The notes beneath the pieces were generated by a model. It saw only the letters and a list, made by a program, of their open reading frames with translations. It was not told where the DNA came from and made no database searches. From assembly GCA_965247395.1 (NCBI GenBank), contig OZ252012.1, positions 242,434 to 306,433 on the forward strand: a stretch of 64,000 nt of DNA, given 5' to 3'. The stretch is from Candidatus Poriferisodalaceae bacterium. GTDB taxonomy: Bacteria; Actinomycetota; Acidimicrobiia; Acidimicrobiales; Poriferisodalaceae. Both the position numbers and the translations under genes were made by a program. Positions 1 through 64,000 of this stretch are shown piece by piece (positions within the stretch are counted from its first letter, which is position 1; every line of letters starts with the position of its first letter).

Positions 1-533
1 ACGATCGTGTTGACATCGTTTTCGTCTCCAAAAAAGCGTGTGCGCAGGTCTGTTTCAGACTCAAACGCGACTAATGCGAACCCGTCGTAATGCTCGCCGG
101 ACAAGGTCGCAACGACGCTCAGCTGTGTGTAATCCCACATGCCGGGGTGGTGCTTCAGAGCTAATGGCGCATGAGTGTCACGCCAATGCTTGTCGGCTTG
201 GGCATGTGTTAGCTCCGGATTGTGAATCAACGCAAACACAGCGGTGACACCAGGTGAGGGTTCACCCGGCACAACCTCGATCGGACGTGAGCGAATCACG
301 CGCGAGAACACCACGTAAAGCCCTAGCTCTGCCGCTGGCAAGAGGGTGTCGATGTCGTCGCTCGTCGCTCGCACCAGAGCTTGGAACGGTCGCGCCTCTT
401 CTTCGGCGCCTCCGTCTGTAGGGACGGTATCTTCGCCGCCTCTTTTTCTAGAGGTATAGAGCACGCCGCTAGTTGCCTGAGCTACAGCGTTAGCGGCTTC
501 GATGTCGTTGCTAACAGCAACCAGTTCTTGCAC
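1..533 (-). CDS. EthD-domain-like protein, partial (C-terminus runs off the left edge; start uncertain)
   Basis: Absent from the ORF track because no stop lies inside the window. My translation of the minus strand (codon first bases 533, 530 ... 5) is open from an upstream TAA (complement of 567-569) to position 1. It reads ...VTAVFALIHNPELTHAQADKHWRDTHAPLALKHHPGMWDYTQLSVVATLSGEHYDGFALVAFESETDLRTRFF..., which resembles EthD-family proteins. GTG at 533 is the outermost start; GTGs at 314, 311 and 299 are alternatives. Confidence 0.45.
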   Translation of the reverse strand, partial: MQELVAVSNDIEAANAVAQATSGVLYTSRKRGGEDTVPTDGGAEEEARPFQALVRATSDDIDTLLPAAELGLYVVFSRVIRSRPIEVVPGEPSPGVTAVFALIHNPELTHAQADKHWRDTHAPLALKHHPGMWDYTQLSVVATLSGEHYDGFALVAFESETDLRTRFFGDENDVNTI

Positions 534-538
534 TATCG

Positions 539-1324
539 CTACCGCCCTTCGAACTCGGGGGTGCGCTTATCTAGGAATGCTTGAACGGCTTCTTTGGTGT
601 CGTTGGTTGTGAAGTTCACCGTCTGCGCCAGGCCCTCGCTCTCTAGGGCGGTAGCAAAATCGGCGCTGGCGTTCATGGTGAGCAGGCGTTTAGTCATGGC
701 TAGTGCCAGTGGCGGACCAGCCGCTAAGCGATTAGCCCAGTCGGCGACCTCGTCATCAAAGCGGTCGCTAGGAATGACTGCGTTTACAAATCCAAAATCT
801 TGGGCCGTTTTGGCGTCTATCACGTCTCCAAAAAATGCCAACTCCTTGGCGCGGTGCAAACCGATAAGGCGAGGCAAGATCCAGGTGCCGCCGAAGTCAA
901 CGGAGAGACCGCGTTGAGCGAATATCTCACTGAATCGAGCCTGATCGGATGCCAAGATCAGGTCGCACGCCAACGCCATGTTCATCCCGGCCCCTGCAGC
1001 TACCCCGTTTACCTTGGCGATCACTGGAACCATGATCGAGTACAGCCCAGACAAGGTCTGGTGAATGACGTTCATGGATTGCAGCTGGTGCATCTTGGGG
1101 CTTTCACCAGCCAGGTCGGCCCCGCTACAGAAAGCGTCACCGGCGCCGGTCATCACTACGCAGCGCACGTCGGGGTCCGCTCCTAGTTCGCTCCAGGTTT
1201 CACGTAGCTCACGCCACATCACAAAATTGGCAGCGTTCTTGCGTTCGGGTCGATTCATCGTGACCGTTACGACACCGTTGTCGGCCGCATCGATTATCAG
1301 AGTTTCAAGAGTTTTGGATTCCAT
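539..1324 (-). CDS. enoyl-CoA hydratase/isomerase (crotonase family)
   Basis: 261-aa ORF with crotonase hallmarks (VVMTGAGDAFCSGADL, GGTWILPRLIG). Confidence 0.9.
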   Translation of the reverse strand: MESKTLETLIIDAADNGVVTVTMNRPERKNAANFVMWRELRETWSELGADPDVRCVVMTGAGDAFCSGADLAGESPKMHQLQSMNVIHQTLSGLYSIMVPVIAKVNGVAAGAGMNMALACDLILASDQARFSEIFAQRGLSVDFGGTWILPRLIGLHRAKELAFFGDVIDAKTAQDFGFVNAVIPSDRFDDEVADWANRLAAGPPLALAMTKRLLTMNASADFATALESEGLAQTVNFTTNDTKEAVQAFLDKRTPEFEGR

Positions 1325-1359
1325 ACCGCGACAATAGTTAGGTAGCTAGGCGCATTGCC

Positions 1360-2556
1360 TCAAATTCGCCCGAGGTCTAGATCCAAACTGCCACGGGCGA
1401 TGTTGGCGTACAGCACATCTGTAGGGCCTTCGACCAGGCGAAACGACCGTACCCGCCGTAAAATTTCGCTGAGTGCGTGAGTGTTGGCCAGTGCCTGACC
1501 GCCCATTATCTGCACCGCCTCATCGACCAGCTGTCCAACGGTCTCGGTTGCGATGGCTTTAGCTGCCATCACCTCATTGACGGAGTTTTCGCCAGCATCA
1601 ATTATGCGAGCGGTTCGATAAACGGCGCTTCGGGCTGCATAGGCGCTTACACGCAGCGCACCGAGTTTGCTGCGTGCGGTTTCGTGGCCTGCGATTGAAC
1701 CGGTTTTTCCGGAAGATGCCTTAGCTGAGTGCCTGCCTAGATGCTGTTCAACCAGGTCAATCACGAATGCGCACAAACCCACGCTGTTAGCGGCCAGCGC
1801 CATTCGAACGCCGCTTATCTGGCTAAGTGCGCGTCCCATGCCTTTGCCGGGTTGGCCGAGCACGTGGCTAGTTGGCACACGAACATCGGTAAAGGCGAAC
1901 GCAGCGTGATGGCTGCCATCAAGCGAGCCAAACCGTCGCACCAACTTCACGCCCGGACGGTCGGTTTCAATGAACACCATTGCGGGGCCGCTGTTTTCAA
2001 CTTCCACCAGCGTGTTGATGAAGTGGGCATCAGCGCCACCGGTTACATAGGACTTTTGCCCATTCACCACCAACTCGTCACCCTCGGTTCGCGCCCAGGT
2101 TGAGCGAGTCGCGTCAGCGGGCTCGGTAAAGCCGAAGCTGCCGCGTAACTCGCCCGACAGATACTTCGACAACATCTTCGTGCGCAATGGTTCGCTGGCC
2201 CCTGATAGCAAGGTGGGAGCGGGCCCGAAGATGCCTGCCAAATGCCCGACATTGCGCCGGCTAAGAGCGTCTCGCACTATCACCAGGTCCAGAGCGGGTG
2301 TGGCGCCTGAGGTTGGGTTTTCTTGGTCTGAGACTGGAACTGTGTCTTGTTGCGTTAAATCCCAGATGCCAGCTTCCTTGGATGCGGCCATGATGGCGAT
2401 GTACAGATCGGCCGCGGTTCCATCATCCTCTGGCTCTTCGGCACCAGGCTGGCCAGCTTCTGGCGGCTGGGCCTTGACTAGCTCCGTGATCCGCTGCGCA
2501 AGCGATTCTGCGCGATCGCGTAGAATCGCTTGATCAGGATTTAGAAAATCAGGCAC
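1360..2556 (-). CDS. acyl-CoA dehydrogenase family protein
   Basis: 398-aa ORF with ACAD-like motifs (GFTEPADATRS, NGQKSYVTGG, C-terminal helical domain). GTG start lies only 13 nt downstream of the tmRNA 3' end, so the start is somewhat uncertain. Confidence 0.8.
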   Translation of the reverse strand: MPDFLNPDQAILRDRAESLAQRITELVKAQPPEAGQPGAEEPEDDGTAADLYIAIMAASKEAGIWDLTQQDTVPVSDQENPTSGATPALDLVIVRDALSRRNVGHLAGIFGPAPTLLSGASEPLRTKMLSKYLSGELRGSFGFTEPADATRSTWARTEGDELVVNGQKSYVTGGADAHFINTLVEVENSGPAMVFIETDRPGVKLVRRFGSLDGSHHAAFAFTDVRVPTSHVLGQPGKGMGRALSQISGVRMALAANSVGLCAFVIDLVEQHLGRHSAKASSGKTGSIAGHETARSKLGALRVSAYAARSAVYRTARIIDAGENSVNEVMAAKAIATETVGQLVDEAVQIMGGQALANTHALSEILRRVRSFRLVEGPTDVLYANIARGSLDLDLGRI

Positions 2557-2569
2557 AGCAGACCCGTAA

Positions 2570-2933
2570 TGGTGGAGGTGGCGGGAATCGAACCCGCGTC
2601 CTTCAACGTTTCAATGAGTCTTCTCCGAGCGCAGTCGCTAAAAAATTGTTGGGCACAGGCAAGTTAACGACACCCAACCTGCGCCTTAGTTAGACGTTTT
2701 GTGTCCCCAGCACCCCATCAACAAAGGTGTTGAGCAAGCTTCGCAGTTGATGGCACCGGTACCCGCGAAGCAGGGGCACTCAGGCCGACTCACTACTTAG
2801 AAACTAAGCGGCGAGCGCCAGGTCGACTGTGTTGTCGTTGGCGTTTGTAGTTGTTCCGGCTCTTTAACGTGGCTCCGGAGACCACGGCTCGCTTCATTCA
2901 CTTCAACCGTCAAAGTCAATACCGATCACCCCC
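2570..2933 (-). ncRNA. ssrA: tmRNA (SsrA), 364 nt
   Basis: The reverse complement starts GGGGGTGATCGGTATTGACTTTGACGG and ends with a tRNA-like T-arm and acceptor GCGGGTTCGATTCCCGCCACCTCCACCA. An internal tag ORF (complement of 2804-2842) reads GCC AAC GAC AAC ACA GTC GAC CTG GCG CTC GCC GCT TAG = ANDNTVDLALAA*. It lies directly downstream of smpB. Confidence 0.9.
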
Positions 2934-3091
2934 GTAGTTGATAAGTCAGTTTTAAACAGCAAAAAAGAGCATCCGCTCTGAATTACCGCAGACGCAACTG
3001 TACCGGTAAGGCACCTAAAACCTCTAGAGCCCCTAGTAACAGACCCGATTCTGTGGCAGAACTGTTACAGAACTGCTACCCGGGGAGCCAG

Positions 3092-3568
3092 TTAGCGGCG
3101 TCGATACCGCAATGCACGCTCGGCTTCACGATCACTTTCGCGTTTGCGTAGTGCTTGCCGCTTGTCGTATAGACGCCTGCTCTTGGCTAGAGCCAGCTCC
3201 ACTTTGGCGAAACCATTTACGAAGTACAGCGAAAGCGGAATGAGCTGCAGGCGCTCCCGTTCCACACGCGCGCGCAGCCGGTCAATTTCGGCGCGCTGCA
3301 ACAACAGCTTGCGTGGCCGGTCAACCACGTGAGCATCGTGCGCGGCCGCATGGCTCCACGGTGCGATATGCAGCCCCATTAGCCACATTTCATTGCGACG
3401 GACTACCGCGTATGCCTCATCCATCTGCACATTGCGAGCCCGTATTGATTTCACCTCTGTACCGCGCAGAACTATTCCGCATTCAAACGTGTCAAGCACG
3501 TCATAGTTCGCACGAGCGCGGCGATTGCTAGCCACCACCATGCGCTCAGTTGCTTGACTGGGTGGCAC
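3092..3568 (-). CDS. smpB: SsrA-binding protein SmpB
   Basis: 158-aa ORF with SmpB signature (ASNRRARANYDVLDTFECGIVLRGTEVKSIR ... basic C-terminal tail). Adjacent to the tmRNA. The ATG at 3541 is an alternative start. Confidence 0.9.
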   Translation of the reverse strand: MPPSQATERMVVASNRRARANYDVLDTFECGIVLRGTEVKSIRARNVQMDEAYAVVRRNEMWLMGLHIAPWSHAAAHDAHVVDRPRKLLLQRAEIDRLRARVERERLQLIPLSLYFVNGFAKVELALAKSRRLYDKRQALRKRESDREAERALRYRRR

Positions 3569-3647
3569 CCTTGCGAGGGTACCTGGGGCGATTTTGGAAA
3601 GTCCGCCTTAGCCTTGTGAGTAATCAGTGCTTGTTCAGGAGAGATTG

Positions 3648-3926
3648 ATGTCTGTAACAGTTCGACTGCCAACGGTGCTGCGACCGCACGCCAATGGAAA
3701 GTCAACCGTCGATGTTGAGGCGTCGACGGTGTTGGAGGCAGTAGACAACTTGATCGAGCAGTTCCCCGGGATCAAATCAAATCTGCTGAATGATGACGGC
3801 AGCCTGCACCGTTTCGTCAATGTCTATGTCAACGACGAAGATGTCAGATACCTAGAGCAGATGGATACCCCGGTAGCCACGGGAGATGAGCTGTCGATAC
3901 TGCCTGCCGTAGCAGGCGGAAAATAA
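3648..3926 (+). CDS. cysO: MoaD/ThiS-family sulfur-carrier protein (CysO-like)
   Basis: Small ubiquitin-fold protein (MSVTVRLPTVLR...LSILPAVAGGK) immediately upstream of cysM. The ATG at 3648 is preceded by AGGAGAG. The ORF-track start at 3627 is less likely. Confidence 0.75.
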   Translation: MSVTVRLPTVLRPHANGKSTVDVEASTVLEAVDNLIEQFPGIKSNLLNDDGSLHRFVNVYVNDEDVRYLEQMDTPVATGDELSILPAVAGGK

Positions 3927-3952
3927 CTCGGTCATTTCAACAAACTGGCTGA

Positions 3953-4903
3953 ATGACCGCGTATCGCAATATAGAGGAGTTAATCGGCAACACTCCGATG
4001 CTTGATGTGAGCGCGCTAAGCCCAAATCCTGAAGTTGAAATCTGGGCGAAGCTGGAAGGACACAATCCGACCGGTTCGGTGAAAGATCGCATTGCTTTAG
4101 CGATGGTGAACAAAGCCGAAAATGAAGGCCGCCTCAAGCCAGGGTCAATCATTTTGGAGCCGTCATCAGGCAACACCGGGATCTCTCTAGCGCTGATTGC
4201 ACGTCGGCGTGGGTATCAGCTGAAAGTAGTGCTGCCAGAGAATGTGTCACCCGAGCGCCAGCAAATGCTGCAGGCCTTTGGAGTCGAGACCATCACCAGC
4301 CCGGGTGAGCAGGGCTCAAACGGCGCGGTGCGTATGGCGCAGGAGCTGGCCGCCGAGCACGATGATTGGGTGATGCTGTTTCAGTACGGCAACGCTGATA
4401 ATCCTCAGGCGCATTACGACACCACCGGCCCAGAGATCCTGACCGACGTTCCGCAGATCACACACTTTGTTGCGTGCTTGGGTACCAGTGGCACGTTGCT
4501 GGGTGCCGGCCGCTATCTGCGAGAGCACAAGTCCAAAGTTGAGATTTGGGCGATAGAGCCACCAGCGGGAGAACGTGTGGAAGGGCTTCGCAACCTGTCA
4601 GAAGGGTTCGTGCCACCAGTGTTTGACGAGTGGAACGGGCTCGAGCTGCTTGACCGCAAGATGATCGTGCGTCAGCGAGAAAGCATTGAGGGCACGCGAG
4701 AATTGCTCAATAAAACCGGGGTGTTCGCCGGCATCTCGTCTGGGGCTGCGCTGGCTGGCGCTCGCAAGGCCGCCGAACAGATCGAAAGCGGTGCGGTGGT
4801 GTTTGTGGCAAGCGACCACGGCTGGAAATACCTGTCAACAAACGCTTGGGACGATGACTTAGACACAGCGGTGCAACGTCTAGGTGATGTGATCTACTTC
4901 TGA
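3953..4903 (+). CDS. cysM: PLP-dependent cysteine synthase (CysM/CysK family)
   Basis: 316 aa. Contains the PLP-lysine motif NPTGSVKDR and the SSGNTG loop. Coupled to the cysO-like gene as in the mycobacterial cysO-cysM arrangement. Confidence 0.9.
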   Translation: MTAYRNIEELIGNTPMLDVSALSPNPEVEIWAKLEGHNPTGSVKDRIALAMVNKAENEGRLKPGSIILEPSSGNTGISLALIARRRGYQLKVVLPENVSPERQQMLQAFGVETITSPGEQGSNGAVRMAQELAAEHDDWVMLFQYGNADNPQAHYDTTGPEILTDVPQITHFVACLGTSGTLLGAGRYLREHKSKVEIWAIEPPAGERVEGLRNLSEGFVPPVFDEWNGLELLDRKMIVRQRESIEGTRELLNKTGVFAGISSGAALAGARKAAEQIESGAVVFVASDHGWKYLSTNAWDDDLDTAVQRLGDVIYF

Positions 4904-4969
4904 TGGCCTTGATCTTTGTGACCGTCGCAAGGTCTAGCCTCAATACATGGCCGTGGAACTGCTAGCGCT

Positions 4970-5710
4970 GTGAGTGGGCTTTCCGTCAAGGTTCTGGGGT
5001 GTTCGGGCAGCTACTCCTCGCCGGGAGACGCTTGCAGCGGTTACCTGGTGTGCAACGACTCCACCACCATCTGGGTTGACTGCGGTCCAGGCACTTTGTC
5101 CAATCTGCAAAAAGACGTTTCTTTGGGCGACTTGGATGCCATCGTCATATCACACCATCATCCCGACCATTGCGCCGAGTTGCCTGTGGTTTACAACGCT
5201 GCTAGGTACTACTTAGGCATTGATCAGATACGGGTGGTGACCACTGAGGATGTGCGACAAGTAACTGAGGCCTTCCAAAACGGTGGGGACACCAACGATT
5301 TGTTTAATTGGCAGATTGTCAAAGGTGGTGACACCGTCCAGGTGGGCGACATCAGCATTCGTTTTTCACAGACGGACCATCCGGTAGAGACGTTGGCGAT
5401 GCGTTTTGACGACGGAGAAAGCTCGGTGGTTTACACATCTGATACTGGCGTAAACTGGTCGCTGTCTGAGTTGGGAACTGAGCCAGATTTGGTTGTCGGG
5501 GAGGGCACATTCTTGGCTGCCAACAACAGCATTGGCCCGCACGTGACCTGTGAATGGATAGCCAATGAGGCCAACGCGGTGGGCGCAAAACAGCTGGTGG
5601 TTACTCATGTTCCGCCAGGGTCGGACCCGGCCGATCACTTGACGGAGGCCGCAGCAGTTTTTGCTGGATCGGTGTCAGTGGCCACCGAAGGAGCCGTGTA
5701 CCAGGTTTGA
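4970..5710 (+). CDS. MBL-fold metallo-hydrolase
   Basis: 246 aa with the HHHPDH metal-binding motif. It sits between cysM and rph, matching the mycobacterial Rv1339 locus, whose product is an MBL-type cyclic-nucleotide phosphodiesterase; that link is inference from synteny only. Confidence 0.75.
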
Positions 5711-5762
5711 TGGCCCCGATATTTATTGCCCTGCTACAACAACTCGTTTAGAAAAAGCAACA

Positions 5763-6509
5763 ATGCAAGAAGCAATACGCCCCGATGGCCGCGCTGCCGA
5801 TGAGCTGCGGCCAATCACTTTCGAGCGTTATTACACAAAGCAAACGCCCGGTTCTGTGCTGACGCGCTTTGGCGACACGACGGTGCTATGCACCGCTTCA
5901 GTAAACGACAACGTGCCCCGATGGATGAAAGATCTTGATCCACCACGCGGCTGGGTTACCGCGGAGTATTCGATGCTGCCAGGTTCAAGCCCTGAGCGAG
6001 TACGGCGCGAATCCAAAGCGGGCAAGCAGAAAGGCCGCACTCTGGAAATTGAGCGGCTTATTGCGCGTTCATTACGAGCGGTGTGTGACCTTGAGAAATT
6101 AGGTGCGCGAGAGATAACTGTTGATTGTGATGTGCTGCAAGCCGATGGCGGAACCCGTACCGCATCAATCTGTGGCGGTTGGGTGGCTCTACACGACGCA
6201 TGCATCGATCTGCTCAATCGTGGCCAGATTGAGCACTATCCCATTACTGATGCTTGTGCGGCGGTGTCGGTTGGGGTAGTGGGCGGGGCTTCGGTGCTGG
6301 ACCTGCCCTACGTTGAAGACTCTCGGGCCGAAGTCGACATGAATGTGGTGATGACCGGTATGGGCCGCTTCGTTGAAGTGCAGGGCACCGCTGAGGGTGA
6401 CCCGTTTAGCGATGAAGAACTGTCAGCAATGCTGGAGTTGGCGCGAGGCGCAATAGCGGAGATTGTTCAGCTACAGCGCGCGGTGATCGCTGAAGAACGA
6501 CCGGCATAA
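5763..6509 (+). CDS. rph: ribonuclease PH
   Basis: Conserved RNase PH N-terminus [22 protein letters not shown] begins at ATG 5763. The 34 upstream residues in the ORF track overlap the MBL gene and look spurious. Confidence 0.9.
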
Positions 6510-6635
6510 ACCTAAACACTGGTCATGTCTTTTGGCCGGTGGAGCGTCCCTGAAGGCTCGCTAGATGCTCACCTTTCCAGAGACACTCCACCACCCAAAA
6601 GTGCTAGCTCTTGTACCATCTCTTACGCTGCGGCG

Positions 6636-7292
6636 ATGAGGTTGGTGATCGCGTCCACCAACCCGCATAAAGCCGTTGAGATGGAGCAAGTGCTAACCGA
6701 GGTGCTCGCTGCCAGAGGGGCGACTGCCGGTGCAATCTCTGTGCTCCACCCACCTTCTGATTACATCGGCGCAATAGAAGACGGCGACACGCTGGAAGAC
6801 AACGCTCGCATCAAGGCCCAAGCCTGCTTCGCAGCAACAGGTGAAGCGTCTGTTGCCGACGACACGGGCCTAGAGGTTGACGCGTTAGGGGGAGCACCGG
6901 GAGTACGCACGGCCAGATATGCAAGCGAAACCGCAACCGACGCACAAAACAGGCAAAAGTTGCTAGCGGAGCTGAAGGACATCTCTCCTGAGCAGCGCAG
7001 CGCAAGGTTCCGCACAGTGGTGGTAGTGAGGCTGCCTGAAGATCCTGACAAGAACAACGCTGTCGAGAGCGCTGCCAGGGGCATTGAGTTGGTTGCGCAA
7101 GGCCATGTTGAGGGAACGATCACTACCTCGGAGCGAGGCACCGGCGGATTTGGATACGACTCGCTGTTTGTACCGACCGAGAGTAACGGACGAACGTTTG
7201 CGGAGATGACCTCGGTTGACAAGCACACCATTAGTCATCGCGGGCGAGCGTTACGAGCAATGGCAGTTCAGCTAGCTGAGCACCGTTGGTAG
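6636..7292 (+). CDS. rdgB: non-canonical purine NTP pyrophosphatase (RdgB/HAM1)
   Basis: MRLVIASTNPHKAVEM... starts at ATG 6636. Contains the GFGYDSLF and ISHRGRA motifs. Follows the classic rph-rdgB pairing. Confidence 0.9.
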   Translation: MRLVIASTNPHKAVEMEQVLTEVLAARGATAGAISVLHPPSDYIGAIEDGDTLEDNARIKAQACFAATGEASVADDTGLEVDALGGAPGVRTARYASETATDAQNRQKLLAELKDISPEQRSARFRTVVVVRLPEDPDKNNAVESAARGIELVAQGHVEGTITTSERGTGGFGYDSLFVPTESNGRTFAEMTSVDKHTISHRGRALRAMAVQLAEHRW

Positions 7293-7304
7293 CCTGCCCA
7301 AGCA

Positions 7305-7946
7305 ATGCCGACCACACAGCCGATAATTCCCGCGAGCAGCCCAGTTATTGCTCCCGCCTCAGCAAATCCGCAGGCTTTTAGCTCCGGTAATCAACCAGGA
7401 CCAGCGGAGATTTACAACCGCCTACTGAACGACCGGATCTTGTTCTTGGGCACCGAAGTTGACGACGAGGTCGCCAACATCACGTGCGCACAGATGCTGT
7501 TTTTGGAAGGGCAAGATCACATCAAGGACATCTGGCTATACATCAACAGCCCAGGTGGGTCGGTTACCTCCGGCATGGCGATCTACGACACGATGCAGTT
7601 CGTTACCTGTGACGTGGCCACGGTGTGCCTGGGACTTGGGGCATCGATGGGTCAGTTCTTGCTAACCGCTGGCGCACCTGGCAAGCGGTACTGCCTGCCA
7701 CACGCCCGAGTGTTGATGCACCAGCCGTCGGGCGAAGTGCAAGGCCAGGCCGCTGACATTGCGATCCAGGCCGAGCAGATGGGCTACATCAAGCAGCTAA
7801 TGGCAGACCGCATCGCGTTTCACAGCGGACAAAGCGTGGAACAAATTCAGGAAGACTCCGAACGCGACCGCTGGTTCACCGCAAAAGAGGCCAAGGAATA
7901 TGGCCTGTGTGACCATGTGATCATCAAGCGAGGCGAACTCTCTTAG
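7305..7946 (+). CDS. clpP: ATP-dependent Clp protease proteolytic subunit, stand-alone paralog with a ~35-aa N-terminal extension
   Basis: 213 aa. Ser-His-Asp context is present (GLGASMGQ, LMHQP, SERDRWF). Confidence 0.85.
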   Translation: MPTTQPIIPASSPVIAPASANPQAFSSGNQPGPAEIYNRLLNDRILFLGTEVDDEVANITCAQMLFLEGQDHIKDIWLYINSPGGSVTSGMAIYDTMQFVTCDVATVCLGLGASMGQFLLTAGAPGKRYCLPHARVLMHQPSGEVQGQAADIAIQAEQMGYIKQLMADRIAFHSGQSVEQIQEDSERDRWFTAKEAKEYGLCDHVIIKRGELS

Positions 7947-7975
7947 TAGTTCCTGGCTATTTGCTCCAATTAGTT

Positions 7976-8461
7976 CTAGCTACCTGGTGCAGGGGTGCAC
8001 CTACGAGTTACGTAGGCGTTGTAGCGGTTAACAGCTCCAGGTAACACATCTTCGTACGGTGCCTGCGCTTCAAGCAGAGCCGCCGCTCGCTCAAACTGCT
8101 CGCGCGAGTTGGTCTCGCGCGCTACCTGCTCTAAGGCCGCAGTTAGACCCGCTAGCACAGCCACATCGGCTCGAATTTCGTCAGGAGAGACAGCCAGTAC
8201 ATCGTTGAACTTGCTGGAGATCCTCTGCAGTTCGGCCCGCACGGCAGGATCGTCGGAGGCCGAAGTGTTCAGGCTTTGTACGTCAGCGCTTTCCAGGCTG
8301 GCAACCTCTTCGCAAAACCGCTCAATCGAAGCGCCTCCGCAGCTAGCCGCAAGCCAGCCTGTTACAAGCAATGCCGCCGCTACGCCAACAAGGCTGCGAG
8401 AGTTGCGTGAAAAGTAGCGGCGGAGATGGGCGTTGTACGCAGCCGCTAAAAAGTGGGTCAA
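7976..8461 (-). CDS. hypothetical protein, probable lipoprotein or secreted
   Basis: 161-aa ORF with a hydrophobic N-terminal segment ending LAASCGG (lipobox-like). Its start overlaps the rpe stop by 4 nt. I recognise no family. Confidence 0.5.
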   Translation of the reverse strand: MTHFLAAAYNAHLRRYFSRNSRSLVGVAAALLVTGWLAASCGGASIERFCEEVASLESADVQSLNTSASDDPAVRAELQRISSKFNDVLAVSPDEIRADVAVLAGLTAALEQVARETNSREQFERAAALLEAQAPYEDVLPGAVNRYNAYVTRRCTPAPGS

Positions 8462-9249
8462 GTACCAGCCTGAGCCGACTGCGCAAGCTGACGTAACTCC
8501 GATACGGCTGCGGCTTGACCGCCTGGGTGTGCATACAAGGCGCTGCCGGAGACTAAGACGTTGGCACCGGCCTTGGCCGCTGCGCCGACGGTGTTAGCGG
8601 AGATGCCGCCATCAACTTCGATGTCCACGTCTAAGCCGCCTTGCGCTATGGCGTTGCGCAGTGCGGTGACCTTTGGCTCGGCCGCAGCGATGTAGCTCTG
8701 GCCGCCGAAGCCGGGGTTGACGGTCATCACCAACACCATGCTGACTAGATCTAACACTCCCAAAATATTTGTAACAGCGGTAGCGGGGTTTATGGCAACC
8801 GCAGGCTTAGCTCCCAGCTCAGCGATCTTGGAAAGAGTGCGGTGAAGATGTGTGCACGTCTCGCTGTGGACGATCACGATCTCGCAACCTGCCTGCACGT
8901 ATCTATCCAGCAATTTTTCTGGCTCGACCACCATCAGGTGAGCTTCAAACGGAACCGCGCTGTGAGAACGACAAGCGGCGATGACATCCGGGCCAAATGT
9001 CAGGTTCGGCACGAACACTCCGTCCATCACATCCCACTGGATGCGGTCAACGCCCGCTTTCGTAAGAGCCTCGCATTCTTCGCCCAAGCGAGCGAAGTCT
9101 GCCGGCAGAACCGAGGGAACTATTTCTATTTTTCGTGGATGCCAAGTTGGGCTGGCGCTCCCAGTCGGGCGCTTGGAAGAGTTCGCCGCAGCGTCGCTCA
9201 GCTGAGACGCTCCACGATCATCGCCATGCCCTGGCCGCCACCAACGCAC
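8458..9249 (-). CDS. rpe: ribulose-phosphate 3-epimerase
   Basis: Motifs IVPSVLPADF, DVMDGVFVPNLTFG, HLMV, VMTVNPGFGGQ and VDGG. The only canonical in-frame start upstream of the conserved core is GTG 9249, which gives a 40-aa extension overlapping the thiolase gene. Confidence 0.85.
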   Translation of the reverse strand: MRWWRPGHGDDRGASQLSDAAANSSKRPTGSASPTWHPRKIEIVPSVLPADFARLGEECEALTKAGVDRIQWDVMDGVFVPNLTFGPDVIAACRSHSAVPFEAHLMVVEPEKLLDRYVQAGCEIVIVHSETCTHLHRTLSKIAELGAKPAVAINPATAVTNILGVLDLVSMVLVMTVNPGFGGQSYIAAAEPKVTALRNAIAQGGLDVDIEVDGGISANTVGAAAKAGANVLVSGSALYAHPGGQAAAVSELRQLAQSAQAGT

Positions 9250-10430
9250 ATCGACTCCAGGCCAAAGGTCTTGTCACGATCTTCAAGGCCGTGCAGCAGC
9301 GTGGTCATAATGCGAGCACCGGTTTGACCGAATGGGTGTCCCAGCGCAATAGCGCCACCGTTGACGTTGAGCTGATCGGTGATGTCTATGCCCAACTCGT
9401 CGGCCGAAGGAATTACCTGAGCGGCGAACGCCTCGTTGATTTCAACCAGGTCAATGTCGTTCATTGACATGCCTGCGCGATCAAGAGCGCGTTTGCAGGC
9501 TTCAATCGGCCCCAATCCCATGATCTCTGGGTTCAGTCCGGTAACAGCGGTGGAAATGATGCGCGCCATAGGTGTAATGCCGAGCTCTTCGGCACGCTTG
9601 CGGCTCATCACCACTACCGCCGCCGCGCCATCATTTAGCGGGCAAGCGTTGGCAGCAGTAATGCGTCCGTCGGGCCTGAAGGCTGGTTTCAACTGCGACA
9701 CTGCCTCAAGCGTCACTCCTGCACGAGGACCATCGTCTTTGTCAACCACGGTGCCGTCAGGCAAAGTCAACGGAGTGATGTCCATCTCAAAGAAGCCACG
9801 AGCAATTGCGTCCTCAGCCTTGTTTTGACTCAGCACGCCGTACTCGTCCATGGTTTTGCGGCTAACACCCTTTAGCTCGGCCACATTTTCAGCGGTCTGG
9901 CCCATGGAGATGTAAAGGTCGGGCAAGCCCACCTGCGGCGTCCAGTCACCCTGGCCACCCTGTTCGCGAACCTTGGTGCGCTCACCGGGAGCAAGAAAAA
10001 CTGAGTTGGTGGTGCCGGGCAGGCTGTCTGCGTTGCCCTTTTCATAGCGGCTAACACACTCAACACCAGCAGAGATAAACGCATCGCCCTCACCGGACTT
10101 AATCGCGTGAGCTGCCATACGAATGGTCTGCAGGGAGGAAGAGCAGTAGCGGTTGACAGTGGTGCCAGGCACGTTTTCTAGGCCAGCCAGCACTGCAGTG
10201 GCGCGACCGATGTTAAAGCCCTGCTCACCGCCAGGCGAACCGGTGCCCATGATGAGGTCTTCAATTTCATCGTGGGGAAGCTCGGGCACCTTCTCCAGCA
10301 GCTTGGTAACGATCTGGGCGCTCATGTCGTCGGGGCGCATATCCACTAGGGACCCTTTGAAGGCGCGGCCTATTGGGCTGCGTGCGGTAGCGACTATGAC
10401 CGGATCTGTAGCGGCATCTGTGTTTTTCAT
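9198..10430 (-). CDS. acetyl-CoA C-acyltransferase (thiolase)
   Basis: 410 aa with thiolase motifs NRYCSSSLQ, NEAFAAQV, GHPFGQTGAR and CVGGGQGMA. Confidence 0.9.
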   Translation of the reverse strand: MKNTDAATDPVIVATARSPIGRAFKGSLVDMRPDDMSAQIVTKLLEKVPELPHDEIEDLIMGTGSPGGEQGFNIGRATAVLAGLENVPGTTVNRYCSSSLQTIRMAAHAIKSGEGDAFISAGVECVSRYEKGNADSLPGTTNSVFLAPGERTKVREQGGQGDWTPQVGLPDLYISMGQTAENVAELKGVSRKTMDEYGVLSQNKAEDAIARGFFEMDITPLTLPDGTVVDKDDGPRAGVTLEAVSQLKPAFRPDGRITAANACPLNDGAAAVVVMSRKRAEELGITPMARIISTAVTGLNPEIMGLGPIEACKRALDRAGMSMNDIDLVEINEAFAAQVIPSADELGIDITDQLNVNGGAIALGHPFGQTGARIMTTLLHGLEDRDKTFGLESMCVGGGQGMAMIVERLS

Positions 10431-10500
10431 TGTCTAAGTCTTTCTCTTAAATATTTTGGAACGGTTAGTTACGACTAGGCAAATGTGCCAGGGCTAAACA

Positions 10501-12801
10501 TTATGCGTTTTGCAGGGCGCGCCAGACATTTTCGGGCGAACAAGGCATGTCAATGTGCTCAATGCCTAAGTGTGCAACCGCATCGCACACGGCGTTGTGC
10601 ACCGCTGGCGTTGAACCGATTGTGCCCGACTCGCCGATGCCCTTGGCACCGAGTGGGTTGCGCGGGCTGGCGGTCTCGGTGTTGGACACTTCAAAGCTCG
10701 GTAGCTCCGCGGCCGAAGGAACCAGGTAGTTCAAGAAGTTCGCCGTCAGCGGGTTGCCAGCCTCGTCGTATTGCACATGCTCGTACAACACCTGGGCAAC
10801 GCCTTGGGCGATACCGCCATGCTGCTGTCCGTTTACAAGCATTGGATTCATGATGGTGCCGCAGTCGTCCACGGCAATGTGACGTAGCAGAGTCACATTG
10901 CCGGTGTCCTTATCAACTTCCACCACCGCCACATGCGATCCGAACGGGTATGTCGAGTCGGTTCCGTCAAAGTTCTCTTCGGCCAACAGGCCAGCCTCAA
11001 CGCCTGCCGGGCGAGCCTTGTCGTCGTTGGAGAGCTTGGCAATTTCAGCCCATGTAACTGAGCTAGCGGGCACTCCCGCCACGTGCAGGGCACCTTCGCC
11101 AACCTCAATGTCGTCGGGAGAAGCCTCAAGCAGATGAGCGGCCAGCTGCTTGCCTCGCTCTAACACTGCTTGAGATGCCACAAACACTGCCGACCCGCCT
11201 GTTTGCAGCGAGCGTGAACCCAGCGTGCCTGAGCCGCTAGGAACTTCCGCTGTGTCGGCGTCGATGTGCTTGACCATTTCCATGGGGATGCCAAGCACGC
11301 CTTCAACAATTTGAGTGAAAGCTGTGGCGTGACCCTGCCCGTGCGAAGAGGTACCCACACGAATGGTGGCCGAGCCATCATCGTGTACTTCACAGCTTCC
11401 AAACTCCGTGTGTAAGCCGACCGGTGCGGTTATTTCCACATAGGACGACACACCAATGCCGAGCAGCTTTGAGTCTTCTGATGATCGGCGACTCGCTTGT
11501 TCAGAACGCAGATCTTTGTAGCCCGATGCCGTAAGTACGGCATCTAGCGCTTTCTCGTATTCACCCGAGTCGTAGTTGGCGCCTGTTTGCAGTTGAATCG
11601 GGAACTGTTCGGGCTGCAGGTAGTTCTTCCGGCGAATCTCCGCTGGGTCCATCCCGATGGCCGCGGCGGCCTTATCGAGAATGCGCTCCACCATCTGCGT
11701 GGCTTCGGGGCGTCCAGCGCCGCGGTAAGCACCAATCGGTGTTGTGTTGGTGAGCATCGTGTGCGCATTGAAGTGGACGGTGCCGATGTCGTAGACGGCC
11801 TGGCTGAGCATGCCGGTCAACATCGGCAAGATGGCACCGATGATCGGATAGGCACCCGCGTCGGCGACCACGTTGGCTCGCAGCCCCACGATCTTGCCGT
11901 CTTTGGTGACGCCCATTTCGGTGTTCATAACCATGGAGCGTCCTTGCACCATCGACAGCATGTTTTCGCTGCGAGTTTCGGTCCAGCGCACCGCGCGACC
12001 CAGCGTTTGGGCGGCCTTGCCAGCGATGATGTATTCGACGTAGACCGCAGCTTTCGGCCCGAATCCGCCACCTACCCACGGTGCAGTTACACGTAGCTTG
12101 TCGGGCTCCAGTCCTAGCGCGGGCGCCAGAGCGTCGCGTGCTGCATGAGCGGCTTGGGTGGAGAGATGCAGCGTGAGATTACCGTCGTCTCCTGGCACTG
12201 CAACGCAGCCGTTTGGCTCCATCGGCGCTCCCGCTAGGCGCTGAGTAACGATGCGTTCGGTTACGACCGCATCGGCTCCTTCAAACGGGTCATTAGCGGC
12301 TTGCGCTTCGGCGTCGGGCACCACGTGTGCAAAGCAGACGTTTGAATCTTGGCCTTCCCAGATAATGGGGCTGTCTGGCTTGCTGGCTTGCTCAATGTCA
12401 ACTACTGCAGGGAGTGAGTCGTAGGAGACCATGACCTGCTCAGCGGCATCGGCTGCCTGAGTGTTTGTTTCGGCTACAACCGCCGCAACGACATCGCCTA
12501 CGAAGCGCACTCGATCAACCGCCAACGGTGGTCGGTTTAGTTCTGGCGGCATCATCGGAAAACCTTGAAATGAGTCCAAGGCCAGGTTTTGAGCGGTGTA
12601 AACCGCAATCACGCCGGGCATGTTCTCCGCCGCGCTGGTGTCGATGCCGGTGATCTTGGCGTGAGCTTCGGGTGAGCGCACGAACGCAATTTGGACAGTT
12701 TCAATGTCCATGTCGTCGACGTAGTGGTTGGCGCCGGTCAGCAGACCGGGGTCTTCAATACGCCTGACTGAATTGCCCAGAATCGAACCCGATGCTGCCA
12801 T
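10501..12801 (-). CDS. xanthine dehydrogenase/CoxL-family molybdopterin-binding large subunit (form II CoxL-like)
   Basis: 766 aa with the a/b-hammerhead N-terminus and the active-site loop GAYRGAGRPEA (AYRGAGR type, not the AYxCSFR of true CO dehydrogenases). No FeS or FAD subunit gene is adjacent. Confidence 0.85.
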   Translation of the reverse strand: MAASGSILGNSVRRIEDPGLLTGANHYVDDMDIETVQIAFVRSPEAHAKITGIDTSAAENMPGVIAVYTAQNLALDSFQGFPMMPPELNRPPLAVDRVRFVGDVVAAVVAETNTQAADAAEQVMVSYDSLPAVVDIEQASKPDSPIIWEGQDSNVCFAHVVPDAEAQAANDPFEGADAVVTERIVTQRLAGAPMEPNGCVAVPGDDGNLTLHLSTQAAHAARDALAPALGLEPDKLRVTAPWVGGGFGPKAAVYVEYIIAGKAAQTLGRAVRWTETRSENMLSMVQGRSMVMNTEMGVTKDGKIVGLRANVVADAGAYPIIGAILPMLTGMLSQAVYDIGTVHFNAHTMLTNTTPIGAYRGAGRPEATQMVERILDKAAAAIGMDPAEIRRKNYLQPEQFPIQLQTGANYDSGEYEKALDAVLTASGYKDLRSEQASRRSSEDSKLLGIGVSSYVEITAPVGLHTEFGSCEVHDDGSATIRVGTSSHGQGHATAFTQIVEGVLGIPMEMVKHIDADTAEVPSGSGTLGSRSLQTGGSAVFVASQAVLERGKQLAAHLLEASPDDIEVGEGALHVAGVPASSVTWAEIAKLSNDDKARPAGVEAGLLAEENFDGTDSTYPFGSHVAVVEVDKDTGNVTLLRHIAVDDCGTIMNPMLVNGQQHGGIAQGVAQVLYEHVQYDEAGNPLTANFLNYLVPSAAELPSFEVSNTETASPRNPLGAKGIGESGTIGSTPAVHNAVCDAVAHLGIEHIDMPCSPENVWRALQNA

Positions 12802-12843
12802 TGCGTGCTCCCTGTTGTAGAAGGTTCAGTAATTTCAGTAATT

Positions 12844-12864
12844 AATAAGGACATAGCCCTTATT
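12844..12864. promoter_or_regulatory. perfect inverted repeat AATAAGG-N7-CCTTATT in a divergent promoter region
   Basis: Read directly in the AT-rich 160-nt gap between the CoxL-like gene (-) and the amidase (+). It is preceded by the tandem 9-mer TTCAGTAAT x2 (12825-12842). Confidence 0.4.
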
Positions 12865-12961
12865 GGTACGCGCTGAGATTAGTCGGGTACAGCAAGCTAA
12901 ACCTAAGTAGCAAGCTCAGGTAATCGCTGCTTGTCTTGCCATTGCTGTCTAGCCTGAGCCT

Positions 12962-14449
12962 GTGTCAACGACGAGTGAAAGCGATCTTTGCTGGCTTAGT
13001 GCCACAGAGTTAGCAAGCAAGATCGCCAGTGGGGAAGTGCTTGCGACGGCTGCGCTGGAAGCGGTTATCTCCCAATACGAGCGGCTAAACCCAGAGCTAA
13101 ACGCGGTGGTGGTGACACAGCTAGACGCAGCCCGTCAGCGTGCGGCCGCGGCCGATGAAGCCCACAAGCGCGGCGAGGTATGGGGTCCTCTGCACGGTGT
13201 CCCGATGACAATAAAAGAGGCGTTCGACTGGGCTGGCACACCTACTACGTGGGGAAATCCGCAGTGGGCAGACAATGTGGCGCAAACCGATGCGGTCACC
13301 GTGCAGCGATTACTGACCGCCGGTGCGGTGATTTACGGGAAAACAAACGTGCCGCTGATGCTGGCCGACTGGCAGTCGTTTAATGAGATCTATGGCACCA
13401 CGAACAATCCGTGGGATCTGTCACGTGTGCCAGGTGGGTCGTCCGGTGGAGCTGCCGCGGCGTTGGCGACAGGCATGGCCACGCTTGAGCTTGGTTCTGA
13501 CATTGGCGGTTCTGTACGCAATCCGGCGCACTACTGCGGAGTGTTCGGCCACAAGCCCACCTTCGGTGTTGTGCCAAACCAAGGGCACGAACCACCAGGG
13601 TTTACGGTCCCGCTGGACATTGGAGTGTGCGGGCCGCTGGCGCGTACTGCGACCGACCTGGAACTAGCGCTGGATGTGTTGGCGGGTCCTGCAGGTTTTG
13701 ACGCGGCGGGCTATCACCTGGAGTTACAGTCAGAGGGTCGTGATTCGTTGAGCGATTTTCGGGTGGGCGTGATGCTCGACACCGACGTGATTGCCACCTC
13801 AACAGTGATGATTGACGCTTTACAGAATGCAGTTGATCGATTGGCGCAAGCTGGAGCGGGCATAACCGAAGCCGCTCCAAAAATCAACCAGTTTGAATTC
13901 TTTGACAACTACCTACATCTGGTCAGGTCGGCGACGTGCGGGATGATCATCGACGACGATGCTTTTGCTGAGCATCAAAACCTGGCTAAGCAATACGACA
14001 CTGCTCGGCGCTATGGGCGATCGGCTGAAGATTTGAAAGCGATCGTTGGCCACGCGACGACGATGACGCATCGCGAATGGTTGGGCCAAAGCGAGGTGCG
14101 CGAGGGCTATCGGAGGGCTTGGGCTGAATATTTCGACAGCTTCGATTTGTTGTTGTGCCCTACAGCAGCGTCAACGGCCTATGTGCACGACCATTCTGTT
14201 ACTCGCATCGAACGCACCATTGACGTTGACGGCAAGCAGGAACCGGGTATGGATCAGTTGTTTTGGGCGGGCTGGAGCTGCAGCCCGTATTTGCCTTCAA
14301 CGGTCGCACCGGTCGGGCTAGCCGCCGATGGATTGCCGGTAGGTGTCCAGATAGTGGCACCGCACCTGGGCGATCGCCGCTCGCTGCGCTACGCCCAGCT
14401 AGCAGAACAAACCCTCGGCGGTTTCGTCCCGCCGCCGATGGCTATTTAG
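12962..14449 (+). CDS. amidase (amidase-signature family)
   Basis: 495 aa, GTG start, with the AS signature GGSSGGAAAALATG...GSDIGGSVRNPA. Confidence 0.85.
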   Translation: MSTTSESDLCWLSATELASKIASGEVLATAALEAVISQYERLNPELNAVVVTQLDAARQRAAAADEAHKRGEVWGPLHGVPMTIKEAFDWAGTPTTWGNPQWADNVAQTDAVTVQRLLTAGAVIYGKTNVPLMLADWQSFNEIYGTTNNPWDLSRVPGGSSGGAAAALATGMATLELGSDIGGSVRNPAHYCGVFGHKPTFGVVPNQGHEPPGFTVPLDIGVCGPLARTATDLELALDVLAGPAGFDAAGYHLELQSEGRDSLSDFRVGVMLDTDVIATSTVMIDALQNAVDRLAQAGAGITEAAPKINQFEFFDNYLHLVRSATCGMIIDDDAFAEHQNLAKQYDTARRYGRSAEDLKAIVGHATTMTHREWLGQSEVREGYRRAWAEYFDSFDLLLCPTAASTAYVHDHSVTRIERTIDVDGKQEPGMDQLFWAGWSCSPYLPSTVAPVGLAADGLPVGVQIVAPHLGDRRSLRYAQLAEQTLGGFVPPPMAI

Positions 14450-14460
14450 AACGCATTCAG

Positions 14461-15372
14461 ATGACTGAGATTTCAACCGATCAGAAGAATGCCACTAACA
14501 CCTCTTCGTTGGGTTCCCTTCAGGCGGTGCTGAATGTTCGCTCCAGCGAAGAATTCGGTGGAGCTATAAACACAACCACGATCTTTGCGGGCGAGCCGTC
14601 GGGCCAGGATGGGATGGCTCTTTATGGTGGGCATTTGTTGGGCCAAGCAGTGACCGCGGCATGCAAGACCGTTGACCCGGAGAGCCAGATGCACTCGTTG
14701 CATTCCTATTTTTTGCTGCCGGGCGATGGACTAGCGCCCGTCGACTATGAGGTCTCAGTTATCAGGCAAGGGCGCTCCTTTTGCTTGCGTCGCGTGCTTG
14801 CTATGCAGAACGAAAAGCAAATTTTTGATCTGACGGCGTCTTTTCACAAGCCAGAACAAACCAATTACGCGCCGATGTCGGTTTCGGCCCCAACCGGGTT
14901 GGAAGACCCTGCGACTCTGCCGACGTTTCAAGATTGCATCGACGAGCTTGGGCCAATTTTTGGCGAGCACTGGTCGTACTATCCGCGCCCGGTGGAATAT
15001 CGGGTGGCGCGTGCACCTTGGCTAGAAGTTGGAGCTTCGGATAACCAAGGCATTGACTTCTGGTTTCGAGTGGAGCATCGCTTACCGGATGAGCCAAACG
15101 TTCATACCGCTTTGCTTGCATATATGAGCGACGATTGTTTGTCTGACAACGTCGGCGTTCCCTATGGGATTACCGCCGGGGTCGAAGACATCATGATGGT
15201 GAGCCTTGACCATTCGATGTGGTTTCACAGACCGGTGCGAGCCGATGAGTGGGTGTTTGTGCAGCAGTGGCCGCTGGTGGCTCACGGAGCTCGCGGCACA
15301 GCTCAGGCATATTTCTGGCAAGACGGCCAGCTAGTTGCTACTGCGATGCAGGAAGCTCTTGCGAGGTTTTAG
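14461..15372 (+). CDS. tesB: acyl-CoA thioesterase II (TesB-like double hotdog)
   Basis: MTEISTDQ... starts at ATG 14461. Contains TesB-like motifs LHSLHSYFLLPGD and IRQGRSF. The longer ORF-track version (from 14263) overlaps the amidase 3' end and is rejected. Confidence 0.8.
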   Translation: MTEISTDQKNATNTSSLGSLQAVLNVRSSEEFGGAINTTTIFAGEPSGQDGMALYGGHLLGQAVTAACKTVDPESQMHSLHSYFLLPGDGLAPVDYEVSVIRQGRSFCLRRVLAMQNEKQIFDLTASFHKPEQTNYAPMSVSAPTGLEDPATLPTFQDCIDELGPIFGEHWSYYPRPVEYRVARAPWLEVGASDNQGIDFWFRVEHRLPDEPNVHTALLAYMSDDCLSDNVGVPYGITAGVEDIMMVSLDHSMWFHRPVRADEWVFVQQWPLVAHGARGTAQAYFWQDGQLVATAMQEALARF

Positions 15373-16223
15373 CGCCGCGCAACTTTGCCGATAAACTCAG
15401 TTACCGCAGCGTTCCAGCCATCCGGATCATGCGCGTTGACTGCATGTGAACCAGGCAGGTCAACGATCTCAAGCCCGGGGATCTTGCGTGCTTGGTGCAA
15501 GAGTGGTTGAAAGCGTTCTTCTTGCACACCGTTTGTCAACAAAGCCGGAACCGAAATTTCGGCCAAGCGCTCACCCAGTGGTAACCGTGGGTTGGTGATC
15601 CTGAATGAGTGCACCAGGCCGTCGGCGGAATGCTCCGAAAACTCCTGATCCAGCTTCTTACGTATGTGCGGTGAGATTCGTTTTGAGCGACCCGGGTTAA
15701 GCCAGCTATCACGCAGCACCTCTAATCCATCTTCTTCGACCGACTCCGCGCGTTCTTTGGTGATGGTTTTCGTGCGTTCATCCCAAGTGGCCGGATCGCT
15801 AAACGCCGAAGCGGAATTTGTGAGCACTATGCCAATGAGATTTTCTGGACGAGCCAAGGCGTAGTGCAGAGTCAGCGCCGCACCCATCGACTGACCGATC
15901 ACCCATACAGCGCTGGGTTCGTTGCCGGAAGCTTCACCTGCTACAGCCATCCGTATTTTTTCGAACTCCGCCACATACGCCAGCGGGTCATAGCGATTTG
16001 GGTCGCGGGGAGTGGGGGAAGCGCCATGACCCCAAAGCTCAACAACCACTGGTCGACAAACCTGGCCAAGTGCTGCCAGGTTGTCATCCCAATATGAGCG
16101 GCTGCCAAGCACACCGTGCACCAGCAACGCCACCGGCCCTTGGCCGGGGTGCACTACATAGTTCAAGTGATAGTTCAGGTGAGGGCTCGGCTGAGGGTTG
16201 TCTGGGTGCTCTTTAGTGCTCAT
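15369..16223 (-). CDS. alpha/beta hydrolase
   Basis: 284 aa with HGVLGS near the N-terminus and the nucleophile elbow GQSMGA. Its stop overlaps the tesB stop (TTAG). Confidence 0.75.
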   Translation of the reverse strand: MSTKEHPDNPQPSPHLNYHLNYVVHPGQGPVALLVHGVLGSRSYWDDNLAALGQVCRPVVVELWGHGASPTPRDPNRYDPLAYVAEFEKIRMAVAGEASGNEPSAVWVIGQSMGAALTLHYALARPENLIGIVLTNSASAFSDPATWDERTKTITKERAESVEEDGLEVLRDSWLNPGRSKRISPHIRKKLDQEFSEHSADGLVHSFRITNPRLPLGERLAEISVPALLTNGVQEERFQPLLHQARKIPGLEIVDLPGSHAVNAHDPDGWNAAVTEFIGKVARR

Positions 16224-16267
16224 CAGGTTGCACTCTGATGGCTGCTCGTGCAGGTCTGTTTGGCCAG

Positions 16268-17704
16268 TTAGAAGCCCACCGGGGGAGTGAATCCTCCCAG
16301 TGCATCGCCCAAGAAGCGCCCGATTGCTAGCGGCGTTCGATCCTCTAGGAACGGGCCTGCGATTTGCACGCCTACCGGCAGGCCATCAACTTGTCCGATC
16401 GGGACGACGGTGGTGGGTAGCCACGACACTCCGGTAAGCCCCATCCATTTGATGGTGTCAAAGTAAGGGCGAGTCTTACTGTTTACCTCATAGGTGCGAG
16501 CCGTCATTGGACGGCTGTGGTCATGGCGGATGGCGGCTGTTGGCGTAACTGGCAGCAGTACTACATCCCAGTCATTGAAAAAGTTCGCCCAACGCTGCCT
16601 TTGTTGCAGACGACGCTCGTGCCAACTCAGCCACTCGCGGTGACGCATGGCTGCATGCCAGATACCTAGGTCTCCTTCAGGTTCCTCACCGGAATTAGCA
16701 ACTTCCTCAAGTTCGGCCAAGGTCCAAGTGCCTGCCTCGGCTGCCGACAACAGATGCAGGAAAGTGTCGACGGCCTTGTCGAAGGTGAACTCTGGTCTTG
16801 CGTCGGTGCTTACGGTGGCTCCCTGCTCAGCCAGTGCCTGCGCCGCATTCATAAGCAGCTCGCGATAGCGCTCGTCGATAAGGCAAGACTCTTCGTCTAG
16901 CCACACCGCTATGCGATAGTCCGCAACGGACTTATGGCGAGCCGGAGGCAGATCGATGGAATAGGCAACGCTGTTCCAAGCGTCAGGACCTACCAGAAGG
17001 TCAAGCGCCATCTCCAAGTCATCCACGCTGCGAGCCATAGGGCCAGCCACGGCGATATCGGCTTGGCTGAGCGTGCCAGGCATACCAGGGATTTGACCTA
17101 AGGCCGAAACAATGCCGTAGCTGGGCTTGTGTCCGCACACACCCGACCAGTGCGAAGGAACCCGGATAGAACCCCCAATGTCTGAGCCAAGCTCAAGCGG
17201 GGTGTAGCCAGCAGCCAGGGCCGCTCCTGATCCGCCCGATGAGCCTCCCGGAGTGTGCTCAATGTTGTATGGGTTGGCCGTGGTGCCATAGACCTCGTTG
17301 TAAGACTGCGTATCGCCGGCCCAGATGGGCAGATTGGTTTTGCCAAATACAACCGCACCTGCGTTCTTGTAGCGAGCAACCGGGTTGGCGTCACTAGTAG
17401 GGACAAAGTCGGCAAGTTCGGGTGCGCCAGAGGTGGTGATGATGCCCTCTGTCTGGAAGGAGTCTTTGATGGTGATCGGCACGCCGTGTAGCGGTCCGCT
17501 GGTCTTGCCTGCCGCGGTAGCGGCATCGGCCCTGTCGGCGGCCTCAAGCGCGCGCTCCGAGTCCAGCTGCACAACGGCATTGATCGGTCCGTCGATGCGG
17601 TCGATGCGAGCTAGTGCTGCTTCGAGTAGCTCTCGACTTGATACTTCGCGGCGCGCTAGTGCGGCCGCCGTGTCGATGGCAGATTGGTAGGCGAAGTCGC
17701 TCAC
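16268..17704 (-). CDS. amidase (amidase-signature family), paralog of 12962-14449
   Basis: 478 aa with GGSSGGSGAALAAG...GSDIGGSIRVP. The C-terminus GLPVGVQIAGP...GGFTPP parallels the other amidase. Confidence 0.85.
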   Translation of the reverse strand: MSDFAYQSAIDTAAALARREVSSRELLEAALARIDRIDGPINAVVQLDSERALEAADRADAATAAGKTSGPLHGVPITIKDSFQTEGIITTSGAPELADFVPTSDANPVARYKNAGAVVFGKTNLPIWAGDTQSYNEVYGTTANPYNIEHTPGGSSGGSGAALAAGYTPLELGSDIGGSIRVPSHWSGVCGHKPSYGIVSALGQIPGMPGTLSQADIAVAGPMARSVDDLEMALDLLVGPDAWNSVAYSIDLPPARHKSVADYRIAVWLDEESCLIDERYRELLMNAAQALAEQGATVSTDARPEFTFDKAVDTFLHLLSAAEAGTWTLAELEEVANSGEEPEGDLGIWHAAMRHREWLSWHERRLQQRQRWANFFNDWDVVLLPVTPTAAIRHDHSRPMTARTYEVNSKTRPYFDTIKWMGLTGVSWLPTTVVPIGQVDGLPVGVQIAGPFLEDRTPLAIGRFLGDALGGFTPPVGF

Positions 17705-17730
17705 GGTTTTCCCCAGTTTTTTGACATAGC

Positions 17731-17751
17731 TAGCGTTGCGCGTGAACGCTA
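17731..17751. promoter_or_regulatory. perfect inverted repeat TAGCGTT-N7-AACGCTA in a divergent promoter region
   Basis: Read directly between the amidase (-) and the lipoprotein gene (+). A TTGACA hexamer lies at 17721-17726. Confidence 0.4.
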
Positions 17752-17836
17752 TTTGATTGGCAAGCTCGGCAAGTTAGCCCCGTCCTAGCCGTTAATTCCG
17801 ATTGACCAAAGCGCCTCTTGCCGCAAAAGTGCGGCA

Positions 17837-18580
17837 ATGAGCTCTTTCGGTCTTGTTCCTGCTGTGTGGTTGCTTTGCGTCACACCCTTTTTGGTGATGC
17901 TTGTTGGGTGCGGTGCTGGCTCTGAGACAGCGGTATCCCGGCTGCCGTTCCAACAAAACCAGCAGATACAGCACAACTCGCAATTACCCAGCTCGCAATC
18001 ACTTGGCCAAGCAAAAGCGGTGGTGTCAGGTAGCTCTGCGAACGGGATTGGGCCGTTTGATCAAGCGGCACCGGTTCCGACTGAACTAGCCGTGCTTGAC
18101 GAGCCCGTGGAGCTTGAAGTTGTAAACCGCTTCGAGCAAGCCATGACGGCCTATCGCGCGGCACGCTCGCAGCCAGTCCGACCCGATTTCCCGCTGCTTG
18201 AGCTAACGCACACACCCGCAACGGCAGTTCAGCTGAAGGCGGGGCTGCAACAACAGCGTGATAACCGTCTCGCGTTGCGTTACCCGAATGGTCAAAAGTT
18301 TTCTGCCCGCTACGCCGCAGTCAGCATCTCTGGTGGTGTTGCAGCTGGTGTTACCGGTAGTGGTGTTGTCGGCGACGGTGCTATCGCTGACACAGCCACG
18401 GTGACGGGCTGCACGCATTACCGCGCCATTGAGTTTGATTCAAGCAACGGCAGCGATGTGGCCGAGTTTGACGAAAGAGTCAGCTTTACCGCACAGCTGG
18501 TCCTAAGTCCTGACCAGGACTGGCTGCTTGACGCCTATGTGGCTTTTCCACTGGACACATGGGGAGAGAACCATTGCTAA
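17837..18580 (+). CDS. hypothetical lipoprotein
   Basis: 247 aa. Signal peptide ending LVGCGAG (lipobox), a Gln/Ser-rich linker, then a region I cannot assign to any family. Confidence 0.5.
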   Translation: MSSFGLVPAVWLLCVTPFLVMLVGCGAGSETAVSRLPFQQNQQIQHNSQLPSSQSLGQAKAVVSGSSANGIGPFDQAAPVPTELAVLDEPVELEVVNRFEQAMTAYRAARSQPVRPDFPLLELTHTPATAVQLKAGLQQQRDNRLALRYPNGQKFSARYAAVSISGGVAAGVTGSGVVGDGAIADTATVTGCTHYRAIEFDSSNGSDVAEFDERVSFTAQLVLSPDQDWLLDAYVAFPLDTWGENHC

Positions 18581-19617
18581 GGACACCATTGTTAAAGAAA
18601 TCGCTAAAGCAAGGCACGCTGTTGAGCAAACTTGTGTCGCCAGGTTTGCTGGCAGCGGTTGTCGTGGCTGTGCCTGTTCAGGTTCTGCTTACTGGGTTGC
18701 TGATTACGCCAGGTGCTGCTAACGCGCATGTTCTTACGAGCACACATGGTCTTGGTGCCACCACCATCGGTAGCTCCATTACTGGCAGCACCGCCGGTTG
18801 GGCCATGGTTTCGGATTCAGAAAACCGCGGCATCGTAGAACTCAACGAAGCTGGCGACGGAGTAGTGATCTCAGCGCACACCGCTGGCACACCCTCTGGG
18901 CGAGTTACCTCCGAGATATGCACGGTGTACGAGCCGGTGTTGGTCTTTGATAACAGCGACGTGGTGCGTGAAGACGTCAAGCCCGAGTCTGATTTCTCTG
19001 CGCTAGTCACACGTGGCGAAGGTGACTCCGAAGAGTTGAAGGTGAGACGTGCCTGCAGGCCACGCGGTGCAACCGAGTCTGGCACCGGAAACCTGGACGT
19101 AACCGTTCGCCTTTATCAGGAATCGCACTGGGTGTCGTTGAAGCAGTTGGTAGGTGAACTTGCTCGCGCAGCCATTGATGCAATTCTGTTTCCGGCAACC
19201 AAGGCGCGATTTGCGCCGCCGGCCAGAACTCGCACGCTGGTCGGAGTTGACACTTGGTTTTGGGTGCCCGCAACCTCATGGAAGCCAATAGTGAAGGTGG
19301 TAGGAGTGCCACCAGTAGTGGTGACTGCGGTCGCTTCTCCGATAGCGCTGCGGTTTTCTCCGGGTGACGGGTCGGCCACCGTCTCCTGCCCTGGTCCGGG
19401 TCTGCCGTGGGTTCCAGGCGGACGCACGCTGTGCAGTCATGTGTACCAAGAAGCTTCGACTCTGCGGACAACAGGCAGGTACAACGGCGTTATTACTGTG
19501 GTTTGGATGGTGCGCTGGTTTTCAACAACGGGTGCGTCTGGGGTGATCGGTCCGATACAAATGCCACAGATCAACTCAGTGAAAGTGGTCGAGGCCCAAG
19601 CAGTACTGCACGCTTAG
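18559..19617 (+). CDS. hypothetical secreted or membrane-anchored protein
   Basis: 352 aa with an N-terminal hydrophobic segment (LLAAVVVAVPVQVLLTGLLITPGAANA). The C-terminal Trp/Val-rich region carries two Cys (VSCPGPG...TLCSHVY). It overlaps the preceding gene by 22 nt. Confidence 0.5.
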   Translation: MGREPLLRTPLLKKSLKQGTLLSKLVSPGLLAAVVVAVPVQVLLTGLLITPGAANAHVLTSTHGLGATTIGSSITGSTAGWAMVSDSENRGIVELNEAGDGVVISAHTAGTPSGRVTSEICTVYEPVLVFDNSDVVREDVKPESDFSALVTRGEGDSEELKVRRACRPRGATESGTGNLDVTVRLYQESHWVSLKQLVGELARAAIDAILFPATKARFAPPARTRTLVGVDTWFWVPATSWKPIVKVVGVPPVVVTAVASPIALRFSPGDGSATVSCPGPGLPWVPGGRTLCSHVYQEASTLRTTGRYNGVITVVWMVRWFSTTGASGVIGPIQMPQINSVKVVEAQAVLHA

Positions 19618-19639
19618 CACGGCTATCTTGACTGCCCAT

Positions 19640-19660
19640 AACGCCAGGGGATGGCGTTTT
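19640..19660 (+). terminator. possible intrinsic terminator
   Basis: AACGCCA-GGGGA-TGGCGTT hairpin followed by TT, 23 nt after the stop of the secreted-protein gene. The stem is short and the U-tract weak. Confidence 0.35.
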
Positions 19661-19688
19661 AGATAACAAAATCCAAGGGGGACTACAA

Positions 19689-22145
19689 ATGCTCTCGTCT
19701 TATCGAGTGCTGGATTTGTCAGACGAGCGGGGGCAACTTGCCGGGCTCATGTTGTCCGACCTCGGAGCAGAGGTGATCTTGATTGAGCCACCCGACGGCT
19801 CACGCTCACGCCAGGTTGGACCGTTTGTTGCCGACAAGAACGAAGACCCAGAGGCTTCGTTGTGGTTTTGGGCCTACAACCGCGGTAAGCGCTCATGCGC
19901 TTTAGATCTGACTGACCCAGAACAGAAGCAGCAGCTTTTGCAGCTGCTTGCGACCGCCGATGTAGTCATCGAATCTTCCGGCCAAAAAACCATGCGCGAA
20001 CTGGGCTTGAGCTACGACGATTTATCTGCGCAGTTTCCACAGCTCGTTTATACGTCGGTGTCTGCATTTGGCAGCACTGGCCCCAAGGCCGACTGGGCTG
20101 CTACCGACCTGGTGATTACAGCGGCGGGAATGTTGGGCCGGCTGATGGGTGACACCGATAGACGGCCTCTGCGCATTCCGCTTGACCAGACGTTTCTACA
20201 TGCGTCAGGTGAGGCCGCTTTTGCCACGCTGATTGCGCTACGCGAACGCAAGCGTTCGGGTCTGGGCCAGCATGTTGACATAAGCGGCCAGCAGACCATC
20301 ACGTTGGCAACCCAGTCGATGGCCTTGTGTCACCTCTACAACTCACCGGAAGCTGTGCGTGTAAGTGGCGGTGTGGAGGTCGGCCCGTTCAACGTTCGTC
20401 TGCGAGCACGCGCTGCCGACGGCTACGTGTCACCGACAATCGTGTTTGGTGAGGCCATCGGCCCGTTCAGCAAACGCTTGTTTGACTGGCTGCATTCGCA
20501 CGGGGCTTGTGCAGATAGCGATCTAGAAATTGATTGGATCGATTTTGTTGAAGGCGTTACGACCGGACGGATTCCGCTGGACGAATACGCCCGCGTTCAA
20601 CAGGTAGCTGCAAAGTATTTTGCGACGCGCACAAAGAAGGAATTACAGGCTGCCGCTCTTAAGCACCGGTTGCTGATAGTGCCGATCGCAACCGTTGCAG
20701 ATGTTGTAGACGAACCGCATTACAAAGAACGTGACTTCTGGTGCGACATTGAAATGCCCTCGTTAGGCGCAGTGAAGTTTCCGGGGCCGTCGGTCAAATT
20801 TTCTAAGACCCCGGTGCAAATCGAAAAGCCACCGCCTCGCGTAGGTGAACACAACGAAGAAGTCTTGGCTGAGCTGCCAGCGAAGGCTTCTGAGCGCACT
20901 GCAACTTCGGGCGCTTCAAACTCACAGCCTGAGCTACCGCTGGCCGGTCTGAAAGTGCTTGATTTCATGTGGGTTATTGCTGGCCCGGCCAGCACGCGCG
21001 TTTTGTCGGACTGGGGCGCCACGGTCGTGCGTGTCGAGTCATCGCACAAGGTGGAGACCGCACGCACCATCCAGCCATTCCTAAACGATGAAGGTGGAGC
21101 CGACAACGCCGCGATCTTTCAGAACATGAACGCTGGCAAGCTTGGCATCGCTATCGATCTTGACAATCCGGCCAGCCGTGAAACGATCGAAGACCTAATC
21201 CGTTGGGCCGACGTGGTTACCGAGTCGTTCTCACCCAAAGTAATGCGCAAGTGGGGTCTTACCTACGAAGACGTCCGCAAGATCAAACCCGACATCATCA
21301 TGGCCTCAAGCTGTCTTTTTGGTCAGACAGGGCCCTTATCGTCGCTGGCGGGTTACGGATCCATGGGCGCTTCGATGTCGGGCTTCTATGAAATGACTGG
21401 CTGGCCCGACCGCGATCCCTGCGGAGTTTTCAATGCCTACACCGATTATGTGTCGCCAAAATTCTTGGGCACCGCACTGCTCGCGGCGTTGGAGCATCGC
21501 GACAATACGGGAGAAGGTCAGTACATAGACATGTCGCAGGTAGAGGCTGCGTTTACTTTCCTCGCACCGGCCTTGCTTGATTACAGGATCAACGATCGGA
21601 TACCTCAGAAGGTAGGCAACGACCACCCGAGGCTGTCCCCGCACGACGTGTTCGCATGCGCGGGCGAAGACAGGTGGGTGGCTATCGCCTGCGAAAACGA
21701 TCAGCAGTGGCGCGCACTGTGCGAGGTTGCCGAGCTTGATAAAAAACTCAACCAACCAGACCTAGCCCAGCTGGACGAACAGGGCCGACGGTCGCTCAGC
21801 GTGGAGATCGCCGAGGCCATCTCCGAATGGACACAAACGCTTGACGATGAGGTCGCTCAGCAAAAACTGCAAGACGTTGGCGTGGCCGCACATTTTGTTC
21901 AAGACTCAGAAACACTGACGAACGATCCGCAGCTAGTGCATCGCCAACATTTTCGCCAGCTGCCTCACAGCACGAACGGCCAGATGTGGGTGGAAGGCCC
22001 AAAGTTTTCAATGTCTCGCAGCACATCCAAACTCGAAAGCGCTGGACCCAGCTACGGCGAGCACACATTCTTCGTGCTTGAAGAAATACTCAACTATGAC
22101 GCTGAGCAAATTGCCGAGCTGGCCGTTGCGGGCGTTCTTGAATAG
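19689..22145 (+). CDS. family III CoA-transferase (CaiB/BaiF), tandem two-module fusion
   Basis: 818 aa, about twice the usual length. Module 1 starts YRVLDLSDERGQLAGLMLSDLGAEVILIEPP. Module 2 starts LAGLKVLDFMWVIAGPASTRVLSDWGATVVRVES near residue 420. A good RBS (AAGGGGGA) precedes the ATG. Confidence 0.85.
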   Translation: MLSSYRVLDLSDERGQLAGLMLSDLGAEVILIEPPDGSRSRQVGPFVADKNEDPEASLWFWAYNRGKRSCALDLTDPEQKQQLLQLLATADVVIESSGQKTMRELGLSYDDLSAQFPQLVYTSVSAFGSTGPKADWAATDLVITAAGMLGRLMGDTDRRPLRIPLDQTFLHASGEAAFATLIALRERKRSGLGQHVDISGQQTITLATQSMALCHLYNSPEAVRVSGGVEVGPFNVRLRARAADGYVSPTIVFGEAIGPFSKRLFDWLHSHGACADSDLEIDWIDFVEGVTTGRIPLDEYARVQQVAAKYFATRTKKELQAAALKHRLLIVPIATVADVVDEPHYKERDFWCDIEMPSLGAVKFPGPSVKFSKTPVQIEKPPPRVGEHNEEVLAELPAKASERTATSGASNSQPELPLAGLKVLDFMWVIAGPASTRVLSDWGATVVRVESSHKVETARTIQPFLNDEGGADNAAIFQNMNAGKLGIAIDLDNPASRETIEDLIRWADVVTESFSPKVMRKWGLTYEDVRKIKPDIIMASSCLFGQTGPLSSLAGYGSMGASMSGFYEMTGWPDRDPCGVFNAYTDYVSPKFLGTALLAALEHRDNTGEGQYIDMSQVEAAFTFLAPALLDYRINDRIPQKVGNDHPRLSPHDVFACAGEDRWVAIACENDQQWRALCEVAELDKKLNQPDLAQLDEQGRRSLSVEIAEAISEWTQTLDDEVAQQKLQDVGVAAHFVQDSETLTNDPQLVHRQHFRQLPHSTNGQMWVEGPKFSMSRSTSKLESAGPSYGEHTFFVLEEILNYDAEQIAELAVAGVLE

Positions 22146-22220
22146 CAGCGCTGGTTCGCTGGCTTTTTGGCGGGTCTGTCGCACAAGCCAAGTAATCTCA
22201 GCCCATATCGGAGGTGACGC

Positions 22221-23207
22221 ATGAGAGCGTGGCGACTGCACGAACTGGGTGACCCTTGGGATGTTCTAAAACTTGAGGAGGTAACCTCACCCGAACCCGG
22301 GCCTGGAATGGCACGTGTGAGCGTAGAAGCCTGCGATCTCAACTTTGCAGATATCTTGCAATGCCAGGGCAGCTACCAAGAGCCATTAGATCCACCATTT
22401 ACGCCTGGCATGGCTGTGGCCGGAACCGTTTTAGAGATTGGCCCCGATAGCCAACTGTCGGTTGGCGATCGTGTGCTCGGGCTTGGAGCTGAGGGGTGGG
22501 GTGGCTACGCCGAAGAGGCCTTGGTGCGCTCAGACAACATGCGCCATGTTCCCGCGGACGTGCCTATGCCTATGGCCGCTGCCATGCATGTCATTTACGG
22601 GACGGGCTGGTTTGCGTTACACCGGCGAGGCCAGATCCAACCTGGTGAGACCGTGCTGGTGTTGGCGGCCGCTGGCGGAGTGGGTTCGGCAGCGGTGCAG
22701 ATGGCAAAGCTGGCCGGGTGCAAGGTGATTGCCGCGGCAGGTGGTGCCCACAAGGTTGAAGTTTGCCGCCAACTAGGCGCAGATGTCGTTATCGATTACA
22801 AGGCTGATGACTTATACAAGTCGGTAATGGATGCCACCGATGGGCGAGGCTGCGAAGTTGTCTACGACCCGGTTGGCGGTGAGTATTTTGATATCGCCCG
22901 GAGATTGGTGGCATGGGAAGGCCGACTGCTAGTTGTCGGTTTTGCCAGCGGCACTATCCCAACGATTCCCGCCAATCACGTTTTGGTGAAGAGCTACTCG
23001 GTGGTGGGAGTGCACATGGGCGGTTATCGCGGCCGCATGGACGATGTGCTAGATGAGTGCTATTCGCAATTGTGGCGCTGGGCTGCGGACGGCACTTTGG
23101 AGCCGTTAATCAGTTCTGAGTTGCCGTTGGATGACCTGATCGGCGGGCTTAGGGCGCTCTCAAATCGTGAAACGACTGGCCGTGTTCTGCTGTTGCCTGG
23201 CAAGTAG
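22221..23207 (+). CDS. NADPH:quinone oxidoreductase / zinc-type alcohol dehydrogenase-like (MDR family)
   Basis: 328 aa with the MDR fold and nucleotide-binding motif AAAGGVGSAAVQ. RBS is GGAGGTGA. Confidence 0.8.
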   Translation: MRAWRLHELGDPWDVLKLEEVTSPEPGPGMARVSVEACDLNFADILQCQGSYQEPLDPPFTPGMAVAGTVLEIGPDSQLSVGDRVLGLGAEGWGGYAEEALVRSDNMRHVPADVPMPMAAAMHVIYGTGWFALHRRGQIQPGETVLVLAAAGGVGSAAVQMAKLAGCKVIAAAGGAHKVEVCRQLGADVVIDYKADDLYKSVMDATDGRGCEVVYDPVGGEYFDIARRLVAWEGRLLVVGFASGTIPTIPANHVLVKSYSVVGVHMGGYRGRMDDVLDECYSQLWRWAADGTLEPLISSELPLDDLIGGLRALSNRETTGRVLLLPGK

Positions 23208-23267
23208 AGCAGCTTTCCGCCGAGTGGGTCGAGTAGGCAGCGCAGGCCAACCAAGGCTTGCTAACTA

Positions 23268-24383
23268 ATGCTGGTAGGAGTACCCAACGAGATCAAACCG
23301 GGTGAACGCCGTGTTGGGCTAACACCTTCCAGCGTCAGCGAGCTGACGCGTCACGGTCATCAGGTTCTGATTGAGACCAAAGCCGGCAACGGCATCAGCG
23401 CTGATGACGCGACCTACGAAGGCGTCGGCGCTCAGATCGTTGACTCCGCCGCGCCTATCTGGAATAAGGCCGACCTGATTGTCAAGGTGAAAGAGCCGCA
23501 GGCCGCTGAACGAAGCCAGCTAAGCAAGGGTCAAATTCTGTTTACGTACCTGCACCTGGCGCCTGATCCAGAACAAACTCACGACTTGATCAAAAGCGGA
23601 GCCACTGCTGTGGCATATGAGACGGTGACCGACCGTCGTGGCGGTCTACCACTGCTTGCGCCAATGTCACGTGTGGCGGGACGACTTGCTGTGCAGGCAG
23701 GAGCATGGGCGCTAGAGACAGTGCACGGAGGAGCGGGCATCTTGATTGGCGGCGTTCCAGGAGTGCCGGGCGCGCGTGTGGTGGTACTTGGCGGTGGGGT
23801 AGTAGGTGAAAACGCGGCAGAGATTGCGGTGGGTATGGGTGCCAGGGTGCGAGTGCTGGACATCAACCCGCAGGTGCTTGATCACCTGGAGCAGCGCTTC
23901 GGCGCCGGCATTTCCACCATCACCTCAACACGAGTAACGATTGAACACGAGGTGTTGGAGGCAGATCTTGTCATTGGCGCAGTGTTGGTGACCGGTGATC
24001 GTGCTCCAAATCTGGTTACCGCCGACATGGTGTCCAAAATGCGACCCGGATCGGTGATCGTTGATGTGGCGATTGACCAGGGTGGCTGCGTAGAAACATC
24101 ACACCCCACCACACACTCCGACCCGACATTCACCGTTGATGACGTTGTTCACTACTGCGTGGCCAACATGCCTGGAGCGGTACCGCTTACCTCAACGCGT
24201 GCGCTCAACGACGCCACCTTGCCGCACGTGTTAGCGCTAGCAGACCATGGGTTGGACGCGCTGCGAGCCGATGAGCACTTGCGAGCAGGCCTAAACGTGC
24301 ACCTCGGCATGGTGACCGAACCGCACGTGGCTTCGTCGCTAGGTCTGCAATATGTTGACGCTCTGGATGCGCTAAAGACCTAG
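23268..24383 (+). CDS. ald: alanine dehydrogenase
   Basis: 371 aa. N-terminus MLVGVPNEIKPGERRVGLTP and the Rossmann motif VLGGGVVG are typical of Ald. Confidence 0.9.
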   Translation: MLVGVPNEIKPGERRVGLTPSSVSELTRHGHQVLIETKAGNGISADDATYEGVGAQIVDSAAPIWNKADLIVKVKEPQAAERSQLSKGQILFTYLHLAPDPEQTHDLIKSGATAVAYETVTDRRGGLPLLAPMSRVAGRLAVQAGAWALETVHGGAGILIGGVPGVPGARVVVLGGGVVGENAAEIAVGMGARVRVLDINPQVLDHLEQRFGAGISTITSTRVTIEHEVLEADLVIGAVLVTGDRAPNLVTADMVSKMRPGSVIVDVAIDQGGCVETSHPTTHSDPTFTVDDVVHYCVANMPGAVPLTSTRALNDATLPHVLALADHGLDALRADEHLRAGLNVHLGMVTEPHVASSLGLQYVDALDALKT

Positions 24384-24400
24384 TCCTAGAGCCTTGGCGC

Positions 24401-25006
24401 CTAGCCGCGGCCCATCGTGAAGAATTCCTCGTTGGGACGCATTGACGTCAGGTGAGCCATGCGGTTCGAAAGCGCAAACAAAGCGGTGATCGCGCCGATG
24501 TCCCAGATGTCGTCTTCGCTGAAGCCGTGGTCGCGTAGCTGTTCGTGGTCGGCCTCTGCTACTTCTGATGGTTTGACAGCCAGCTTGATAGCAAAATCGA
24601 TCATCGCTTTTTGCCGTTCGCTCAGATCCGCTTGGCTGGGATCGACCGCCAACTGGTCAGCCAACATCGGTGCTTTGGAGCGAATGCGCAGGATCGCTCC
24701 GTGAGCGACCACGCAATACGTGCAGTTGTTCGCTCCGCTTGTGGCAACGACGATCATCTCGCGCTCGGCTTTGGTGAGACCACTGTCTCTTTCCATCAAC
24801 GCGTCGTGGTAAGCCATAAAAGCCCGCAACTCATCCGGTCTGTGAGCTAAAGCCAAGAAAACGTTAGGTACAAAGCCGGTTTTGGACTGAATGGCTTCCA
24901 TGCCCACGCGCAGATCTTCAGGAATCTCGGCAATTTCCGGCACCGGAAACCTAGATATAGGTGGTGCTATTGGTTCAGCTACTTGCGAATCCTGCTTGGC
25001 GTTCAT
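24401..25006 (-). CDS. carboxymuconolactone decarboxylase / AhpD-like peroxidase-related protein
   Basis: 201 aa with the AhpD-type redox motif NNCTYCVVAH (CxxC). Confidence 0.8.
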   Translation of the reverse strand: MNAKQDSQVAEPIAPPISRFPVPEIAEIPEDLRVGMEAIQSKTGFVPNVFLALAHRPDELRAFMAYHDALMERDSGLTKAEREMIVVATSGANNCTYCVVAHGAILRIRSKAPMLADQLAVDPSQADLSERQKAMIDFAIKLAVKPSEVAEADHEQLRDHGFSEDDIWDIGAITALFALSNRMAHLTSMRPNEEFFTMGRG

Positions 25007-25056
25007 ACGGCCAGCCTAGATCGCTAACCGCAGCATCTATCCAGCATCTATCAGAG

Positions 25057-25131
25057 TGGTACGCCCCCTGGGATTCGAACCCAGAACCTGCGGATTAAGA
25101 GTCCGATGCTCTGCCATTGAGCTAGAGGCGC
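25057..25131 (-). tRNA. tRNA-Lys (anticodon CTT), CCA encoded
   Basis: The reverse complement folds as a cloverleaf: acceptor GCGCCTC/GGGGCGT, anticodon loop CTCTTAA, T-arm CTGGG-TTCGAAT-CCCAG, then ACCA. Confidence 0.9.
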
Positions 25132-25165
25132 GAAAGGTCGAACAAAAGTTGTTCTGCACGACTAG

Positions 25166-25240
25166 GCGGACCGAGGGGAATCGAACCCCCGACCTCCAGT
25201 ACCACAAACTGGCGCTCTAACCGACTGAGCTACGACCCGC
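25166..25240 (-). tRNA. tRNA-His (anticodon GTG) with encoded G-1
   Basis: Reverse complement: G-1 + CGGGTCG acceptor pairing with CGGTCCG, anticodon loop TTGTGGT, T-loop TTCGATT, discriminator C opposite G-1. CCA is not encoded. Confidence 0.9.
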
Positions 25241-25242
25241 AG

Positions 25243-26292
25243 GTGTCTCTAAGCATGCTATGGCCGCAACCAGTTCGCTACGCTGACAAGGTGACCGCTC
25301 AGCGTCTTTCTCCGGTTGATTACATCCCCCGTATTACCGCTCAGTATGAAGGTCTGGGGTATGGCGTGTACCGCTGGATGCACAGCGAAGACCCGCCCGC
25401 ATGGGCTCCGCTTTCAAAGCCACTGTCGCAATCACGCTTGGGTTTGATCGCCACCGGCGGTGTTTATGCCGCAGGCCAAACCGCCTTCCATTACAAGGAC
25501 GACACCACCTATAGAGCCATTGCGACCAACACGCCGACCGATAAGTTGCGTGCCACTCACTTCGCCTATGACTTGACTGACGCGCGCAATGACATCAACT
25601 GTGTGTATCCGATTGATGCGTTGCGCGAATCGGTAACCAAGGGCGAGATTGGCGAGCTGGGGCCGAGCGCTTACACGCTGATGGGCGGCATCTACAGCAC
25701 TCGACGTGTAGACGAAGAGCTCATTCCTGAGCTGGTGAAACGTTGCCACGAAGATGCCTTAGATGCCGTGTTGTTGGTGCCCGTCTGACCGGTCTGTCAT
25801 CAGACCGTGGGTCTGATAGCGAGAGCATTGGAGGCGTCCGGCATACCGACCTTGTCGATGTCCAGCGCACGCGATATCACACGCGCTGTGGATCCACCGC
25901 GATCCGTGTATCTCGATTATCCGTTGGGGCACACCTCGGGTCGTCCGTTCGAGCCGAGCCTCAATTACGAGATCATGGTTGACACGTTGGCCGCGTTTGA
26001 AGCGTTGACCGAACCAGGATCAATGGCTCATCTGCGCTATCGCTGGACCGATACCGACGAGTGGAAAAACAAGGTGTTTACGCCGATTAGCGCGGGGATA
26101 AGTAGCGCTGGGTCAGGCAGCGCTGGGATAAGTAGCGCTGAATCGGACAGCATTAAGTCGGGCGCAACCTACGAAGACGATCGAGTGCCGCGTTACGACA
26201 CTCCGCAATATCAAACAGACCTTGATGCCACACATGCCGCTGAGTTGCATGACGGTGAAGACTGTCTGGTTTGCGCAGGTATCGACTATTAA
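25243..26292 (+). CDS. GrdB/PrdB-family reductase-like protein, candidate selenoprotein (TGA 25786-25788 read as Sec)
   Basis: ORFs 25243-25788 and 25807-26292 are in the same frame. They are separated only by the TGA plus six sense codons. The joined reading ...DAVLLVPV-U-PVCHQTVGLIARALEASGIPTLSMSSARD... gives a U-x-x-C motif at the position where this family carries its redox Sec/Cys. A stem-loop follows the TGA. The start is uncertain (GTG 25243 or ATG 25255). Confidence 0.65.
25799..25817 (+). promoter_or_regulatory. candidate bacterial SECIS stem-loop
   Basis: ATCAGACC-GTG-GGTCTGAT forms an 8-bp stem with a G/U-containing apical loop. It starts 10 nt after the in-frame TGA. A competing hairpin CGGTCTG-TCAT-CAGACCG (25790-25807) shares the CAGACC arm. 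Confidence 0.5.
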
Positions 26293-27229
26293 CCAGCAAA
26301 ATAGTCAGCAAAACGAGCGCCAAGCCTCAACCGGCGCGCAGTCGCCTGGCACGGGCAGTGATTACGACCCGGCAACGGTGCCGATCCGCGATGCGGCGAC
26401 CGTTTTGATCCTGGATGAGCAACCGGATCTACACGTGTTGATGCTGCAGCGAAACGCCCGCTCGATATTTGTCGGCAACATGTGGGTATTCCCGGGTGGC
26501 GCTGTTGATCTTGAAGACGCTTCACGCCAAGCCGATGACACGGTCGCAGGATTAACCGACGCCGAAGCATCAAGGCGCTTAGGTATTACCAAAGGTGGCA
26601 TTGCGTTTTGGGTTGCCGCTTTACGGGAGACATTTGAGGAGGCGGGCGTCTTGTTGGCTCATGCGGCAAGAGACGAAGGCGCTGCTCCATCGAAGATCAT
26701 CGATCTGTCCGCACCCGAGGTAAGCGAACGTTTTGAGAGCTACCGCAGCGAGGTCAATGCTGGCGAGCGGGATTTCATCACCACGATGGTGTCCGAAGGC
26801 CTGCATCTGGATGGCAACAACGTCCATTTCGTCGGTCGCTGGATTACGCCGGAAGGCCCGCCGCGTCGCTACGACACAAGATTTTTCGTTACCACTATGC
26901 CCACCGCTCAGGTGCCGCTCCACGACAACGATGAGGCTGTTGGGCACAGATGGGTGCGAGCAAGCGACGCCATTTCGATGAACGAGCGCGGCGAAATGGT
27001 GATGATGACGCCCACAATCGGGATGCTTAAGCGCCTGGTGTGCTACGACTCAATTTCGCAAGCAACCCAGGCGGCAGCCAGAGCTAAGGAGACCGATGAC
27101 GAGAATGTTCGGATTCGGTTTAACAACGACGGACCGCATCGCATCGCATTTCCAGCAGATGATGACTATCACGAAGCCGATGGTCGTGTGGAGACCGGTA
27201 TGTTGCGGTGGCCGGCTTGGCAGAATTAG
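26222..27229 (+). CDS. NUDIX hydrolase
   Basis: Nudix box elements are present (FPGGAVD ... ALRETFEEAGVLL). The start is ambiguous: ATGs at 26222-26249 overlap the upstream gene, and GTG 26378 (VPIRDAATVLILDE) would avoid the overlap. Confidence 0.75.
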   Translation: MMPHMPLSCMTVKTVWFAQVSTINQQNSQQNERQASTGAQSPGTGSDYDPATVPIRDAATVLILDEQPDLHVLMLQRNARSIFVGNMWVFPGGAVDLEDASRQADDTVAGLTDAEASRRLGITKGGIAFWVAALRETFEEAGVLLAHAARDEGAAPSKIIDLSAPEVSERFESYRSEVNAGERDFITTMVSEGLHLDGNNVHFVGRWITPEGPPRRYDTRFFVTTMPTAQVPLHDNDEAVGHRWVRASDAISMNERGEMVMMTPTIGMLKRLVCYDSISQATQAAARAKETDDENVRIRFNNDGPHRIAFPADDDYHEADGRVETGMLRWPAWQN

Positions 27230-27240
27230 CCGTGTGCACG

Positions 27241-27314
27241 GCCTCCGTGGCGCAACTGGATAGCGCAGCGGGCTTCTATCCCGAAGGTTGCAGGTTCGAG
27301 TCCTGCCGGGGGCG
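27241..27314 (+). tRNA. tRNA-Arg (anticodon TCT)
   Basis: Acceptor GCCTCCG/CGGGGGC, D-arm GCGC-AACTGGATA-GCGC, anticodon loop CTTCTAT, T-arm GCAGG-TTCGAGT-CCTGC, discriminator G. Confidence 0.9.
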
Positions 27315-27317
27315 CAA

Positions 27318-27974
27318 ATGAGCAGCGCGGGTAACTCCAGCAGTAACTCCACCGGTAACTCCAGCAACAGCTCCACCGATAACCACACGGGTGCAGTAAC
27401 CGGTGTTGAGCCTGACCTGGATCGGATCGAAGCCGCTGTGCACGAGATATTGCTAGCGATCGGTGAAGATCCCAACCGCGACGGTCTGGTAAAGACCCCT
27501 AAGCGCGTTGCGCGCATGTATGCCGAGATCTTCTCGGGATTGCGCGAAGACCCTCAGCACCACCTTGAGGTGCAGTTTGAGTCGGGTCATAACGAGATGG
27601 TGATGCTGCGCGACATTCCCTTCTATTCAATGTGCGAACACCACTTGTTGCCCTTCTCCGGCATGGCTCATGTGGCATACATCCCCAGTGATGAGGGCAT
27701 CATCACTGGGCTGTCGAAGCTCGCTCGTCTAGTAGAGGCGTATGCCCTACGGCCTCAAGTGCAGGAGCGGCTGACGACGCAGGTAGCCGACAAGCTGGTG
27801 GAGGTGCTGAAACCGAGCGGTGTGCTGGTGGTGGTCGAGGCCGAGCATCAGTGCATGGCGATGCGCGGAGTTCGCAAACCCGGCTCGCTCACAATCACGT
27901 CGGCCGTGCGGGGACAGTTCTTAGAAGCCCCTACTCGTGCCGAGGCAATGAACCTGATTGGGATAGGCAGGTAG
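27318..27974 (+). CDS. folE: GTP cyclohydrolase I
   Basis: Conserved FolE core ([34 protein letters not shown]). The ATG at 27318 is 3 nt after the tRNA-Arg 3' end. The ORF-track start at 27288 lies inside the tRNA and is rejected. Confidence 0.9.
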
Positions 27975-27981
27975 CAGCGGG

Positions 27982-28647
27982 TTAAATAGCCACGGGACTG
28001 ATGCCGAGCCCAAAGCGCTCCGACATGACTGTCAGCGTTATCCAATAATCAAAATCGGGCACGAAGTCTTCCAGCGTGAACCGTTGGCTGGTGTCATCAC
28101 CGCTAGCGGTATTGCCCCTTAGTTCGATTGCGTCGGTCTGCTTATCAAACAAAGCCAAGAGATCGGCTGCCGCCCCTTCAAATACCGCATCCACTTCACC
28201 TTGCGCTAAGCGGTAGTTATGCAGAGGCCGGTCGTCACGTAGCAAGAAGACATGGGTGAACTCCTTGTTCATCTGCCCTTCACCCTCGTTATCCACCAAA
28301 AGCCGAATACCCAACGGAGTTAGCTCGCCAGGATCGACCTGCACACCTATTTCCTCGGCTAACTCACGCACCCCGTCGCCGGGTGTCTCACCCGCAGCAA
28401 GGTGGCCTGCGGCGCTGACGTCTAGTAATCCACCGAAGGCGAGTTTCGAAGCGTGCCGACGTTGCAGCACCATGTTCGGAACGCCATCTCTCAGGGCAAC
28501 GATCTGGCAATGAAACACGGCGTGCCACAGGCCATGCCGATGAACGTGCGCGCGCGGCGCGGTACCTAACGGCTTGCCGTTGGCATCTAGAAAGTCAAGT
28601 AGTTCAGATTTGTTTGAGTTGTCGCTACAGGAGTTTGGCGTAGTCAT
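27982..28647 (-). CDS. NUDIX hydrolase (IPP-isomerase-like subgroup)
   Basis: MTTPNS... starts at ATG 28647. The Nudix box is GHLAAGETPGDGVRELAEEIGV. The longer ORF-track form overlaps the LLM gene and is rejected. Confidence 0.75.
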   Translation of the reverse strand: MTTPNSCSDNSNKSELLDFLDANGKPLGTAPRAHVHRHGLWHAVFHCQIVALRDGVPNMVLQRRHASKLAFGGLLDVSAAGHLAAGETPGDGVRELAEEIGVQVDPGELTPLGIRLLVDNEGEGQMNKEFTHVFLLRDDRPLHNYRLAQGEVDAVFEGAAADLLALFDKQTDAIELRGNTASGDDTSQRFTLEDFVPDFDYWITLTVMSERFGLGISPVAI

Positions 28648-29476
28648 CAAGGATCGGTAGCACCTCGTCGGCGGGTGCAGGCGGTAAGCCAAGTACCACC
28701 CGAGTTGCGCCAGCCTCGGCAACTTTCTCCAAGATTTCAGGCTTTGCGGGAGTACCGAACTGGCCAAATTCCATTTCGTTCGGGTCACGTCCGGCCTCAA
28801 CTGCGGCTTCACGAACTCGTTGGATTGGCTCAGCGAGGTCATGCCGGCCTGAGATTGGCATCCAGCCATCACAAAACTCAACGATGTCTGCGATTGTCTT
28901 CGGACCAGCTGCGCCGCCCAAGATCACCTTCGGACCGCCGGACTGAGCGGGTTTCGGCCACGACCAGATGGAAGAGAAATCAACCCAGTCACCGTGATAC
29001 TCCGCCTCATCGTTTTCCCAAATGCTGCGTACGGCCAGCATGCGCTCACGTAGTACCGCTCGCCGGTCGGTGTATTTGACCCCGTGGTGCGCCAACTCCT
29101 CCTTGTTCCAGCCATAGCCAATGCCTAGAACGAAGCGACCGCCGGATATCACGTCTAGCGACGCAGCCTCTTTGGCTAACCAAAGAGGATCGCGTTGGGC
29201 CACAAGCGTGATGCCTGTTCCCAGGATGATGTTCTTGGTAACTGCAGCTGCCGCACCCAAGGCAACGAACTGATCGTGTGAACGCCAGTATTCCTCAGGC
29301 AAAGGCGGCGCACCCTCGTTGCCACCCCACGGAGTTACACGACTAGTGGGGATGTGGCTGTGCTCCGGGAACCAAAGCGATTCGAATCCACGTTCTTCAA
29401 CGGCCATGGCCAACTCAACTGGACCGATCGCCTTATCGGTGGGGAACATCATTACGCCCACATTTATTTGGCTCAT
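28625..29476 (-). CDS. LLM-class (luciferase-like) F420-dependent oxidoreductase
   Basis: 283 aa with a typical LLM N-terminus (GVMMFPTDKAI...ERGFESLWFPEHSHIP). Confidence 0.85.
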   Translation of the reverse strand: MSQINVGVMMFPTDKAIGPVELAMAVEERGFESLWFPEHSHIPTSRVTPWGGNEGAPPLPEEYWRSHDQFVALGAAAAVTKNIILGTGITLVAQRDPLWLAKEAASLDVISGGRFVLGIGYGWNKEELAHHGVKYTDRRAVLRERMLAVRSIWENDEAEYHGDWVDFSSIWSWPKPAQSGGPKVILGGAAGPKTIADIVEFCDGWMPISGRHDLAEPIQRVREAAVEAGRDPNEMEFGQFGTPAKPEILEKVAEAGATRVVLGLPPAPADEVLPILDDYAKLL

Positions 29477-29581
29477 TTGCCGACTCCTCAGTTTCTGCGT
29501 ACGCCTAGCGGTGCACTTGGGCGCGTAGCGTAGCTTTTTGCCAGACGCTCTTCACGAGAGCGGTCGCAAGGAGTTCACCCA

Positions 29582-29773
29582 ATGCCGGTAGCACTTAATG
29601 CAGAGCTGTGCATTGGAAGCGGATCATGTGAGGATCTTGCCCCGCAGGTCTTTCAAATGGGTGATGAGGGAGTGGTAACCGTGGTTGATCCAAACCCGCC
29701 AAGCGATCTGGTCGAAGCGGTCGAACAAGCGGCCCTTAATTGTCCAACGGCAGCGATTACCGTAACTGACTAG
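29582..29773 (+). CDS. small single-cluster ferredoxin
   Basis: 63 aa with CIGSGSCEDLAP ... CPTAAI cluster ligands. Confidence 0.75.
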   Translation: MPVALNAELCIGSGSCEDLAPQVFQMGDEGVVTVVDPNPPSDLVEAVEQAALNCPTAAITVTD

Positions 29774-29832
29774 CGATTTGTTTGCTAGCTATACGCTTCA
29801 CAGCAATTTGTTTGCTAGCTATACGCTTCACA
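29773..29832 (+). repeat. 2 x 30-bp tandem direct repeat just upstream of tRNA-Pro
   Basis: GCGATTTGTTTGCTAGCTATACGCTTCACA / GCAATTTGTTTGCTAGCTATACGCTTCACA (1 mismatch). It begins at the last base of the ferredoxin stop codon and ends 5 nt before the tRNA. Confidence 0.9.
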
Positions 29833-29837
29833 ATGAC

Positions 29838-29911
29838 CGGGACGTGGCGCAGTTTGGTAGCGCACCCGCTTTGGGAGCGGGGGGTCGCGGGTTCAAATCC
29901 CGCCGTCCCGA
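29838..29911 (+). tRNA. tRNA-Pro (anticodon TGG)
   Basis: Acceptor CGGGACG/CGTCCCG, anticodon stem-loop CCCGC-TTTGGGA-GCGGG, T-arm GCGGG-TTCAAAT-CCCGC, discriminator A. Confidence 0.9.
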
Positions 29912-29997
29912 CAGATACAGGCCAGTGGCCAAAGATAGATCCGTCGCTTTGAACGAGCCTTTGGATGATATGGACTAACAGTGGTATTTTTTGAACC

Positions 29998-30474
29998 ATG
30001 TCGGACTCGTTTCAAGGCCCACCAGAGCCAACCTATGTTGTTCCCTATCTGATTATTGACGGGGCGTCGGATGCGATTGAGTTTTACAGCAAAGCATTTA
30101 GTGCCGTTGAACTGATGCGTATGCCCGCACCTGACGGGCGGCTGTTGCACGCTTCGATCATGATCGGCGAAGGAGTAGTGCACCTGTGTGATGACTTCTC
30201 TGAAAGACAAGACGACATGAAGTCGCCGCCCAGGCTGGGAGGCAGCACGGTAACCATGCATCGTCAGGTGGAGAATTGTGACGCAGTGGTTAAAAAGGCC
30301 GCCGATGCTGGTGCGGTAGTAACCATGGAACCGACCGACATGTTCTGGGGCGACCGGTTTGCCAAAGTCCGTGACCCGTTTGGTCACGACTGGTCAATCG
30401 CAACTCATGTGCGCGATGTTTCCCCAGAAGAAATGCAGGCCGCAGCCGCTGAAATGGACTGGGGTCAGCAGTAA
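29998..30474 (+). CDS. VOC/glyoxalase-family protein (PhnB-like)
   Basis: 158 aa with a PhnB-like pattern (YLIIDGASDAIEFYSKAFSA ... FWGDRFAKVRDPFGHDWSI). Confidence 0.75.
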   Translation: MSDSFQGPPEPTYVVPYLIIDGASDAIEFYSKAFSAVELMRMPAPDGRLLHASIMIGEGVVHLCDDFSERQDDMKSPPRLGGSTVTMHRQVENCDAVVKKAADAGAVVTMEPTDMFWGDRFAKVRDPFGHDWSIATHVRDVSPEEMQAAAAEMDWGQQ

Positions 30475-31431
30475 GTGCTACATGATTTTGCAGGCTCTAT
30501 AGCCGTCGTTACGGGTGGTGGCACCGGCATGGGACGTGAATTGGTGTGCCGTCTGGCTGCCAAAGGCGCTCACGTTGCTACCTGCGACGTAAACCCTGGG
30601 ACGTTGACTGAGACGCTGAGCCTGGCGGCCGACGATGCCGCGCCAGGCGTACGGCTAACCAGCCACATCTGTGATGTGGCCGACAAGGGCCAGGTAGCGA
30701 GCTTTCGTGATGCCGTCGTAGCCGAGCACGAAACCGATCACATCAACGCTCTTTTCAACAACGCCGGCATCGCCGGTGGCTCCAGCTTCGTGCTGGACAA
30801 CCAACGAGACGGCTGGGAAAAAACGTTCGCGGTCTGCTGGGGTGGCGTCTACAATTGTGCTCACGCGTTCATGGATTTGCTTGTGCGCTCCGACAATGCC
30901 GCGCTGGTTAACACCAGCAGCATCAACGGGTTTTGGGCCACCGTCGGGCCTGCCCTGGAACACACGGCTTACTGTGCTGCGAAGTTTGCGGTGAAGGGTT
31001 TCACCGAGGCGTTAATGATCGATCTTGCCCTGCATGCGCCCCACGTGTCGGCTCATGTTGTTATGCCTGGGCATATTGGCACCTCAATTGCTATTAACAG
31101 CACCGAGATTCACGGCGGCATAGACGTAGTAAGGGTGCGCAAAATGTTGTCGCAACGCGGCATAAATCCGGACGCGCTCAGCGACGACGAGCTCAAAGAG
31201 ATAGTCGAAGATCGCAATCAGTCGTTTCGCGATGATGCTCCCACTACGGCCAGCCAAGCGGCCGATGTCATCTTGGAAGGGGTCACAGCGGGGCGCTGGC
31301 GCATCCTGGTAGGGGACGACGCTCACGCCATTGACGAAGCGGTACGTGCTGATCCCGAGAGCGCTTACACCGAAGAGTTCCTAAACAAGCTGATGGCATC
31401 AGGGCACCTAGGCGGTCTCGCTGCCACTTAA
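30475..31431 (+). CDS. SDR-family oxidoreductase
   Basis: 318 aa, GTG start abutting the VOC stop, with VVTGGGTGMG and the catalytic YCAAK. Confidence 0.85.
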   Translation: MLHDFAGSIAVVTGGGTGMGRELVCRLAAKGAHVATCDVNPGTLTETLSLAADDAAPGVRLTSHICDVADKGQVASFRDAVVAEHETDHINALFNNAGIAGGSSFVLDNQRDGWEKTFAVCWGGVYNCAHAFMDLLVRSDNAALVNTSSINGFWATVGPALEHTAYCAAKFAVKGFTEALMIDLALHAPHVSAHVVMPGHIGTSIAINSTEIHGGIDVVRVRKMLSQRGINPDALSDDELKEIVEDRNQSFRDDAPTTASQAADVILEGVTAGRWRILVGDDAHAIDEAVRADPESAYTEEFLNKLMASGHLGGLAAT

Positions 31432-31553
31432 CTTGGCTAGCACCCGAGTTCGCCTGTATCGCTCGCGCGCTCGTCTGTATCGCTCGCGTTCGCTTATGCC
31501 GACTGCTAGCACAGCCTCTGTTTGAATTTGCTAGGCGTTAGCGTGGCGAGCCT

Positions 31554-31625
31554 GCGGACGTAGTTCAATGGCTAGAACCTCAGCCTTCCAAGCTGATGAT
31601 GCGAGTTCGATCCTCGTCGTCCGCT
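31554..31625 (+). tRNA. tRNA-Gly (anticodon TCC)
   Basis: Acceptor GCGGACG/CGTCCGC, anticodon stem-loop TCAGC-CTTCCAA-GCTGA, T-loop TTCGATC, discriminator T. Confidence 0.9.
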
Positions 31626-31727
31626 CAAGCTAGTTCCAGCGATTTCTAAGGTTCTGCTGCTGGGTTGCTGTCCTCTTTCGGGCTGAGTTGCTGTGGCTGC
31701 TCTCATCAGCGAGAGCGTTAGAGTTGC

Positions 31728-33296
31728 TTGCCCGTGAAGACCACCCTTACGTGCTTGGATCCTGTCGATTTCATAGGGCCAGAACAAGCACCGCCAGAGC
31801 AAACATCACCTGATCAGGACGATGCCGTCGCTGAGCAAACATCAGGCTCAGACACTGCGGCTGAGAGCCCAGTGGCTGAGAGCACGGCGGGTGAAGGCCC
31901 AGTAGCTGAGAGCACAGTCGGCGAAGACACGGCTGCACCGGTTAGCCACATTCGCTACGTAGGGCCCAAAGTGAAGCTCGAGGTCAGCATTGATGAGGGA
32001 GCCTTTGCTGCTGAGATCGACGAGGCCTTTAAAAAAATCAGCCAACAGGTCCGCGTGCCCGGATTTCGCCCTGGTCACACCCCACGCAAGGTGCTGGAAG
32101 CAAAGATCGGAGCTCAGGCCGGACGTGCGCAGGCGCTGGAAGATTCCATCCCACGCATGTACACCAAGGCACTGCGCGACAACGGCGTAGAAGCGGTCGG
32201 GCAACCCGAGATTGAAGTGACCGCAGGTCTGGAATCTGGTGCGGTGGAGTTTGAAGCCGTTGTTGAGGTACGACCCCAGGTAGAAGTAGCTGGCTACGAA
32301 AAGCTCCGTATCGAGCTACCCAGCCCTACTCCCAGCGATGACGAGATCGACGAGCAGGTACAAGCCACGCTCAAGCAGTTCGCAGAGCTATCTGAGGTAG
32401 ATCGACCAGCCCAGACGGGCGACCACCTCACCATCGACATCGAAGGCTCTGTTGAGGGGGAGCCTCTGCCAGGGCTATCCGCTCAGGAGTACGTCTATGA
32501 AGTGGGATCGGCTGGCATCGTTGCTGAGGTTGACGAACAGCTGACCGGGGCTTCCGCCGGCGGCGACTGCGAATTTTCGGCTCCGCATCCTGTGCAAGAA
32601 GATATGGCCATCGATTTTCAGATAAAGGTCCACAAGGTTTCTGAGCTCGTGCTGCCTGAGCTAACCGATGACTGGGTTGACGAAAACACCGAACACGACA
32701 ACGTCGAGGCCATGCGGTCTACGTTCGCCGATCAGCTCGGCTTCAGTCACAAATTGCAGGCAACAATGAGCATGCGAAGCGAAGCCGAACGCATGATTGC
32801 CGACTTAGTGCCGAGCCCCGTGCCCGACTCGATGATCGCCGGTGCCGTAACGAACCGCATTCAAGAGTTAGCAGGCCAGCTGCAGCAGCGTCAGATGGAG
32901 TTTGAACAGTGGCTGCAGTCAACCGGGCAGTCAGCGGATGAGTTCATGCAAAGACTGCGTGATGAGGCCGAGATGGGGGTCAAGCTCAACCTGGCCTTAA
33001 CGGCGGTATCGCAAACCCAAGAGCTGTCAGCCACCGAAGAAGAGATAGCGGCTGAGTATGAACGGCTGGCAGAAGCCAACAACACCGATGTTGCGTCGCT
33101 TACGGCCGAAGATGGTGCGGGGCCTTCGGCGCTAGCGGTCAAGTCGTGGCTGGCACACAACAAGGCCATGGACTGGGTGGTTGAGTCGGCCGAGCTGGTC
33201 GATGAACAAGGAAACCCAATAGACCGGGCCGATCTTGAACTAATCCCAAACCCCAGCGACAACCCCACCGACGAACAGGATTCCGCAGATGATTAA
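31728..33296 (+). CDS. tig: trigger factor with an acidic low-complexity N-terminal extension
   Basis: Contains the ribosome-binding motif [13 protein letters not shown], a PPIase-like middle and a C-terminal arm domain. The outermost start is TTG 31728. No ATG precedes the conserved core, so the real start is uncertain (an in-frame GTG at about 31872 is possible). Confidence 0.85.
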
Positions 33297-33984
33297 TCCC
33301 AGCAACTACCTAGTGCCAACGGTGGTCGAGCAGACCAACCGTGGTGAGCGGGCATACGACCTGTATTCGCGTCTGCTGAAAGAGAACATCGTTTTCTTGG
33401 GCACGCCCATCGACGACGTCATCGCCAACCTGGTGTGCGCCCAGCTCATACACCTGGAGTCTGAAAACCCTGAGCGCGACATCAACATCTATATCAACTC
33501 ACCAGGCGGCGACATCAGCGCTCTGTTTGCGATCTACGACACCTCTCAGTACATCCGCAATGACATCACCACCATTTGCCTGGGGCAGGCCGCTTCGGCC
33601 GCGGCAGTTTTGCTGGCTGCCGGCACTCCCGGCAAGCGCATGGCGTTGCCGCACGCGCGTGTGTTGCTCCATCAGCCCTACGGCTCGGCCATGGGCCAAG
33701 CAACAGATATCGAATTGGCGGCGAAGGAAATCGATCGCATGCGGGCATTGCTAGAAAGCATCCTTGCCAAGCACACCGGCCGCTCTCTCGAAGAGATTCA
33801 CAATGACACCGATCGCGACTTCATCATGGATGCCCAGGCAGCCAAGGAATACGGAATGATCGACGAGGTAATCGCCATGCGCGATCCCATCGACAACAGT
33901 CCGGTTAACGCCTCAAACGGTAAGGCCGCCAGCGAAGATTCTCCCAAATCCGAACCAAAAGCCCAGAGCGCACTTGACGAATAG
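33289..33984 (+). CDS. clpP: ATP-dependent Clp protease proteolytic subunit
   Basis: 231 aa with [13 protein letters not shown] and DTDRD triad contexts. Its start overlaps the tig stop by 8 nt. It carries a C-terminal ~35-aa hydrophilic tail. Confidence 0.9.
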
Positions 33985-34162
33985 CTGTCAAGCAGCAGTA
34001 ACGATTTAGCAATAAATATGCACCATTTGGTGCGCGCGGCTTAGTACTTTCTACCAATGCGCTACCTGGACTATCCCAGTGTGTGCCATCCTGTTGTGGC
34101 ACGCTAGCGACCAGGAAAACCCGGCTAAAAAGCGATTTATGTGAGCAAAGGAGGGATGAACA

Positions 34163-35461
34163 GTGGCGAAAATAGGCGAGGCTCCCCAAATCCCCTCATG
34201 CAATTTCTGCAATAAGTCGCGCAAAGAGGTCAACATGCTGGTGTCTGGGCCAGCAAACATCCACATTTGCAACGAATGCATTGAGCTTTGCGCAGAGATA
34301 ATTGACGACGGCCCTGAACCGTCTGAAGGCCCCGTCTTGGCGGCAGTCCCCAAGCCGCAAGAGATCAACGCTTTCCTAGATGAATACGTTGTCGGCCAGG
34401 CGCGTACCAAGATGGTCTTATCGGTAGCGGTTTACAACCACTACAAGCGGATAGGCCTTGGCGGCGCCGACGCCTCCGCGCCACCTGCCGATGCTGACGT
34501 GGAGCTCGAAAAATCAAACATCCTGCTGATTGGCCCCACCGGATGCGGCAAGACGTTGATGGCGGAGAAATTGGCACGCATGCTCGACGTTCCTTTTGCT
34601 ATCGCTGACGCCACCGCCTTAACCGAAGCTGGCTATGTGGGTGAGGACGTCGAGAATATTTTGCTGAAGCTCGTTAAGGCTGCCGATTTTGATATCGGGC
34701 GAGCCGAGACCGGCATCATCTACATCGACGAAATTGACAAGATCGCGCGCAGAGCAGAGAGCGCCTCGATTACTCGTGATGTCTCCGGCGAAGGAGTGCA
34801 GCAAGCGCTGCTGAAAATTCTCGAAGGAACGGTGGCGTCAATGCCTCCGCAAGGCGGACGTAAGCACCCTCAACAAGAGTTTTTACATATTGACACCAGC
34901 AAGGTTCTATTCATCTGCGGTGGAGCATTTGATGGCCTAGAGCGCATCATCAGTGATCGGATTGGCAAGCGATCGGTGGGCTTTGGTGCGGATATTCGCA
35001 TAGCTGCTGATCAAAACTCGGTCGCAGTGCTGCCCGAGGTGCTGCCAGAAGACCTACAGCAATTCGGACTAATTCCCGAATTCATTGGACGGTTGCCTGT
35101 AATAGGAGTGGTGGATCGACTTGATACGGAATCGTTGCGAGAGATTCTCATCAGTCCCAAGAACGCTCTGGTGCGCCAGTTCAAGCGCTCTCTAGAACTT
35201 GACGGCGTCGATCTGGAATTCACCGACGACGGGCTCGACGCCATAGTTGAGCTAGCTCTGTTACGCAACACAGGCGCACGCGGCCTGCGAGCAATACTTG
35301 AAGAGGTGCTGCTGGGATTGATGTTTGAAGTTCCCAGCCGCGATGACGTTGAGCATGTAGCGATCGACCGCTCTTATGTATCTGAGCGAGTGGGTTACGC
35401 GTTTCCAGCGACAGATCCCTCCTCGGAACCACCAGAAGAAAAGACTCGCGCAGCCTCTTGA
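34163..35461 (+). CDS. clpX: ATP-dependent Clp protease ATP-binding subunit ClpX
   Basis: Zinc-binding N-domain CNFC...CNEC, Walker A GPTGCGKT and the IGF-type loop region. The GTG start is preceded by AAAGGAGGG. Confidence 0.95.
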
Positions 35462-35520
35462 ATCACATCTGCTGTCCGTCTAACGCAGCAAATGGATGCC
35501 AATAACGCGGGAAATGACTA

Positions 35521-36885
35521 GTGCTTGAAGACCGCGAGGCTTGCCTGGCTTGGCTGGCCGAGCACTACAACATGGAACGCTTGCTGGGAAGCACCGATGT
35601 AAGCGCTCCGACGCTTGATCGGATGTGGACGCTTGTAGGGCTCTTGGGCGATCCGCAAGACGCAGTCCCGGCTATCCACGTCACAGGTACAAACGGCAAG
35701 GGCAGCACTGTGCGAGCCTCGGTAGAGCTGTTCACCGCATCTGGATTGATCGCTGGCAGCTATACCTCGCCTCATTTAGATGCCGTGAATGATCGCATTT
35801 GTGTGGCTAACCAGCCGCTCAGTGACACCGATTTTGGGGCCGCCTTAAGTGAGATAGCCGCGATCGAACGCTTGGCCACAGAGCGCAGCGGCGCACGGCC
35901 TAGCTATTTCGAGGTTCTGGCCGCTGCGGCTTACAACTGGTTTGCCAACAACGCACACGTGAATGTGATCGAGGTTGGAATGGGCGGGCGTTGGGATGCC
36001 ACCAACGTTGTGGACAGCCAGGTTGCGGTGATTACCAACATCGGCAGTGAACACTTGGAAATAATCGGGCCCACGCTGGCAGATGTGGCCTTTGAAAAGG
36101 CGGGCATCATCTCAGCTGGCTCATCGGTTGTATGTGGAGAGACCGATCCAGAGCTCGTGCGGGTTATAACGCAGGTTGCTAGCGATGGCTCTTGTGACAT
36201 CTTGCTAGCTGAGCGGGATTATCACGTGGGGGGCCGCCTCGTTGCGGTGGGAGGCCAGATGCTTGATCTTGTAACTCCCTTTGGCCAGCACTCGGACTTG
36301 TTTGTGCCATTACACGGCGCGCACCAAGCCCAAAACGTCGTAACCGCGCTTACGGCGGTGGAGGCATTTTTTGGACGTTCACTCAGCGACGAGGTAATCG
36401 CTGAAGCCATGAGCGGGTTGCAAGTGCCAGGTCGCTTTGAGGTGCTTAGTCGCTCGCCTGTGGTGGTGACCGATGGGGCACATAACCCGTTGGGAGCACA
36501 AGCGGTTGCCGTAACCATGGCCGAAGTTTTTGGCACCGAAGAAGGCCTGGCAGAGCGGCCTACGGCGCTGGTGCTGGGCGTTAGCCGCCCTCATGAACCC
36601 TTCGAGATGCTGACAGCCCTGGAGGCTCAGCGCTATTCAAAGGTCATAGCGGTTGATTTTGACTGGCCGCGTTTCACTCCTGCCGCCGAGATAGCGCAGG
36701 TGGCGCGCTCAGCAGGGATAGAACCAGCCGTTATCGGCCAAGCTGAATCCGTTACCGCTGGCATCGCCGAAGCGGTTGATGCGGTGGGACCCAACGGTCT
36801 GGTCTTAGTAACGGGATCGCTTTACGTTGTGTCGGAGGCTCGCGCCCACCTAAAAGCGCTCTTATCTGAGAGTGCGTTTGGTTAG
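35521..36885 (+). CDS. folC: folylpolyglutamate synthase / dihydrofolate synthase
   Basis: 454 aa in the Mur-ligase family, with HVTGTNGKGST. Located between clpX and ndk as in other actinobacteria. Confidence 0.85.
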   Translation: MLEDREACLAWLAEHYNMERLLGSTDVSAPTLDRMWTLVGLLGDPQDAVPAIHVTGTNGKGSTVRASVELFTASGLIAGSYTSPHLDAVNDRICVANQPLSDTDFGAALSEIAAIERLATERSGARPSYFEVLAAAAYNWFANNAHVNVIEVGMGGRWDATNVVDSQVAVITNIGSEHLEIIGPTLADVAFEKAGIISAGSSVVCGETDPELVRVITQVASDGSCDILLAERDYHVGGRLVAVGGQMLDLVTPFGQHSDLFVPLHGAHQAQNVVTALTAVEAFFGRSLSDEVIAEAMSGLQVPGRFEVLSRSPVVVTDGAHNPLGAQAVAVTMAEVFGTEEGLAERPTALVLGVSRPHEPFEMLTALEAQRYSKVIAVDFDWPRFTPAAEIAQVARSAGIEPAVIGQAESVTAGIAEAVDAVGPNGLVLVTGSLYVVSEARAHLKALLSESAFG

Positions 36886-36992
36886 TAGTGCTCTTATCTG
36901 AGAGTGCGTTTGGTTAGTAGTGCTCTTATCTGAGAGTGCGTTTGGTTAGTAGTGCTCTTATCTGAGAGTGCGTTTGGTTAGTAGTGCTCTTA
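36858..36992 (+). repeat. 4.2 copies of a perfect 32-bp head-to-tail tandem repeat overlapping the folC stop codon
   Basis: The unit GCTCTTATCTGAGAGTGCGTTTGGTTAGTAGT occurs at 36858, 36890, 36922 and 36954, with a partial copy at 36986. Copy 1 encodes the last 9 folC codons and the TAG stop (36883-36885). Confidence 0.95.
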
Positions 36993-37104
36993 GTTAAGGG
37001 TTAAGCGCTACTGGTTTGGGCACGGCCGCTCTACTGCCCTCTTGCTGGCACCGCTAGCCTTGCTGCGTGCTGGTCTAAGCCGAGCAGCCCGTTTAGGAAC
37101 CCTC

Positions 37105-37527
37105 ATGTCTGCGACTTTGGTCATATGTAAGCCCGACGCAGTCGAACGTGGTCTAACTGGCGAGATTGTCGCTCGATTTGAGCGCAAAGGCCTCAGAGTT
37201 GTCGTGTCCGAGCTAAGGGTTATTGACGCCGAAACCGCCAAGCAGCATTATCAAGAGCACGCCGATAAGCCATTTTTTGATTCGCTAGTGGCGTTCATTA
37301 CGAGATCACCTTCGCTAATCATGACCTTGGAAGCTCCCGCCCAAGCAGGGGCGGCAGTTCATGCCATTGTGCGAACTTTGATGGGGTCAACAAATCCGGC
37401 GGAAGCCGCGCCCGGCACCATTCGCGGCGACTTTGCAACAGAGGTGACTGAAAATTTGGTGCATGGATCTGATAGTCCTGAGTCTGCCGCTCGTGAGATT
37501 GAACTGTTCTTCGGAGGCAAATCGTGA
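37105..37527 (+). CDS. ndk: nucleoside-diphosphate kinase
   Basis: MSATLVICKPDAVERGLTGEIVARFERKGL starts at ATG 37105. The NLVHGSDS active-site region is present. At 140 aa it is the typical length. Confidence 0.9.
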   Translation: MSATLVICKPDAVERGLTGEIVARFERKGLRVVVSELRVIDAETAKQHYQEHADKPFFDSLVAFITRSPSLIMTLEAPAQAGAAVHAIVRTLMGSTNPAEAAPGTIRGDFATEVTENLVHGSDSPESAAREIELFFGGKS

Positions 37528-37661
37528 ACTCGCACACAACCCCCTTGCCACATATTCAGCCGCCTTTTCAGGGCGCCCCGCCCGGACCAATTCGTCGCCA
37601 AGAGAAAATGCCTAACCAGAATCCAGCTAACGGTGTCGTGCGTCCGCATTTTGCTCGCGCA

Positions 37662-38708
37662 ATGAACAACGGCACAAAAAGGACTCGGTCGGGCACTTTT
37701 GGTGGCCGAGACATGGCAGTTGACCTAGGAACGGCTAACACCATTGTTTATTTACGAGGCCATGGCATCGTCTTAGACGAGCCTTCTGTAGTTGCCATTG
37801 ACACCGAAACGGGCAAAGCACTGGCGGTGGGAGCGGAAGCCAAACGCATGGTTGGTAGAACTCCAAGCAACATCACCGCCACCAATCCCCTGGAGGACGG
37901 TGTCATCGCCGACTTTGATGTCTGCGAAAAAATGCTGCGACACTTCATAAGCCAGGTGTGTCAAACCCGCTGGCCCAAACCTCGCTTGGTTATCTGTGTG
38001 CCCTCTGGCATTACCGGCGTGGAGCAGCGAGCGGTGCTTGAAGCGGCCGTATATGCCGGCGCTCGCAAGGTCTACACCATTGAAGAACCAATGGCAGCGG
38101 CGATCGGAGCAGGCTTGCCTGTCCAGTCGTCACGCGCATCAATGATTGTCGACATCGGTGGAGGCACAACAGAGGTGGCGGTTATTTCACTTGGTGGTTT
38201 GGTGTCTGTTACGAGTTTGCGCGTGGGTGGCAAGCGCATGGATGCGGCCATAAGTGCCTTAATGAGGAGACGGCACAACCTCTCAATCGGGGAGCGCACA
38301 GCGGAATCGATCAAGCTGGCTATTGGTTCGGCATGGCCGCTAGAAGAGGAACTGCAAGCTGATGTAAGCGGTGTGGACGTAGCAGGAGGCTTGCCCAAGA
38401 AAGTGGTTGTAAGCAGCGGAGAAATACGTGAAAGTCTCAACGAGTCGATTAGTTCCATCATCGGTTCGGTTAAGGAAACGCTTGATCAGACACCAGCCGA
38501 CCTAGCTGCCGATGTGTTGGACTACGGAATCACCCTCACCGGAGGAGGCGCGTTGCTGCCCGGCATAGATCAGCGCATTGAGCATGAAACGGGTGTCCCC
38601 ACATTTATTGCAGATGAACCCCTTTACAGCGTGGTGATGGGGTCGGGGCAGTCGCTGGAAGAGTTCGAAACACTGCAAAGCGTGATGATGCCCTATACCT
38701 CTGGCTGA
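37662..38708 (+). CDS. mreB: rod shape-determining protein MreB
   Basis: Actin-like motifs are present (AVDLGTANTIVY, DIGGGTTEVAVISLGG). ATG 37662 gives a typical 348 aa. The ORF stays open up to GTG 37524, so an N-terminal extension cannot be excluded. Confidence 0.9.
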   Translation: MNNGTKRTRSGTFGGRDMAVDLGTANTIVYLRGHGIVLDEPSVVAIDTETGKALAVGAEAKRMVGRTPSNITATNPLEDGVIADFDVCEKMLRHFISQVCQTRWPKPRLVICVPSGITGVEQRAVLEAAVYAGARKVYTIEEPMAAAIGAGLPVQSSRASMIVDIGGGTTEVAVISLGGLVSVTSLRVGGKRMDAAISALMRRRHNLSIGERTAESIKLAIGSAWPLEEELQADVSGVDVAGGLPKKVVVSSGEIRESLNESISSIIGSVKETLDQTPADLAADVLDYGITLTGGGALLPGIDQRIEHETGVPTFIADEPLYSVVMGSGQSLEEFETLQSVMMPYTSG

Positions 38709-38725
38709 TATCAGCCAGCAGACCG

Positions 38726-39694
38726 GTGTCTGATATATCTCGCACCTATCGGTCGCGCACAAGTATTAGCAGCGGCAACTCCACTGGCCGAGCTCCACGT
38801 CGCGGTTGGTTGCGACTCGGGCTGTTGGTGATTACAGCGGTGGTGCTAATCACACTGGATGCTCGTGGAGGCGGCGCTTTGGACGGTGTGCGCGGAGTGG
38901 TTATCGACGTTATGGCGCCAGCTAGAAGCACCGGTGACTGGGTAGCGCGCCCGTTCCGAAACATGTGGCGCGGCCTGACTAATTATGACGCTCTTGAGGC
39001 CGAAAACGAAGCCCTACGAGCCGATTTAGCCACCGTACAAAGCTCGGCCTTACGTGTAGGAGAGTTGGAGCAGCAAAGGCTTGAGGCGCTGGCCCTGCTG
39101 GGCGCGCGCGACGTGGTGCCAAACATTGAGCGAGTAGCTGCGCGCGTGATTGATGCTCCGATATCGAACTACGAACGAACCATCGAACTGAACCGTGGTT
39201 CACGCGACGGTGTGAAGGTAGGCATGCCTGTCAGCAGTGGGGCGGGACTAGTAGGTCGAGTAGTTCAGGTCAGTACCACCCGCTCAAGGGTTGAGTTATT
39301 GACCGACCTCAATTTTGACGTTGGCGTGAAAATGGTGAGATCTCTAGACAGCGGCATCGCTTCGGGGCGCGGCACAGGACGAGATTTAGTGGTGCGTTTT
39401 CTTGAGCTCGAAAGCGTGATCATCCCGGGCGAGACGGTTGTTACTAGTGGATTCTCGGGCAGCACGTTCCCCGCCGGGCTGTTGATTGGCACTGTGGTCA
39501 AGGTGGCACCAGATGCGGTGCGAGGCGATCAAGAAGTAACGGTGCGCCCTTCGGCGGCGGTCGATCGTTTACGGCTAGTTGATGTGATCCTCTACGAAGC
39601 AGACGTAACTGACCCAATCATCGTTGACCGCCAGCAAGAACCGACACCCGGTGACAACAACGAAGGCAGCAACGAGAGCGGGATCGGGCCATGA
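38726..39694 (+). CDS. mreC: rod shape-determining protein MreC
   Basis: 322 aa with an N-terminal TM segment, the coiled-coil LEAENEALRADLA and beta-rich C-terminal domains. Positioned after mreB. Confidence 0.85.
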   Translation: MSDISRTYRSRTSISSGNSTGRAPRRGWLRLGLLVITAVVLITLDARGGGALDGVRGVVIDVMAPARSTGDWVARPFRNMWRGLTNYDALEAENEALRADLATVQSSALRVGELEQQRLEALALLGARDVVPNIERVAARVIDAPISNYERTIELNRGSRDGVKVGMPVSSGAGLVGRVVQVSTTRSRVELLTDLNFDVGVKMVRSLDSGIASGRGTGRDLVVRFLELESVIIPGETVVTSGFSGSTFPAGLLIGTVVKVAPDAVRGDQEVTVRPSAAVDRLRLVDVILYEADVTDPIIVDRQQEPTPGDNNEGSNESGIGP

Positions 39695-40212
39695 TGACCG
39701 GCTCGGGACCGGTGGCGCGGTTCACTTTTTTGTTTGCTGTGGTATTGATTCTGCAGGTATCGGTAATGCCGCAGATCACTTTGCAAGGTGTTGTGATTGA
39801 TCTGCTGGTGGCTATAGCAGTGCTAGGCGGGATGAATGGCGGCAGCGAGCGAGGTGCAGTGATTGGATTTGTGGCCGGACTTATCGCAGACCTGTTGGTA
39901 CACACGCCGTTTGGAATTATTGCTATGGTCTTGACGCTGACTGGCCACGCCGCAGGTTCACTAGTGGTTCCGGTTGCTAGTTCAGGCCGAGTTGTTCGTT
40001 CGCTAATAGCAGGCGGTCTTACCACCTGCTCTGTGCTGGTGTTTGTGCTGATTGCTTGGTTGTTAGAGCTCACCTATGTAACCGAAAACGGCGTGCTGCG
40101 TATTGCAATCATCAACGGCATAGTCGTTGCGTTACTAAACCCTCTAGGCGAGCGAGCGGTGCGTTGGGCTCTGCTAGTTCGCCCCAATCTGCGAGAGAGC
40201 CGTGCGGTTTAG
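39691..40212 (+). CDS. mreD: rod shape-determining protein MreD
   Basis: 173-aa polytopic membrane protein. Overlaps the mreC stop by 4 nt and lies in the canonical mreBCD position. Confidence 0.7.
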   Translation: MMTGSGPVARFTFLFAVVLILQVSVMPQITLQGVVIDLLVAIAVLGGMNGGSERGAVIGFVAGLIADLLVHTPFGIIAMVLTLTGHAAGSLVVPVASSGRVVRSLIAGGLTTCSVLVFVLIAWLLELTYVTENGVLRIAIINGIVVALLNPLGERAVRWALLVRPNLRESRAV

Positions 40213-40245
40213 TACAAGCCTGCCTAGAAGCATCGCCCGGCAATC

Positions 40246-42384
40246 ATGAGTGAGCAACAACGTCGCCGCATGGCCTTTATTGGTCTGGTGGCGGTTGGAC
40301 TGTTTGTGGCCCTGCTAACACGGTTATGGCATTTGCAGGTGCTCAGTTCTGAAGAGTTCGTAGCTGCGGCCGAATACAACCAAGTCCAGATCATCATCAA
40401 TCCGCCCACCCGGGGCCGCATATTGGATCGCCACGGGGTAGTTCTGGCCGACAACGAACGGACCGGAGTCGTCACCGTTGACAGCTCGCGTTATCAACCA
40501 GGCCAGCTAGATGAGGTAATGACCGAACTTTCTGAGTTGCTGGATGTGGATGAAGCGCAGTTGCGACGGGGCTTGAACGACGTGCAGTTACACCCTCTGT
40601 CGCCCAAGGTGGTAGCAACCGGGTTAGACAAGAACGGACTGTTGCGAGTAACAGAAAGCTCACTGCCAGGAGTAGAGGCAAAGTGGAGCTGGGAGCGGGT
40701 CTATCCGTTTCATGAGGTGGCGGCCCATGTCCTCGGATATGTCGGTGCGATGTCTGATCGGCAGTACGAAGAGCTGCTTGACAAGGACTATTTACCGTCC
40801 GAGCGTGTTGGACGGGCGGGCATTGAGTTGTTGTTCGAAGACCAGCTTCACGGCTCACCCGGCCGCTCAAAAATAGAAGTTGATCGACGCGGCCAGCCTC
40901 GTGAGATCTTGAACGAGGTCGAGCCAATACCCGGCGCCGATGTCGTGCTGTCAATTGATGCTGAGCTGCAAGCCACCGTGGAGTCATATCTGCGCCAAGG
41001 TTTGATCGTCTCACGCAAGGTAGTAAGCGAAGATTCAGGATTTTTCTACCCGGCCTTGACCGGTGCTGCGGTGGTGATGGATCTGCGAAACGGCGATGTG
41101 TTGGTGATGGCTTCACATCCCACTTACGACCCGAATTGGCTGATTCAAGGGTTGTCCGTCAATGAGTATCGCTCGGTATTTGAAAACCCATATACGCCTG
41201 GCGCGCTAAACAACCGTGCCGTGCAGGGCACCTACGCCCCAGGGTCTGTGTTCAAGCTGATAACGGCTTTAGCTGGGCTTGAGGCAGGGATCATTACCCC
41301 ACGAGCGGTGTATCACGACCAGGGTTATTACGAGATTCCAGCCAAGCGTGGTTGCACCGGCCGCTGCACGTTTTACAACGCGGACCGAGTAGCGCTAGGA
41401 ACGTTGGATCTGTCATCGGCACTGACACGTTCTAGCGATGCCTACTTCTACAAAGTTTCGGACGAGCTCTATTGGATAGACGGACCGCAGCAATGGGCCA
41501 TACAGGACATGGCTCGCTCGCTTGGGTTCGGCTCTCAAACGGGAGTGCAGTTGCCGTTTGAGAAATCTGGCCGAATTCCCGACGATGGCGTAAAACAGGC
41601 GCTATTTGAATCCAACCCTGATGCCTATAACCCTTACGACGAACCGCCCATCTGGTTTCCCGGCGACAACATCAACACCGGCATCGGCCAGGGCTTTGTG
41701 GCCGTTACCCCATTACAACTGGCCAACGCATATGCCACGTTTGCAAATGGTGGCACGCGCTTTGCCCCCAACATCGTCGAAAGCCTGGTGTCGCGCGAAT
41801 CCGACAGCTACGGCGAGATCGTGTTGGAGTTTGACCCACGCATAGTCAGCACCGTGGATTTTCCGCCGGGAGCATCGGTGGTAACCGAAGGGTTGGAAGG
41901 GGTAACTATTACTCGGCTGCGCGGTACGGCTCGCGCCGCGTTTGAGCAATACGACCACGCCGGGTATGGCGTAGCCGGCAAGACGGGCACCGCTCAAGCA
42001 GACGGCCTAAATGAGTTACTACAACGCCGCAAAGAAGACACGGCCGTGTTCGTCTCCTGGGCGCCCACACATGACCCGCGCTATGTAGTTGCCGTGGTGA
42101 TGGAGGAGGCTGGCTACGGAGGGTCAGCAGCTGCTCCGGTGGCGCGTCGCATAATTGAGGCTGTGCGTGCCTACGAGCAACGTTGGCCCGAGCCAGAAAT
42201 AGCTTTCGTGCCACCCAACCCAGAATGCCCCGAAATCCCGGAGGCGCTGCGAGGATTCGATGCTTTCCTGGCCTACGTCCCAGAGGGTTGCCCCTGGGGT
42301 GTGCAGTTGCCACGCGCAAATACTGAGGTCGATGCAGACGGTGACGGCACGCTCAACGTAGACGAAGATCCGAGCGCACAGTGA
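40246..42384 (+). CDS. mrdA: penicillin-binding protein 2 (elongasome transpeptidase)
   Basis: 712 aa with an N-terminal TM segment, the SxxK motif PGSVFK, and KTGTA. Confidence 0.9.
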   Translation: MSEQQRRRMAFIGLVAVGLFVALLTRLWHLQVLSSEEFVAAAEYNQVQIIINPPTRGRILDRHGVVLADNERTGVVTVDSSRYQPGQLDEVMTELSELLDVDEAQLRRGLNDVQLHPLSPKVVATGLDKNGLLRVTESSLPGVEAKWSWERVYPFHEVAAHVLGYVGAMSDRQYEELLDKDYLPSERVGRAGIELLFEDQLHGSPGRSKIEVDRRGQPREILNEVEPIPGADVVLSIDAELQATVESYLRQGLIVSRKVVSEDSGFFYPALTGAAVVMDLRNGDVLVMASHPTYDPNWLIQGLSVNEYRSVFENPYTPGALNNRAVQGTYAPGSVFKLITALAGLEAGIITPRAVYHDQGYYEIPAKRGCTGRCTFYNADRVALGTLDLSSALTRSSDAYFYKVSDELYWIDGPQQWAIQDMARSLGFGSQTGVQLPFEKSGRIPDDGVKQALFESNPDAYNPYDEPPIWFPGDNINTGIGQGFVAVTPLQLANAYATFANGGTRFAPNIVESLVSRESDSYGEIVLEFDPRIVSTVDFPPGASVVTEGLEGVTITRLRGTARAAFEQYDHAGYGVAGKTGTAQADGLNELLQRRKEDTAVFVSWAPTHDPRYVVAVVMEEAGYGGSAAAPVARRIIEAVRAYEQRWPEPEIAFVPPNPECPEIPEALRGFDAFLAYVPEGCPWGVQLPRANTEVDADGDGTLNVDEDPSAQ

Positions 42385-42421
42385 CTTCCTCTCAGCAGCG
42401 CGCGATAGCAGGCCCGCAGCT

Positions 42422-43576
42422 ATGACGCTTGTTACGCGAAGGCCCGAGCTGCGCTCACCGCTGCGCTTTGCCGACTACGGCTTAGCGATGAGTGCGATAG
42501 CTGTCGCTCTGCTGGGTGTGGCTCTCAACTACTCAGCCACCTGGCGCTTGCTGGAGTTCAACGGAGAGAATCCCGCTGCCACGGCTTTGCGCCAACTCAT
42601 TTTTGTGCTGCTGGGGATCGGTGTGATGGTGATTGCGGCCGTGGTGGATTATCGCGTGCTGTTGCGGTACTCAACCACGATTTATCTAGTGGCGATGGCG
42701 GGTCTGGCCGGTGTGCTTTTGTTCGGCTTAGAACGGCGTGGAGCGAGATCTTGGTACGAAATACCGAGGATTGACCTGCAGATCCAGCCGTCAGAGTTTG
42801 CCAAGCTGGCCGTCATCGTGGCCTTGGCAGCATTCTTATCCGCTAAAGGGCCGGGCTTGCGTCTTAACACGCTAATAAACGCCCTAGTGCTGGTGAGCGT
42901 CCCGATGGTGCTGACCTTTTTGCAACCCGACATCGGGACGATGTTGGTTTATGTGACGATTGCAATGGGTGTGTTGCTGCTGGGCAGCATGCAACTACGC
43001 CACATTGTCATTACCACGCTGTTAGGTCTGCTGGCAATTGTCATGGTGTTCAGCATCGACAGTTTGCAAGGGCCTGAACTGTTGCGTGAAACACAACGCA
43101 ATCGTCTGACCGCCTTTTTAGATCCAGAATTTGACACACAAGGTGTCTCTTACAACCTGCAGCAAAGCCAGATAGCCATCGGCGCGGGCGGTCTAACCGG
43201 CCAAGGCTGGAAGCAAGGTTCGCAGACCAATCTAAACCTGGTGCCTCATCAAGAGAGCGACTTTATTTTTACCGCGCTAGGAGAGGAGTTTGGCTTTGTC
43301 GGCGGCAGCGCGTTGCTGCTCGTGTACGCCTTCATGATTTTCCGAATATGGACTACGGCACGAAATTCACGCGACACGTTCGGCATGCTGTTGTGTATCG
43401 GCGTGCTGTCGATGTTTATGTTCCAGGTGTTTGAGAATGTTGGTATGACGATGGGCATCATGCCGATTACGGGTATTCCGTTGCCGTTGATGAGTCACGG
43501 AGGGTCATCGGTGGTGACCGTGTTTGCAGCCATAGGCCTAGTGATCAACGTTGGATCTCGCAAGCACACTGTCTAG
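42422..43576 (+). CDS. rodA: SEDS-family peptidoglycan glycosyltransferase RodA
   Basis: 384-aa polytopic membrane protein of the FtsW/RodA/SpoVE family (ESDFIFTALGEEFGF, PLPLMSHGGSS), downstream of PBP2. Confidence 0.9.
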   Translation: MTLVTRRPELRSPLRFADYGLAMSAIAVALLGVALNYSATWRLLEFNGENPAATALRQLIFVLLGIGVMVIAAVVDYRVLLRYSTTIYLVAMAGLAGVLLFGLERRGARSWYEIPRIDLQIQPSEFAKLAVIVALAAFLSAKGPGLRLNTLINALVLVSVPMVLTFLQPDIGTMLVYVTIAMGVLLLGSMQLRHIVITTLLGLLAIVMVFSIDSLQGPELLRETQRNRLTAFLDPEFDTQGVSYNLQQSQIAIGAGGLTGQGWKQGSQTNLNLVPHQESDFIFTALGEEFGFVGGSALLLVYAFMIFRIWTTARNSRDTFGMLLCIGVLSMFMFQVFENVGMTMGIMPITGIPLPLMSHGGSSVVTVFAAIGLVINVGSRKHTV

Positions 43577-43840
43577 CGGGTTTGTTTAAAGCACCTGAAC
43601 GACCGCCCGATCGGGCATACTGGTCAAGCAATGGCGCTTCAGATTTGCAGTCTTGGTAACTACGAAGACGCCGTTCGAGCAGTTTGGTGCCATGCACGAG
43701 TGCTGCAAAATGACGTAAAGGCTCGTTGAGAAGCAATATGAACGAATACTTCCGGCTTGATGAGCCAGCCAGCGCTGCGGTAATAGTCGCGCGAGGTGGA
43801 TCAAGCGCCGCTTATGTGCGCGCCCGAAAGGAACTACAAG

Positions 43841-45865
43841 ATGACAACCCCAAACGACACCCAAGAGGCGTCGAAACAAAAACGTAAAAGAACAAGAAAA
43901 ATCAAAGGAGCCCCGCCCAAGAATTCTGGCGGAAGCTCTCCTAACTCTCAGGCAGATGGCGCGCGAGCTAACAGTGCCAACCCTTCAAGTGCCGACACTT
44001 CAAATGCTGACCCTTCACAGGTGGTGCGACGTCGTCGCCTAGTAGGTCCTGTTGATTCGCAACCGAGCACCGCGCCTGCTGCTAGGCCTTCTGACACATC
44101 GCCTGCTGCTAGCTCACCCGCTGAAAATGCGCCAGGTAAAGCCACCCAGGCCAAGTCAGCTGCGTCACCTCCGGTGGTGCCGCCACCAGCGAAAGGTCGT
44201 CGCGCTAATCGCATGCCAGCGCAGCCCGCTAAGCCCGAGATTGGAGACAGTCGACCGGCACCTAAAACTAGCGCGCCAAAAAAACGCGGCCGTCGTCGCG
44301 ATGGACGTAATCGCGGCCAACGGTCCCCCGATTCTGAGGCAACGAACAAGGTGTCGCCGGTTGAAACCATTACCGCCGACGAAAAGCCTGTCGAGTTAGA
44401 CAAAAAACAGAGGTCTAGGCGCCGCGGCGCTCAACGTGATGGCGAACCGCTGGGTCGCTATCGGATGCTTGTAAGCGTCAAAGGAGACACCACCCACGTC
44501 TCTATTACTGAGGGCAGAGTGCTGATTGAGCACTACATAGGTCACCCGGCCGACGCAGAAGAGATCGATGGGAACATCTATCTCGGATATGTGCGCAGAG
44601 TGCACCCGGGCATCGATACAGCGTTCTTGGACATCGGCACCGACAAGAACGCCGTGATTCATCGCCAAGACGCGTATGGGGTCACCACGGACAATTCCAA
44701 CCCATCCGCGTTGCTGGGAAGGGCCGACGCGGACAACACTAATAACCCAGGAGAATCCACTGGAGAATCCGATAGTTCGGAATCTGACAAATCGGCCTCA
44801 AAAGATGTTCGCCCAGATAACGGCCGCTCGAAGGGGTTTCGTGTGAGAAAGGAATCGGGGGCACGCATCGAGCATGTGCTAAAAGCTGGTCAGCCAGTTC
44901 TATGCCAGGTGCTCAAGAAGCCGATTGGCCACAAGGGAGCCAGGCTTACCACCGAGGTTTCACTACCCGGCCGATTCGTGGTGCTGGTGCCAAACAGTTC
45001 AGTCATTGGTGTTTCGCGACGTATGGAAGCACGCGTTGCTAAGCGCTTGCGGAGCACCTTGAAATCATCGCTGCCGGAGGGTTTCGGAGCCATTGTTCGA
45101 ACCGCCGCCGAGCACGTCACCGCCGAAGAGATCAGTCGCGATGTCGAGCGGCTAGTTGCTCAATGGCAGCAGATCGTTGAACTCTCTAAAGAGGCCAAAG
45201 GTCCGAATCTGCTGTTTAAGGAGCCTGAGATGGCTTTACGGACACTGCGTGAAGAGTTCAGTTCAGATTTTCGCGAAGTAATAGTCGACGATCCCGATTT
45301 GCACAAAAAGATACGCAGCTACATGGAGACCATCGCGGCTCCTTCGGTTGATCGTGTAACGCTCTATGACACAAAAGTTGAACCGCTGCCGTTGATGGAG
45401 AAATACCAAGTAACCGAGCAGCTCCGTAAAGCGGTCGACAGCAAGGTGTGGCTGCCCTCGGGGGGTTCCCTCATCATTGAACACACCGAAGCGCTGACCG
45501 TTATTGATGTCAATACAGGTAAAAACACGGGCTCTAGCAGCCTCGATGAAACGCTATTTATCAATAACCTTGAGGCAGCCGAAGAAGTTGCCCGTCAGCT
45601 GCGTCTGCGTGACATCGGCGGAATCATCGTTATTGACTTCGTTGACATGGAAAGCAAGCAAGAACAAGAGCAGCTAGTGCTGACTTTGCGTACGGCCTTA
45701 GCGCGCGACAAGACACGGTTCTCCGTGGAGTCTGTTTCAAAGTTCGGGGTGGTGCAGATGACTCGCAAGCGTGTTGGTGAAGGACTGCTGGAGTCGGTTA
45801 CTCATAAGTGTGAGAACTGTGATGGCCTGGGACTACTGCTAGATGACGAGCTGCTGTCAGCGTGA
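43841..45865 (+). CDS. rne: ribonuclease E/G family endoribonuclease with a basic/Pro-rich N-terminal low-complexity region
   Basis: Contains an S1 domain (GNIYLGYVRRVHPGIDTAFLDIG), the catalytic core (KGARLTTEVSLPGRFVVLVP, VIDVNTG) and a CxxC zinc-link near the C-terminus. ATG 43841 has the RBS GAAAGGAA. Confidence 0.85.
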   Translation: MTTPNDTQEASKQKRKRTRKIKGAPPKNSGGSSPNSQADGARANSANPSSADTSNADPSQVVRRRRLVGPVDSQPSTAPAARPSDTSPAASSPAENAPGKATQAKSAASPPVVPPPAKGRRANRMPAQPAKPEIGDSRPAPKTSAPKKRGRRRDGRNRGQRSPDSEATNKVSPVETITADEKPVELDKKQRSRRRGAQRDGEPLGRYRMLVSVKGDTTHVSITEGRVLIEHYIGHPADAEEIDGNIYLGYVRRVHPGIDTAFLDIGTDKNAVIHRQDAYGVTTDNSNPSALLGRADADNTNNPGESTGESDSSESDKSASKDVRPDNGRSKGFRVRKESGARIEHVLKAGQPVLCQVLKKPIGHKGARLTTEVSLPGRFVVLVPNSSVIGVSRRMEARVAKRLRSTLKSSLPEGFGAIVRTAAEHVTAEEISRDVERLVAQWQQIVELSKEAKGPNLLFKEPEMALRTLREEFSSDFREVIVDDPDLHKKIRSYMETIAAPSVDRVTLYDTKVEPLPLMEKYQVTEQLRKAVDSKVWLPSGGSLIIEHTEALTVIDVNTGKNTGSSSLDETLFINNLEAAEEVARQLRLRDIGGIIVIDFVDMESKQEQEQLVLTLRTALARDKTRFSVESVSKFGVVQMTRKRVGEGLLESVTHKCENCDGLGLLLDDELLSA

Positions 45866-45891
45866 GCTTGCACCGCTACCCTGAAGCGGTT

Positions 45892-46242
45892 ATGTACGCA
45901 GTTATTGAGACGGGTGGCAAGCAGCGGCGCGTAGAAACCGGCCAGGTGCTTGAGGTTGAACTGCTTAATGCTGGTCAGGAATCAAGCAAGGAAAGCACAA
46001 CCCCAGACAAAGAAAGCACCGTGAGCTTTACGCCAGTGCTTGTCGTGGATGGTGATTCCGTGTTGGCAACACCCGCAGAGCTAAAGGGCAGCACGGTTAC
46101 TGCGCAGGTGCTCGGTGAAACCAAGGGGCCCAAAATTCGTGGGTTCGTCTATAAGAACGCCACCACTTACCGCCGGCGATGGGGGCATCGTCAGCGCTAC
46201 AGCGAAATCGAAATCACCGATATAAAGGTTTCCGGGAGTTGA
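45892..46242 (+). CDS. rplU: 50S ribosomal protein L21
   Basis: MYAVIETGGKQRRV starts at ATG 45892. At 116 aa it carries a small Ser/Lys/Glu-rich insertion. Confidence 0.9.
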   Translation: MYAVIETGGKQRRVETGQVLEVELLNAGQESSKESTTPDKESTVSFTPVLVVDGDSVLATPAELKGSTVTAQVLGETKGPKIRGFVYKNATTYRRRWGHRQRYSEIEITDIKVSGS

Positions 46243-46245
46243 ATT

Positions 46246-46497
46246 ATGTCTAAGACCAAGGGCGGCGGCTCTACTCGCAACGGACGCGATTCAAACGCTC
46301 AGCGTTTGGGAGTGAAAGTTTTCTCCGGTCAGCAGATTGATGCTGGCAGCATCATTATGCGCCAGCGTGGCACCAAGTTTCATCCGGGCCGCAACGTCGG
46401 GTTGGGTAAGGACCACACGCTGTTTGCGACCTCCCCAGGCGTTGTGCGCTTCGGCTATCGCTTAGGCCGCAAACTCGTAGACGTAGTAGACAACTAG
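46246..46497 (+). CDS. rpmA: 50S ribosomal protein L27
   Basis: [24 protein letters not shown]...[10 protein letters not shown] is canonical L27. Confidence 0.95.
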
Positions 46498-46560
46498 CTG
46501 TTTTTCTGGCTCGCAGCCGCTAAGCAGCTAGCTAACTAGCCGGCCCCCAGCAACTTCTAG

Positions 46561-47874
<1,314 letters not shown>

Positions 47875-47880
47875 CAAAGC

Positions 47881-49059
47881 ATGCGAGTAGTAGTAAAAAT
47901 CGGCACATCCTCTGTAACGCAGCCCGTCTCCAATCAGGTGGAGAATGCGTCAGAAAACAACGGGTCAGCCAGCGGGATATCTGGTGGAGTGTTACCTGGT
48001 GGAGTAACAGCTGGTGGAGTAATAGCCGAGGCAGCAATAGCAAAACTGGTGTCCGAAGTGGTTGCCACTCGCCAGCAAGGTCACGAGGTAATAGTTGTTA
48101 CCTCAGGCGCCATCACCGCCGGTGTGCAGCGACTAGGAATCCCTCGCCCCACCCGTATCAAGCGACTACAAGCCGTTTCCGCAGTGGGCCAGATAGACCT
48201 GATGGGTGTCTATTCTCGCCTGTTCGCCGAGCATCAGGTCGTAGCCGGACAGGTTCTGATTGCGCCTCATGATTTTGCAGATCGCAACCAGTATCTGCAC
48301 GCGCAAGACACTTTCGAAAATCTGCTAGCGCTGGGCGTGGTGCCGATAGTCAACGAGAATGATGCGGTTGCCGACGATGCAATCCGTTACGGCGACAACG
48401 ATCGAATCGCAGCTTTGGTCGCCAACCTGCTTGCGGCCGACCTGTTGGTGCTACTCACCGATACCGCTGGTCTTTACACCGCAGACCCAAATCGCAACCG
48501 GCAAGCGACGTTGATCGAAGAGGTGACAGAGGTAACGGCATCGCTTGAAGCGTTGGCTGGCAATCCGGGGGTTGTCGGCAGTGGAGGGATGGCCTCCAAG
48601 CTGGCGTCGGCGAAAATGGCTTCCTGGAGCGGTGTGCGCACGATCATCGCTGCCGCCAGCCGACCAGACGTGTTGGCAGATTCAATTTCGGGTCGCCCCG
48701 AACAAAGCACGGAAGTAGCTGCTCGCTCTACACGCATTGCGGCTCGCAAGCTTTGGATCGGTTTCGCAGTAGCTACATCGGGCACGCTCGTAGTTGACAC
48801 TGGTGCAAAGAAAGCCTTAGCCAGAGACGGGAAGTCGCTTTTGGCGGCGGGAGTTACAGCCTGTAGTGGAAAATTTGACGCCGGTGAGGCGGTAGAAGTT
48901 CAAACCGAGCAAGGCGAGTTGCTGGGTAAGGGCTTGATCGCCATGAGTTCAGAGGAGCTGTCCGCAGCAAAGGGCAAGCGCAGCGCAGAAATGGCCGACG
49001 GCATTTTGCCGCTGGTGATCCATCGTGATGATCTGGTGATTCTCAGCCAAGACTTATAA
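47881..49059 (+). CDS. proB: glutamate 5-kinase
   Basis: RVVVKIGTSSV..., an amino-acid kinase domain plus a C-terminal PUA domain. Contains a 3 x 15-bp in-frame repeat at 47981-48025. Confidence 0.9.
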   Translation: MRVVVKIGTSSVTQPVSNQVENASENNGSASGISGGVLPGGVTAGGVIAEAAIAKLVSEVVATRQQGHEVIVVTSGAITAGVQRLGIPRPTRIKRLQAVSAVGQIDLMGVYSRLFAEHQVVAGQVLIAPHDFADRNQYLHAQDTFENLLALGVVPIVNENDAVADDAIRYGDNDRIAALVANLLAADLLVLLTDTAGLYTADPNRNRQATLIEEVTEVTASLEALAGNPGVVGSGGMASKLASAKMASWSGVRTIIAAASRPDVLADSISGRPEQSTEVAARSTRIAARKLWIGFAVATSGTLVVDTGAKKALARDGKSLLAAGVTACSGKFDAGEAVEVQTEQGELLGKGLIAMSSEELSAAKGKRSAEMADGILPLVIHRDDLVILSQDL

Positions 49060-49098
49060 CTGGGCGGTACCCTGCCTCAGTGCCTTGCAGCGGAACAG

Positions 49099-50361
49099 GT
49101 GCTTGAAATGAACACAAGCGAGCAAACCATGTTTAAGCTTGGCGTGCGGGCTAAAGCAGCTTCGAGCCCTCTCGGACAGGCTTCGGGAGCCCAGAAGAAC
49201 GACGCTTTAGCTATTGCGGCCGACCTTTTGGAGTCGGCCACAGCCCAGGTTTTGGCAGCCAACGAGCGCGACGTCCACGCAGCGCAGGCCGCAGGCACCT
49301 TGCCCACCGTGATCGATCGTCTGCGCCTTGATGACAACAGAGTTCATGCCATGTCAGCAGGTTTGCGCAAGGTAGCGAGCTTGGAAGACCCGGTGGGCAA
49401 AGTGATCGACGGTTGGGTGCGCCCAAACGGTCTGGCAATCCAGCGAGTACGAGTGCCTCTAGGCGTGGTTGCAATCATTTACGAAAACCGACCCAATGTC
49501 ACCGCGGACGCTTTCGGGCTATGTCTCAAATCGGGCAACACGGCTTTCTTGCGCGGCTCTAGCGCGGCCTTGAACTCAAATCTCGTTATCGCGGATGCTT
49601 TGTGCGAGGGTGCCGAAAAGGCGGGCTTGCCACGCGATGTCCTGGTGTTTGTTAGCGACACTAGCCACGAAGCCGCGGCAGCTTTCATGCGGCTTAATGA
49701 TCACATCGATTGCCTCATCCCGCGCGGCGGCCCGGAACTGATCGCAGCGATCCGTGAGCACGCGACGGTTCCTTATGTGATCGACGGTGCCGGAAATTGC
49801 CACGTCTACGTTGACGAGACTGCCGATTTAGATCAGGCCATAGAGATAATCGTTGACGCCAAAATGAGCCGCCCGTCGGTTTGCAATGCGGCTGAGTCTT
49901 TGGTTGTCCACCGAGCCATAGCGACCGAGCTGCTGTCACGTTTGATCGAACGCCTAAAGGATGTAGCGCTAGTTGGTGACGCCGAAGCGTGTGCGATCTC
50001 CGAGCAAATTCAACCCGCTGAGCCAAATGATTTCTACCAAGAGTTCCTTGACCTTAAGATGAGCGTGAGCGTTGTAGGCACGCTTGGTGAGGCCATCGAC
50101 CACATCAATCAGCACGGCACTGGTCATAGCGAGGCGATCATCACACAGAATTACAGCGCGGCTAACCAATTCACTCGGCGTGTAGATGCGGCCGCTGTCG
50201 TGGTTAACGCGTCAACGCGCTTTGTTGATGGCGAAGAGTTTGGTTTTGGTGCGGAGATTGGTATTAGCACCCAAAAGCTGCACGCACGTGGTCCAATGGG
50301 GCTAGAACAACTGACGACCACAAAGTTTGTTGTTACTGGCCAAGGACAGGTCCGCGGCTAG
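49099..50361 (+). CDS. proA: glutamate-5-semialdehyde dehydrogenase
   Basis: 420-aa aldehyde-dehydrogenase-like protein with the catalytic Cys context RPSVCNAAESLVVH. Follows proB. The start is GTG 49099 or ATG 49108. Confidence 0.9.
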   Translation: MLEMNTSEQTMFKLGVRAKAASSPLGQASGAQKNDALAIAADLLESATAQVLAANERDVHAAQAAGTLPTVIDRLRLDDNRVHAMSAGLRKVASLEDPVGKVIDGWVRPNGLAIQRVRVPLGVVAIIYENRPNVTADAFGLCLKSGNTAFLRGSSAALNSNLVIADALCEGAEKAGLPRDVLVFVSDTSHEAAAAFMRLNDHIDCLIPRGGPELIAAIREHATVPYVIDGAGNCHVYVDETADLDQAIEIIVDAKMSRPSVCNAAESLVVHRAIATELLSRLIERLKDVALVGDAEACAISEQIQPAEPNDFYQEFLDLKMSVSVVGTLGEAIDHINQHGTGHSEAIITQNYSAANQFTRRVDAAAVVVNASTRFVDGEEFGFGAEIGISTQKLHARGPMGLEQLTTTKFVVTGQGQVRG

Positions 50362-50406
50362 CAACAAGCTCGCAAACCATCGCCATTAGTCGTTAACGAA
50401 AGAGAT

Positions 50407-51288
50407 ATGAAAATGAACAACGCAATGTTCGCTGACTTGACAGCCGTGCGTGAAGGCCTCGGCAAGGTTGAGTACTTGGCCGATGAAAGCATCGCCAGCG
50501 TTGTGTTTTTGGCTGAGCGGCTGAACAAGCCGGTACTTATCGAAGGGCCTGCCGGCACCGGTAAAACCGAGCTGGCTAAATCGGTGGCCAGCGCTACCGG
50601 CACTCGCCTGATCCGCTTGCAGTGCTACGAAGGGCTAGACGAGGCCAAGGCGCTTTATGAATGGAACTACAAGAAGCAGTTACTGCGCATCCAGGCCGAC
50701 CGAAGCGAAGGCGCTGATTGGGATGAGCTGCAAGACGACATTTTCAAAGATGAGTTCTTGCTCACGCGGCCCTTGTTAGAGGCGATTACCGCTGAAGACA
50801 AGGTCGTACTGCTTATAGACGAAGTAGACCGCTTAGAGGTTGAAACCGAAGCGTTGCTGCTAGAGCTGCTTTCGGATTATCAGGTGTCGATTCCTGAGAT
50901 GGGCACCATCGTCGCTAGCCAGCTGCCGATGGTGTTCTTAACTTCGAACAACACACGAGAGCTGTCGGAGGCGCTGAAACGCCGCTGCCTGTTCTTGCAC
51001 ATTGACTACCCGGAGCTTGAGCGCGAGAAAGAAATAGTGGTCACCAAGGTAGAGGGCATCAGCAACAACCTGGCCGAACAGGTAGCGCGAGTCGTTCGAT
51101 CGATCCGCCAGCTTGACCTCAAGAAGAGTCCATCCGTGTCGGAAACCTTGGACTGGGCGCGCACCTTGGTGATACTCGGCATCGACAGCATCGATGAGGA
51201 ACTAGCAAAGGAAACCCTGCACATACTGCTGAAGTATCAGACCGATATCGAGAAGGCAGCGAAGGAACTGACCGTAGAGGAAGGCTGA
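50407..51288 (+). CDS. MoxR-family AAA+ ATPase (CoxD-like)
   Basis: 293 aa with Walker A GPAGTGKT and Walker B LLIDEVDR. The length and architecture are MoxR-like. Confidence 0.85.
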   Translation: MKMNNAMFADLTAVREGLGKVEYLADESIASVVFLAERLNKPVLIEGPAGTGKTELAKSVASATGTRLIRLQCYEGLDEAKALYEWNYKKQLLRIQADRSEGADWDELQDDIFKDEFLLTRPLLEAITAEDKVVLLIDEVDRLEVETEALLLELLSDYQVSIPEMGTIVASQLPMVFLTSNNTRELSEALKRRCLFLHIDYPELEREKEIVVTKVEGISNNLAEQVARVVRSIRQLDLKKSPSVSETLDWARTLVILGIDSIDEELAKETLHILLKYQTDIEKAAKELTVEEG

Positions 51289-51292
51289 AGCG

Positions 51293-52729
51293 ATGCTTGA
51301 CCTGATTAGCGGTTTCGTGGTGGAGCTACGAGCGGCCGGTTTGCCGGTGTCGTTGACGGAAAACCTTGACGCCATGGAAGCTGTCAAGCACATTCCTGTC
51401 GAAGACCGCTTGGCGTTCAAATATGCCCTGGCCGCGACGCTGGTCAAAAACGAGCAGCACTGGCGCGCGTTTGAGACGGTGTTTGAGGTCTATTTCGCTT
51501 TGCGCGGACCCGAATATTCAGTCGCAGGTGAGGATGGCGAGGGTGAGCTAGATCCGGACAACATTGAAGACTGGATGTCTCAGCAGATGCGAGGCATGGG
51601 TGGACGCAGTGGTGGCGAAGACATGAGCCCCGAGGAAATCGCTGAAATGCTTTTTCGAGCGTTGCTGCAGGGCGACGAGGCAATGATGGCGGCGATGGCG
51701 CGCGCAGCGGTTACGCAGTTTGCGGGGATGGAACCCGGGCGACCCGTCGGCGGCACCTATTACCTCTATAGGACCTTGCGAAATTTGGACCTTGACGCCA
51801 TGTTGGAACGGCTGGTGGAGGAGTCTGCGGAGCGTTATGACAACGAGCTGACCTCCTTGCAGCAGCGACTTGAACGCGAAGAGTTCGAAAAGCGCATTAA
51901 TGATTTACGTCAAGAGGTAGAAGCCGAAATCCGACGACGGCTTGTGGCCGACCGGGGAGCCGAAGCAATGGTAAAAACGTTGCGTAAGCCGCTGCCAGAA
52001 GATGTGGACTTCATGCACGCCAGTCGTGAAGAGATGGCGAGCATTCGCAAGTCCATTCAGCCGCTTACGCGCAAGCTGGCTGCCAGACTGGCTCGCAAGC
52101 GTCGAAACAAGCGTCGCGGCCACCTGGATTTTCGTGCGACGGTGCGCCATTCGCTCAACTACGGTGGCGTGCCGGTGGAGCCGCATTTTCGCTATCCTCG
52201 CCCGGCTAAGCCCGAGCTAGTGGTGGTGGCCGATATTTCCGGATCGGTCGCAGCATTTGCTCGCTTTACCTTGCACCTCGTCTACGCCCTGCAAAACCAG
52301 TTCAGCAAGGTGCGCTCATTTGTGTTTATTGATGGCATAGATGAGGTAACGCACATGTTCCAGGGTGAGGAAGACATAACCAACGCGGTTCATCGCGTGA
52401 ACACCGAAGCCGATGTGGTTTGGGTTGACGGTCACTCCGACTATGGACACGCCTTTGGGGTGTTCTGGGAGCTTTTCAGCAAGGACGTCAACTCCAAGAG
52501 CACGATGATGTTCTTAGGCGACGCTCGCAATAATTATCACTCCACCAACGCGTGGGTGCTAAAGGAATGCGCCAAAAAGGCCCGGTCGGTGTTCTGGCTG
52601 AATCCGGAGCCCAAGTCGTACTGGGACACCGGCGATTCGGTGATAACCGAATACGGCACCTACTGCGATGGCGTATTTGAATGCCGCAACCTGCGTCAGC
52701 TTGAAGCCTTCGTAGATAATTTGGCTTAG
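51293..52729 (+). CDS. VWA domain-containing CoxE-like protein
   Basis: 478 aa. The C-terminal VWA domain has the MIDAS motif VVADISGSV. It lies 4 nt after the MoxR gene, the classic MoxR-VWA pairing. Confidence 0.8.
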   Translation: MLDLISGFVVELRAAGLPVSLTENLDAMEAVKHIPVEDRLAFKYALAATLVKNEQHWRAFETVFEVYFALRGPEYSVAGEDGEGELDPDNIEDWMSQQMRGMGGRSGGEDMSPEEIAEMLFRALLQGDEAMMAAMARAAVTQFAGMEPGRPVGGTYYLYRTLRNLDLDAMLERLVEESAERYDNELTSLQQRLEREEFEKRINDLRQEVEAEIRRRLVADRGAEAMVKTLRKPLPEDVDFMHASREEMASIRKSIQPLTRKLAARLARKRRNKRRGHLDFRATVRHSLNYGGVPVEPHFRYPRPAKPELVVVADISGSVAAFARFTLHLVYALQNQFSKVRSFVFIDGIDEVTHMFQGEEDITNAVHRVNTEADVVWVDGHSDYGHAFGVFWELFSKDVNSKSTMMFLGDARNNYHSTNAWVLKECAKKARSVFWLNPEPKSYWDTGDSVITEYGTYCDGVFECRNLRQLEAFVDNLA

Positions 52730-52757
52730 CTCGCCAAGGCTGGCGTGCCAGACAGAT

Positions 52758-54152
52758 CTACAAATCCGCCAGCTGCTCGGCAATACCGAACGACATATCC
52801 AGCGACTGACGAGCATTGAGCCGCGGGTCGCACATTGTTTCGTAGCGGTCGCTTAGCTGCTCGGTGCGAACCTCGTCGGCACCCCCGAGACATTCCGTTA
52901 CAGGGTCGCCAGTAATTTCTAGATGCACACCACCGGGCCAGGTCTGTTCTGCCTTGTGTACTTCGAAGTAGCTCTGCACCTCAGAAGTGATGGCGTCAAA
53001 GTGTCTTGTCTTGATGCCGTCGGGGGTGGTGTATGTGTTGCCATGCATCGGATCGCACTGCCACACCACCGGCTGACCTGCATCGGTAACAGCTCGCACA
53101 ATCGGCGCTAAGCGTTCGGTAACAAGTTCTGCGCCCATGCGCGTTATCAGCGTCAAACGTCCTGGTTCAGCGGCAGGGTTCAGCGTCTTGCAAAGCTCCA
53201 AGGCTTCATCGGGCGTTGTGGTCGGGCCCAACTTCACGCCGATTGGATTATGCACGCCACGCAAAAACTCAACATGAGCGCCTGTTAGCTCGCGCGTGCG
53301 TTCACCGATCCACAGCATGTGCGCCGAGCAGTCGTACCAATCGTTGGTGATGCTGTCTTGGCGTGTCAATGCTTCTTCGTAGCCGAGCAACAAGGCCTCA
53401 TGGCTGGTGTACAGCTCCACCTGGCGCATGGCTGCGTTGTCAAGATCTAGTCCGCATGAACTCATAAAACGAAGCGCTGCTGCAATGCCTTTGGCAACGC
53501 GGTCGTAGCGCTGTCCAGCCGGACTTGACGCCACAAACTCTTCATTCCAGGTATGAATCTGGCGCAGGTCGGCATAACCGCCGCGCGTAAAGGCCCGCAG
53601 CAGATTCAGCGTTGCAGCCGAAGTGTTGTAGGCCTCTACCAAGCGCGCAGGGTTAGGGCGGCGCGCATCGGTTTCAAAGGCTGCTTCGTTCACTATGTGG
53701 CCGCGAAAGCTTGGCAGGGTCGCACCGTCTTTGGTTTCGGTGTCGGAGCTGCGTGGCTTCGCAAACTGTCCGGCAATGCGACCGATTTTTACTATTGGTA
53801 GGCCTGCGGAGTACTGCAACACGGCCGCCATTTGCAAAATCACCTTGAGGCGATCGCGGATGTCATCGGCGGTTGATAAGTCCAGCGATTCAGCGCAATC
53901 TCCTGCCTGCAGCACAAAACCTTTGCCCGCGCACACCTGTGCCAGGTTTGACTGCAAGCGGCGAGCCTCACCTGCAAATACCAAAGGCGGTCGGCGCCTT
54001 AGCTCACTTAAGGCTTCGGACAGCTTTGTTTTGTCAGGCCATTCGGGTTGCTGGCCAGCCGGATATTCCCGCCAAGACTCTCGATGCCAGGCAGGCTTAG
54101 TTGTGGGCGATGTGCTAGCGCCCGAATCAAGCGGCGGCGCAGCGGTGCTCAT
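52758..54152 (-). CDS. class II 3-deoxy-7-phosphoheptulonate (DAHP) synthase
   Basis: 464 aa. Length and motifs (GRIAGQFAKPRSS, WIGERTR, CDPMHGN) match the class II, actinobacterial/plant type. Confidence 0.9.
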   Translation of the reverse strand: MSTAAPPLDSGASTSPTTKPAWHRESWREYPAGQQPEWPDKTKLSEALSELRRRPPLVFAGEARRLQSNLAQVCAGKGFVLQAGDCAESLDLSTADDIRDRLKVILQMAAVLQYSAGLPIVKIGRIAGQFAKPRSSDTETKDGATLPSFRGHIVNEAAFETDARRPNPARLVEAYNTSAATLNLLRAFTRGGYADLRQIHTWNEEFVASSPAGQRYDRVAKGIAAALRFMSSCGLDLDNAAMRQVELYTSHEALLLGYEEALTRQDSITNDWYDCSAHMLWIGERTRELTGAHVEFLRGVHNPIGVKLGPTTTPDEALELCKTLNPAAEPGRLTLITRMGAELVTERLAPIVRAVTDAGQPVVWQCDPMHGNTYTTPDGIKTRHFDAITSEVQSYFEVHKAEQTWPGGVHLEITGDPVTECLGGADEVRTEQLSDRYETMCDPRLNARQSLDMSFGIAEQLADL

Positions 54153-54164
54153 GGCAGTTGCTGG

Positions 54165-55052
54165 CTAGCCGGCTGCTTCGTCGAAGGCGTCAACGTCGCG
54201 AAACTCGCCGTTGTTGGCGTGTTCTTGCAGCTCTTCAATTGCGCGCTTGACCAAACGACGTGCAGCCTCGGCCGTGACGTTTAGCTCATCACCGATTTCG
54301 CGGTAACTACGCGGCTCCTCGTCGAAGAATCCGAAACGGCTAGCCACCGCAAAGCGCGTGCGCTGATCCAGCGAACCCATCATGGCCTTCACTACCTCAC
54401 GACGCTGACCCTGCTGGGCGAAGAAGTCCGGCCCTGGCCTGTCGTCGCCGATGAGATCAATCAAAGTGCTGTCACCGTCACCGTCGTTGCCAATGGTCTT
54501 GTCAAGCGAAGTTGGGGTACTGATACGTTGCAGCCAAGCGTTTTCATCGTCTAGCGCGTCGTTGTCGCCACCGTTGTGACGCAGCGCAGCGCGTAGCGAA
54601 GCCGAGCGATCGGACGGCAGACGAATCAGGCTGCCCTTCTGATCGAGTGCACGACCAATGGACTGGCGGATCCAGAATGTGGCATAGGTAGAAAACTTGA
54701 AGCCCTTGCGCCAGTCGAACTTCTCGACTGCATGCTCAAGACCCAGGTTGCCCTCTTGAATCAGATCAAGCAGTTCAAGCGTGGGGGGCAACGGATAGCG
54801 CCGTGCTATTGACACAACCAAGCGCAGATTGGCACGAATGAAGTGATCACGCGAGCGTTCAGCGGTCCGCATGGCCCGGCGTGCTTCGCGCTTTTCGGCC
54901 GTAGTAGGTTCCTGGTTGTTTAGCTCGGCCTCTTCTAGTCGTTCGTACGCGTCCCGCCCAGCTTCGATGCGCTTTGAGAGGGTGCGCTCCATTTCGGCGT
55001 TCAACAAGTCAACTGCGCCGATTTCGTTTAAGTATTGTCCTACTGAATCCAT
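54165..55052 (-). CDS. sigma-70 family RNA polymerase sigma factor (group 1/2-like, no region 1.1)
   Basis: Region 2 is FIRANLRLVVSIARRY...DLIQEGNLGLEHAVEKFDWRKGFKFSTYATFWIRQSI. Region 4.2 is SYREIGDELNVTAEAARRLVKRAIEEL. Confidence 0.85.
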   Translation of the reverse strand: MDSVGQYLNEIGAVDLLNAEMERTLSKRIEAGRDAYERLEEAELNNQEPTTAEKREARRAMRTAERSRDHFIRANLRLVVSIARRYPLPPTLELLDLIQEGNLGLEHAVEKFDWRKGFKFSTYATFWIRQSIGRALDQKGSLIRLPSDRSASLRAALRHNGGDNDALDDENAWLQRISTPTSLDKTIGNDGDGDSTLIDLIGDDRPGPDFFAQQGQRREVVKAMMGSLDQRTRFAVASRFGFFDEEPRSYREIGDELNVTAEAARRLVKRAIEELQEHANNGEFRDVDAFDEAAG

Positions 55053-55356
55053 ATCAATTTCTTCTTATTCGTCTTTCCGGCATGCAAACGCCGGACCTCT
55101 TATTCGCTTAGAATGTGTCTAGATTTTGTGAGCTCAGATCGTGCCGGATGGCCCGTTCCACTGCCTAGCCGTTCTTGCGAATTGGGCGACTCTCATTCCC
55201 CTTGTGAACGGCGTGGTGATCTGGAGCAGAATGCTCGATCCTTGAGCCTCGCGAGTATAACACTCACAAGCACGAAGCGGTGGTAAGAGACATACCATGA
55301 TACGCGCATTACGGACACGAATGCAAGGGCACGGCAGAATTCGCGGCAAATAATCT

Positions 55357-56268
55357 GTGAAAAACTCTCAAAGGCCCTCCAAATCAGCGTTTTTGAGCAC
55401 GTTTGGGGTGTTCGGCGGAACGTTTGACCCGCCACATGTTGGCCATGCTTTGGCGCTAAACGCCGCAAGTGAGCAATTGGGCTTGGATTGCATTTATGTG
55501 GTGGTTGCAAATGACCCATGGCAGAAATCGTCTGGCGTAAGCACGCTTGGCGAAGGCATTACGCCCGCTGAGCACAGGCTGGCCATGTGCCAACTGACAT
55601 TTTCCGCTAACGGTGCCGGTCATAACAAGGCCGACCCCGCAGGCACTGTTCAAGCCAACACTGTTCAAGCCAGCGCTGCTCAAACTAGCGGAGCTTCGAT
55701 TTGCGTGAGTGCTTGCGAAATTGAACGAGGCGGCGCCAGCTACACGATTGACACGGTGACAGAGCTGCTTGCCACGACTAGCGCTGCGGCCACCCAGTCC
55801 GGGCTAGTCCAAACTAAATCGGCCCAGTCCGGGCTAGTCCAAACTGAATTGGCCCAGGCTGGACGAGCAAATCTGGTGCTAATTGTCGGCGAAGATGTGG
55901 TTGTTGGTTTGGACTCGTGGCATCGCGCAAGCAGCTTGCGGGAGTTGGTGACGGTTGCGGTGGTGCAGCGCAACCATGAACTAGTCAGGCCGCAACCCAC
56001 AACCGGGTCTCAACCCGCTGCCGAAGGCTCACCCACAACTGGGGATCCGGCAACACCCGAGGTACCTGCCGGTTGGAAGACCGTCACGGTGACGTTGGAC
56101 TTATCGGCGACCATCGGCTCGCAGATAGTCGCAGATGTGTCCAGCACGGACATCCGGCAACAAATCGCAGATGCCTGCCTGCCTACTGGCATAGTTGCGC
56201 CAGAGGCGATGGGCTACATCTCCGCCCATGGGCTCTACTCTCAAACCTCGTATTCTCAGACCCAGTGA
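55357..56268 (+). CDS. nadD: nicotinate-nucleotide adenylyltransferase with ~100 aa of repeat-derived insertions
   Basis: Contains GVFGGTFDPPHVGH and the downstream ISSTDIR-like VSSTDIRQ. At 303 aa it exceeds the ~200 aa usual for this family. GTG start. Confidence 0.8.
   Translation: MKNSQRPSKSAFLSTFGVFGGTFDPPHVGHALALNAASEQLGLDCIYVVVANDPWQKSSGVSTLGEGITPAEHRLAMCQLTFSANGAGHNKADPAGTVQANTVQASAAQTSGASICVSACEIERGGASYTIDTVTELLATTSAAATQSGLVQTKSAQSGLVQTELAQAGRANLVLIVGEDVVVGLDSWHRASSLRELVTVAVVQRNHELVRPQPTTGSQPAAEGSPTTGDPATPEVPAGWKTVTVTLDLSATIGSQIVADVSSTDIRQQIADACLPTGIVAPEAMGYISAHGLYSQTSYSQTQ
55793..55858 (+). repeat. 2.2 x 30-bp in-frame tandem repeat inside nadD
   Basis: CCCAGTCCGGGCTAGTCCAAACTAAATCGG / CCCAGTCCGGGCTAGTCCAAACTGAATTGG / CCCAGG, encoding QSGLVQTKSA-QSGLVQTELA. 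A second 2 x 15-bp repeat (CACTGTTCAAGCCAA) is at 55644-55673. Confidence 0.9.
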
Positions 56269-56308
56269 CTTACAGGCCCAGTGACTTACAGGCCCAGTGA
56301 CTTACAGG
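56261..56308 (+). repeat. 3 perfect copies of a 16-bp tandem repeat overlapping the nadD stop codon
   Basis: CCCAGTGACTTACAGG occurs at 56261, 56277 and 56293. The nadD TGA (56266-56268) is inside copy 1. The array ends 4 nt before the rsfS GTG. Confidence 0.95.
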
Positions 56309-56312
56309 CATA

Positions 56313-56792
56313 GTGCTATCAACAGAACCATTGCCACCATCTGAGCGGACCGATTTGTCTTCTGCTGAGCAGGCCGAGCAAAACCAGTCCGGCCCAGCCG
56401 CAGCAAAGCAAGCCATCCCCGTGGTTGTGCCCCCGCTGGTACAAGCCGCCATGGAAGGTGCCGCTGACATGAGCGGTAGCGACATTGTGACGCTTGCTGT
56501 TGGCGAAGTTCTGGCCATTACAGACTGGTTCGTAATCACCAGCGCTCTCAGCGCGCGGCAAGTACGTCGCATAGTAGAGGTGGTTGAAGAATCGGTGAAA
56601 GCAGCCGGCGGGCAAGGCCCGTTGAGGATTGAGGGGTTAGCCCTAGCGCAGTGGGTGCTGATGGACTTCGGCGAGTTCGTGGTTCACGTTTTCGATGAAC
56701 GAACACGCAGCTACTACGACCTTGAAAGACTCTGGTCTGACATGCCCAATGTCAAGTACGAAAAGCCCGCGAGTCCCACTAACCACGGCTAA
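56313..56792 (+). CDS. rsfS: ribosome silencing factor RsfS
   Basis: Conserved core (DIVTLAVGEVLAITDWFVITSALSARQVRRIVEVVEE ... WVLMDFGEFVVHVF ... YYDLERLW). Follows nadD as usual. The N-terminal boundary is uncertain. Confidence 0.8.
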   Translation: MLSTEPLPPSERTDLSSAEQAEQNQSGPAAAKQAIPVVVPPLVQAAMEGAADMSGSDIVTLAVGEVLAITDWFVITSALSARQVRRIVEVVEESVKAAGGQGPLRIEGLALAQWVLMDFGEFVVHVFDERTRSYYDLERLWSDMPNVKYEKPASPTNHG

Positions 56793-56871
56793 TTCTGGCC
56801 TAGCCGTTAGCCGGCAGCCTTCACCGTTAGCCGTCCAGGCGCCAGCTAGTCACCTAGTGCGCACAGCTGCG

Positions 56872-59157
56872 CTATGCGTTGAGTGTCTCCCAGACCCTCT
56901 GCGGAGTGATCGGCATCTCCACATGACGAACGCCTAGGTGAGACAAAGCATCAACCACCGCGTTTTGTACCGCTGGCGTTGATCCGATAGTTGCCGACTC
57001 ACCGATTCCCTTTGCGCCCAGCGGGTTAATAGGTGTCGAGGTCTCCATCGGGACACGCTCAAAGCTGGGGAATTCCGAAGCAGCCGGAAACAGATAATCG
57101 CCAAACGTGGCGGTTAACGGGTTGCCGTCAGGGTCGTACACAAACTCTTCATACAGGGCTTGCGATATTCCCTGGGCCGCTCCGCCGTGTACCTGGCCCG
57201 CAACCAGCAACGGATTTACCATTACACCGCAGTCATCACAAGCGATATGTCGCAAAACCGATGTTTTTCCGGTGTCGGTGTCAACCTCCACCACGCACAC
57301 GTGCGCACCAAAGGGAAAAGTCGATCCTTCCGGTGCAAAAACATGCTCAGCCAACAATGTGGCCTGTGACGAGTCTCCGTCAGCGGTGCCGTTTCCTGAG
57401 CCGCCTGCTACCTCAGTAGCGATCTGCGACCAGTTGGCGGTAACCGTGGGAGTGCCAACCACATGAAATACTCCACGCTCCGCATCCAGCGTTACGTCAT
57501 CTTTTGCAGCCTCAAGCAGGTTGGCCGCATGCTCGGTGGCCTGGCTAATCAGCTCATGTGTGGCTTCACGCACCGCACTGCCGCCGTTTTGCAAAGACTT
57601 TGAGCCGCCGGTGCCCCAGCCTTTAGCAACGTCATCGGTATCGCCGTGACGCACTTCGATCTCATCCATACCGATACCGGTCAGCTCGCTAGCGATCATG
57701 GCGAAGGTGGTGTGATGGCCTTGACCGTGCGAAGAGCTACCGGTGCGCACCAAGCATGACCCGTCCGAACACAACTCGATAGAACCGAATTCTTTTTCAC
57801 GCACTGGATTGGTTATCTCAACATATGCCGACAGTCCGATCCCTAGCTGCTTCACATCACCGGCCTGGCGACGCTGCTCTTGCTCGGCGCGCAGAGTTTC
57901 GTAGCCAGCTGCGTTTAGTGCGTTAGTAAGAGCCGTGTCGTAATCGCCTGAGTCGTAGGTTGTGCCGATGGCGGTCTTAAACGGAAATGCGTCGGCGGCT
58001 ATGAAGTTACGCCGCCGAACTTCACTGGGATCCATACCGATCTCAGCAGCAAACACGTCGATGGTTCTTTCTATGGCAGCTGCGGCTTCAGGGCGACCGG
58101 CACCGCGATATGCGGCTAGCGGGCATGAGTTTGTGACGATCGATTGGCTCTCAAAGGTGACCGAAGCGATGTCGTACACGCCGCTGGCCATGGTGAGGGT
58201 CATGCGAGGCAGCACACCACCGATCTCTGGATAGGCACCCGCATCTTGCACGACCTGCAAGTGGTAAGCGGTGATGTTGCCGTCCTTATCGCCGCCCATC
58301 TTGGCGTACTGAACTTGACCGCGCCCGTGCCCTAGGTCAAGCATCGATTCGGTGCGGGTTTCTTGCCACAAGGCCGGGCGATCCAACGCGCGAGCGACCC
58401 AGCAACACAGCACCTCGGGCGGATATTGACCGTTCTTGGCCCCGAAGCCGCCGCCCACATCTGGCGCTATCACGCGCACCTGATCGCGTTCGAGACCGAA
58501 TGTCCTAGCTAGACCGTCACGAGTGCCGTGAGCGTTCTGAGTCGAAGACCATTTTGTTAGACGACCGTCTTCCCAGACGGCAAGCGCTCCGCGCGTTTCC
58601 AGCGGACAAGGGGCGACCTTGTTGTTGACTATGCGCTGAGTAATCACAACATCGCAGTCAGCAAACGGATCGCCCTCGGCTTCGTTGGGGAAAGCACCCG
58701 CCACGTTTGTGCCGGCGTCCTCGAACAGAAGCGGTGCGCTGTCCAGCAGTGCGGTTTCGGCATCCACCACTGCTGGGAGAGGTTCGTAATCGACTTCTAC
58801 TAGTTCTGCCGCATCGGCCGCTTGCGCCTGGGTTTCGGCGGCCACGATCGCCACTATTTCGCCGACGTAGCGCACCTTTTCAGACGCAATGCGGGGGCGG
58901 GCCATCTTGTCGTTGAACAAGGGCAATGCGGCCAAGGGTTCAACATCAACGTCTGCTGCGGTCCAAACAGCGACCACTCCTGTCGCAGTTTTGGCAGCAG
59001 AGGTTTCAATGCTTGTGAGGCGCGCGTGCGCCATCGGGCTACGCACATAAGTGATGTAGACCATGTTGTCCAGTAGGTGGTCTTGGACGTACTTGCCGCC
59101 TACGGTGAGAAATTGCGGGTCTTCAGTACGTAAAACGTTGGTTCCGAGGATGCTCAT
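56872..59157 (-). CDS. xanthine dehydrogenase/CoxL-family molybdopterin-binding large subunit (form II CoxL-like), paralog of 10501-12801
   Basis: 761 aa, colinear with the first copy, with the same AYRGAGRPEA loop. No adjacent FeS or FAD subunit genes. Confidence 0.85.
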   Translation of the reverse strand: MSILGTNVLRTEDPQFLTVGGKYVQDHLLDNMVYITYVRSPMAHARLTSIETSAAKTATGVVAVWTAADVDVEPLAALPLFNDKMARPRIASEKVRYVGEIVAIVAAETQAQAADAAELVEVDYEPLPAVVDAETALLDSAPLLFEDAGTNVAGAFPNEAEGDPFADCDVVITQRIVNNKVAPCPLETRGALAVWEDGRLTKWSSTQNAHGTRDGLARTFGLERDQVRVIAPDVGGGFGAKNGQYPPEVLCCWVARALDRPALWQETRTESMLDLGHGRGQVQYAKMGGDKDGNITAYHLQVVQDAGAYPEIGGVLPRMTLTMASGVYDIASVTFESQSIVTNSCPLAAYRGAGRPEAAAAIERTIDVFAAEIGMDPSEVRRRNFIAADAFPFKTAIGTTYDSGDYDTALTNALNAAGYETLRAEQEQRRQAGDVKQLGIGLSAYVEITNPVREKEFGSIELCSDGSCLVRTGSSSHGQGHHTTFAMIASELTGIGMDEIEVRHGDTDDVAKGWGTGGSKSLQNGGSAVREATHELISQATEHAANLLEAAKDDVTLDAERGVFHVVGTPTVTANWSQIATEVAGGSGNGTADGDSSQATLLAEHVFAPEGSTFPFGAHVCVVEVDTDTGKTSVLRHIACDDCGVMVNPLLVAGQVHGGAAQGISQALYEEFVYDPDGNPLTATFGDYLFPAASEFPSFERVPMETSTPINPLGAKGIGESATIGSTPAVQNAVVDALSHLGVRHVEMPITPQRVWETLNA

Positions 59158-59293
59158 AGGGGCTCTGTCTAGCGGACGCGGCAGGTTCTAACTCACCATG
59201 CCTAAGCTCCCCAGACTTGTTAAACGAGCGCTCAGTCACAGCCTGGTGCGGATTCGCGCTCTCGAGTAGCCGGTGTAATCGGTGCCGGTGCCG

Positions 59294-60430
59294 CTAGCTG
59301 ACGACGTTGGCGGTACCTGCCCGAGCCAGTCCAACCCAGGTTGACCCCGGGGTCAACTCCACCGGCTTGCCGTTGGGGTAGAAAAACTGCGTTACCGCTG
59401 TGCTTGAGGCTCGTTGCCAGGTCGCATTCGCCACGCGTCCTCCGCTGAAGATCTGCGCCTCGCCTGTGCCAATCAGGTGAGGTTCAGGCGTGATGCTTGA
59501 GGCCGCACTCTGTCCGTAAGTAACGAATTGCACAATCACGTTTGTCGGCGAAATGCGTGCGCCTGAGTAGTCAAAATGGGCACTGCCGTATTGGGTGCGG
59601 TCATAGCTCGACGTAATCGGGTTCCAGCGGTATTTCACCGGAGTGCCGCCGAAGTTGATGTCCACACCGCCCGCTGCAATGGAGTTGGCAGGTTGTTCGC
59701 TAGCCGTGCGGTATCGGAACAGTGGCGGGGGAGTACCGCCCTCACCGGGGCGAGCGCGATAAATCAGTTCCGTCGAGGTAACCAGATTGTGCGGTGCGTA
59801 CTTGTCCGAGGTGCGTGAAAAGGCTGCTTTACCAATATTGCGATCACTGACCACGATGGCGCCTTCACGGCGTAGCAGACTCCACACGGTCTCGTTGGCG
59901 CCTGAGTTAACGAATATTGGCTTGTTCAGGTTGCGCAGCAGATCAAAGTCGCCGGTGCGCGCCGAACGGATGGGGCCGACCCGTTCAGCGTCTTGGCTGT
60001 GAAACACGGCCGCAAACCGGGTAATGGAACCTTCCACAATCTCTTCAAATACGACATCGGCTTGAATCAAGCCCCACTGCGGAGAAGCGTCTACGTGATT
60101 GTCGATTTTGACGACCGCCGCTGGGCGAGTGATTGTCGCTGTTGTCTCTAAACCGGTTAGCTGAGCCAAGATTGGCGGCAGGGTTGTGGTGGTGGTAGTC
60201 GTGGTTGGCGGCAGGGTTGTGGTGGTGGTTGGCGCAACCGTGGTAGAGGGTGGGTTAGTTGTAGCCGCTGAGACGCTGGTGCCGCCGCCGCTGCAAGCAG
60301 CAGATAGGGCAACAAGTGCGATTAACAGTGCGACCGGTGCAAAAAAAGAAGCATTGGCTTTCGCAAAAATTCTCCTGGACACAGGAGTGGGCATTTTGGC
60401 ACGCATGTGCCCGAGAGTACGCGAGCGCAT
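59294..60430 (-). CDS. DUF3048-like lipoprotein with a Thr/Pro-rich linker
   Basis: Signal peptide with LSAACSGG and a T/P linker (TTTTTLPPTTTTTTTTLPP). It then reads VVKIDNHVDASPQWGLIQADVVFEEIVEGSITRFAAVF...IRSARTGD, which matches my memory of the DUF3048 (YerB-like) family. Confidence 0.7.
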   Translation of the reverse strand: MRSRTLGHMRAKMPTPVSRRIFAKANASFFAPVALLIALVALSAACSGGGTSVSAATTNPPSTTVAPTTTTTLPPTTTTTTTTLPPILAQLTGLETTATITRPAAVVKIDNHVDASPQWGLIQADVVFEEIVEGSITRFAAVFHSQDAERVGPIRSARTGDFDLLRNLNKPIFVNSGANETVWSLLRREGAIVVSDRNIGKAAFSRTSDKYAPHNLVTSTELIYRARPGEGGTPPPLFRYRTASEQPANSIAAGGVDINFGGTPVKYRWNPITSSYDRTQYGSAHFDYSGARISPTNVIVQFVTYGQSAASSITPEPHLIGTGEAQIFSGGRVANATWQRASSTAVTQFFYPNGKPVELTPGSTWVGLARAGTANVVS

Positions 60431-60467
60431 CCGAGATTTAGCGGCAGTCGCGCAGTCGTGCCAGAAG

Positions 60468-61163
60468 CTAAAACACCTCTAGGTGCCCCATCACTGCGTC
60501 AATTAGCCCAAGGTTCTTTGGCGTGGCGAAATGATCACAGTTCGCTAGCTCGGTATAAGAGGAGTTTGCTAGAGCCTCCAGCAGCGGGTCGGCTGGCCCT
60601 GCAAAGTCTTCGGTTCCAAGCACCACTCTCACCGGATGCGTGATGGCGGCAAATTGCTCCTTGCCTAACGGATGGTGTTTGCGCTTCATAAACGCCGCCA
60701 GAGCCTGTCCGTCTTGACCCGGTTCGGCCGCATAACGAGCAAACGTTTGTGCGTGCACGTCAGCGTCTTCGGCCTCGCCGGTAATCCCGCGGATGATCCG
60801 TTTGGCCGATTCCTCATCGCGCTCAAACAGGTTGTTCCCAACACCGGCCACCACTAGCCGTCCGAAGCTCTCCGGCGCAATGGCTGCCATACACAGCAAC
60901 GTGCGTGCTCCCATTGAAAAACCCACCCCATCCACTTGTTGGCTTTTACCTACTTCGCTAGCCAGTCGTTCCACCAGCTTCTGCTCCATATCGGCATAGT
61001 CAGCGGGGTCGTGATGCTTTTCGGAGGTTCCATGGCCGGGCAGATCCCAGGCGATTACTTCTCGTCCCGCATCGGCAAGCAAATCCATTATTCCGGTTGG
61101 ACGCCAAGTTGATTCCACCGAACCGGTGAAGCCGTGAAGTAACAGCACAGGATTGTCAGGCAC
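60468..61163 (-). CDS. alpha/beta hydrolase
   Basis: 231 aa with LLLHGFTGS and the nucleophile elbow GFSMGA. Confidence 0.75.
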   Translation of the reverse strand: MPDNPVLLLHGFTGSVESTWRPTGIMDLLADAGREVIAWDLPGHGTSEKHHDPADYADMEQKLVERLASEVGKSQQVDGVGFSMGARTLLCMAAIAPESFGRLVVAGVGNNLFERDEESAKRIIRGITGEAEDADVHAQTFARYAAEPGQDGQALAAFMKRKHHPLGKEQFAAITHPVRVVLGTEDFAGPADPLLEALANSSYTELANCDHFATPKNLGLIDAVMGHLEVF

Positions 61164-61198
61164 GGCGCGAGTCTTACACGCTGCACTACCTTGCGGCT

Positions 61199-62983
61199 AT
61201 GAACGCTCCTACTAATAGCTCCAGCATGCGTATAGCCAACTGCAGCGGATTCTTCGGCGATCGGCTCAGCGCGGCGGTGGAGATGACCGAGGGCGGACCG
61301 ATTGATGCCCTGACAGGCGACTGGCTGGCAGAGCTCACGATGCTGATCCTGTCTCGCATCCAAGCCAAACACCCTGGCGGCGGCTATGCCCGCACTTTCG
61401 TCACGCAAATGGAGCAGGTCATGGGCACTTGCTTGGACAAGGGCATCAAGGTGGTGTCAAACGCTGGTGGACTAAACCCGCAGGGCTGCGCCGATGCCGT
61501 TCACGAGGTTGCCGATCGTCTCGGGTTGAGCCCGAAGATCGCGTACGTAGATGGCGACGATCTGACCGAACGGTTGACGGATCTGATTAGCGCTGGCAAC
61601 GATTTCGCACACCTAGACACGGGTCAGCCGCTCGGTGACATCGCCGAAAGGATCGTTACCGCTAATGCCTACATCGGTTGCTGGGGAATTGTTGACGCCC
61701 TAGATCGCGGAGCGGACATTGTGATCACCGGGCGTGCTACCGATGCAGCGGTCGTGGCCGGTCCTGCCGCCTGGCATCACGGTTGGAAGCGCGACAGTTG
61801 GGATGAGTTAGCCGGAGCCATCGTGGCAGGCCACGTCATCGAGTGTGGCGGGCAAGCCACCGGCGGCAACTACAGCTTTTTTACCGAGATCGAAAACATG
61901 ACCTATCCGGGCTTCCCGTGGGCCGAAGTGGCAGCGGACGGATCTTGCGTGATTGGCAAACACGACGGCACCGACGGTCAGGTGTCAATAGGCACCATTA
62001 CTTCTCAACTGCTTTATGAGATTCAGAGTGAGCGCTACGCCAATCCTGATGTGGTGTGTCGCTTTGACACGATCCAGCTTGAGGAGGTAGCGCCCGATCG
62101 CGTGCGCATCAGCGGTACGCGCGGCGAGCCAGCCCCACCAAATCTAAAAGTGTCGATGAACTATCACGGCGGGTTTCGCAACCAAATTGCGATCGGGCTG
62201 ACTGGTATGGACATCGAAGAAAAGGCCGCGCTGATCGAGCGTCAGTTCTGGCATGCCTGTCCGTTTGCGCCGGAAGACTTTGACGCGGTGGTTACGCGTC
62301 TTTCACGCACTGACAAAGAAAATCCCGCCACCAACGAAGAGGCGGTCGCAGTGCTGAAAATCATTGTGAAAGATCGCGACGAGCGCAAGGTAGGCCGAGC
62401 GTTTTCAAACACTGGCACCGAAATTGGCTTGTGTTCTATTCCAGGGTTGTTTGGCACCGGCGGCGGACCCGGGCCGGGACAACCCTTCGGTGTGTATTGG
62501 CCGGCTCTGGTTAGTTCAGACTTGGTGCCGATGAGAGTGGTGGTGGACGGCCAACAGGCTGCGGTTGATAACACCGCGCCTACACCGGCCGCAGACGCAC
62601 CAGCAGTGCAGCCAACCCCAGTGCAGCTGCCGGATGTTGCCACTGGCGAAACAACCCCGACTCCACTGGGAGCTCTGTTTGGCGCACGCTCGGGCGATAA
62701 AGGCCCCAACGCAAATCTGGGGATCTTTGCGCGCAGCCCAGAGGCGTACGTCTGGCTGGCTGATTTTCTGACCGTTGAGCGTCTCAAGGAGCTAATGCCC
62801 GAGGCTGCTGAACATGAAGTTGATCGCTATGACCTTCCCAATTTGCTGAGCCTGAACTTCATATTTCATGGCTTACTAGAGGAAGGCGTGGCAGCTTCTA
62901 CTCGCCAAGATCCGCAAGCCAAGGCGTTAGGGGAGTACCTGCGCGCCAAAGTGGTAGAGATCCCAGTAGCGCTCTTGAGCTAG
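61199..62983 (+). CDS. AtuA-like (DUF1446) acyclic-terpene-utilisation family protein
   Basis: 594 aa. The N-terminus MRIANCSGFFGDRLSAAVEMTEGGPIDALTGDWLAELTM is typical of the AtuA/DUF1446 family. Confidence 0.75.
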   Translation: MNAPTNSSSMRIANCSGFFGDRLSAAVEMTEGGPIDALTGDWLAELTMLILSRIQAKHPGGGYARTFVTQMEQVMGTCLDKGIKVVSNAGGLNPQGCADAVHEVADRLGLSPKIAYVDGDDLTERLTDLISAGNDFAHLDTGQPLGDIAERIVTANAYIGCWGIVDALDRGADIVITGRATDAAVVAGPAAWHHGWKRDSWDELAGAIVAGHVIECGGQATGGNYSFFTEIENMTYPGFPWAEVAADGSCVIGKHDGTDGQVSIGTITSQLLYEIQSERYANPDVVCRFDTIQLEEVAPDRVRISGTRGEPAPPNLKVSMNYHGGFRNQIAIGLTGMDIEEKAALIERQFWHACPFAPEDFDAVVTRLSRTDKENPATNEEAVAVLKIIVKDRDERKVGRAFSNTGTEIGLCSIPGLFGTGGGPGPGQPFGVYWPALVSSDLVPMRVVVDGQQAAVDNTAPTPAADAPAVQPTPVQLPDVATGETTPTPLGALFGARSGDKGPNANLGIFARSPEAYVWLADFLTVERLKELMPEAAEHEVDRYDLPNLLSLNFIFHGLLEEGVAASTRQDPQAKALGEYLRAKVVEIPVALLS

Positions 62984-63873
62984 AGCAGCTGCGTGTCTGG
63001 CTCAGCAATAACTGGGTTAGTCAAGGTGCCGATTCCTTCGATGGTGATAGCCACCTCATCGCCCGGCGCTAGCAGTTTCGGCGGATCAAAAAACAGCCCT
63101 ACGCCAGCGGGCGTTCCGGTAGTAATTATCGTCCCGGGTTCCAACGTAAATGCGGTAGTGATGTGCTCTATCAGCTTGTAGCAGTCAAAAATCAGATCGT
63201 TGGTGTTGGAGTCTTGGCGCACCTCGCCATTGACAGTGGTCTTCAAGGCCAGCGAATGCGGATCGATTTCGTCGCCGGTTACTAACACCGGACCGCAAGG
63301 TCCGTGGGTGTCCCATGACTTACCCATAATCATGGTCGGGCTCGCCTTTTGCCAGTCGCGCACGCTCACATCGTTCATGATCGTGTAGCCCGCAATCACC
63401 GTTGGTGCCTTGTCGGCTGGAACGTGCCGGCATCGTCGGCCGATCACTAGCGCTAGCTCACCTTCATAATCCACCATGTCAGGCGCCGCGGAGGGGATGT
63501 GTATTGGCGAACCCGGGTTGGTGATGCAGTGGTGATGCTTGGTGAACACGACCGGCACCTTCGGCATTTCACGTCCGCCCTCGGCTACGTGGGCTGCGTA
63601 GTTGAGACCTACCGCCAAGATCGCAGGTGGGGCGCCAACTGGCGACAGCGCCGTGGCCTTGTCAAGAGGCGTCTGCGGACCGGTTGCCAGATCTGTGATC
63701 TGCGCCAGCGCAGCACTCAGGGGCTTGTTGCGATCGGCACCAGCTTCAGCCAAGAGCGCAGGCAAATCGCGATGGTCGGTGGCTATATCCGTAAGAGTGC
63801 CGCCTGTTGGAGAGTCGCCGCTCAACACGGCCAGGCGGGCAGCCCCATCACGCAGATGACGCACAATTTTCAT
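62980..63873 (-). CDS. fumarylacetoacetate hydrolase (FAH) family protein
   Basis: 297 aa with FAH-fold motifs (VGLNYAAH, YEGELALVIG, DVSVRDWQ, TGTPAGVG). Its stop overlaps the AtuA-like stop (CTAG). Confidence 0.85.
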   Translation of the reverse strand: MKIVRHLRDGAARLAVLSGDSPTGGTLTDIATDHRDLPALLAEAGADRNKPLSAALAQITDLATGPQTPLDKATALSPVGAPPAILAVGLNYAAHVAEGGREMPKVPVVFTKHHHCITNPGSPIHIPSAAPDMVDYEGELALVIGRRCRHVPADKAPTVIAGYTIMNDVSVRDWQKASPTMIMGKSWDTHGPCGPVLVTGDEIDPHSLALKTTVNGEVRQDSNTNDLIFDCYKLIEHITTAFTLEPGTIITTGTPAGVGLFFDPPKLLAPGDEVAITIEGIGTLTNPVIAEPDTQLL

Positions 63874-63922
63874 GGCTTGAACTTAGTCGGCAAAAACAGC
63901 GCAGAGCTTTGGGGGAAAGCGA

Positions 63923-63967
63923 CAACAAAACAGGGCCCAACAAAACAAGGTCCAATAAATCAGGCAT
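63923..63967. repeat. 3 degenerate 15-bp tandem repeats upstream of the FAH-family gene
   Basis: CAACAAAACAGGGCC / CAACAAAACAAGGTC / CAATAAATCAGGCAT, in an AT-richer stretch at the window edge. Confidence 0.6.
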
Positions 63968-64000
63968 TGCATAATTGCCTCAGTAGTGGCACCCTGAAAT

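Follow-up and report, generated by a model that had tools for sequence, protein, structure and literature searches.

A candidate selenocysteine codon in a stand-alone PrdB-like gene from an Acidimicrobiia-type actinobacterium

We analysed a 64-kb stretch of DNA (the window) and found that the TGA at 25786–25788 almost certainly encodes selenocysteine (Sec) in a stand-alone PrdB-like redox protein, as judged by comparison of sequences. The whole explanation, which we hold to be very likely, is that one gene occupies positions 25255–26292, that its codon 177 is Sec, that a hairpin just past this codon is a SECIS element and that the protein product has a U-x-x-C redox centre. The case is built on the continuity of the gene across the TGA, the pairing of the TGA with Cys in homologues, selection acting on the downstream half and a hairpin conserved specifically in the TGA forms.

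Gene layout and reading frame

Two ORFs, 25243–25788 (GTG...TGA) and 25807–26292 (GTG...TAA), are in a common frame, with solely six sense codons (CCG GTC TGT CAT CAG ACC) between the TGA and the GTG at 25807; both coordinates and codon reading agree here with the first-pass annotation, which had proposed that the two ORFs make up a single gene. Read-through of the TGA gives the product ...DAVLLVPV-[TGA]-PVCHQTVGLIARALEASGIPTLSMSSARDITRAV..., with 349 sense codons if counted from GTG 25243. The ATG at 25255 is more likely to be the true start, with GTG 25243 as an alternative. The features of the gene are as follows.

25255..26292, plus strand: predicted PrdB-like (Pfam GRDB) selenoprotein coding sequence, one frame with a single internal TGA; 345 sense codons from ATG 25255, Sec codon included; stop codon TAA at 26290–26292
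25786..25788, plus strand: predicted Sec codon TGA, U177 as counted from ATG 25255, first residue of the U-P-V-C motif
25795..25797, plus strand: TGT, coding for the Cys of UxxC, presumably the resolving one; it follows the TGA but precedes any codon at which translation could restart
26088..26140, plus strand: 15-bp tandem repeat, in frame, 3.5 copies (Tandem Repeats Finder)

Across the predicted Sec the joined protein reads AVLLVPV-U-PVCHQTVGLIAR. The tandem repeat is translated into a low-complexity insert, GISSAGSGSAGISSAE, in the C-terminal part of the protein; the insert is missing from most homologues (alignment columns 601–640 are gapped in the other sequences). Scanning of the window for other in-frame TGA candidates revealed no second plausible selenoprotein gene, and a scan for promoters and terminators gave nothing useful.

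TGA serves as the stop codon for 15 of the 54 non-overlapping ORFs of at least 150 aa in the window. One of the 15 is the N-terminal fragment of the PrdB-like gene itself; the TGA-ended ORFs include the thiolase (9198–10430, minus strand) and nadD (55357–56268), which had been cited earlier as examples of ordinary TGA stops. Since TGA terminates 14 other large ORFs in the window, we ruled out reassignment of the TGA codon.

Conservation across the TGA

We observed that the column aligned with the TGA has Cys in 10 full-length homologues, Thr in four and W in one (alignment A1, n = 15), while 15 homologues in the same alignment terminate exactly at ...LLVPV. The full-length Cys homologues align with the joined protein end to end, and Cys was present at the TGA column in 41 genomic loci as well; the scan of genome contigs was done with a back-translated pattern able to catch Cys and Thr forms only. 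The prediction that homologues would have Cys or Sec at this column was thus borne out, with either Cys there or a chain ending exactly there. In a metagenome scan that produced at least 120 matched stretches, we found at least 103 homologues with TGA at the same codon and with flanks conserved on both sides (103 of the 120 matches listed). In a phmmer search against 1.84 billion representatives, 149 top matches were newly listed; of these, 33 end at ...P[VILM], at query position 176–177, and most of the remaining ones are fragments cut elsewhere.

Immediately past the TGA, the residues P179, V180, C181, H182 and Q183 (PVCHQ) are invariant in 15 of 15 full-length sequences. The stretch 25789–25806 contains no ATG, GTG or TTG, and therefore PVCHQ is untranslatable without read-through. 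Syntenic relatives with 63–75% identity keep the TGA. In comparisons with two of the relatives (L001 and L076) pN was ∼0.22–0.25 and pS ∼0.66–0.75 in both halves, and for the C half alone pN was 0.23–0.25 versus pS of 0.66–0.75, with synonymous sites saturated; from these values the N and C halves are seen to be under equal purifying selection. As expected for a bacterial selenoprotein gene, the UGA is aligned with Cys of full-length homologues and is followed by an in-frame conserved coding sequence under selection.

One could argue that the TGA is a true stop, so that the gene is a pseudogene (through a nonsense mutation or an error in sequencing) or a relic remaining after loss of Sec decoding, with only a 177-aa N-terminal fragment being made. 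In favour of this, the window shows no Sec machinery, TGA functions as a stop elsewhere in it and gene callers take this one as a stop too. Nevertheless, the TGA is kept in more than 100 independent homologues, the syntenic relatives among them; all of these have an intact downstream half, constrained like the upstream half, with saturation at synonymous sites; the pairs of the SECIS-type hairpin are maintained by compensatory and synonymous changes; and there is no sign that this genome has recently lost Sec decoding. We consider a true stop very unlikely.

Public records were found to split or truncate the gene, as the first-pass annotation had said automated annotation would: the entries for it and for many relatives consist either of two fragments or of a protein cut short at 164–202 aa (e.g. 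in Acidimicrobiia MAG records at NCBI). Once the fragments are joined, the active-site motif and half of the protein are regained.

The hairpin downstream of the TGA

Bacterial SECIS elements follow a spacing rule with respect to the UGA, and the G/U of their loop is recognized by SelB. A stem-loop at SECIS distance had been noticed earlier, and we found that a hairpin starting 10 nt 3′ of the TGA is indeed conserved, with covariation.

25796..25820, plus strand: bacterial SECIS-type hairpin (fold and covariation)
Lower stem of the hairpin: G25796-C25820 and U25797-G25819
Upper stem of the hairpin: 25799–25806 paired with 25810–25817; apical loop GUG at 25807–25809

The sequence of the upper hairpin (25799–25817) is CAUCAGACC-GUG-GGUCUGAUA; the energy is −10.5 kcal/mol for the upper hairpin alone and −12.5 kcal/mol with the lower stem. 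Taken as a single sequence the hairpin is not statistically unusual (z = −1.0 for a 71-nt fold); its significance comes from comparative data rather than from single-sequence folding. Across 99 sequences 89% of the hairpin cells are paired, in comparison with 16–39% in slid controls. Compensatory changes were observed at three hairpin pairs, and 0 of 500 shuffles reached the observed score; in this alignment pair 15-31 is CG in 57 sequences and UA in 31, pair 18-28 is GC in 88 and AU in eight, and pair 19-27 is AU in 68 and UA in 23.

The inner pairs are kept at frequencies of 1.00, 0.95 and 0.99 in Sec forms versus 0.59, 0.07 and 0.68 in Cys forms, and the hairpin ΔG is −11.6 versus −8.7 kcal/mol (p = 5e-5). 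The Ser codon is AGU by 48:2 in Sec forms versus AGC by 23:1 in Cys forms; the Cys-form control (n = 41) is taxonomically narrow, being mostly from Burkholderiales, and GC-rich, and this may contribute to the codon differences. In the apical loop of Sec forms, 98 of 100 sequences have the G and 94 have the U; the codon there reads GUN in 92 of 100, while the matching residue in Cys forms is variable (I, A, M, V or T). The part of the stem made by CAC CAG ... CUG GUG is dictated by the amino-acid sequence and is retained in Cys forms too. In sum, a stem-loop with G in a small apical loop and with covariation follows the UGA, as in a bacterial selenoprotein gene. A search of Rfam at the gathering threshold returned tmRNA and five tRNAs and nothing else, and at E ≤ 10 on 25600–26000 there were chance matches only and no SECIS family; bacterial SECIS elements are covered poorly by Rfam. 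From the family-specific alignment (99 sequences and the Cys-form control) a covariance model could be made for annotating such genes automatically.

The hairpin also bears on the idea of a split gene, in which the N half and a C half starting at GTG 25807 would be made separately and assembled post-translationally. An ORF search does yield the GTG-initiated 25807–26292, and databases hold the C half separately (P0023, as well as 156-aa and 190-aa genes). The ‘GTG start’ of this mechanically listed second ORF is, however, the loop GUG at 25807–25809, and it is conserved as G-U because it forms the apical loop of the conserved hairpin. Moreover, the invariant PVCHQ with the motif Cys lies upstream of GTG 25807 and would be lost, in none of the homologues are the halves set apart by a gap, a ribosome-binding site or a change of frame, and the Cys forms are single polypeptides. 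Such a split is extremely improbable.

Selenocysteine machinery, gene neighbourhood and host

In accord with what had been reported for the window, we found no tRNA-Sec in its 64 kb and no recognizable selA, selB or selD among its ORFs. In 60 related loci the surroundings of the gene contained neither tRNA-Sec nor selD, and a tblastn search with E. coli SelD as the query gave no match in 1.35 Mb of such loci. A full set of Sec machinery is present in another Acidimicrobiia order, which is circumstantial evidence only (bioRxiv 10.64898/2026.04.03.716425). A PrdB-like Sec gene would imply that Sec-decoding machinery exists in the Acidimicrobiia-type lineage. The following neighbours were considered.

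25057..25239, minus strand: tRNA-Lys(CTT) and tRNA-His(GTG) (tRNA search), divergent from the PrdB-like gene
19689..22145, plus strand: 818-aa two-domain family III CoA-transferase (PF02515 in two stretches), 3.6 kb upstream

The tRNA-His ends 3 nt before GTG 25243 and 15 nt before ATG 25255; the arrangement of tRNA-Lys and tRNA-His is common to three relatives (L001, L003 and L076). The best matches of the 818-aa CoA-transferase are 818-aa doubles directly downstream of Cys-form homologues (loci L010 and L016), and the gene order that includes it is also seen in a relative (L170). Among proteobacterial Cys forms, a family III CoA-transferase on the same strand directly adjoins in 16 of 33 loci, as a pair or a fused double in L008, L010 and L016. 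It is possible, on these weak indications, that the 818-aa CoA-transferase is a functional associate of the PrdB-like protein.

Several Sec forms adjoin genes for enoyl-CoA hydratase, MaoC or acyl-CoA dehydrogenase. As candidates for a conserved operon partner of the Sec forms, a CoA-transferase (adjoining in only 1 of 23 loci) and a small glutaredoxin (downstream in only 6 of 74 Sec loci) were rejected; since adjacency in Sec loci is too weak, the neighbours give no function for the present gene. The window also contains genes for an F420/luciferase-like oxidoreductase and genes of the CO/xanthine dehydrogenase type, and from its gene content the host looks like an aerobic Acidimicrobiia-like actinobacterium.

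Family assignment

The first-pass annotation had placed the joined protein in the GrdB/PrdB family. It does match the PrdB and GrdB profiles, continuously across the TGA: the best NCBIfam match is TIGR04483 (PrdB), with 151.6 bits over residues 47–265, and Pfam PF07355 (GRDB) is matched with 33 bits (cut-off 22), a match that stops two residues short of the Sec, at position 345 of the 347 in the profile. Positions near 350 of the GrdH, GrdF and GrdB profiles align to residue 177, and this is where the Sec of these proteins is located. Membership in the GRDB superfamily therefore stood, but equivalence to PrdB or GrdB did not: the TIGR04483 score is about half of the equivalog cut-off of 300 bits, TIGR01918 gave 47.9 bits against a cut-off of 65.45, with the C-terminal half of the profile alone being matched, and the partners PrdA, GrdE and GrdA are missing from the surroundings. 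As far as the sequence can tell, the PrdB-like protein lies within the GRDB superfamily but outside the PrdB and GrdB equivalog families.

A true D-proline reductase PrdB, or protein B of a glycine, sarcosine or betaine reductase, working in a Stickland-type metabolism would explain why PrdB is the best NCBIfam match; the JGI and NCBI pipelines label relatives ‘D-proline reductase (dithiol) PrdB’, and surveys of selenoproteomes list the UxxC selenoprotein family under ‘proline reductase PrdB’ (PMC1088965, PMC2398784). Yet the scores are far under the PrdB cut-off and under that of TIGR01918; no PrdA, PrdC, GrdA, GrdE or GrdC was found within ∼8 kb of the gene in the window (PrdD–F were also missing there, and no grd neighbours were nearby); no recurrent cluster of prd/grd partner genes, PrdA included, was seen among 152 loci; and the host genes resemble those of an aerobic actinobacterium. 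We regard this assignment as highly improbable, and for the stand-alone form ‘D-proline reductase’ is probably a misnomer.

Proposed mechanism

In the reading that we prefer, with Sec at codon 177, the hairpin at 25796–25820 would offer the conserved G-U in its apical loop and thus act as a bacterial SECIS; SelB-GTP-Sec-tRNASec would bind the hairpin and deliver Sec to the UGA, so that the ribosome would go on to translate the invariant PVCHQ and the rest of the C-terminal half. In an AF2 model of a Cys homologue (P0003, pLDDT 93) the Cys is situated between a strand (162–166) and a helix (170–185). Sec at the end of the β-strand and Cys three residues on, at the start of the helix, would make up a U-x-x-C selenol/thiol centre. 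By analogy with PrdB and GrdB, the Sec would act as a nucleophile and form a selenenylsulfide with Cys181, which could be re-reduced by a thiol system of thioredoxin or glutaredoxin type. That this organism does insert Sec is our inference, and so are the redox cycle and any statement on the substrate.

A sequence profile search of PDB gave no match, and neither did Foldseek with the pLDDT-93 model at E ≤ 1e-3; the fold is one without a solved relative in PDB. The stand-alone form has no known partner, no biochemical characterization and no solved structure.

As to the substrate, D-proline is probably not the one, because no pyruvoyl subunit PrdA is encoded within ∼8 kb of the gene. A GrdB-like protein was implicated in fluoroacetate reduction (PMC10838667), and it follows that the superfamily cleaves C-N bonds, and probably C-F bonds, alpha to a carboxylate. 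It is conceivable, although on balance unlikely, that the stand-alone PrdB-like proteins make a distinct family of selenol/thiol reductases without a pyruvoyl subunit, acting possibly on CoA-thioester substrates.

Comparison with known systems

PrdB of Clostridium sticklandii and C. difficile (TIGR04483; Kabisch et al. 1999) has ∼220 residues homologous to the present protein and a UxxC motif whose Sec occupies the corresponding position, and by this analogy the chemistry of Sec nucleophile and resolving Cys is probably the same. The present protein differs by an extra ∼45 residues at the N-terminus and ∼80 at the C-terminus, as well as by the locus free of the PrdA pyruvoyl subunit and PrdC, D, E and F; the clostridial host is a Stickland fermenter, whereas the present one appears to be an aerobic actinobacterium. 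With regard to GrdB, GrdF and GrdH (PF07355, TIGR01917/01918; ∼435 aa), the present protein matches their C-terminal 220 residues; it is without their N-terminal 215 residues and the second Cys of UxxCxxC, and its locus is without the partners GrdA, GrdE and GrdC.

The hairpin resembles bacterial SECIS elements (E. coli fdhF/fdnG type; bSECIS consensus, Zhang & Gladyshev 2005) in its location within the coding sequence, the spacing of ∼10–11 nt from the UGA, the small loop and the conserved G (and U), and the bSECIS features described in PMC1088965 match it. It differs in sequence, which is family-specific since it overlaps the codons for H-Q-T/S-V-S/G-L-V/I, and no Rfam model matches it.

The protein belongs to the stand-alone ‘PrdB’ UxxC family, which is among the most abundant marine selenoproteins: 42 Sec genes were reported from the Sargasso Sea (Zhang, Fomenko & Gladyshev 2005, PMC1088965), and 235 Sec and 110 Cys genes from GOS (Zhang & Gladyshev 2008, PMC2398784). 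As compared by family descriptions, the present protein and the surveyed family both have pfam07355, the U-x-x-C motif, TGA/Cys pairing with Sec and Cys metagenomic forms, a SECIS with G in a small apical loop and metagenomic abundance. The surveys did not separate the stand-alone form from clostridial PrdB and gave no Acidimicrobiia host assignment, family-specific hairpin covariation or gene context. The family is not new, having been seen as a selenoprotein in marine metagenomes since 2005, and the present gene, though a genuine case, is a rather ordinary one. With it, an Acidimicrobiia-type actinobacterium joins the organisms that use this highly abundant family.

Reading frame and start of the gene

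The first-pass annotation had joined two ORFs, 25243-25788 and 25807-26292, across an in-frame TGA, and the sequence is as described there: the ORFs share one frame, interrupted only by TGA 25786-25788, which is followed by six sense codons (CCG GTC TGT CAT CAG ACC) and then by GTG 25807, the second start in the mechanical ORF list. The read-through translation of 25243-26292 is ...HEDALDAVLLVPV-*-PVCHQTVGLIARALEASGIPTLSMSSARDITRAV... The proposal that this TGA encodes selenocysteine (Sec) is very probably correct, being supported by the TGA/Cys alternation at one alignment column, by constraint on the protein part after the TGA (the C half) and by covariation in a SECIS-like hairpin. TGA is also an ordinary stop in the window, as had been noted: of the 54 ORFs that are 150 aa or longer and do not overlap, it ends 15, thiolase and nadD included (one of the 15 is the gene's own N-terminal fragment). 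A scan of all frames of the window found no second plausible TGA-joined ORF pair.

The more likely start codon is ATG 25255 (MLWPQP...), because a minus-strand tRNA-His extends to 25239. Between the gene start and the 5' end of this divergent tRNA-His lie 3-15 nt (window 25165-25260), a layout also seen in the related loci L001 and L076; therefore the two promoters must overlap each other's genes, or else the mRNA is leaderless. A sigma-70-like site was sought in this region (25165-25260) and not found. Further downstream, 3.5 copies of an in-frame 15-bp tandem repeat (26088-26140) encode GISSAGSGSAGISSAE, an insert in the C-terminal part; at about the corresponding place the homologue P0023 carries several copies of another repeat, NDAGQ, and the region is a variable low-complexity loop.

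Homologues across the TGA

A search of 5.8 billion proteins found 45 relatives, which formed two classes in the alignment. Full-length members (290-350 aa) are unbroken at the Sec column, with Cys in 10, Thr in four and W in one, while 15 sequences of a short class (∼190-200 aa) terminate exactly at ...LLVPV; P0023 is a C-terminal piece that begins at MGLIARALEESGI. Continuous alignment across the TGA with Cys at the column, as had been anticipated, was thus found in 10 of 15 full-length homologues, and the TIGR04483 profile match spans the TGA as well. Residues P179 V180 C181 H182 Q183 are invariant among full-length members; as PVCHQ follows the TGA and precedes any codon at which translation could restart, it can be made by read-through only.

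JGI metagenome contigs were scanned with the exact pattern CCN NTN TGA CCN GTN TGY CAY CA, giving at least 120 stretches; family sequence was conserved on both sides of the TGA in 103 of 120 among the matches listed (at least 103 overall). Searched with phmmer, the N half (the part before the TGA) gave 1015 hits among 1.84 billion cluster representatives; 33 of 149 newly listed top hits end in ...P[VILM] at query position 176-177, the others being mostly fragments cut at other places.

Syntenic relatives (L001-L004, L076 and L170) keep the TGA, with the downstream half intact and in frame, and share with the window the order tRNA-Lys, tRNA-His, gene, Nudix, tRNA-Arg, folE. L001-L004 encode P0006, an N-terminal fragment of 202 aa that shares 75% identity with the N half in the window. 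In comparisons with L001 and L076, pN was 0.22-0.25, equal in the N and C halves, with pS near saturation (0.66-0.81), which on these sequence grounds indicates that the C half is translated and constrained.

Several variants were seen in the family. Thr replaces Sec/Cys in P0001, P0005, P0011, P0016 and L043, with the T-P-V-C-H-Q motif otherwise intact; in L043 (8001-8888, a Desulfobacterales MAG) the codon is ACT and 7 of 8 hairpin pairs are retained. P0029 and P0030 (443 aa) carry an alpha/beta-hydrolase domain (PF12697, PF00561) fused N-terminally to a PrdB-like N half likewise cut at the Sec codon. An actinobacterial subfamily (window 26200-26292, L001, L076, L096, L170) has a conserved C-L-V-C-A-G-I-D-Y/F terminus, a second CxxC not present in the aligned proteobacterial Cys-form homologues; some other Sec forms end in C-P-[ST]-C-V-F-L instead.

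Probable SECIS hairpin

The stem-loop that had been placed at SECIS distance is the following (T of TGA = 1):

25796-25820, + strand, hairpin, -12.5 kcal/mol; upper stem of positions 14-21 with 25-32, capped by the 3-nt loop GUG, above a short lower stem (11-12 with 34-35)

As a single sequence it is unremarkable (z = -1.0 in a 71-nt fold). Its support comes from covariation in A3, an alignment of 99 distinct TGA-form sequences, in which 89% of cells are paired, compared with 16-39% in control registers shifted by 1-3 columns; none of 500 column shuffles scored as high as observed. Several pair changes leave the amino acid unaltered on one side of the stem or on both (CAG/CUG to CAA/UUG; His CAU/CAC tracks Ile AUN/Val GUN).

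Conserved codons lie within the stem, so 41 genomic Cys-form genes were used as control; that GC-rich Burkholderiales make up most of this set is a caveat to the comparison. The inner pairs are weaker there, while outer pairs are retained in both sets alike, as they are dictated by the His-Gln...Leu-Val codons.

Table. Hairpin features in Sec (TGA) forms and in Cys forms (mostly GC-rich Burkholderiales)
Pair 15-31: compensatory, C-G 57, U-A 31
Pair 18-28: compensatory, G-C 88, A-U 8; kept in Sec forms 1.00, Cys forms 0.59
Pair 19-27: compensatory, A-U 68, U-A 23; kept in Sec forms 0.95, Cys forms 0.07
Pair 20-26: kept in Sec forms 0.99, Cys forms 0.68
Ser codon at 25-27: Sec forms AGU 48, AGC 2; Cys forms AGC 23, AGU 1
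Mean hairpin energy: Sec forms -11.6 kcal/mol, Cys forms -8.7 kcal/mol (Mann-Whitney p = 5e-5)

A bacterial SECIS as a rule lies roughly 11 nt from the UGA, and its loop G/U is recognised by SelB. The loop codon of Sec forms is GUN in 92 of 100 (G in 98, U in 94), while the residue at this position varies in Cys forms (I, A, M, V, T); conservation of G-U-N for RNA reasons thus fixes Val at a variable position. The GTG (25807-25809) taken by ORF finders as a second start is this apical loop. In position and shape the hairpin agrees with the bacterial SECIS, a stem-loop directly 3' of UGA with a small apical loop containing G (PMC1088965).

Family assignment and proposed chemistry

Profiles were searched with the joined (read-through) protein, U replaced by C.

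Table. Profile matches of the joined protein
Pfam GRDB PF07355: 33 bits, cut-off 22; profile matched up to 345/347
NCBIfam TIGR04483 (PrdB equivalog): 151.6 bits, cut-off 300; residues 47-265, profile 17-235 of 238
NCBIfam TIGR01918 (selenoprotein B subfamily): 47.9 bits, cut-off 65.45; C-terminal part of profile

The PF07355 match stops two residues short of the TGA; that of TIGR04483 runs over it unbroken. GrdH, GrdF and GrdB profiles matched more weakly, in their C-terminal halves only. Judged by scores and matched regions, the predicted product is a GRDB-superfamily member of PrdB-like size, not a PrdB or GrdB equivalog. The original GrdB/PrdB assignment thus holds at the superfamily level, where PF07355 exceeds its cut-off, and the label 'PrdB' is valid at that level only; equivalog status was rejected, TIGR04483 and TIGR01918 both falling below cut-off and Prd/Grd partner genes being absent nearby (no PrdA, PrdC, GrdA, GrdE or GrdC within ∼8 kb in the window).

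The Cys homologue P0003, whose identity to the joined protein is 47% in the multiple alignment and 45% by BLASTP, was modelled with high confidence by AlphaFold2 (m5417cacf072d; pLDDT 93.1, pTM 0.92). The model puts the Sec/Cys position between strand 162-166 (LLVPV) and helix 170-185 (PVCHQ...ARHLEQ), a placement usual for redox-active dyads at helix N termini. No solved relative turned up in PDB by sequence profile search or by Foldseek (best E = 0.03); the GRDB/PrdB fold appears to be without structural characterisation. By analogy, the most defensible mechanism would have Sec as nucleophile and Cys as resolving residue, in the cycle known for PrdB and GrdB.

Gene neighbourhood

The neighbours in the window are:

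19689-22145, 818-aa double family III CoA-transferase, 3.6 kb upstream
upstream, alanine dehydrogenase and zinc-ADH-type oxidoreductase
24401-25006, minus strand, AhpD-like CMD protein, upstream
downstream, Nudix-like protein, tRNA-Arg, folE

AhpD-like CxxU proteins are a common marine selenoprotein family; the CMD protein carries a C-T-Y-C motif and is therefore a Cys form. Two CMD genes stand upstream of the PrdB-like gene in L001-L003.

In neighbour clustering over 152 loci, a same-strand CoA_transf_3 gene adjoined 16 of 33 Cys loci versus 1 of 23 Sec loci, and a glutaredoxin lay just downstream in 4 of 37 Cys and 6 of 74 Sec loci; enoyl-CoA hydratase, MaoC or acyl-CoA dehydrogenase genes adjoin a few Sec loci. 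The adjacency of CoA-transferases to Cys forms may reflect functional partnership. These transferases are often a fused double of ∼818 aa or two tandem genes (L008, L010, L016, L047, L125). The window's double most resembles those that immediately follow Cys forms in L010 and L016 (37% identity over the full length), and the relative L170 has one at the same place, 3.6 kb upstream. The small glutaredoxin (PF00462, CxxC), on the same strand at ∼+390 to +690 relative to the Sec/Cys codon in ∼10 Sec and Cys loci (including L061, L062, L074, L118, L164, L023 and L039), may serve to reduce the UxxC centre; the window lacks such a gene. As a lead, the neighbours point to acyl-CoA-linked chemistry with a thiol reductant, too weakly to assign a substrate.

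Host and public annotation

Gene content and order of the window (tRNA-Pro, tRNA-Gly, tig-clpP-clpX, mreBCD-pbp2-rodA, a luciferase-like F420-type oxidoreductase; 56.8% GC) suggest an actinobacterial host. Close relatives of the N half were deposited from Acidimicrobiia MAGs (Candidatus Poriferisodalaceae, Acidimicrobiaceae, Acidimicrobiales) as truncated entries of 164-189 aa, under the name PrdB or as 'selenoprotein B family protein'. Two further statements of the first-pass annotation proved accurate. Automated annotation does split or miss the gene: Acidimicrobiia MAG records of the family in NCBI, JGI and ENA (P0006, the P0015 cluster, P0023) stop short at the Sec codon (164-202 aa), with the C half a separate hypothetical protein or uncalled. 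And no tRNA-Sec (selC), selA, selB or selD was found among ORFs and RNAs of the 64-kb window. All Actinomarinales, another Acidimicrobiia order, are reported to have complete Sec machinery (2026 preprint, bioRxiv 10.64898/2026.04.03.716425), so that Sec decoding is plausible for the class.

Comparison with known selenoprotein families

'Proline reductase PrdB' (pfam07355, UxxC) is one of the marine selenoprotein families of highest abundance (PMC1088965, PMC2398784), with counts of 42 Sec genes for the Sargasso Sea (PMC1088965) and of 235 Sec plus 110 Cys genes for GOS (PMC2398784). As far as we searched, this selenoproteome literature does not contain the distinction of the stand-alone form from true PrdB, an Acidimicrobiia host, family-specific SECIS covariation with a Cys-form control, or the CoA-transferase association of Cys forms. 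The gene is a cleanly demonstrable Sec case, of use for annotation and no surprise to a specialist; the locus touches a worthwhile question, the role of an abundant orphan selenoprotein in aerobic marine bacteria, and alone adds no new testability. Compared by description, it matches the Sargasso/GOS 'PrdB' UxxC family, and therefore belongs to a known selenoprotein family rather than a new one.

Follow-up and report, generated by a model that had tools for sequence, protein, structure and literature searches.

The window, a stretch of 64,000 nucleotides, carries two open reading frames, 25243–25788 and 25807–26292 (all features described here lie on the + strand), that are in one frame and that, when the TGA closing the first is read through, give a single protein of 349 residues with U182 in the context V-U-P-V-C-H-Q-T. 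The resulting gene of 349 codons (25243–26292) belongs to the PrdB/GrdB family of selenoproteins. Its start is uncertain, since the GTG at 25243 is 4 nt from a tRNA-His gene and the orthologue alignment begins only at about residue 14–20; downstream, the orthologues align across the TGA to the C-terminus, and the conserved C-terminal extension of the protein ends in C-x-x-C-x-G-I-D. The protein scores 33 bits with Pfam PF07355 (GRDB; cut-off 22) and carries the UxxC motif U182-P-V-C185. With TIGR04483 (PrdB) it reaches 151.5 bits, under the cut-off of 300, and is therefore not an equivalog of clostridial PrdB. No PrdA, PrdC or GrdA gene was found near the locus (22.2–29.5 kb of the window), and the identification as a D-proline reductase PrdB equivalog was rejected on both the score and the lack of a PrdA-like neighbour in this interval.

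The aligned position is a TGA in all 112 homologous loci, from relatives as well as from other phyla, and homology runs past it in every one of them, while at least 60 metagenomic homologues have a Cys codon (TGY) at this place. The host genome has the full set of selA, selB, selC and selD: its tRNA-Sec scores 64.8 bits, over the cut-off, and selB (281.7 bits), selA (404.3 bits) and selD (325.2 bits) all lie over their curated cut-offs. From the sequence evidence we infer that the UGA at 25786–25788 is decoded as selenocysteine. As a separate observation, the selD gene of this genome itself carries one TGA.

Re-reading of the sequence returned the same letters and coordinates as the initial annotation of the site. 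GTCTGA (25783–25788) holds the TGA and is followed by CC (25789–25790), GGTCTG (25791–25796), TCAT (25797–25800), CAGACC (25801–25806), GTG (25807–25809) and GGTCTGAT (25810–25817). Just 3′ of the in-frame TGA, the single CAGACC between two GGUCUG copies allows two perfect, mutually exclusive hairpins, as had been claimed, and an exhaustive window scan recovered both as perfect Watson–Crick stems. Hairpin A (25790–25807) has the form CGGUCUG-UCAU-CAGACCG, with 7 bp and a 4-nt loop; hairpin B (25799–25817), with which it has CAGACC in common, pairs the 5′ arm AUCAGACC (25799–25806) with the 3′ arm GGUCUGAU (25810–25817) in 8 bp around the 3-nt loop GUG (25807–25809). The C-G pair that closes the loop of hairpin B is not formed in many relatives, whose stem is then 7 bp long with a 5-nt loop. 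A third possible pairing (25783–25805), between GUCUGA (25783–25788, UGA included) and UCAGAC (25800–25805), was rejected as incidental, with a covariation of 0.045 against 0.044 in shuffled alignments (175 of 500 shuffles reach it) and an ensemble probability of 0.000. The + strand of the window contains 15 perfect 8-bp hairpins with loops of 3–9 nt, against 7.4 ± 3.4 in 30 block shuffles, and two 6-bp triples with a shared arm, one of them the present site, against 0.1 ± 0.3. Judged by base composition, the arrangement is thus rare; the block shuffles behind this comparison ignore coding constraints, the very constraints that explain hairpin A.

Hairpin B is conserved. Across 91 distinct orthologous sites, 95.6% of its 728 cells are paired, compared with at most 47.4% in slid controls; doubly changed cells number 38 against 10.8 ± 2.5 in shuffles, and the score for covariation is 0.162 (0.060 in shuffles), neither value being reached in any of 500 shuffles. 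The pair 25804:25812 is A-U in 62 sites, U-A in 26 and U-G in 1; 25803:25813 is G-C in 86, G-U in 3 and A-U in 2; and 25800:25816 is U-A in 69 and C-G in 9, with a C.A mismatch in 13. RNAalifold, run on the same alignment, predicted hairpin B as the sole structure. On a FastTree phylogeny with many weakly supported forks, the minimum number of changes was 5 for pair 34:42, 5 for pair 33:43 and 14 for pair 30:46. The switch from A-U to U-A among the orthologues probably reflects one or two events.

Because the covariation among orthologues thus comes down to few independent events, paralogues were brought in. At 22 paralogous TGA sites (25–36% identity) the hairpin keeps its register with a different stem sequence (for instance GCGUAC/GUACGC, GUGUC/GACAC or CAAAC/GUUUG), and the six core pairs are complete in 20 of the 22; in total, 20 distinct core stems occur among the 113 rows of orthologues and paralogues. 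Paralogues with the differing peptide T-R-T-V-S-T-L still have the hairpin. The initial annotation had proposed a covariation analysis as a check, and the stem proved conserved and covarying in the Sec-containing orthologues and paralogues alike. Hairpin B is weak in a few orthologues (-3.0 kcal/mol in L038 and L046, which carry a U.U mismatch), and in L121 it lies in a shifted register. A lower-stem extension (25793–25824), seen in the constrained MFE of the window's own sequence as pairing of 25796–25797 with 25819–25820 and of 25793–25795 with 25822–25824, was rejected as a conserved feature: it is not predicted by RNAalifold, and of its pairs some are held constant by the coding sequence (26:50 and 27:49) and the others are often unpaired (25:52 in 59 of 91 sites, 24:53 and 23:54 in 24 of 91 each).

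Codon choice at the synonymous sites of hairpin B is frozen, contrary to the gene-wide usage. Gly +8 is GGU in 58 and GGA in 26 of 85 cases and never GGC, the codon that makes up 50.5% gene-wide, and where this position is Ser it is AGU in 7 of 7, against 5.4% gene-wide. His +4 is CAU in 71/92 (24.6% gene-wide) and Leu +9 is YUG in 92/93 (53% gene-wide). Third-position entropy in 30 loci was 0–0.67 bits at codons +5 to +9, compared with 0.88–1.96 bits elsewhere.

The 112 closer loci contained no Cys form, and the Cys control was therefore drawn from a metagenome pattern scan; a phylum-wide search (E <= 1e-45), in which 3 of 401 genomes matched, our own included, gained two loci and no Cys form. 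At least 119 stretches matched the pattern and 80 were taken, comprising 60 true homologues, 3 short spurious tblastn matches and 17 stretches without homology. The Cys homologues (59 distinct sites of at least 60) have the motif LVPN-C-PVCHQT at 32–42% identity and are a separate subfamily, not strict orthologues. Among the matches listed, they form a mean of 5.17 of the 8 pairs of hairpin B and the full 8 in 0/59, against a mean of 7.66 and the full 8 in 72/93 Sec forms, and their mean local MFE is -5.1 kcal/mol, against -9.6 kcal/mol. Their codons are free (AGC 32 versus AGU 3, GGC 2/2 and CUC/CUU 15, among the matches listed). Retention of an identical structure in Cys forms would, as the initial annotation reasoned, imply a merely codon-driven hairpin; the Cys homologues do not retain hairpin B.

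We compared hairpin B with the bacterial SECIS (bSECIS) model. As outlined in PMC13188914, this consists of an apical loop of 3–9 nt on an upper stem of 4–16 bp, with a G at one or both of the two leading loop positions, as a rule followed by G or U, an MFE of at most -7.5 kcal/mol and a spacing from UGA to loop of 16–37 nt, a range given also in PMC10778597. Hairpin B lies within all four constraints. With the stem counted as 8 bp the loop is the 3-nt GUG, and with 7 bp it is the 5-nt CGUGG; the loop G25807 precedes U25808, and the three central loop letters start with GU or GG in 109 of the 113 rows; 18 nt (25789–25806) separate UGA and loop, in a register that is the same in all 113 rows; and the MFE is -9.7 kcal/mol for the isolated hairpin, with a mean of -9.1 kcal/mol over 93 orthologues. 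Conservation, covariation, synonymous suppression, loss in Cys homologues, the Sec machinery of the host and the predicted energetics together indicate that hairpin B (25799–25817) is very probably the bacterial SECIS, that is, the upper stem-loop and predicted SelB site, of a PrdB-like UxxC selenoprotein gene. The initial annotation had likened it to bacterial SECIS elements, a reading borne out by the model fit and by the behaviour of the stem in Sec and Cys forms.

The possibility that a conserved peptide and GC-rich codon usage produce both hairpins as a side effect, with the UGA a true stop between two genes or read independently of any structure, has to be weighed against this assignment. 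The peptide H-Q-T-V-G-L-I is indeed highly conserved, so that the conservation of nucleotides is partly imposed by the protein; the z-score of the 61-nt local fold is weak (-1.56 versus shuffles), so that folding energy by itself would not have flagged the site; and an Rfam scan of 24000–28000 with E up to 10 gave tRNAs and chance matches and nothing at the hairpin site. However, the codons of hairpin B oppose the preference of the gene, most clearly in the missing GGC and the prevailing CAU, and in some of the compensatory double changes one partner is synonymous (GGU to GGA). Moreover, Cys homologues with the same or a similar peptide lose the pairing (among the matches listed), paralogues with another peptide retain it, and both the homology beyond the TGA in 112/112 loci and the full Sec machinery of the host speak against this explanation. 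We consider it extremely unlikely.

For hairpin A (25790–25807), on the other hand, the alignments point to an incidental product of the P-V-C-H-Q-T codons of the active site and not to a functional element. Its 5′ arm is made of the codons CCG GUC UG(U) of P-V-C, and the Q-T codons CAG ACC are at the same time the SECIS 5′ arm; because the V-C codons (GUNUGY) complement the Q-T codons (CAGACN), the two arms of hairpin A match equally well in Sec forms and in Cys homologues, where no SECIS is required (5.72 of 7 pairs versus 5.34 of 7, the latter among the matches listed). It lies outside the bSECIS rules, the loop UCAU having no G and standing 8 nt (25789–25796) from the UGA instead of 16–37. 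Its free third-codon positions vary among orthologues: CCG at Pro +1 is not enriched (40/92 versus 53% gene-wide), and the slight enrichment of GUC at Val +2 (59/89 versus 40% gene-wide), a figure overstated by the non-independence of kin, has other candidate causes in the same bias at Val -1 and in the ability of C25794 to pair with G25823. In 91 sites its covariation was 0.030 against 0.027 when shuffled, with 109 of 500 shuffles as high. Where A25804 is changed to U, a compensating change of the partner is seen in 27 of 29 cases for hairpin B and in none for hairpin A, which leaves pair 23:34 unpaired in 29/91 sites; pair 21:36 is unpaired in 51/91.

The predicted folding of the free mRNA gives a different weight to the two hairpins here and in the relatives. 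In isolation, hairpin A has a stability of -10.5 kcal/mol and hairpin B of -9.7 kcal/mol, and on ribosome-free mRNA of 101–401 nt with the window's own sequence the predicted P(A) is 0.91–0.99, so that hairpin B is not the predicted resting fold here; among orthologues, A equals or surpasses B in stability in only 8/93 and P(A) exceeds 0.5 in 13/93, while P(B core) exceeds 0.5 in 83/93. Forcing the nucleotides past the UGA, up to +4 through +9, to be single-stranded brings P(A) to 0.000 and P(B) to 0.97–0.99. The mRNA channel of a ribosome with a codon in the A site covers roughly ten following nucleotides. By this footprint and the predicted energetics, a ribosome with the UGA in its A site would cover the 5′ arm of hairpin A and only hairpin B could form at decoding. 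Hairpin A may thus form on ribosome-free mRNA in this lineage and be melted by the oncoming ribosome; with its 5′ arm then within the ribosome, CAGACC would be free to pair with the downstream GGUCUG. As the UGA (25786–25788) enters the A site, the 8-bp (or 7-bp) stem B with its G-U apical loop would stand at the channel entrance, where it would tether SelB.GTP.Sec-tRNASec, and the UGA would be decoded as selenocysteine.

The initial annotation had left open whether the alternative pairing is coincidental or modulates Sec insertion versus termination. In the second case, hairpin A would sequester the SECIS 5′ arm and the A/B balance, possibly dependent on ribosome spacing, temperature, SelB or selenium supply, would tune insertion against termination. 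Such a switch would agree with the slightly higher stability of hairpin A and its high P(A) in this sequence, with its 7/7 pairs in the closest relatives of the window (L016–L018) and in 23/59 orthologues with the 3′ arm CAGACCG, with the GUC at Val +2 and with the rarity of shared-arm triples by base composition. An RNA switch with two functional folds, however, needs both helices to covary, and the observed covariation was equalled in 0/500 shuffles for hairpin B, against 109/500 for hairpin A and 175/500 for the third pairing. The changes at 25804 that go uncompensated in hairpin A, its frequently open pairs, the variable synonymous sites, the equal complementarity in Cys homologues, the unsuitable loop and spacing, the small number of orthologues in which A prevails and its predicted exclusion once the ribosome covers at least 4 nt past the UGA all argue against modulation, which we regard as very improbable; coincidence is the better reading. 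Within the window's own small clade, hairpin A might still act as a SECIS mask, holding CAGACC on free mRNA so that SelB cannot pre-load, the SECIS being exposed only in the last two or three translocation steps as the approaching ribosome melts A. This model, limited in scope to the 8/93 orthologues with a hairpin A no less stable than hairpin B and with no sign of selection for masking, seems to us very improbable. If true, masking would make the efficiency of Sec insertion depend on translation kinetics or on the abundance of SelB and would tune read-through against termination in this lineage specifically.

With hairpin B as the bacterial SECIS, the biology of the locus is ordinary: the marine selenoprotein family is already known and its bSECIS is of textbook type. 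Table 2 of PMC2398784 lists 'Proline reductase PrdB' (pfam07355, UxxC) as one of the marine selenoprotein families of highest abundance, its Sec forms numbering 235 and its Cys homologues 110 in GOS. A literature search under 'PrdB-like' selenoprotein found no paper, and none on a hairpin competing with a bacterial SECIS was found, as judged by title and abstract. Selenoprotein genes are often missed, as noted by reviews according to the deep-Sep paper; in the present case, the ORFs 25243–25788 and 25807–26292 should be merged as one selenoprotein with its SECIS at 25799–25817. The N-GUS-N loop in a fixed register, found in three paralogue classes and several phyla, is usable as a search signature for the PrdB-like family. 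The site also serves as a worked example of how a functional hairpin in a coding region can be told from a codon-driven look-alike, the discriminators being synonymous suppression relative to the codon usage of the gene, compensatory changes in orthologues and paralogues, and Cys homologues as a natural negative control.

Two perfect hairpins with one common arm and similar predicted stabilities recall riboswitches and attenuators; unlike in those, only hairpin B is conserved and covarying, hairpin A is explained by coding, and no ligand-binding or sensing element is apparent. The protein resembles the PrdB/GrdB family PF07355 in its GRDB-domain match over the cut-off and in its UxxC active-site motif, and differs from clostridial PrdB in its TIGR04483 score (151.5 < 300), in having no PrdA, PrdC or GrdA nearby and in its own C-x-x-C-x-G-I-D extension. 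In comparison with the bSECIS consensus model, on which bSECISearch is built and whose prototype is E. coli fdhF, hairpin B has no sequence resemblance to the fdhF element, no sign of a bulged U in its stem and no conserved lower stem, and here an overlapping codon-derived hairpin is predicted to compete for its 5′ arm on free mRNA. In common with the model, it lies inside the ORF immediately 3′ of the Sec-UGA and has a small loop starting with G-U, an upper stem of 7–8 bp, 18 nt from UGA to loop and an MFE of -9.7 kcal/mol. The minimal fdhF SECIS element has a spacing of roughly 11 nt, and the stem of hairpin B, which begins after 10 intervening nucleotides, matches it.

The open reading frames 25243-25788 and 25807-26292 (+) lie in the same frame, and reading through the TGA at 25786-25788 gives a product of 349 residues with selenocysteine at position 182 (U182) within V-U-P-V-C-H-Q-T. 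The selenoprotein matches the Pfam family GRDB (PF07355; 33 bits, cut-off 22), and its top NCBIfam match, PrdB (TIGR04483), scores 151.5 bits, below the cut-off of 300, so that the protein is PrdB-like and not a D-proline reductase equivalog. The gene is flanked on one side by genes for a zinc alcohol dehydrogenase, an alanine dehydrogenase, a CMD/AhpD-like protein, tRNA-Lys and tRNA-His, and then by NUDIX, tRNA-Arg and GTP cyclohydrolase I genes; the neighbourhood annotation contains no PrdA, PrdC or GrdA near it. Table 2 of PMC2398784 lists "Proline reductase PrdB" (pfam07355, UxxC) as one of the selenoprotein families most abundant in the sea, the GOS data containing 235 forms with Sec and 110 homologues with Cys.

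The genome, a single contig of 2.08 Mb (G000:C1), carries tRNA-Sec, selB, selA and selD. Outside the window, selA and selB adjoin at G000:C1:1646240-1648488, and the selD homologue (G000:C1:134965-135933, minus strand, 325 bits) contains one in-frame TGA, so SelD is probably itself a selenoprotein. As for the gene boundaries, tRNA-Lys(CTT) and tRNA-His(GTG) (25057-25239, minus strand) end 4 nt ahead of the GTG at 25243, the earliest possible start; the true start is probably downstream of it, since orthologues align only from residue 14-20, and the first ATG is at 25255. The C-terminal tail (26230-26289), D-D-R-V-x-R-x-x-x-P-Q-Y-Q ... C-L-V-C-A-G-I-D-Y, is conserved among orthologues and holds a second CxxC, which lies outside the reach of the clostridial PrdB models. 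The NUDIX-domain ORF (26222-27229, +) overlaps, in its longest reading, the 3′ end of the selenoprotein gene by 71 nt in a different frame, and its real start may be later than 26222. Elsewhere in the window, a tmRNA gene (2570-2933, minus strand) encodes the tag peptide ANDNTVDLALAA.

A homologue was found in 41 of 61 related genomes and in 34 of the 36 genomes of the source bacterium's own family. Sampling across the phylum gave matches at E <= 1e-45 in only 3 of 401 genomes (own genome counted in the 41 and the 3). With each species represented by one genome, a further scan found 385 relatives, of which the best 80 were retained; these are labelled mostly as Acidimicrobiales/Acidimicrobiia MAGs, with Pseudomonadales, Binatia, Chloroflexi, Spirochaetaceae and others as farther relatives. 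TGA is aligned to U182 in all 112 loci, the species-scan part being these best 80 of 385. Relatives carry up to six matches to the PrdB/GrdB-like family per genome. Three paralogues (L041, L042, L043) read U-P-L-D-H-Q-T, with Asp in place of the UxxC Cys and the SECIS hairpin intact. One orthologue of Acidimicrobiia type (L074), nested within the actinobacterial clade, stands on a contig labelled as a Nitrosopumilus MAG, which is probably mis-binned.

The letters and coordinates that the initial annotation had reported at 25783-25817 were reproduced exactly on inspection. The TGA sits inside GTCTGA (25783-25788) and is followed, in order, by CC, GGTCTG (25791-25796), TCAT, CAGACC (25801-25806), GTG and GGTCTGAT (25810-25817). 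A scan for perfect stems recovered both hairpins on the plus strand: hairpin A (25790-25807) with 7 bp and a 4-nt loop, and hairpin B (25799-25817) with 8 bp and a 3-nt loop, mutually exclusive because CAGACC is common to both. The plus strand of the window contains 15 perfect 8-bp hairpins with loops of 3-9 nt, compared to 7.4 +/- 3.4 in block shuffles, and 2 shared-arm triples, compared to 0.1 +/- 0.3, in shuffles that take no account of coding.

Conservation was measured on an ungapped alignment of 91 distinct 78-nt sites, in which column c is window position 25770 + c. Hairpin B forms standard pairs in 95.6% of 728 cells, and sliding its 3′ partners by 1-3 columns left at most 47.4% paired. 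Both sides had changed in 38 cells (10.8 +/- 2.5 in shuffles) and the covariation score was 0.162 (0.060 in shuffles), values reached by none of 500 shuffles. Pair 25804:25812 is A-U in 62 of the 91 sites, U-A in 26, U-G in one and unpaired in two, the U-to-A change at 25812 being synonymous (GGU to GGA); pair 25803:25813 is G-C in 86, G-U in 3 and A-U in 2, and pair 25800:25816 is U-A in 69, C-G in 9 and C.A in 13. RNAalifold, given no hint, predicted hairpin B alone, with 7 pairs and a 5-nt loop.

Synonymous sites in hairpin B go against the genes' own codon usage, taken from the same 93 genes with codons -2 to +11 relative to the UGA left out. Gly +8 is GGU in 58, GGA in 26, GGG in one and GGC in none (GGC gene-wide 50.5%), and Ser +8 is AGU in 7/7 (5.4%); His +4 is CAU in 71/92 (24.6%), Gln +5 CAG in 91/93 (70.6%), both CAA rows facing UUG, and Leu +9 CUG or UUG in 92/93 (53%). 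In the first 30 loci the third-position entropy was 0-0.67 bits at codons +5 to +9 and 0.88-1.96 bits at the other codons, invariant Pro, Gly and Thr included. These patterns show that hairpin B is selected as RNA.

A FastTree tree was computed from 94 proteins after masking the site's codons, and on it pairs 34:42 and 33:43 need at least 5 state changes each and pair 30:46 at least 14. The switch from A-U to U-A probably arose only once or twice, which makes the orthologue covariation thin when taken alone, and for this reason 22 TGA-containing paralogue sites (25-36% identity, two from the own genome) were brought in. In each of the 22 the aligned codon is TGA and the hairpin keeps an identical register, with all six core pairs in 20, on dissimilar stems (CAAAC/GUUUG, GCGUAC/GUACGC, GGGCGC/GUGCUC, GUGUC/GACAC, GCGCAC/GUGUGC) and a loop that is always N-GUG-N or N-GUC-N; orthologues and paralogues together give 20 distinct core stems among 113 rows. 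The two further PrdB/GrdB-like genes with in-frame TGA in the own genome, L247 (G000:C1:1901946-1903325) and L248 (G000:C1:1070413-1071879), carry the hairpin in the B register with different stem letters and a CGUGA loop.

For a Cys control, metagenomes were scanned for P-x-C-P-V-C-H-Q encoded with TGY in place of the Sec codon; at least 119 stretches matched, of which 80 were fetched and 60 were true homologues (32-42% identity over ~260 residues; LVPN-C-PVCHQT-x-S-L-V-A-R-H-L); they are a separate subfamily, not strict orthologues. Sec sites (93 distinct) have on average 7.66 of the 8 B-register pairs and Cys sites (59 distinct) 5.17, all 8 being present in 72/93 and 0/59, with a mean local MFE of -9.6 and -5.1 kcal/mol, respectively. 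Cys codons are unconstrained at hairpin B (AGC 32, AGU 3; GGC 2/2; CUC or CUU 15/59), and Sec paralogues at an equal level of divergence keep the hairpin. The initial annotation had read hairpin B as a SECIS element, naming beforehand two observations that would speak against it, a stem neither conserved nor covarying among Sec forms and an identical structure in Cys forms. The stem is conserved and covaries in Sec orthologues and paralogues, and no Cys homologue of the 59 keeps the identical structure; both tests favour hairpin B, since Cys forms lose the hairpin while equally diverged Sec paralogues keep it.

For the alternative pairing, the same annotation had left open a coincidence or a modulation of Sec insertion versus termination. 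Hairpin A is paired in 81.5% of 637 cells, with 25791:25806 unpaired in 51/91, 25793:25804 in 29/91 and 25794:25803 in 24/91, and over the 91 sites no covariation was seen (0.030 vs 0.027; 109/500 shuffles as high); changes at 25804 are tracked by the B partner, not by the A partner. Pro +1 shows no enrichment of CCG (40/92; gene-wide 53%), and Val +2 uses GUC in 59/89 (gene-wide 40%), an excess that need not stem from hairpin A because Val -1 is equally biased (51/88, 40%). Sec and Cys forms have 5.72 and 5.34 of the 7 A-register pairs; complementarity is equal with or without Sec, as V-C (GUN UGY) against Q-T (CAG ACN) already gives five of seven pairs. The coincidental reading is thus borne out by the P-V-C/Q-T codons, and the modulator finds no backing in covariation or in the Cys homologues. 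Hairpin A is a coding by-product and not a selected structure. A third pairing, GUCUGA with UCAGAC, was discarded for lack of covariation. CCU at Pro +1 is also frequent (24/92, 9% gene-wide) and, with Val -1 and +2, marks a codon bias flanking the UGA (25783-25794, 93 orthologues), which may reflect an influence of context on UGA decoding or common descent, kin not being independent.

In isolation, hairpins A and B have predicted energies of -10.5 and -9.7 kcal/mol; B prevails in a 61-nt context (P(B) = 0.95) and A in contexts of 101-401 nt (P(A) = 0.91-0.99), so the competition is real in silico on free mRNA. It is confined to a lineage, A equalling or exceeding B in stability in only 8/93 orthologues, with P(A) above 0.5 in 13/93. 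A ribosome with UGA in the A site covers roughly 4-9 downstream nt. Keeping the RNA single-stranded to 4-9 nt past the UGA gave P(A) 0.000 and P(B) 0.97-0.99, and under this ribosome-like constraint the B core has P > 0.5 in 83/93 orthologues. The proposed competition thus holds for the predicted free-mRNA ensembles of this genome and disappears at decoding, where the modelling indicates that hairpin A cannot act; a role in delaying SelB loading until the ribosome arrives, the most that A might have, is very improbable. Among the papers that a literature search listed, none deals, by title and abstract, with rival pairings at the SECIS of bacteria.

The bSECIS consensus, as given in PMC13188914 (Fig. 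2 legend), has a loop of 3-9 nt on a stem of 4-16 bp, a G at loop position 1 or 2 that is usually followed by G or U, 16-37 nt from UGA to loop, a rule given also in PMC10778597, and an MFE <= -7.5 kcal/mol. Hairpin A was rejected as a bSECIS, its UCAU loop having no G and lying only 8 nt from the UGA. Hairpin B agrees with the consensus in all four constraints, with a GUG loop that starts G-U on 8 bp, a spacing of 18 nt and -9.7 kcal/mol, and is very probably a bacterial SECIS of textbook type in a selenoprotein family already known.
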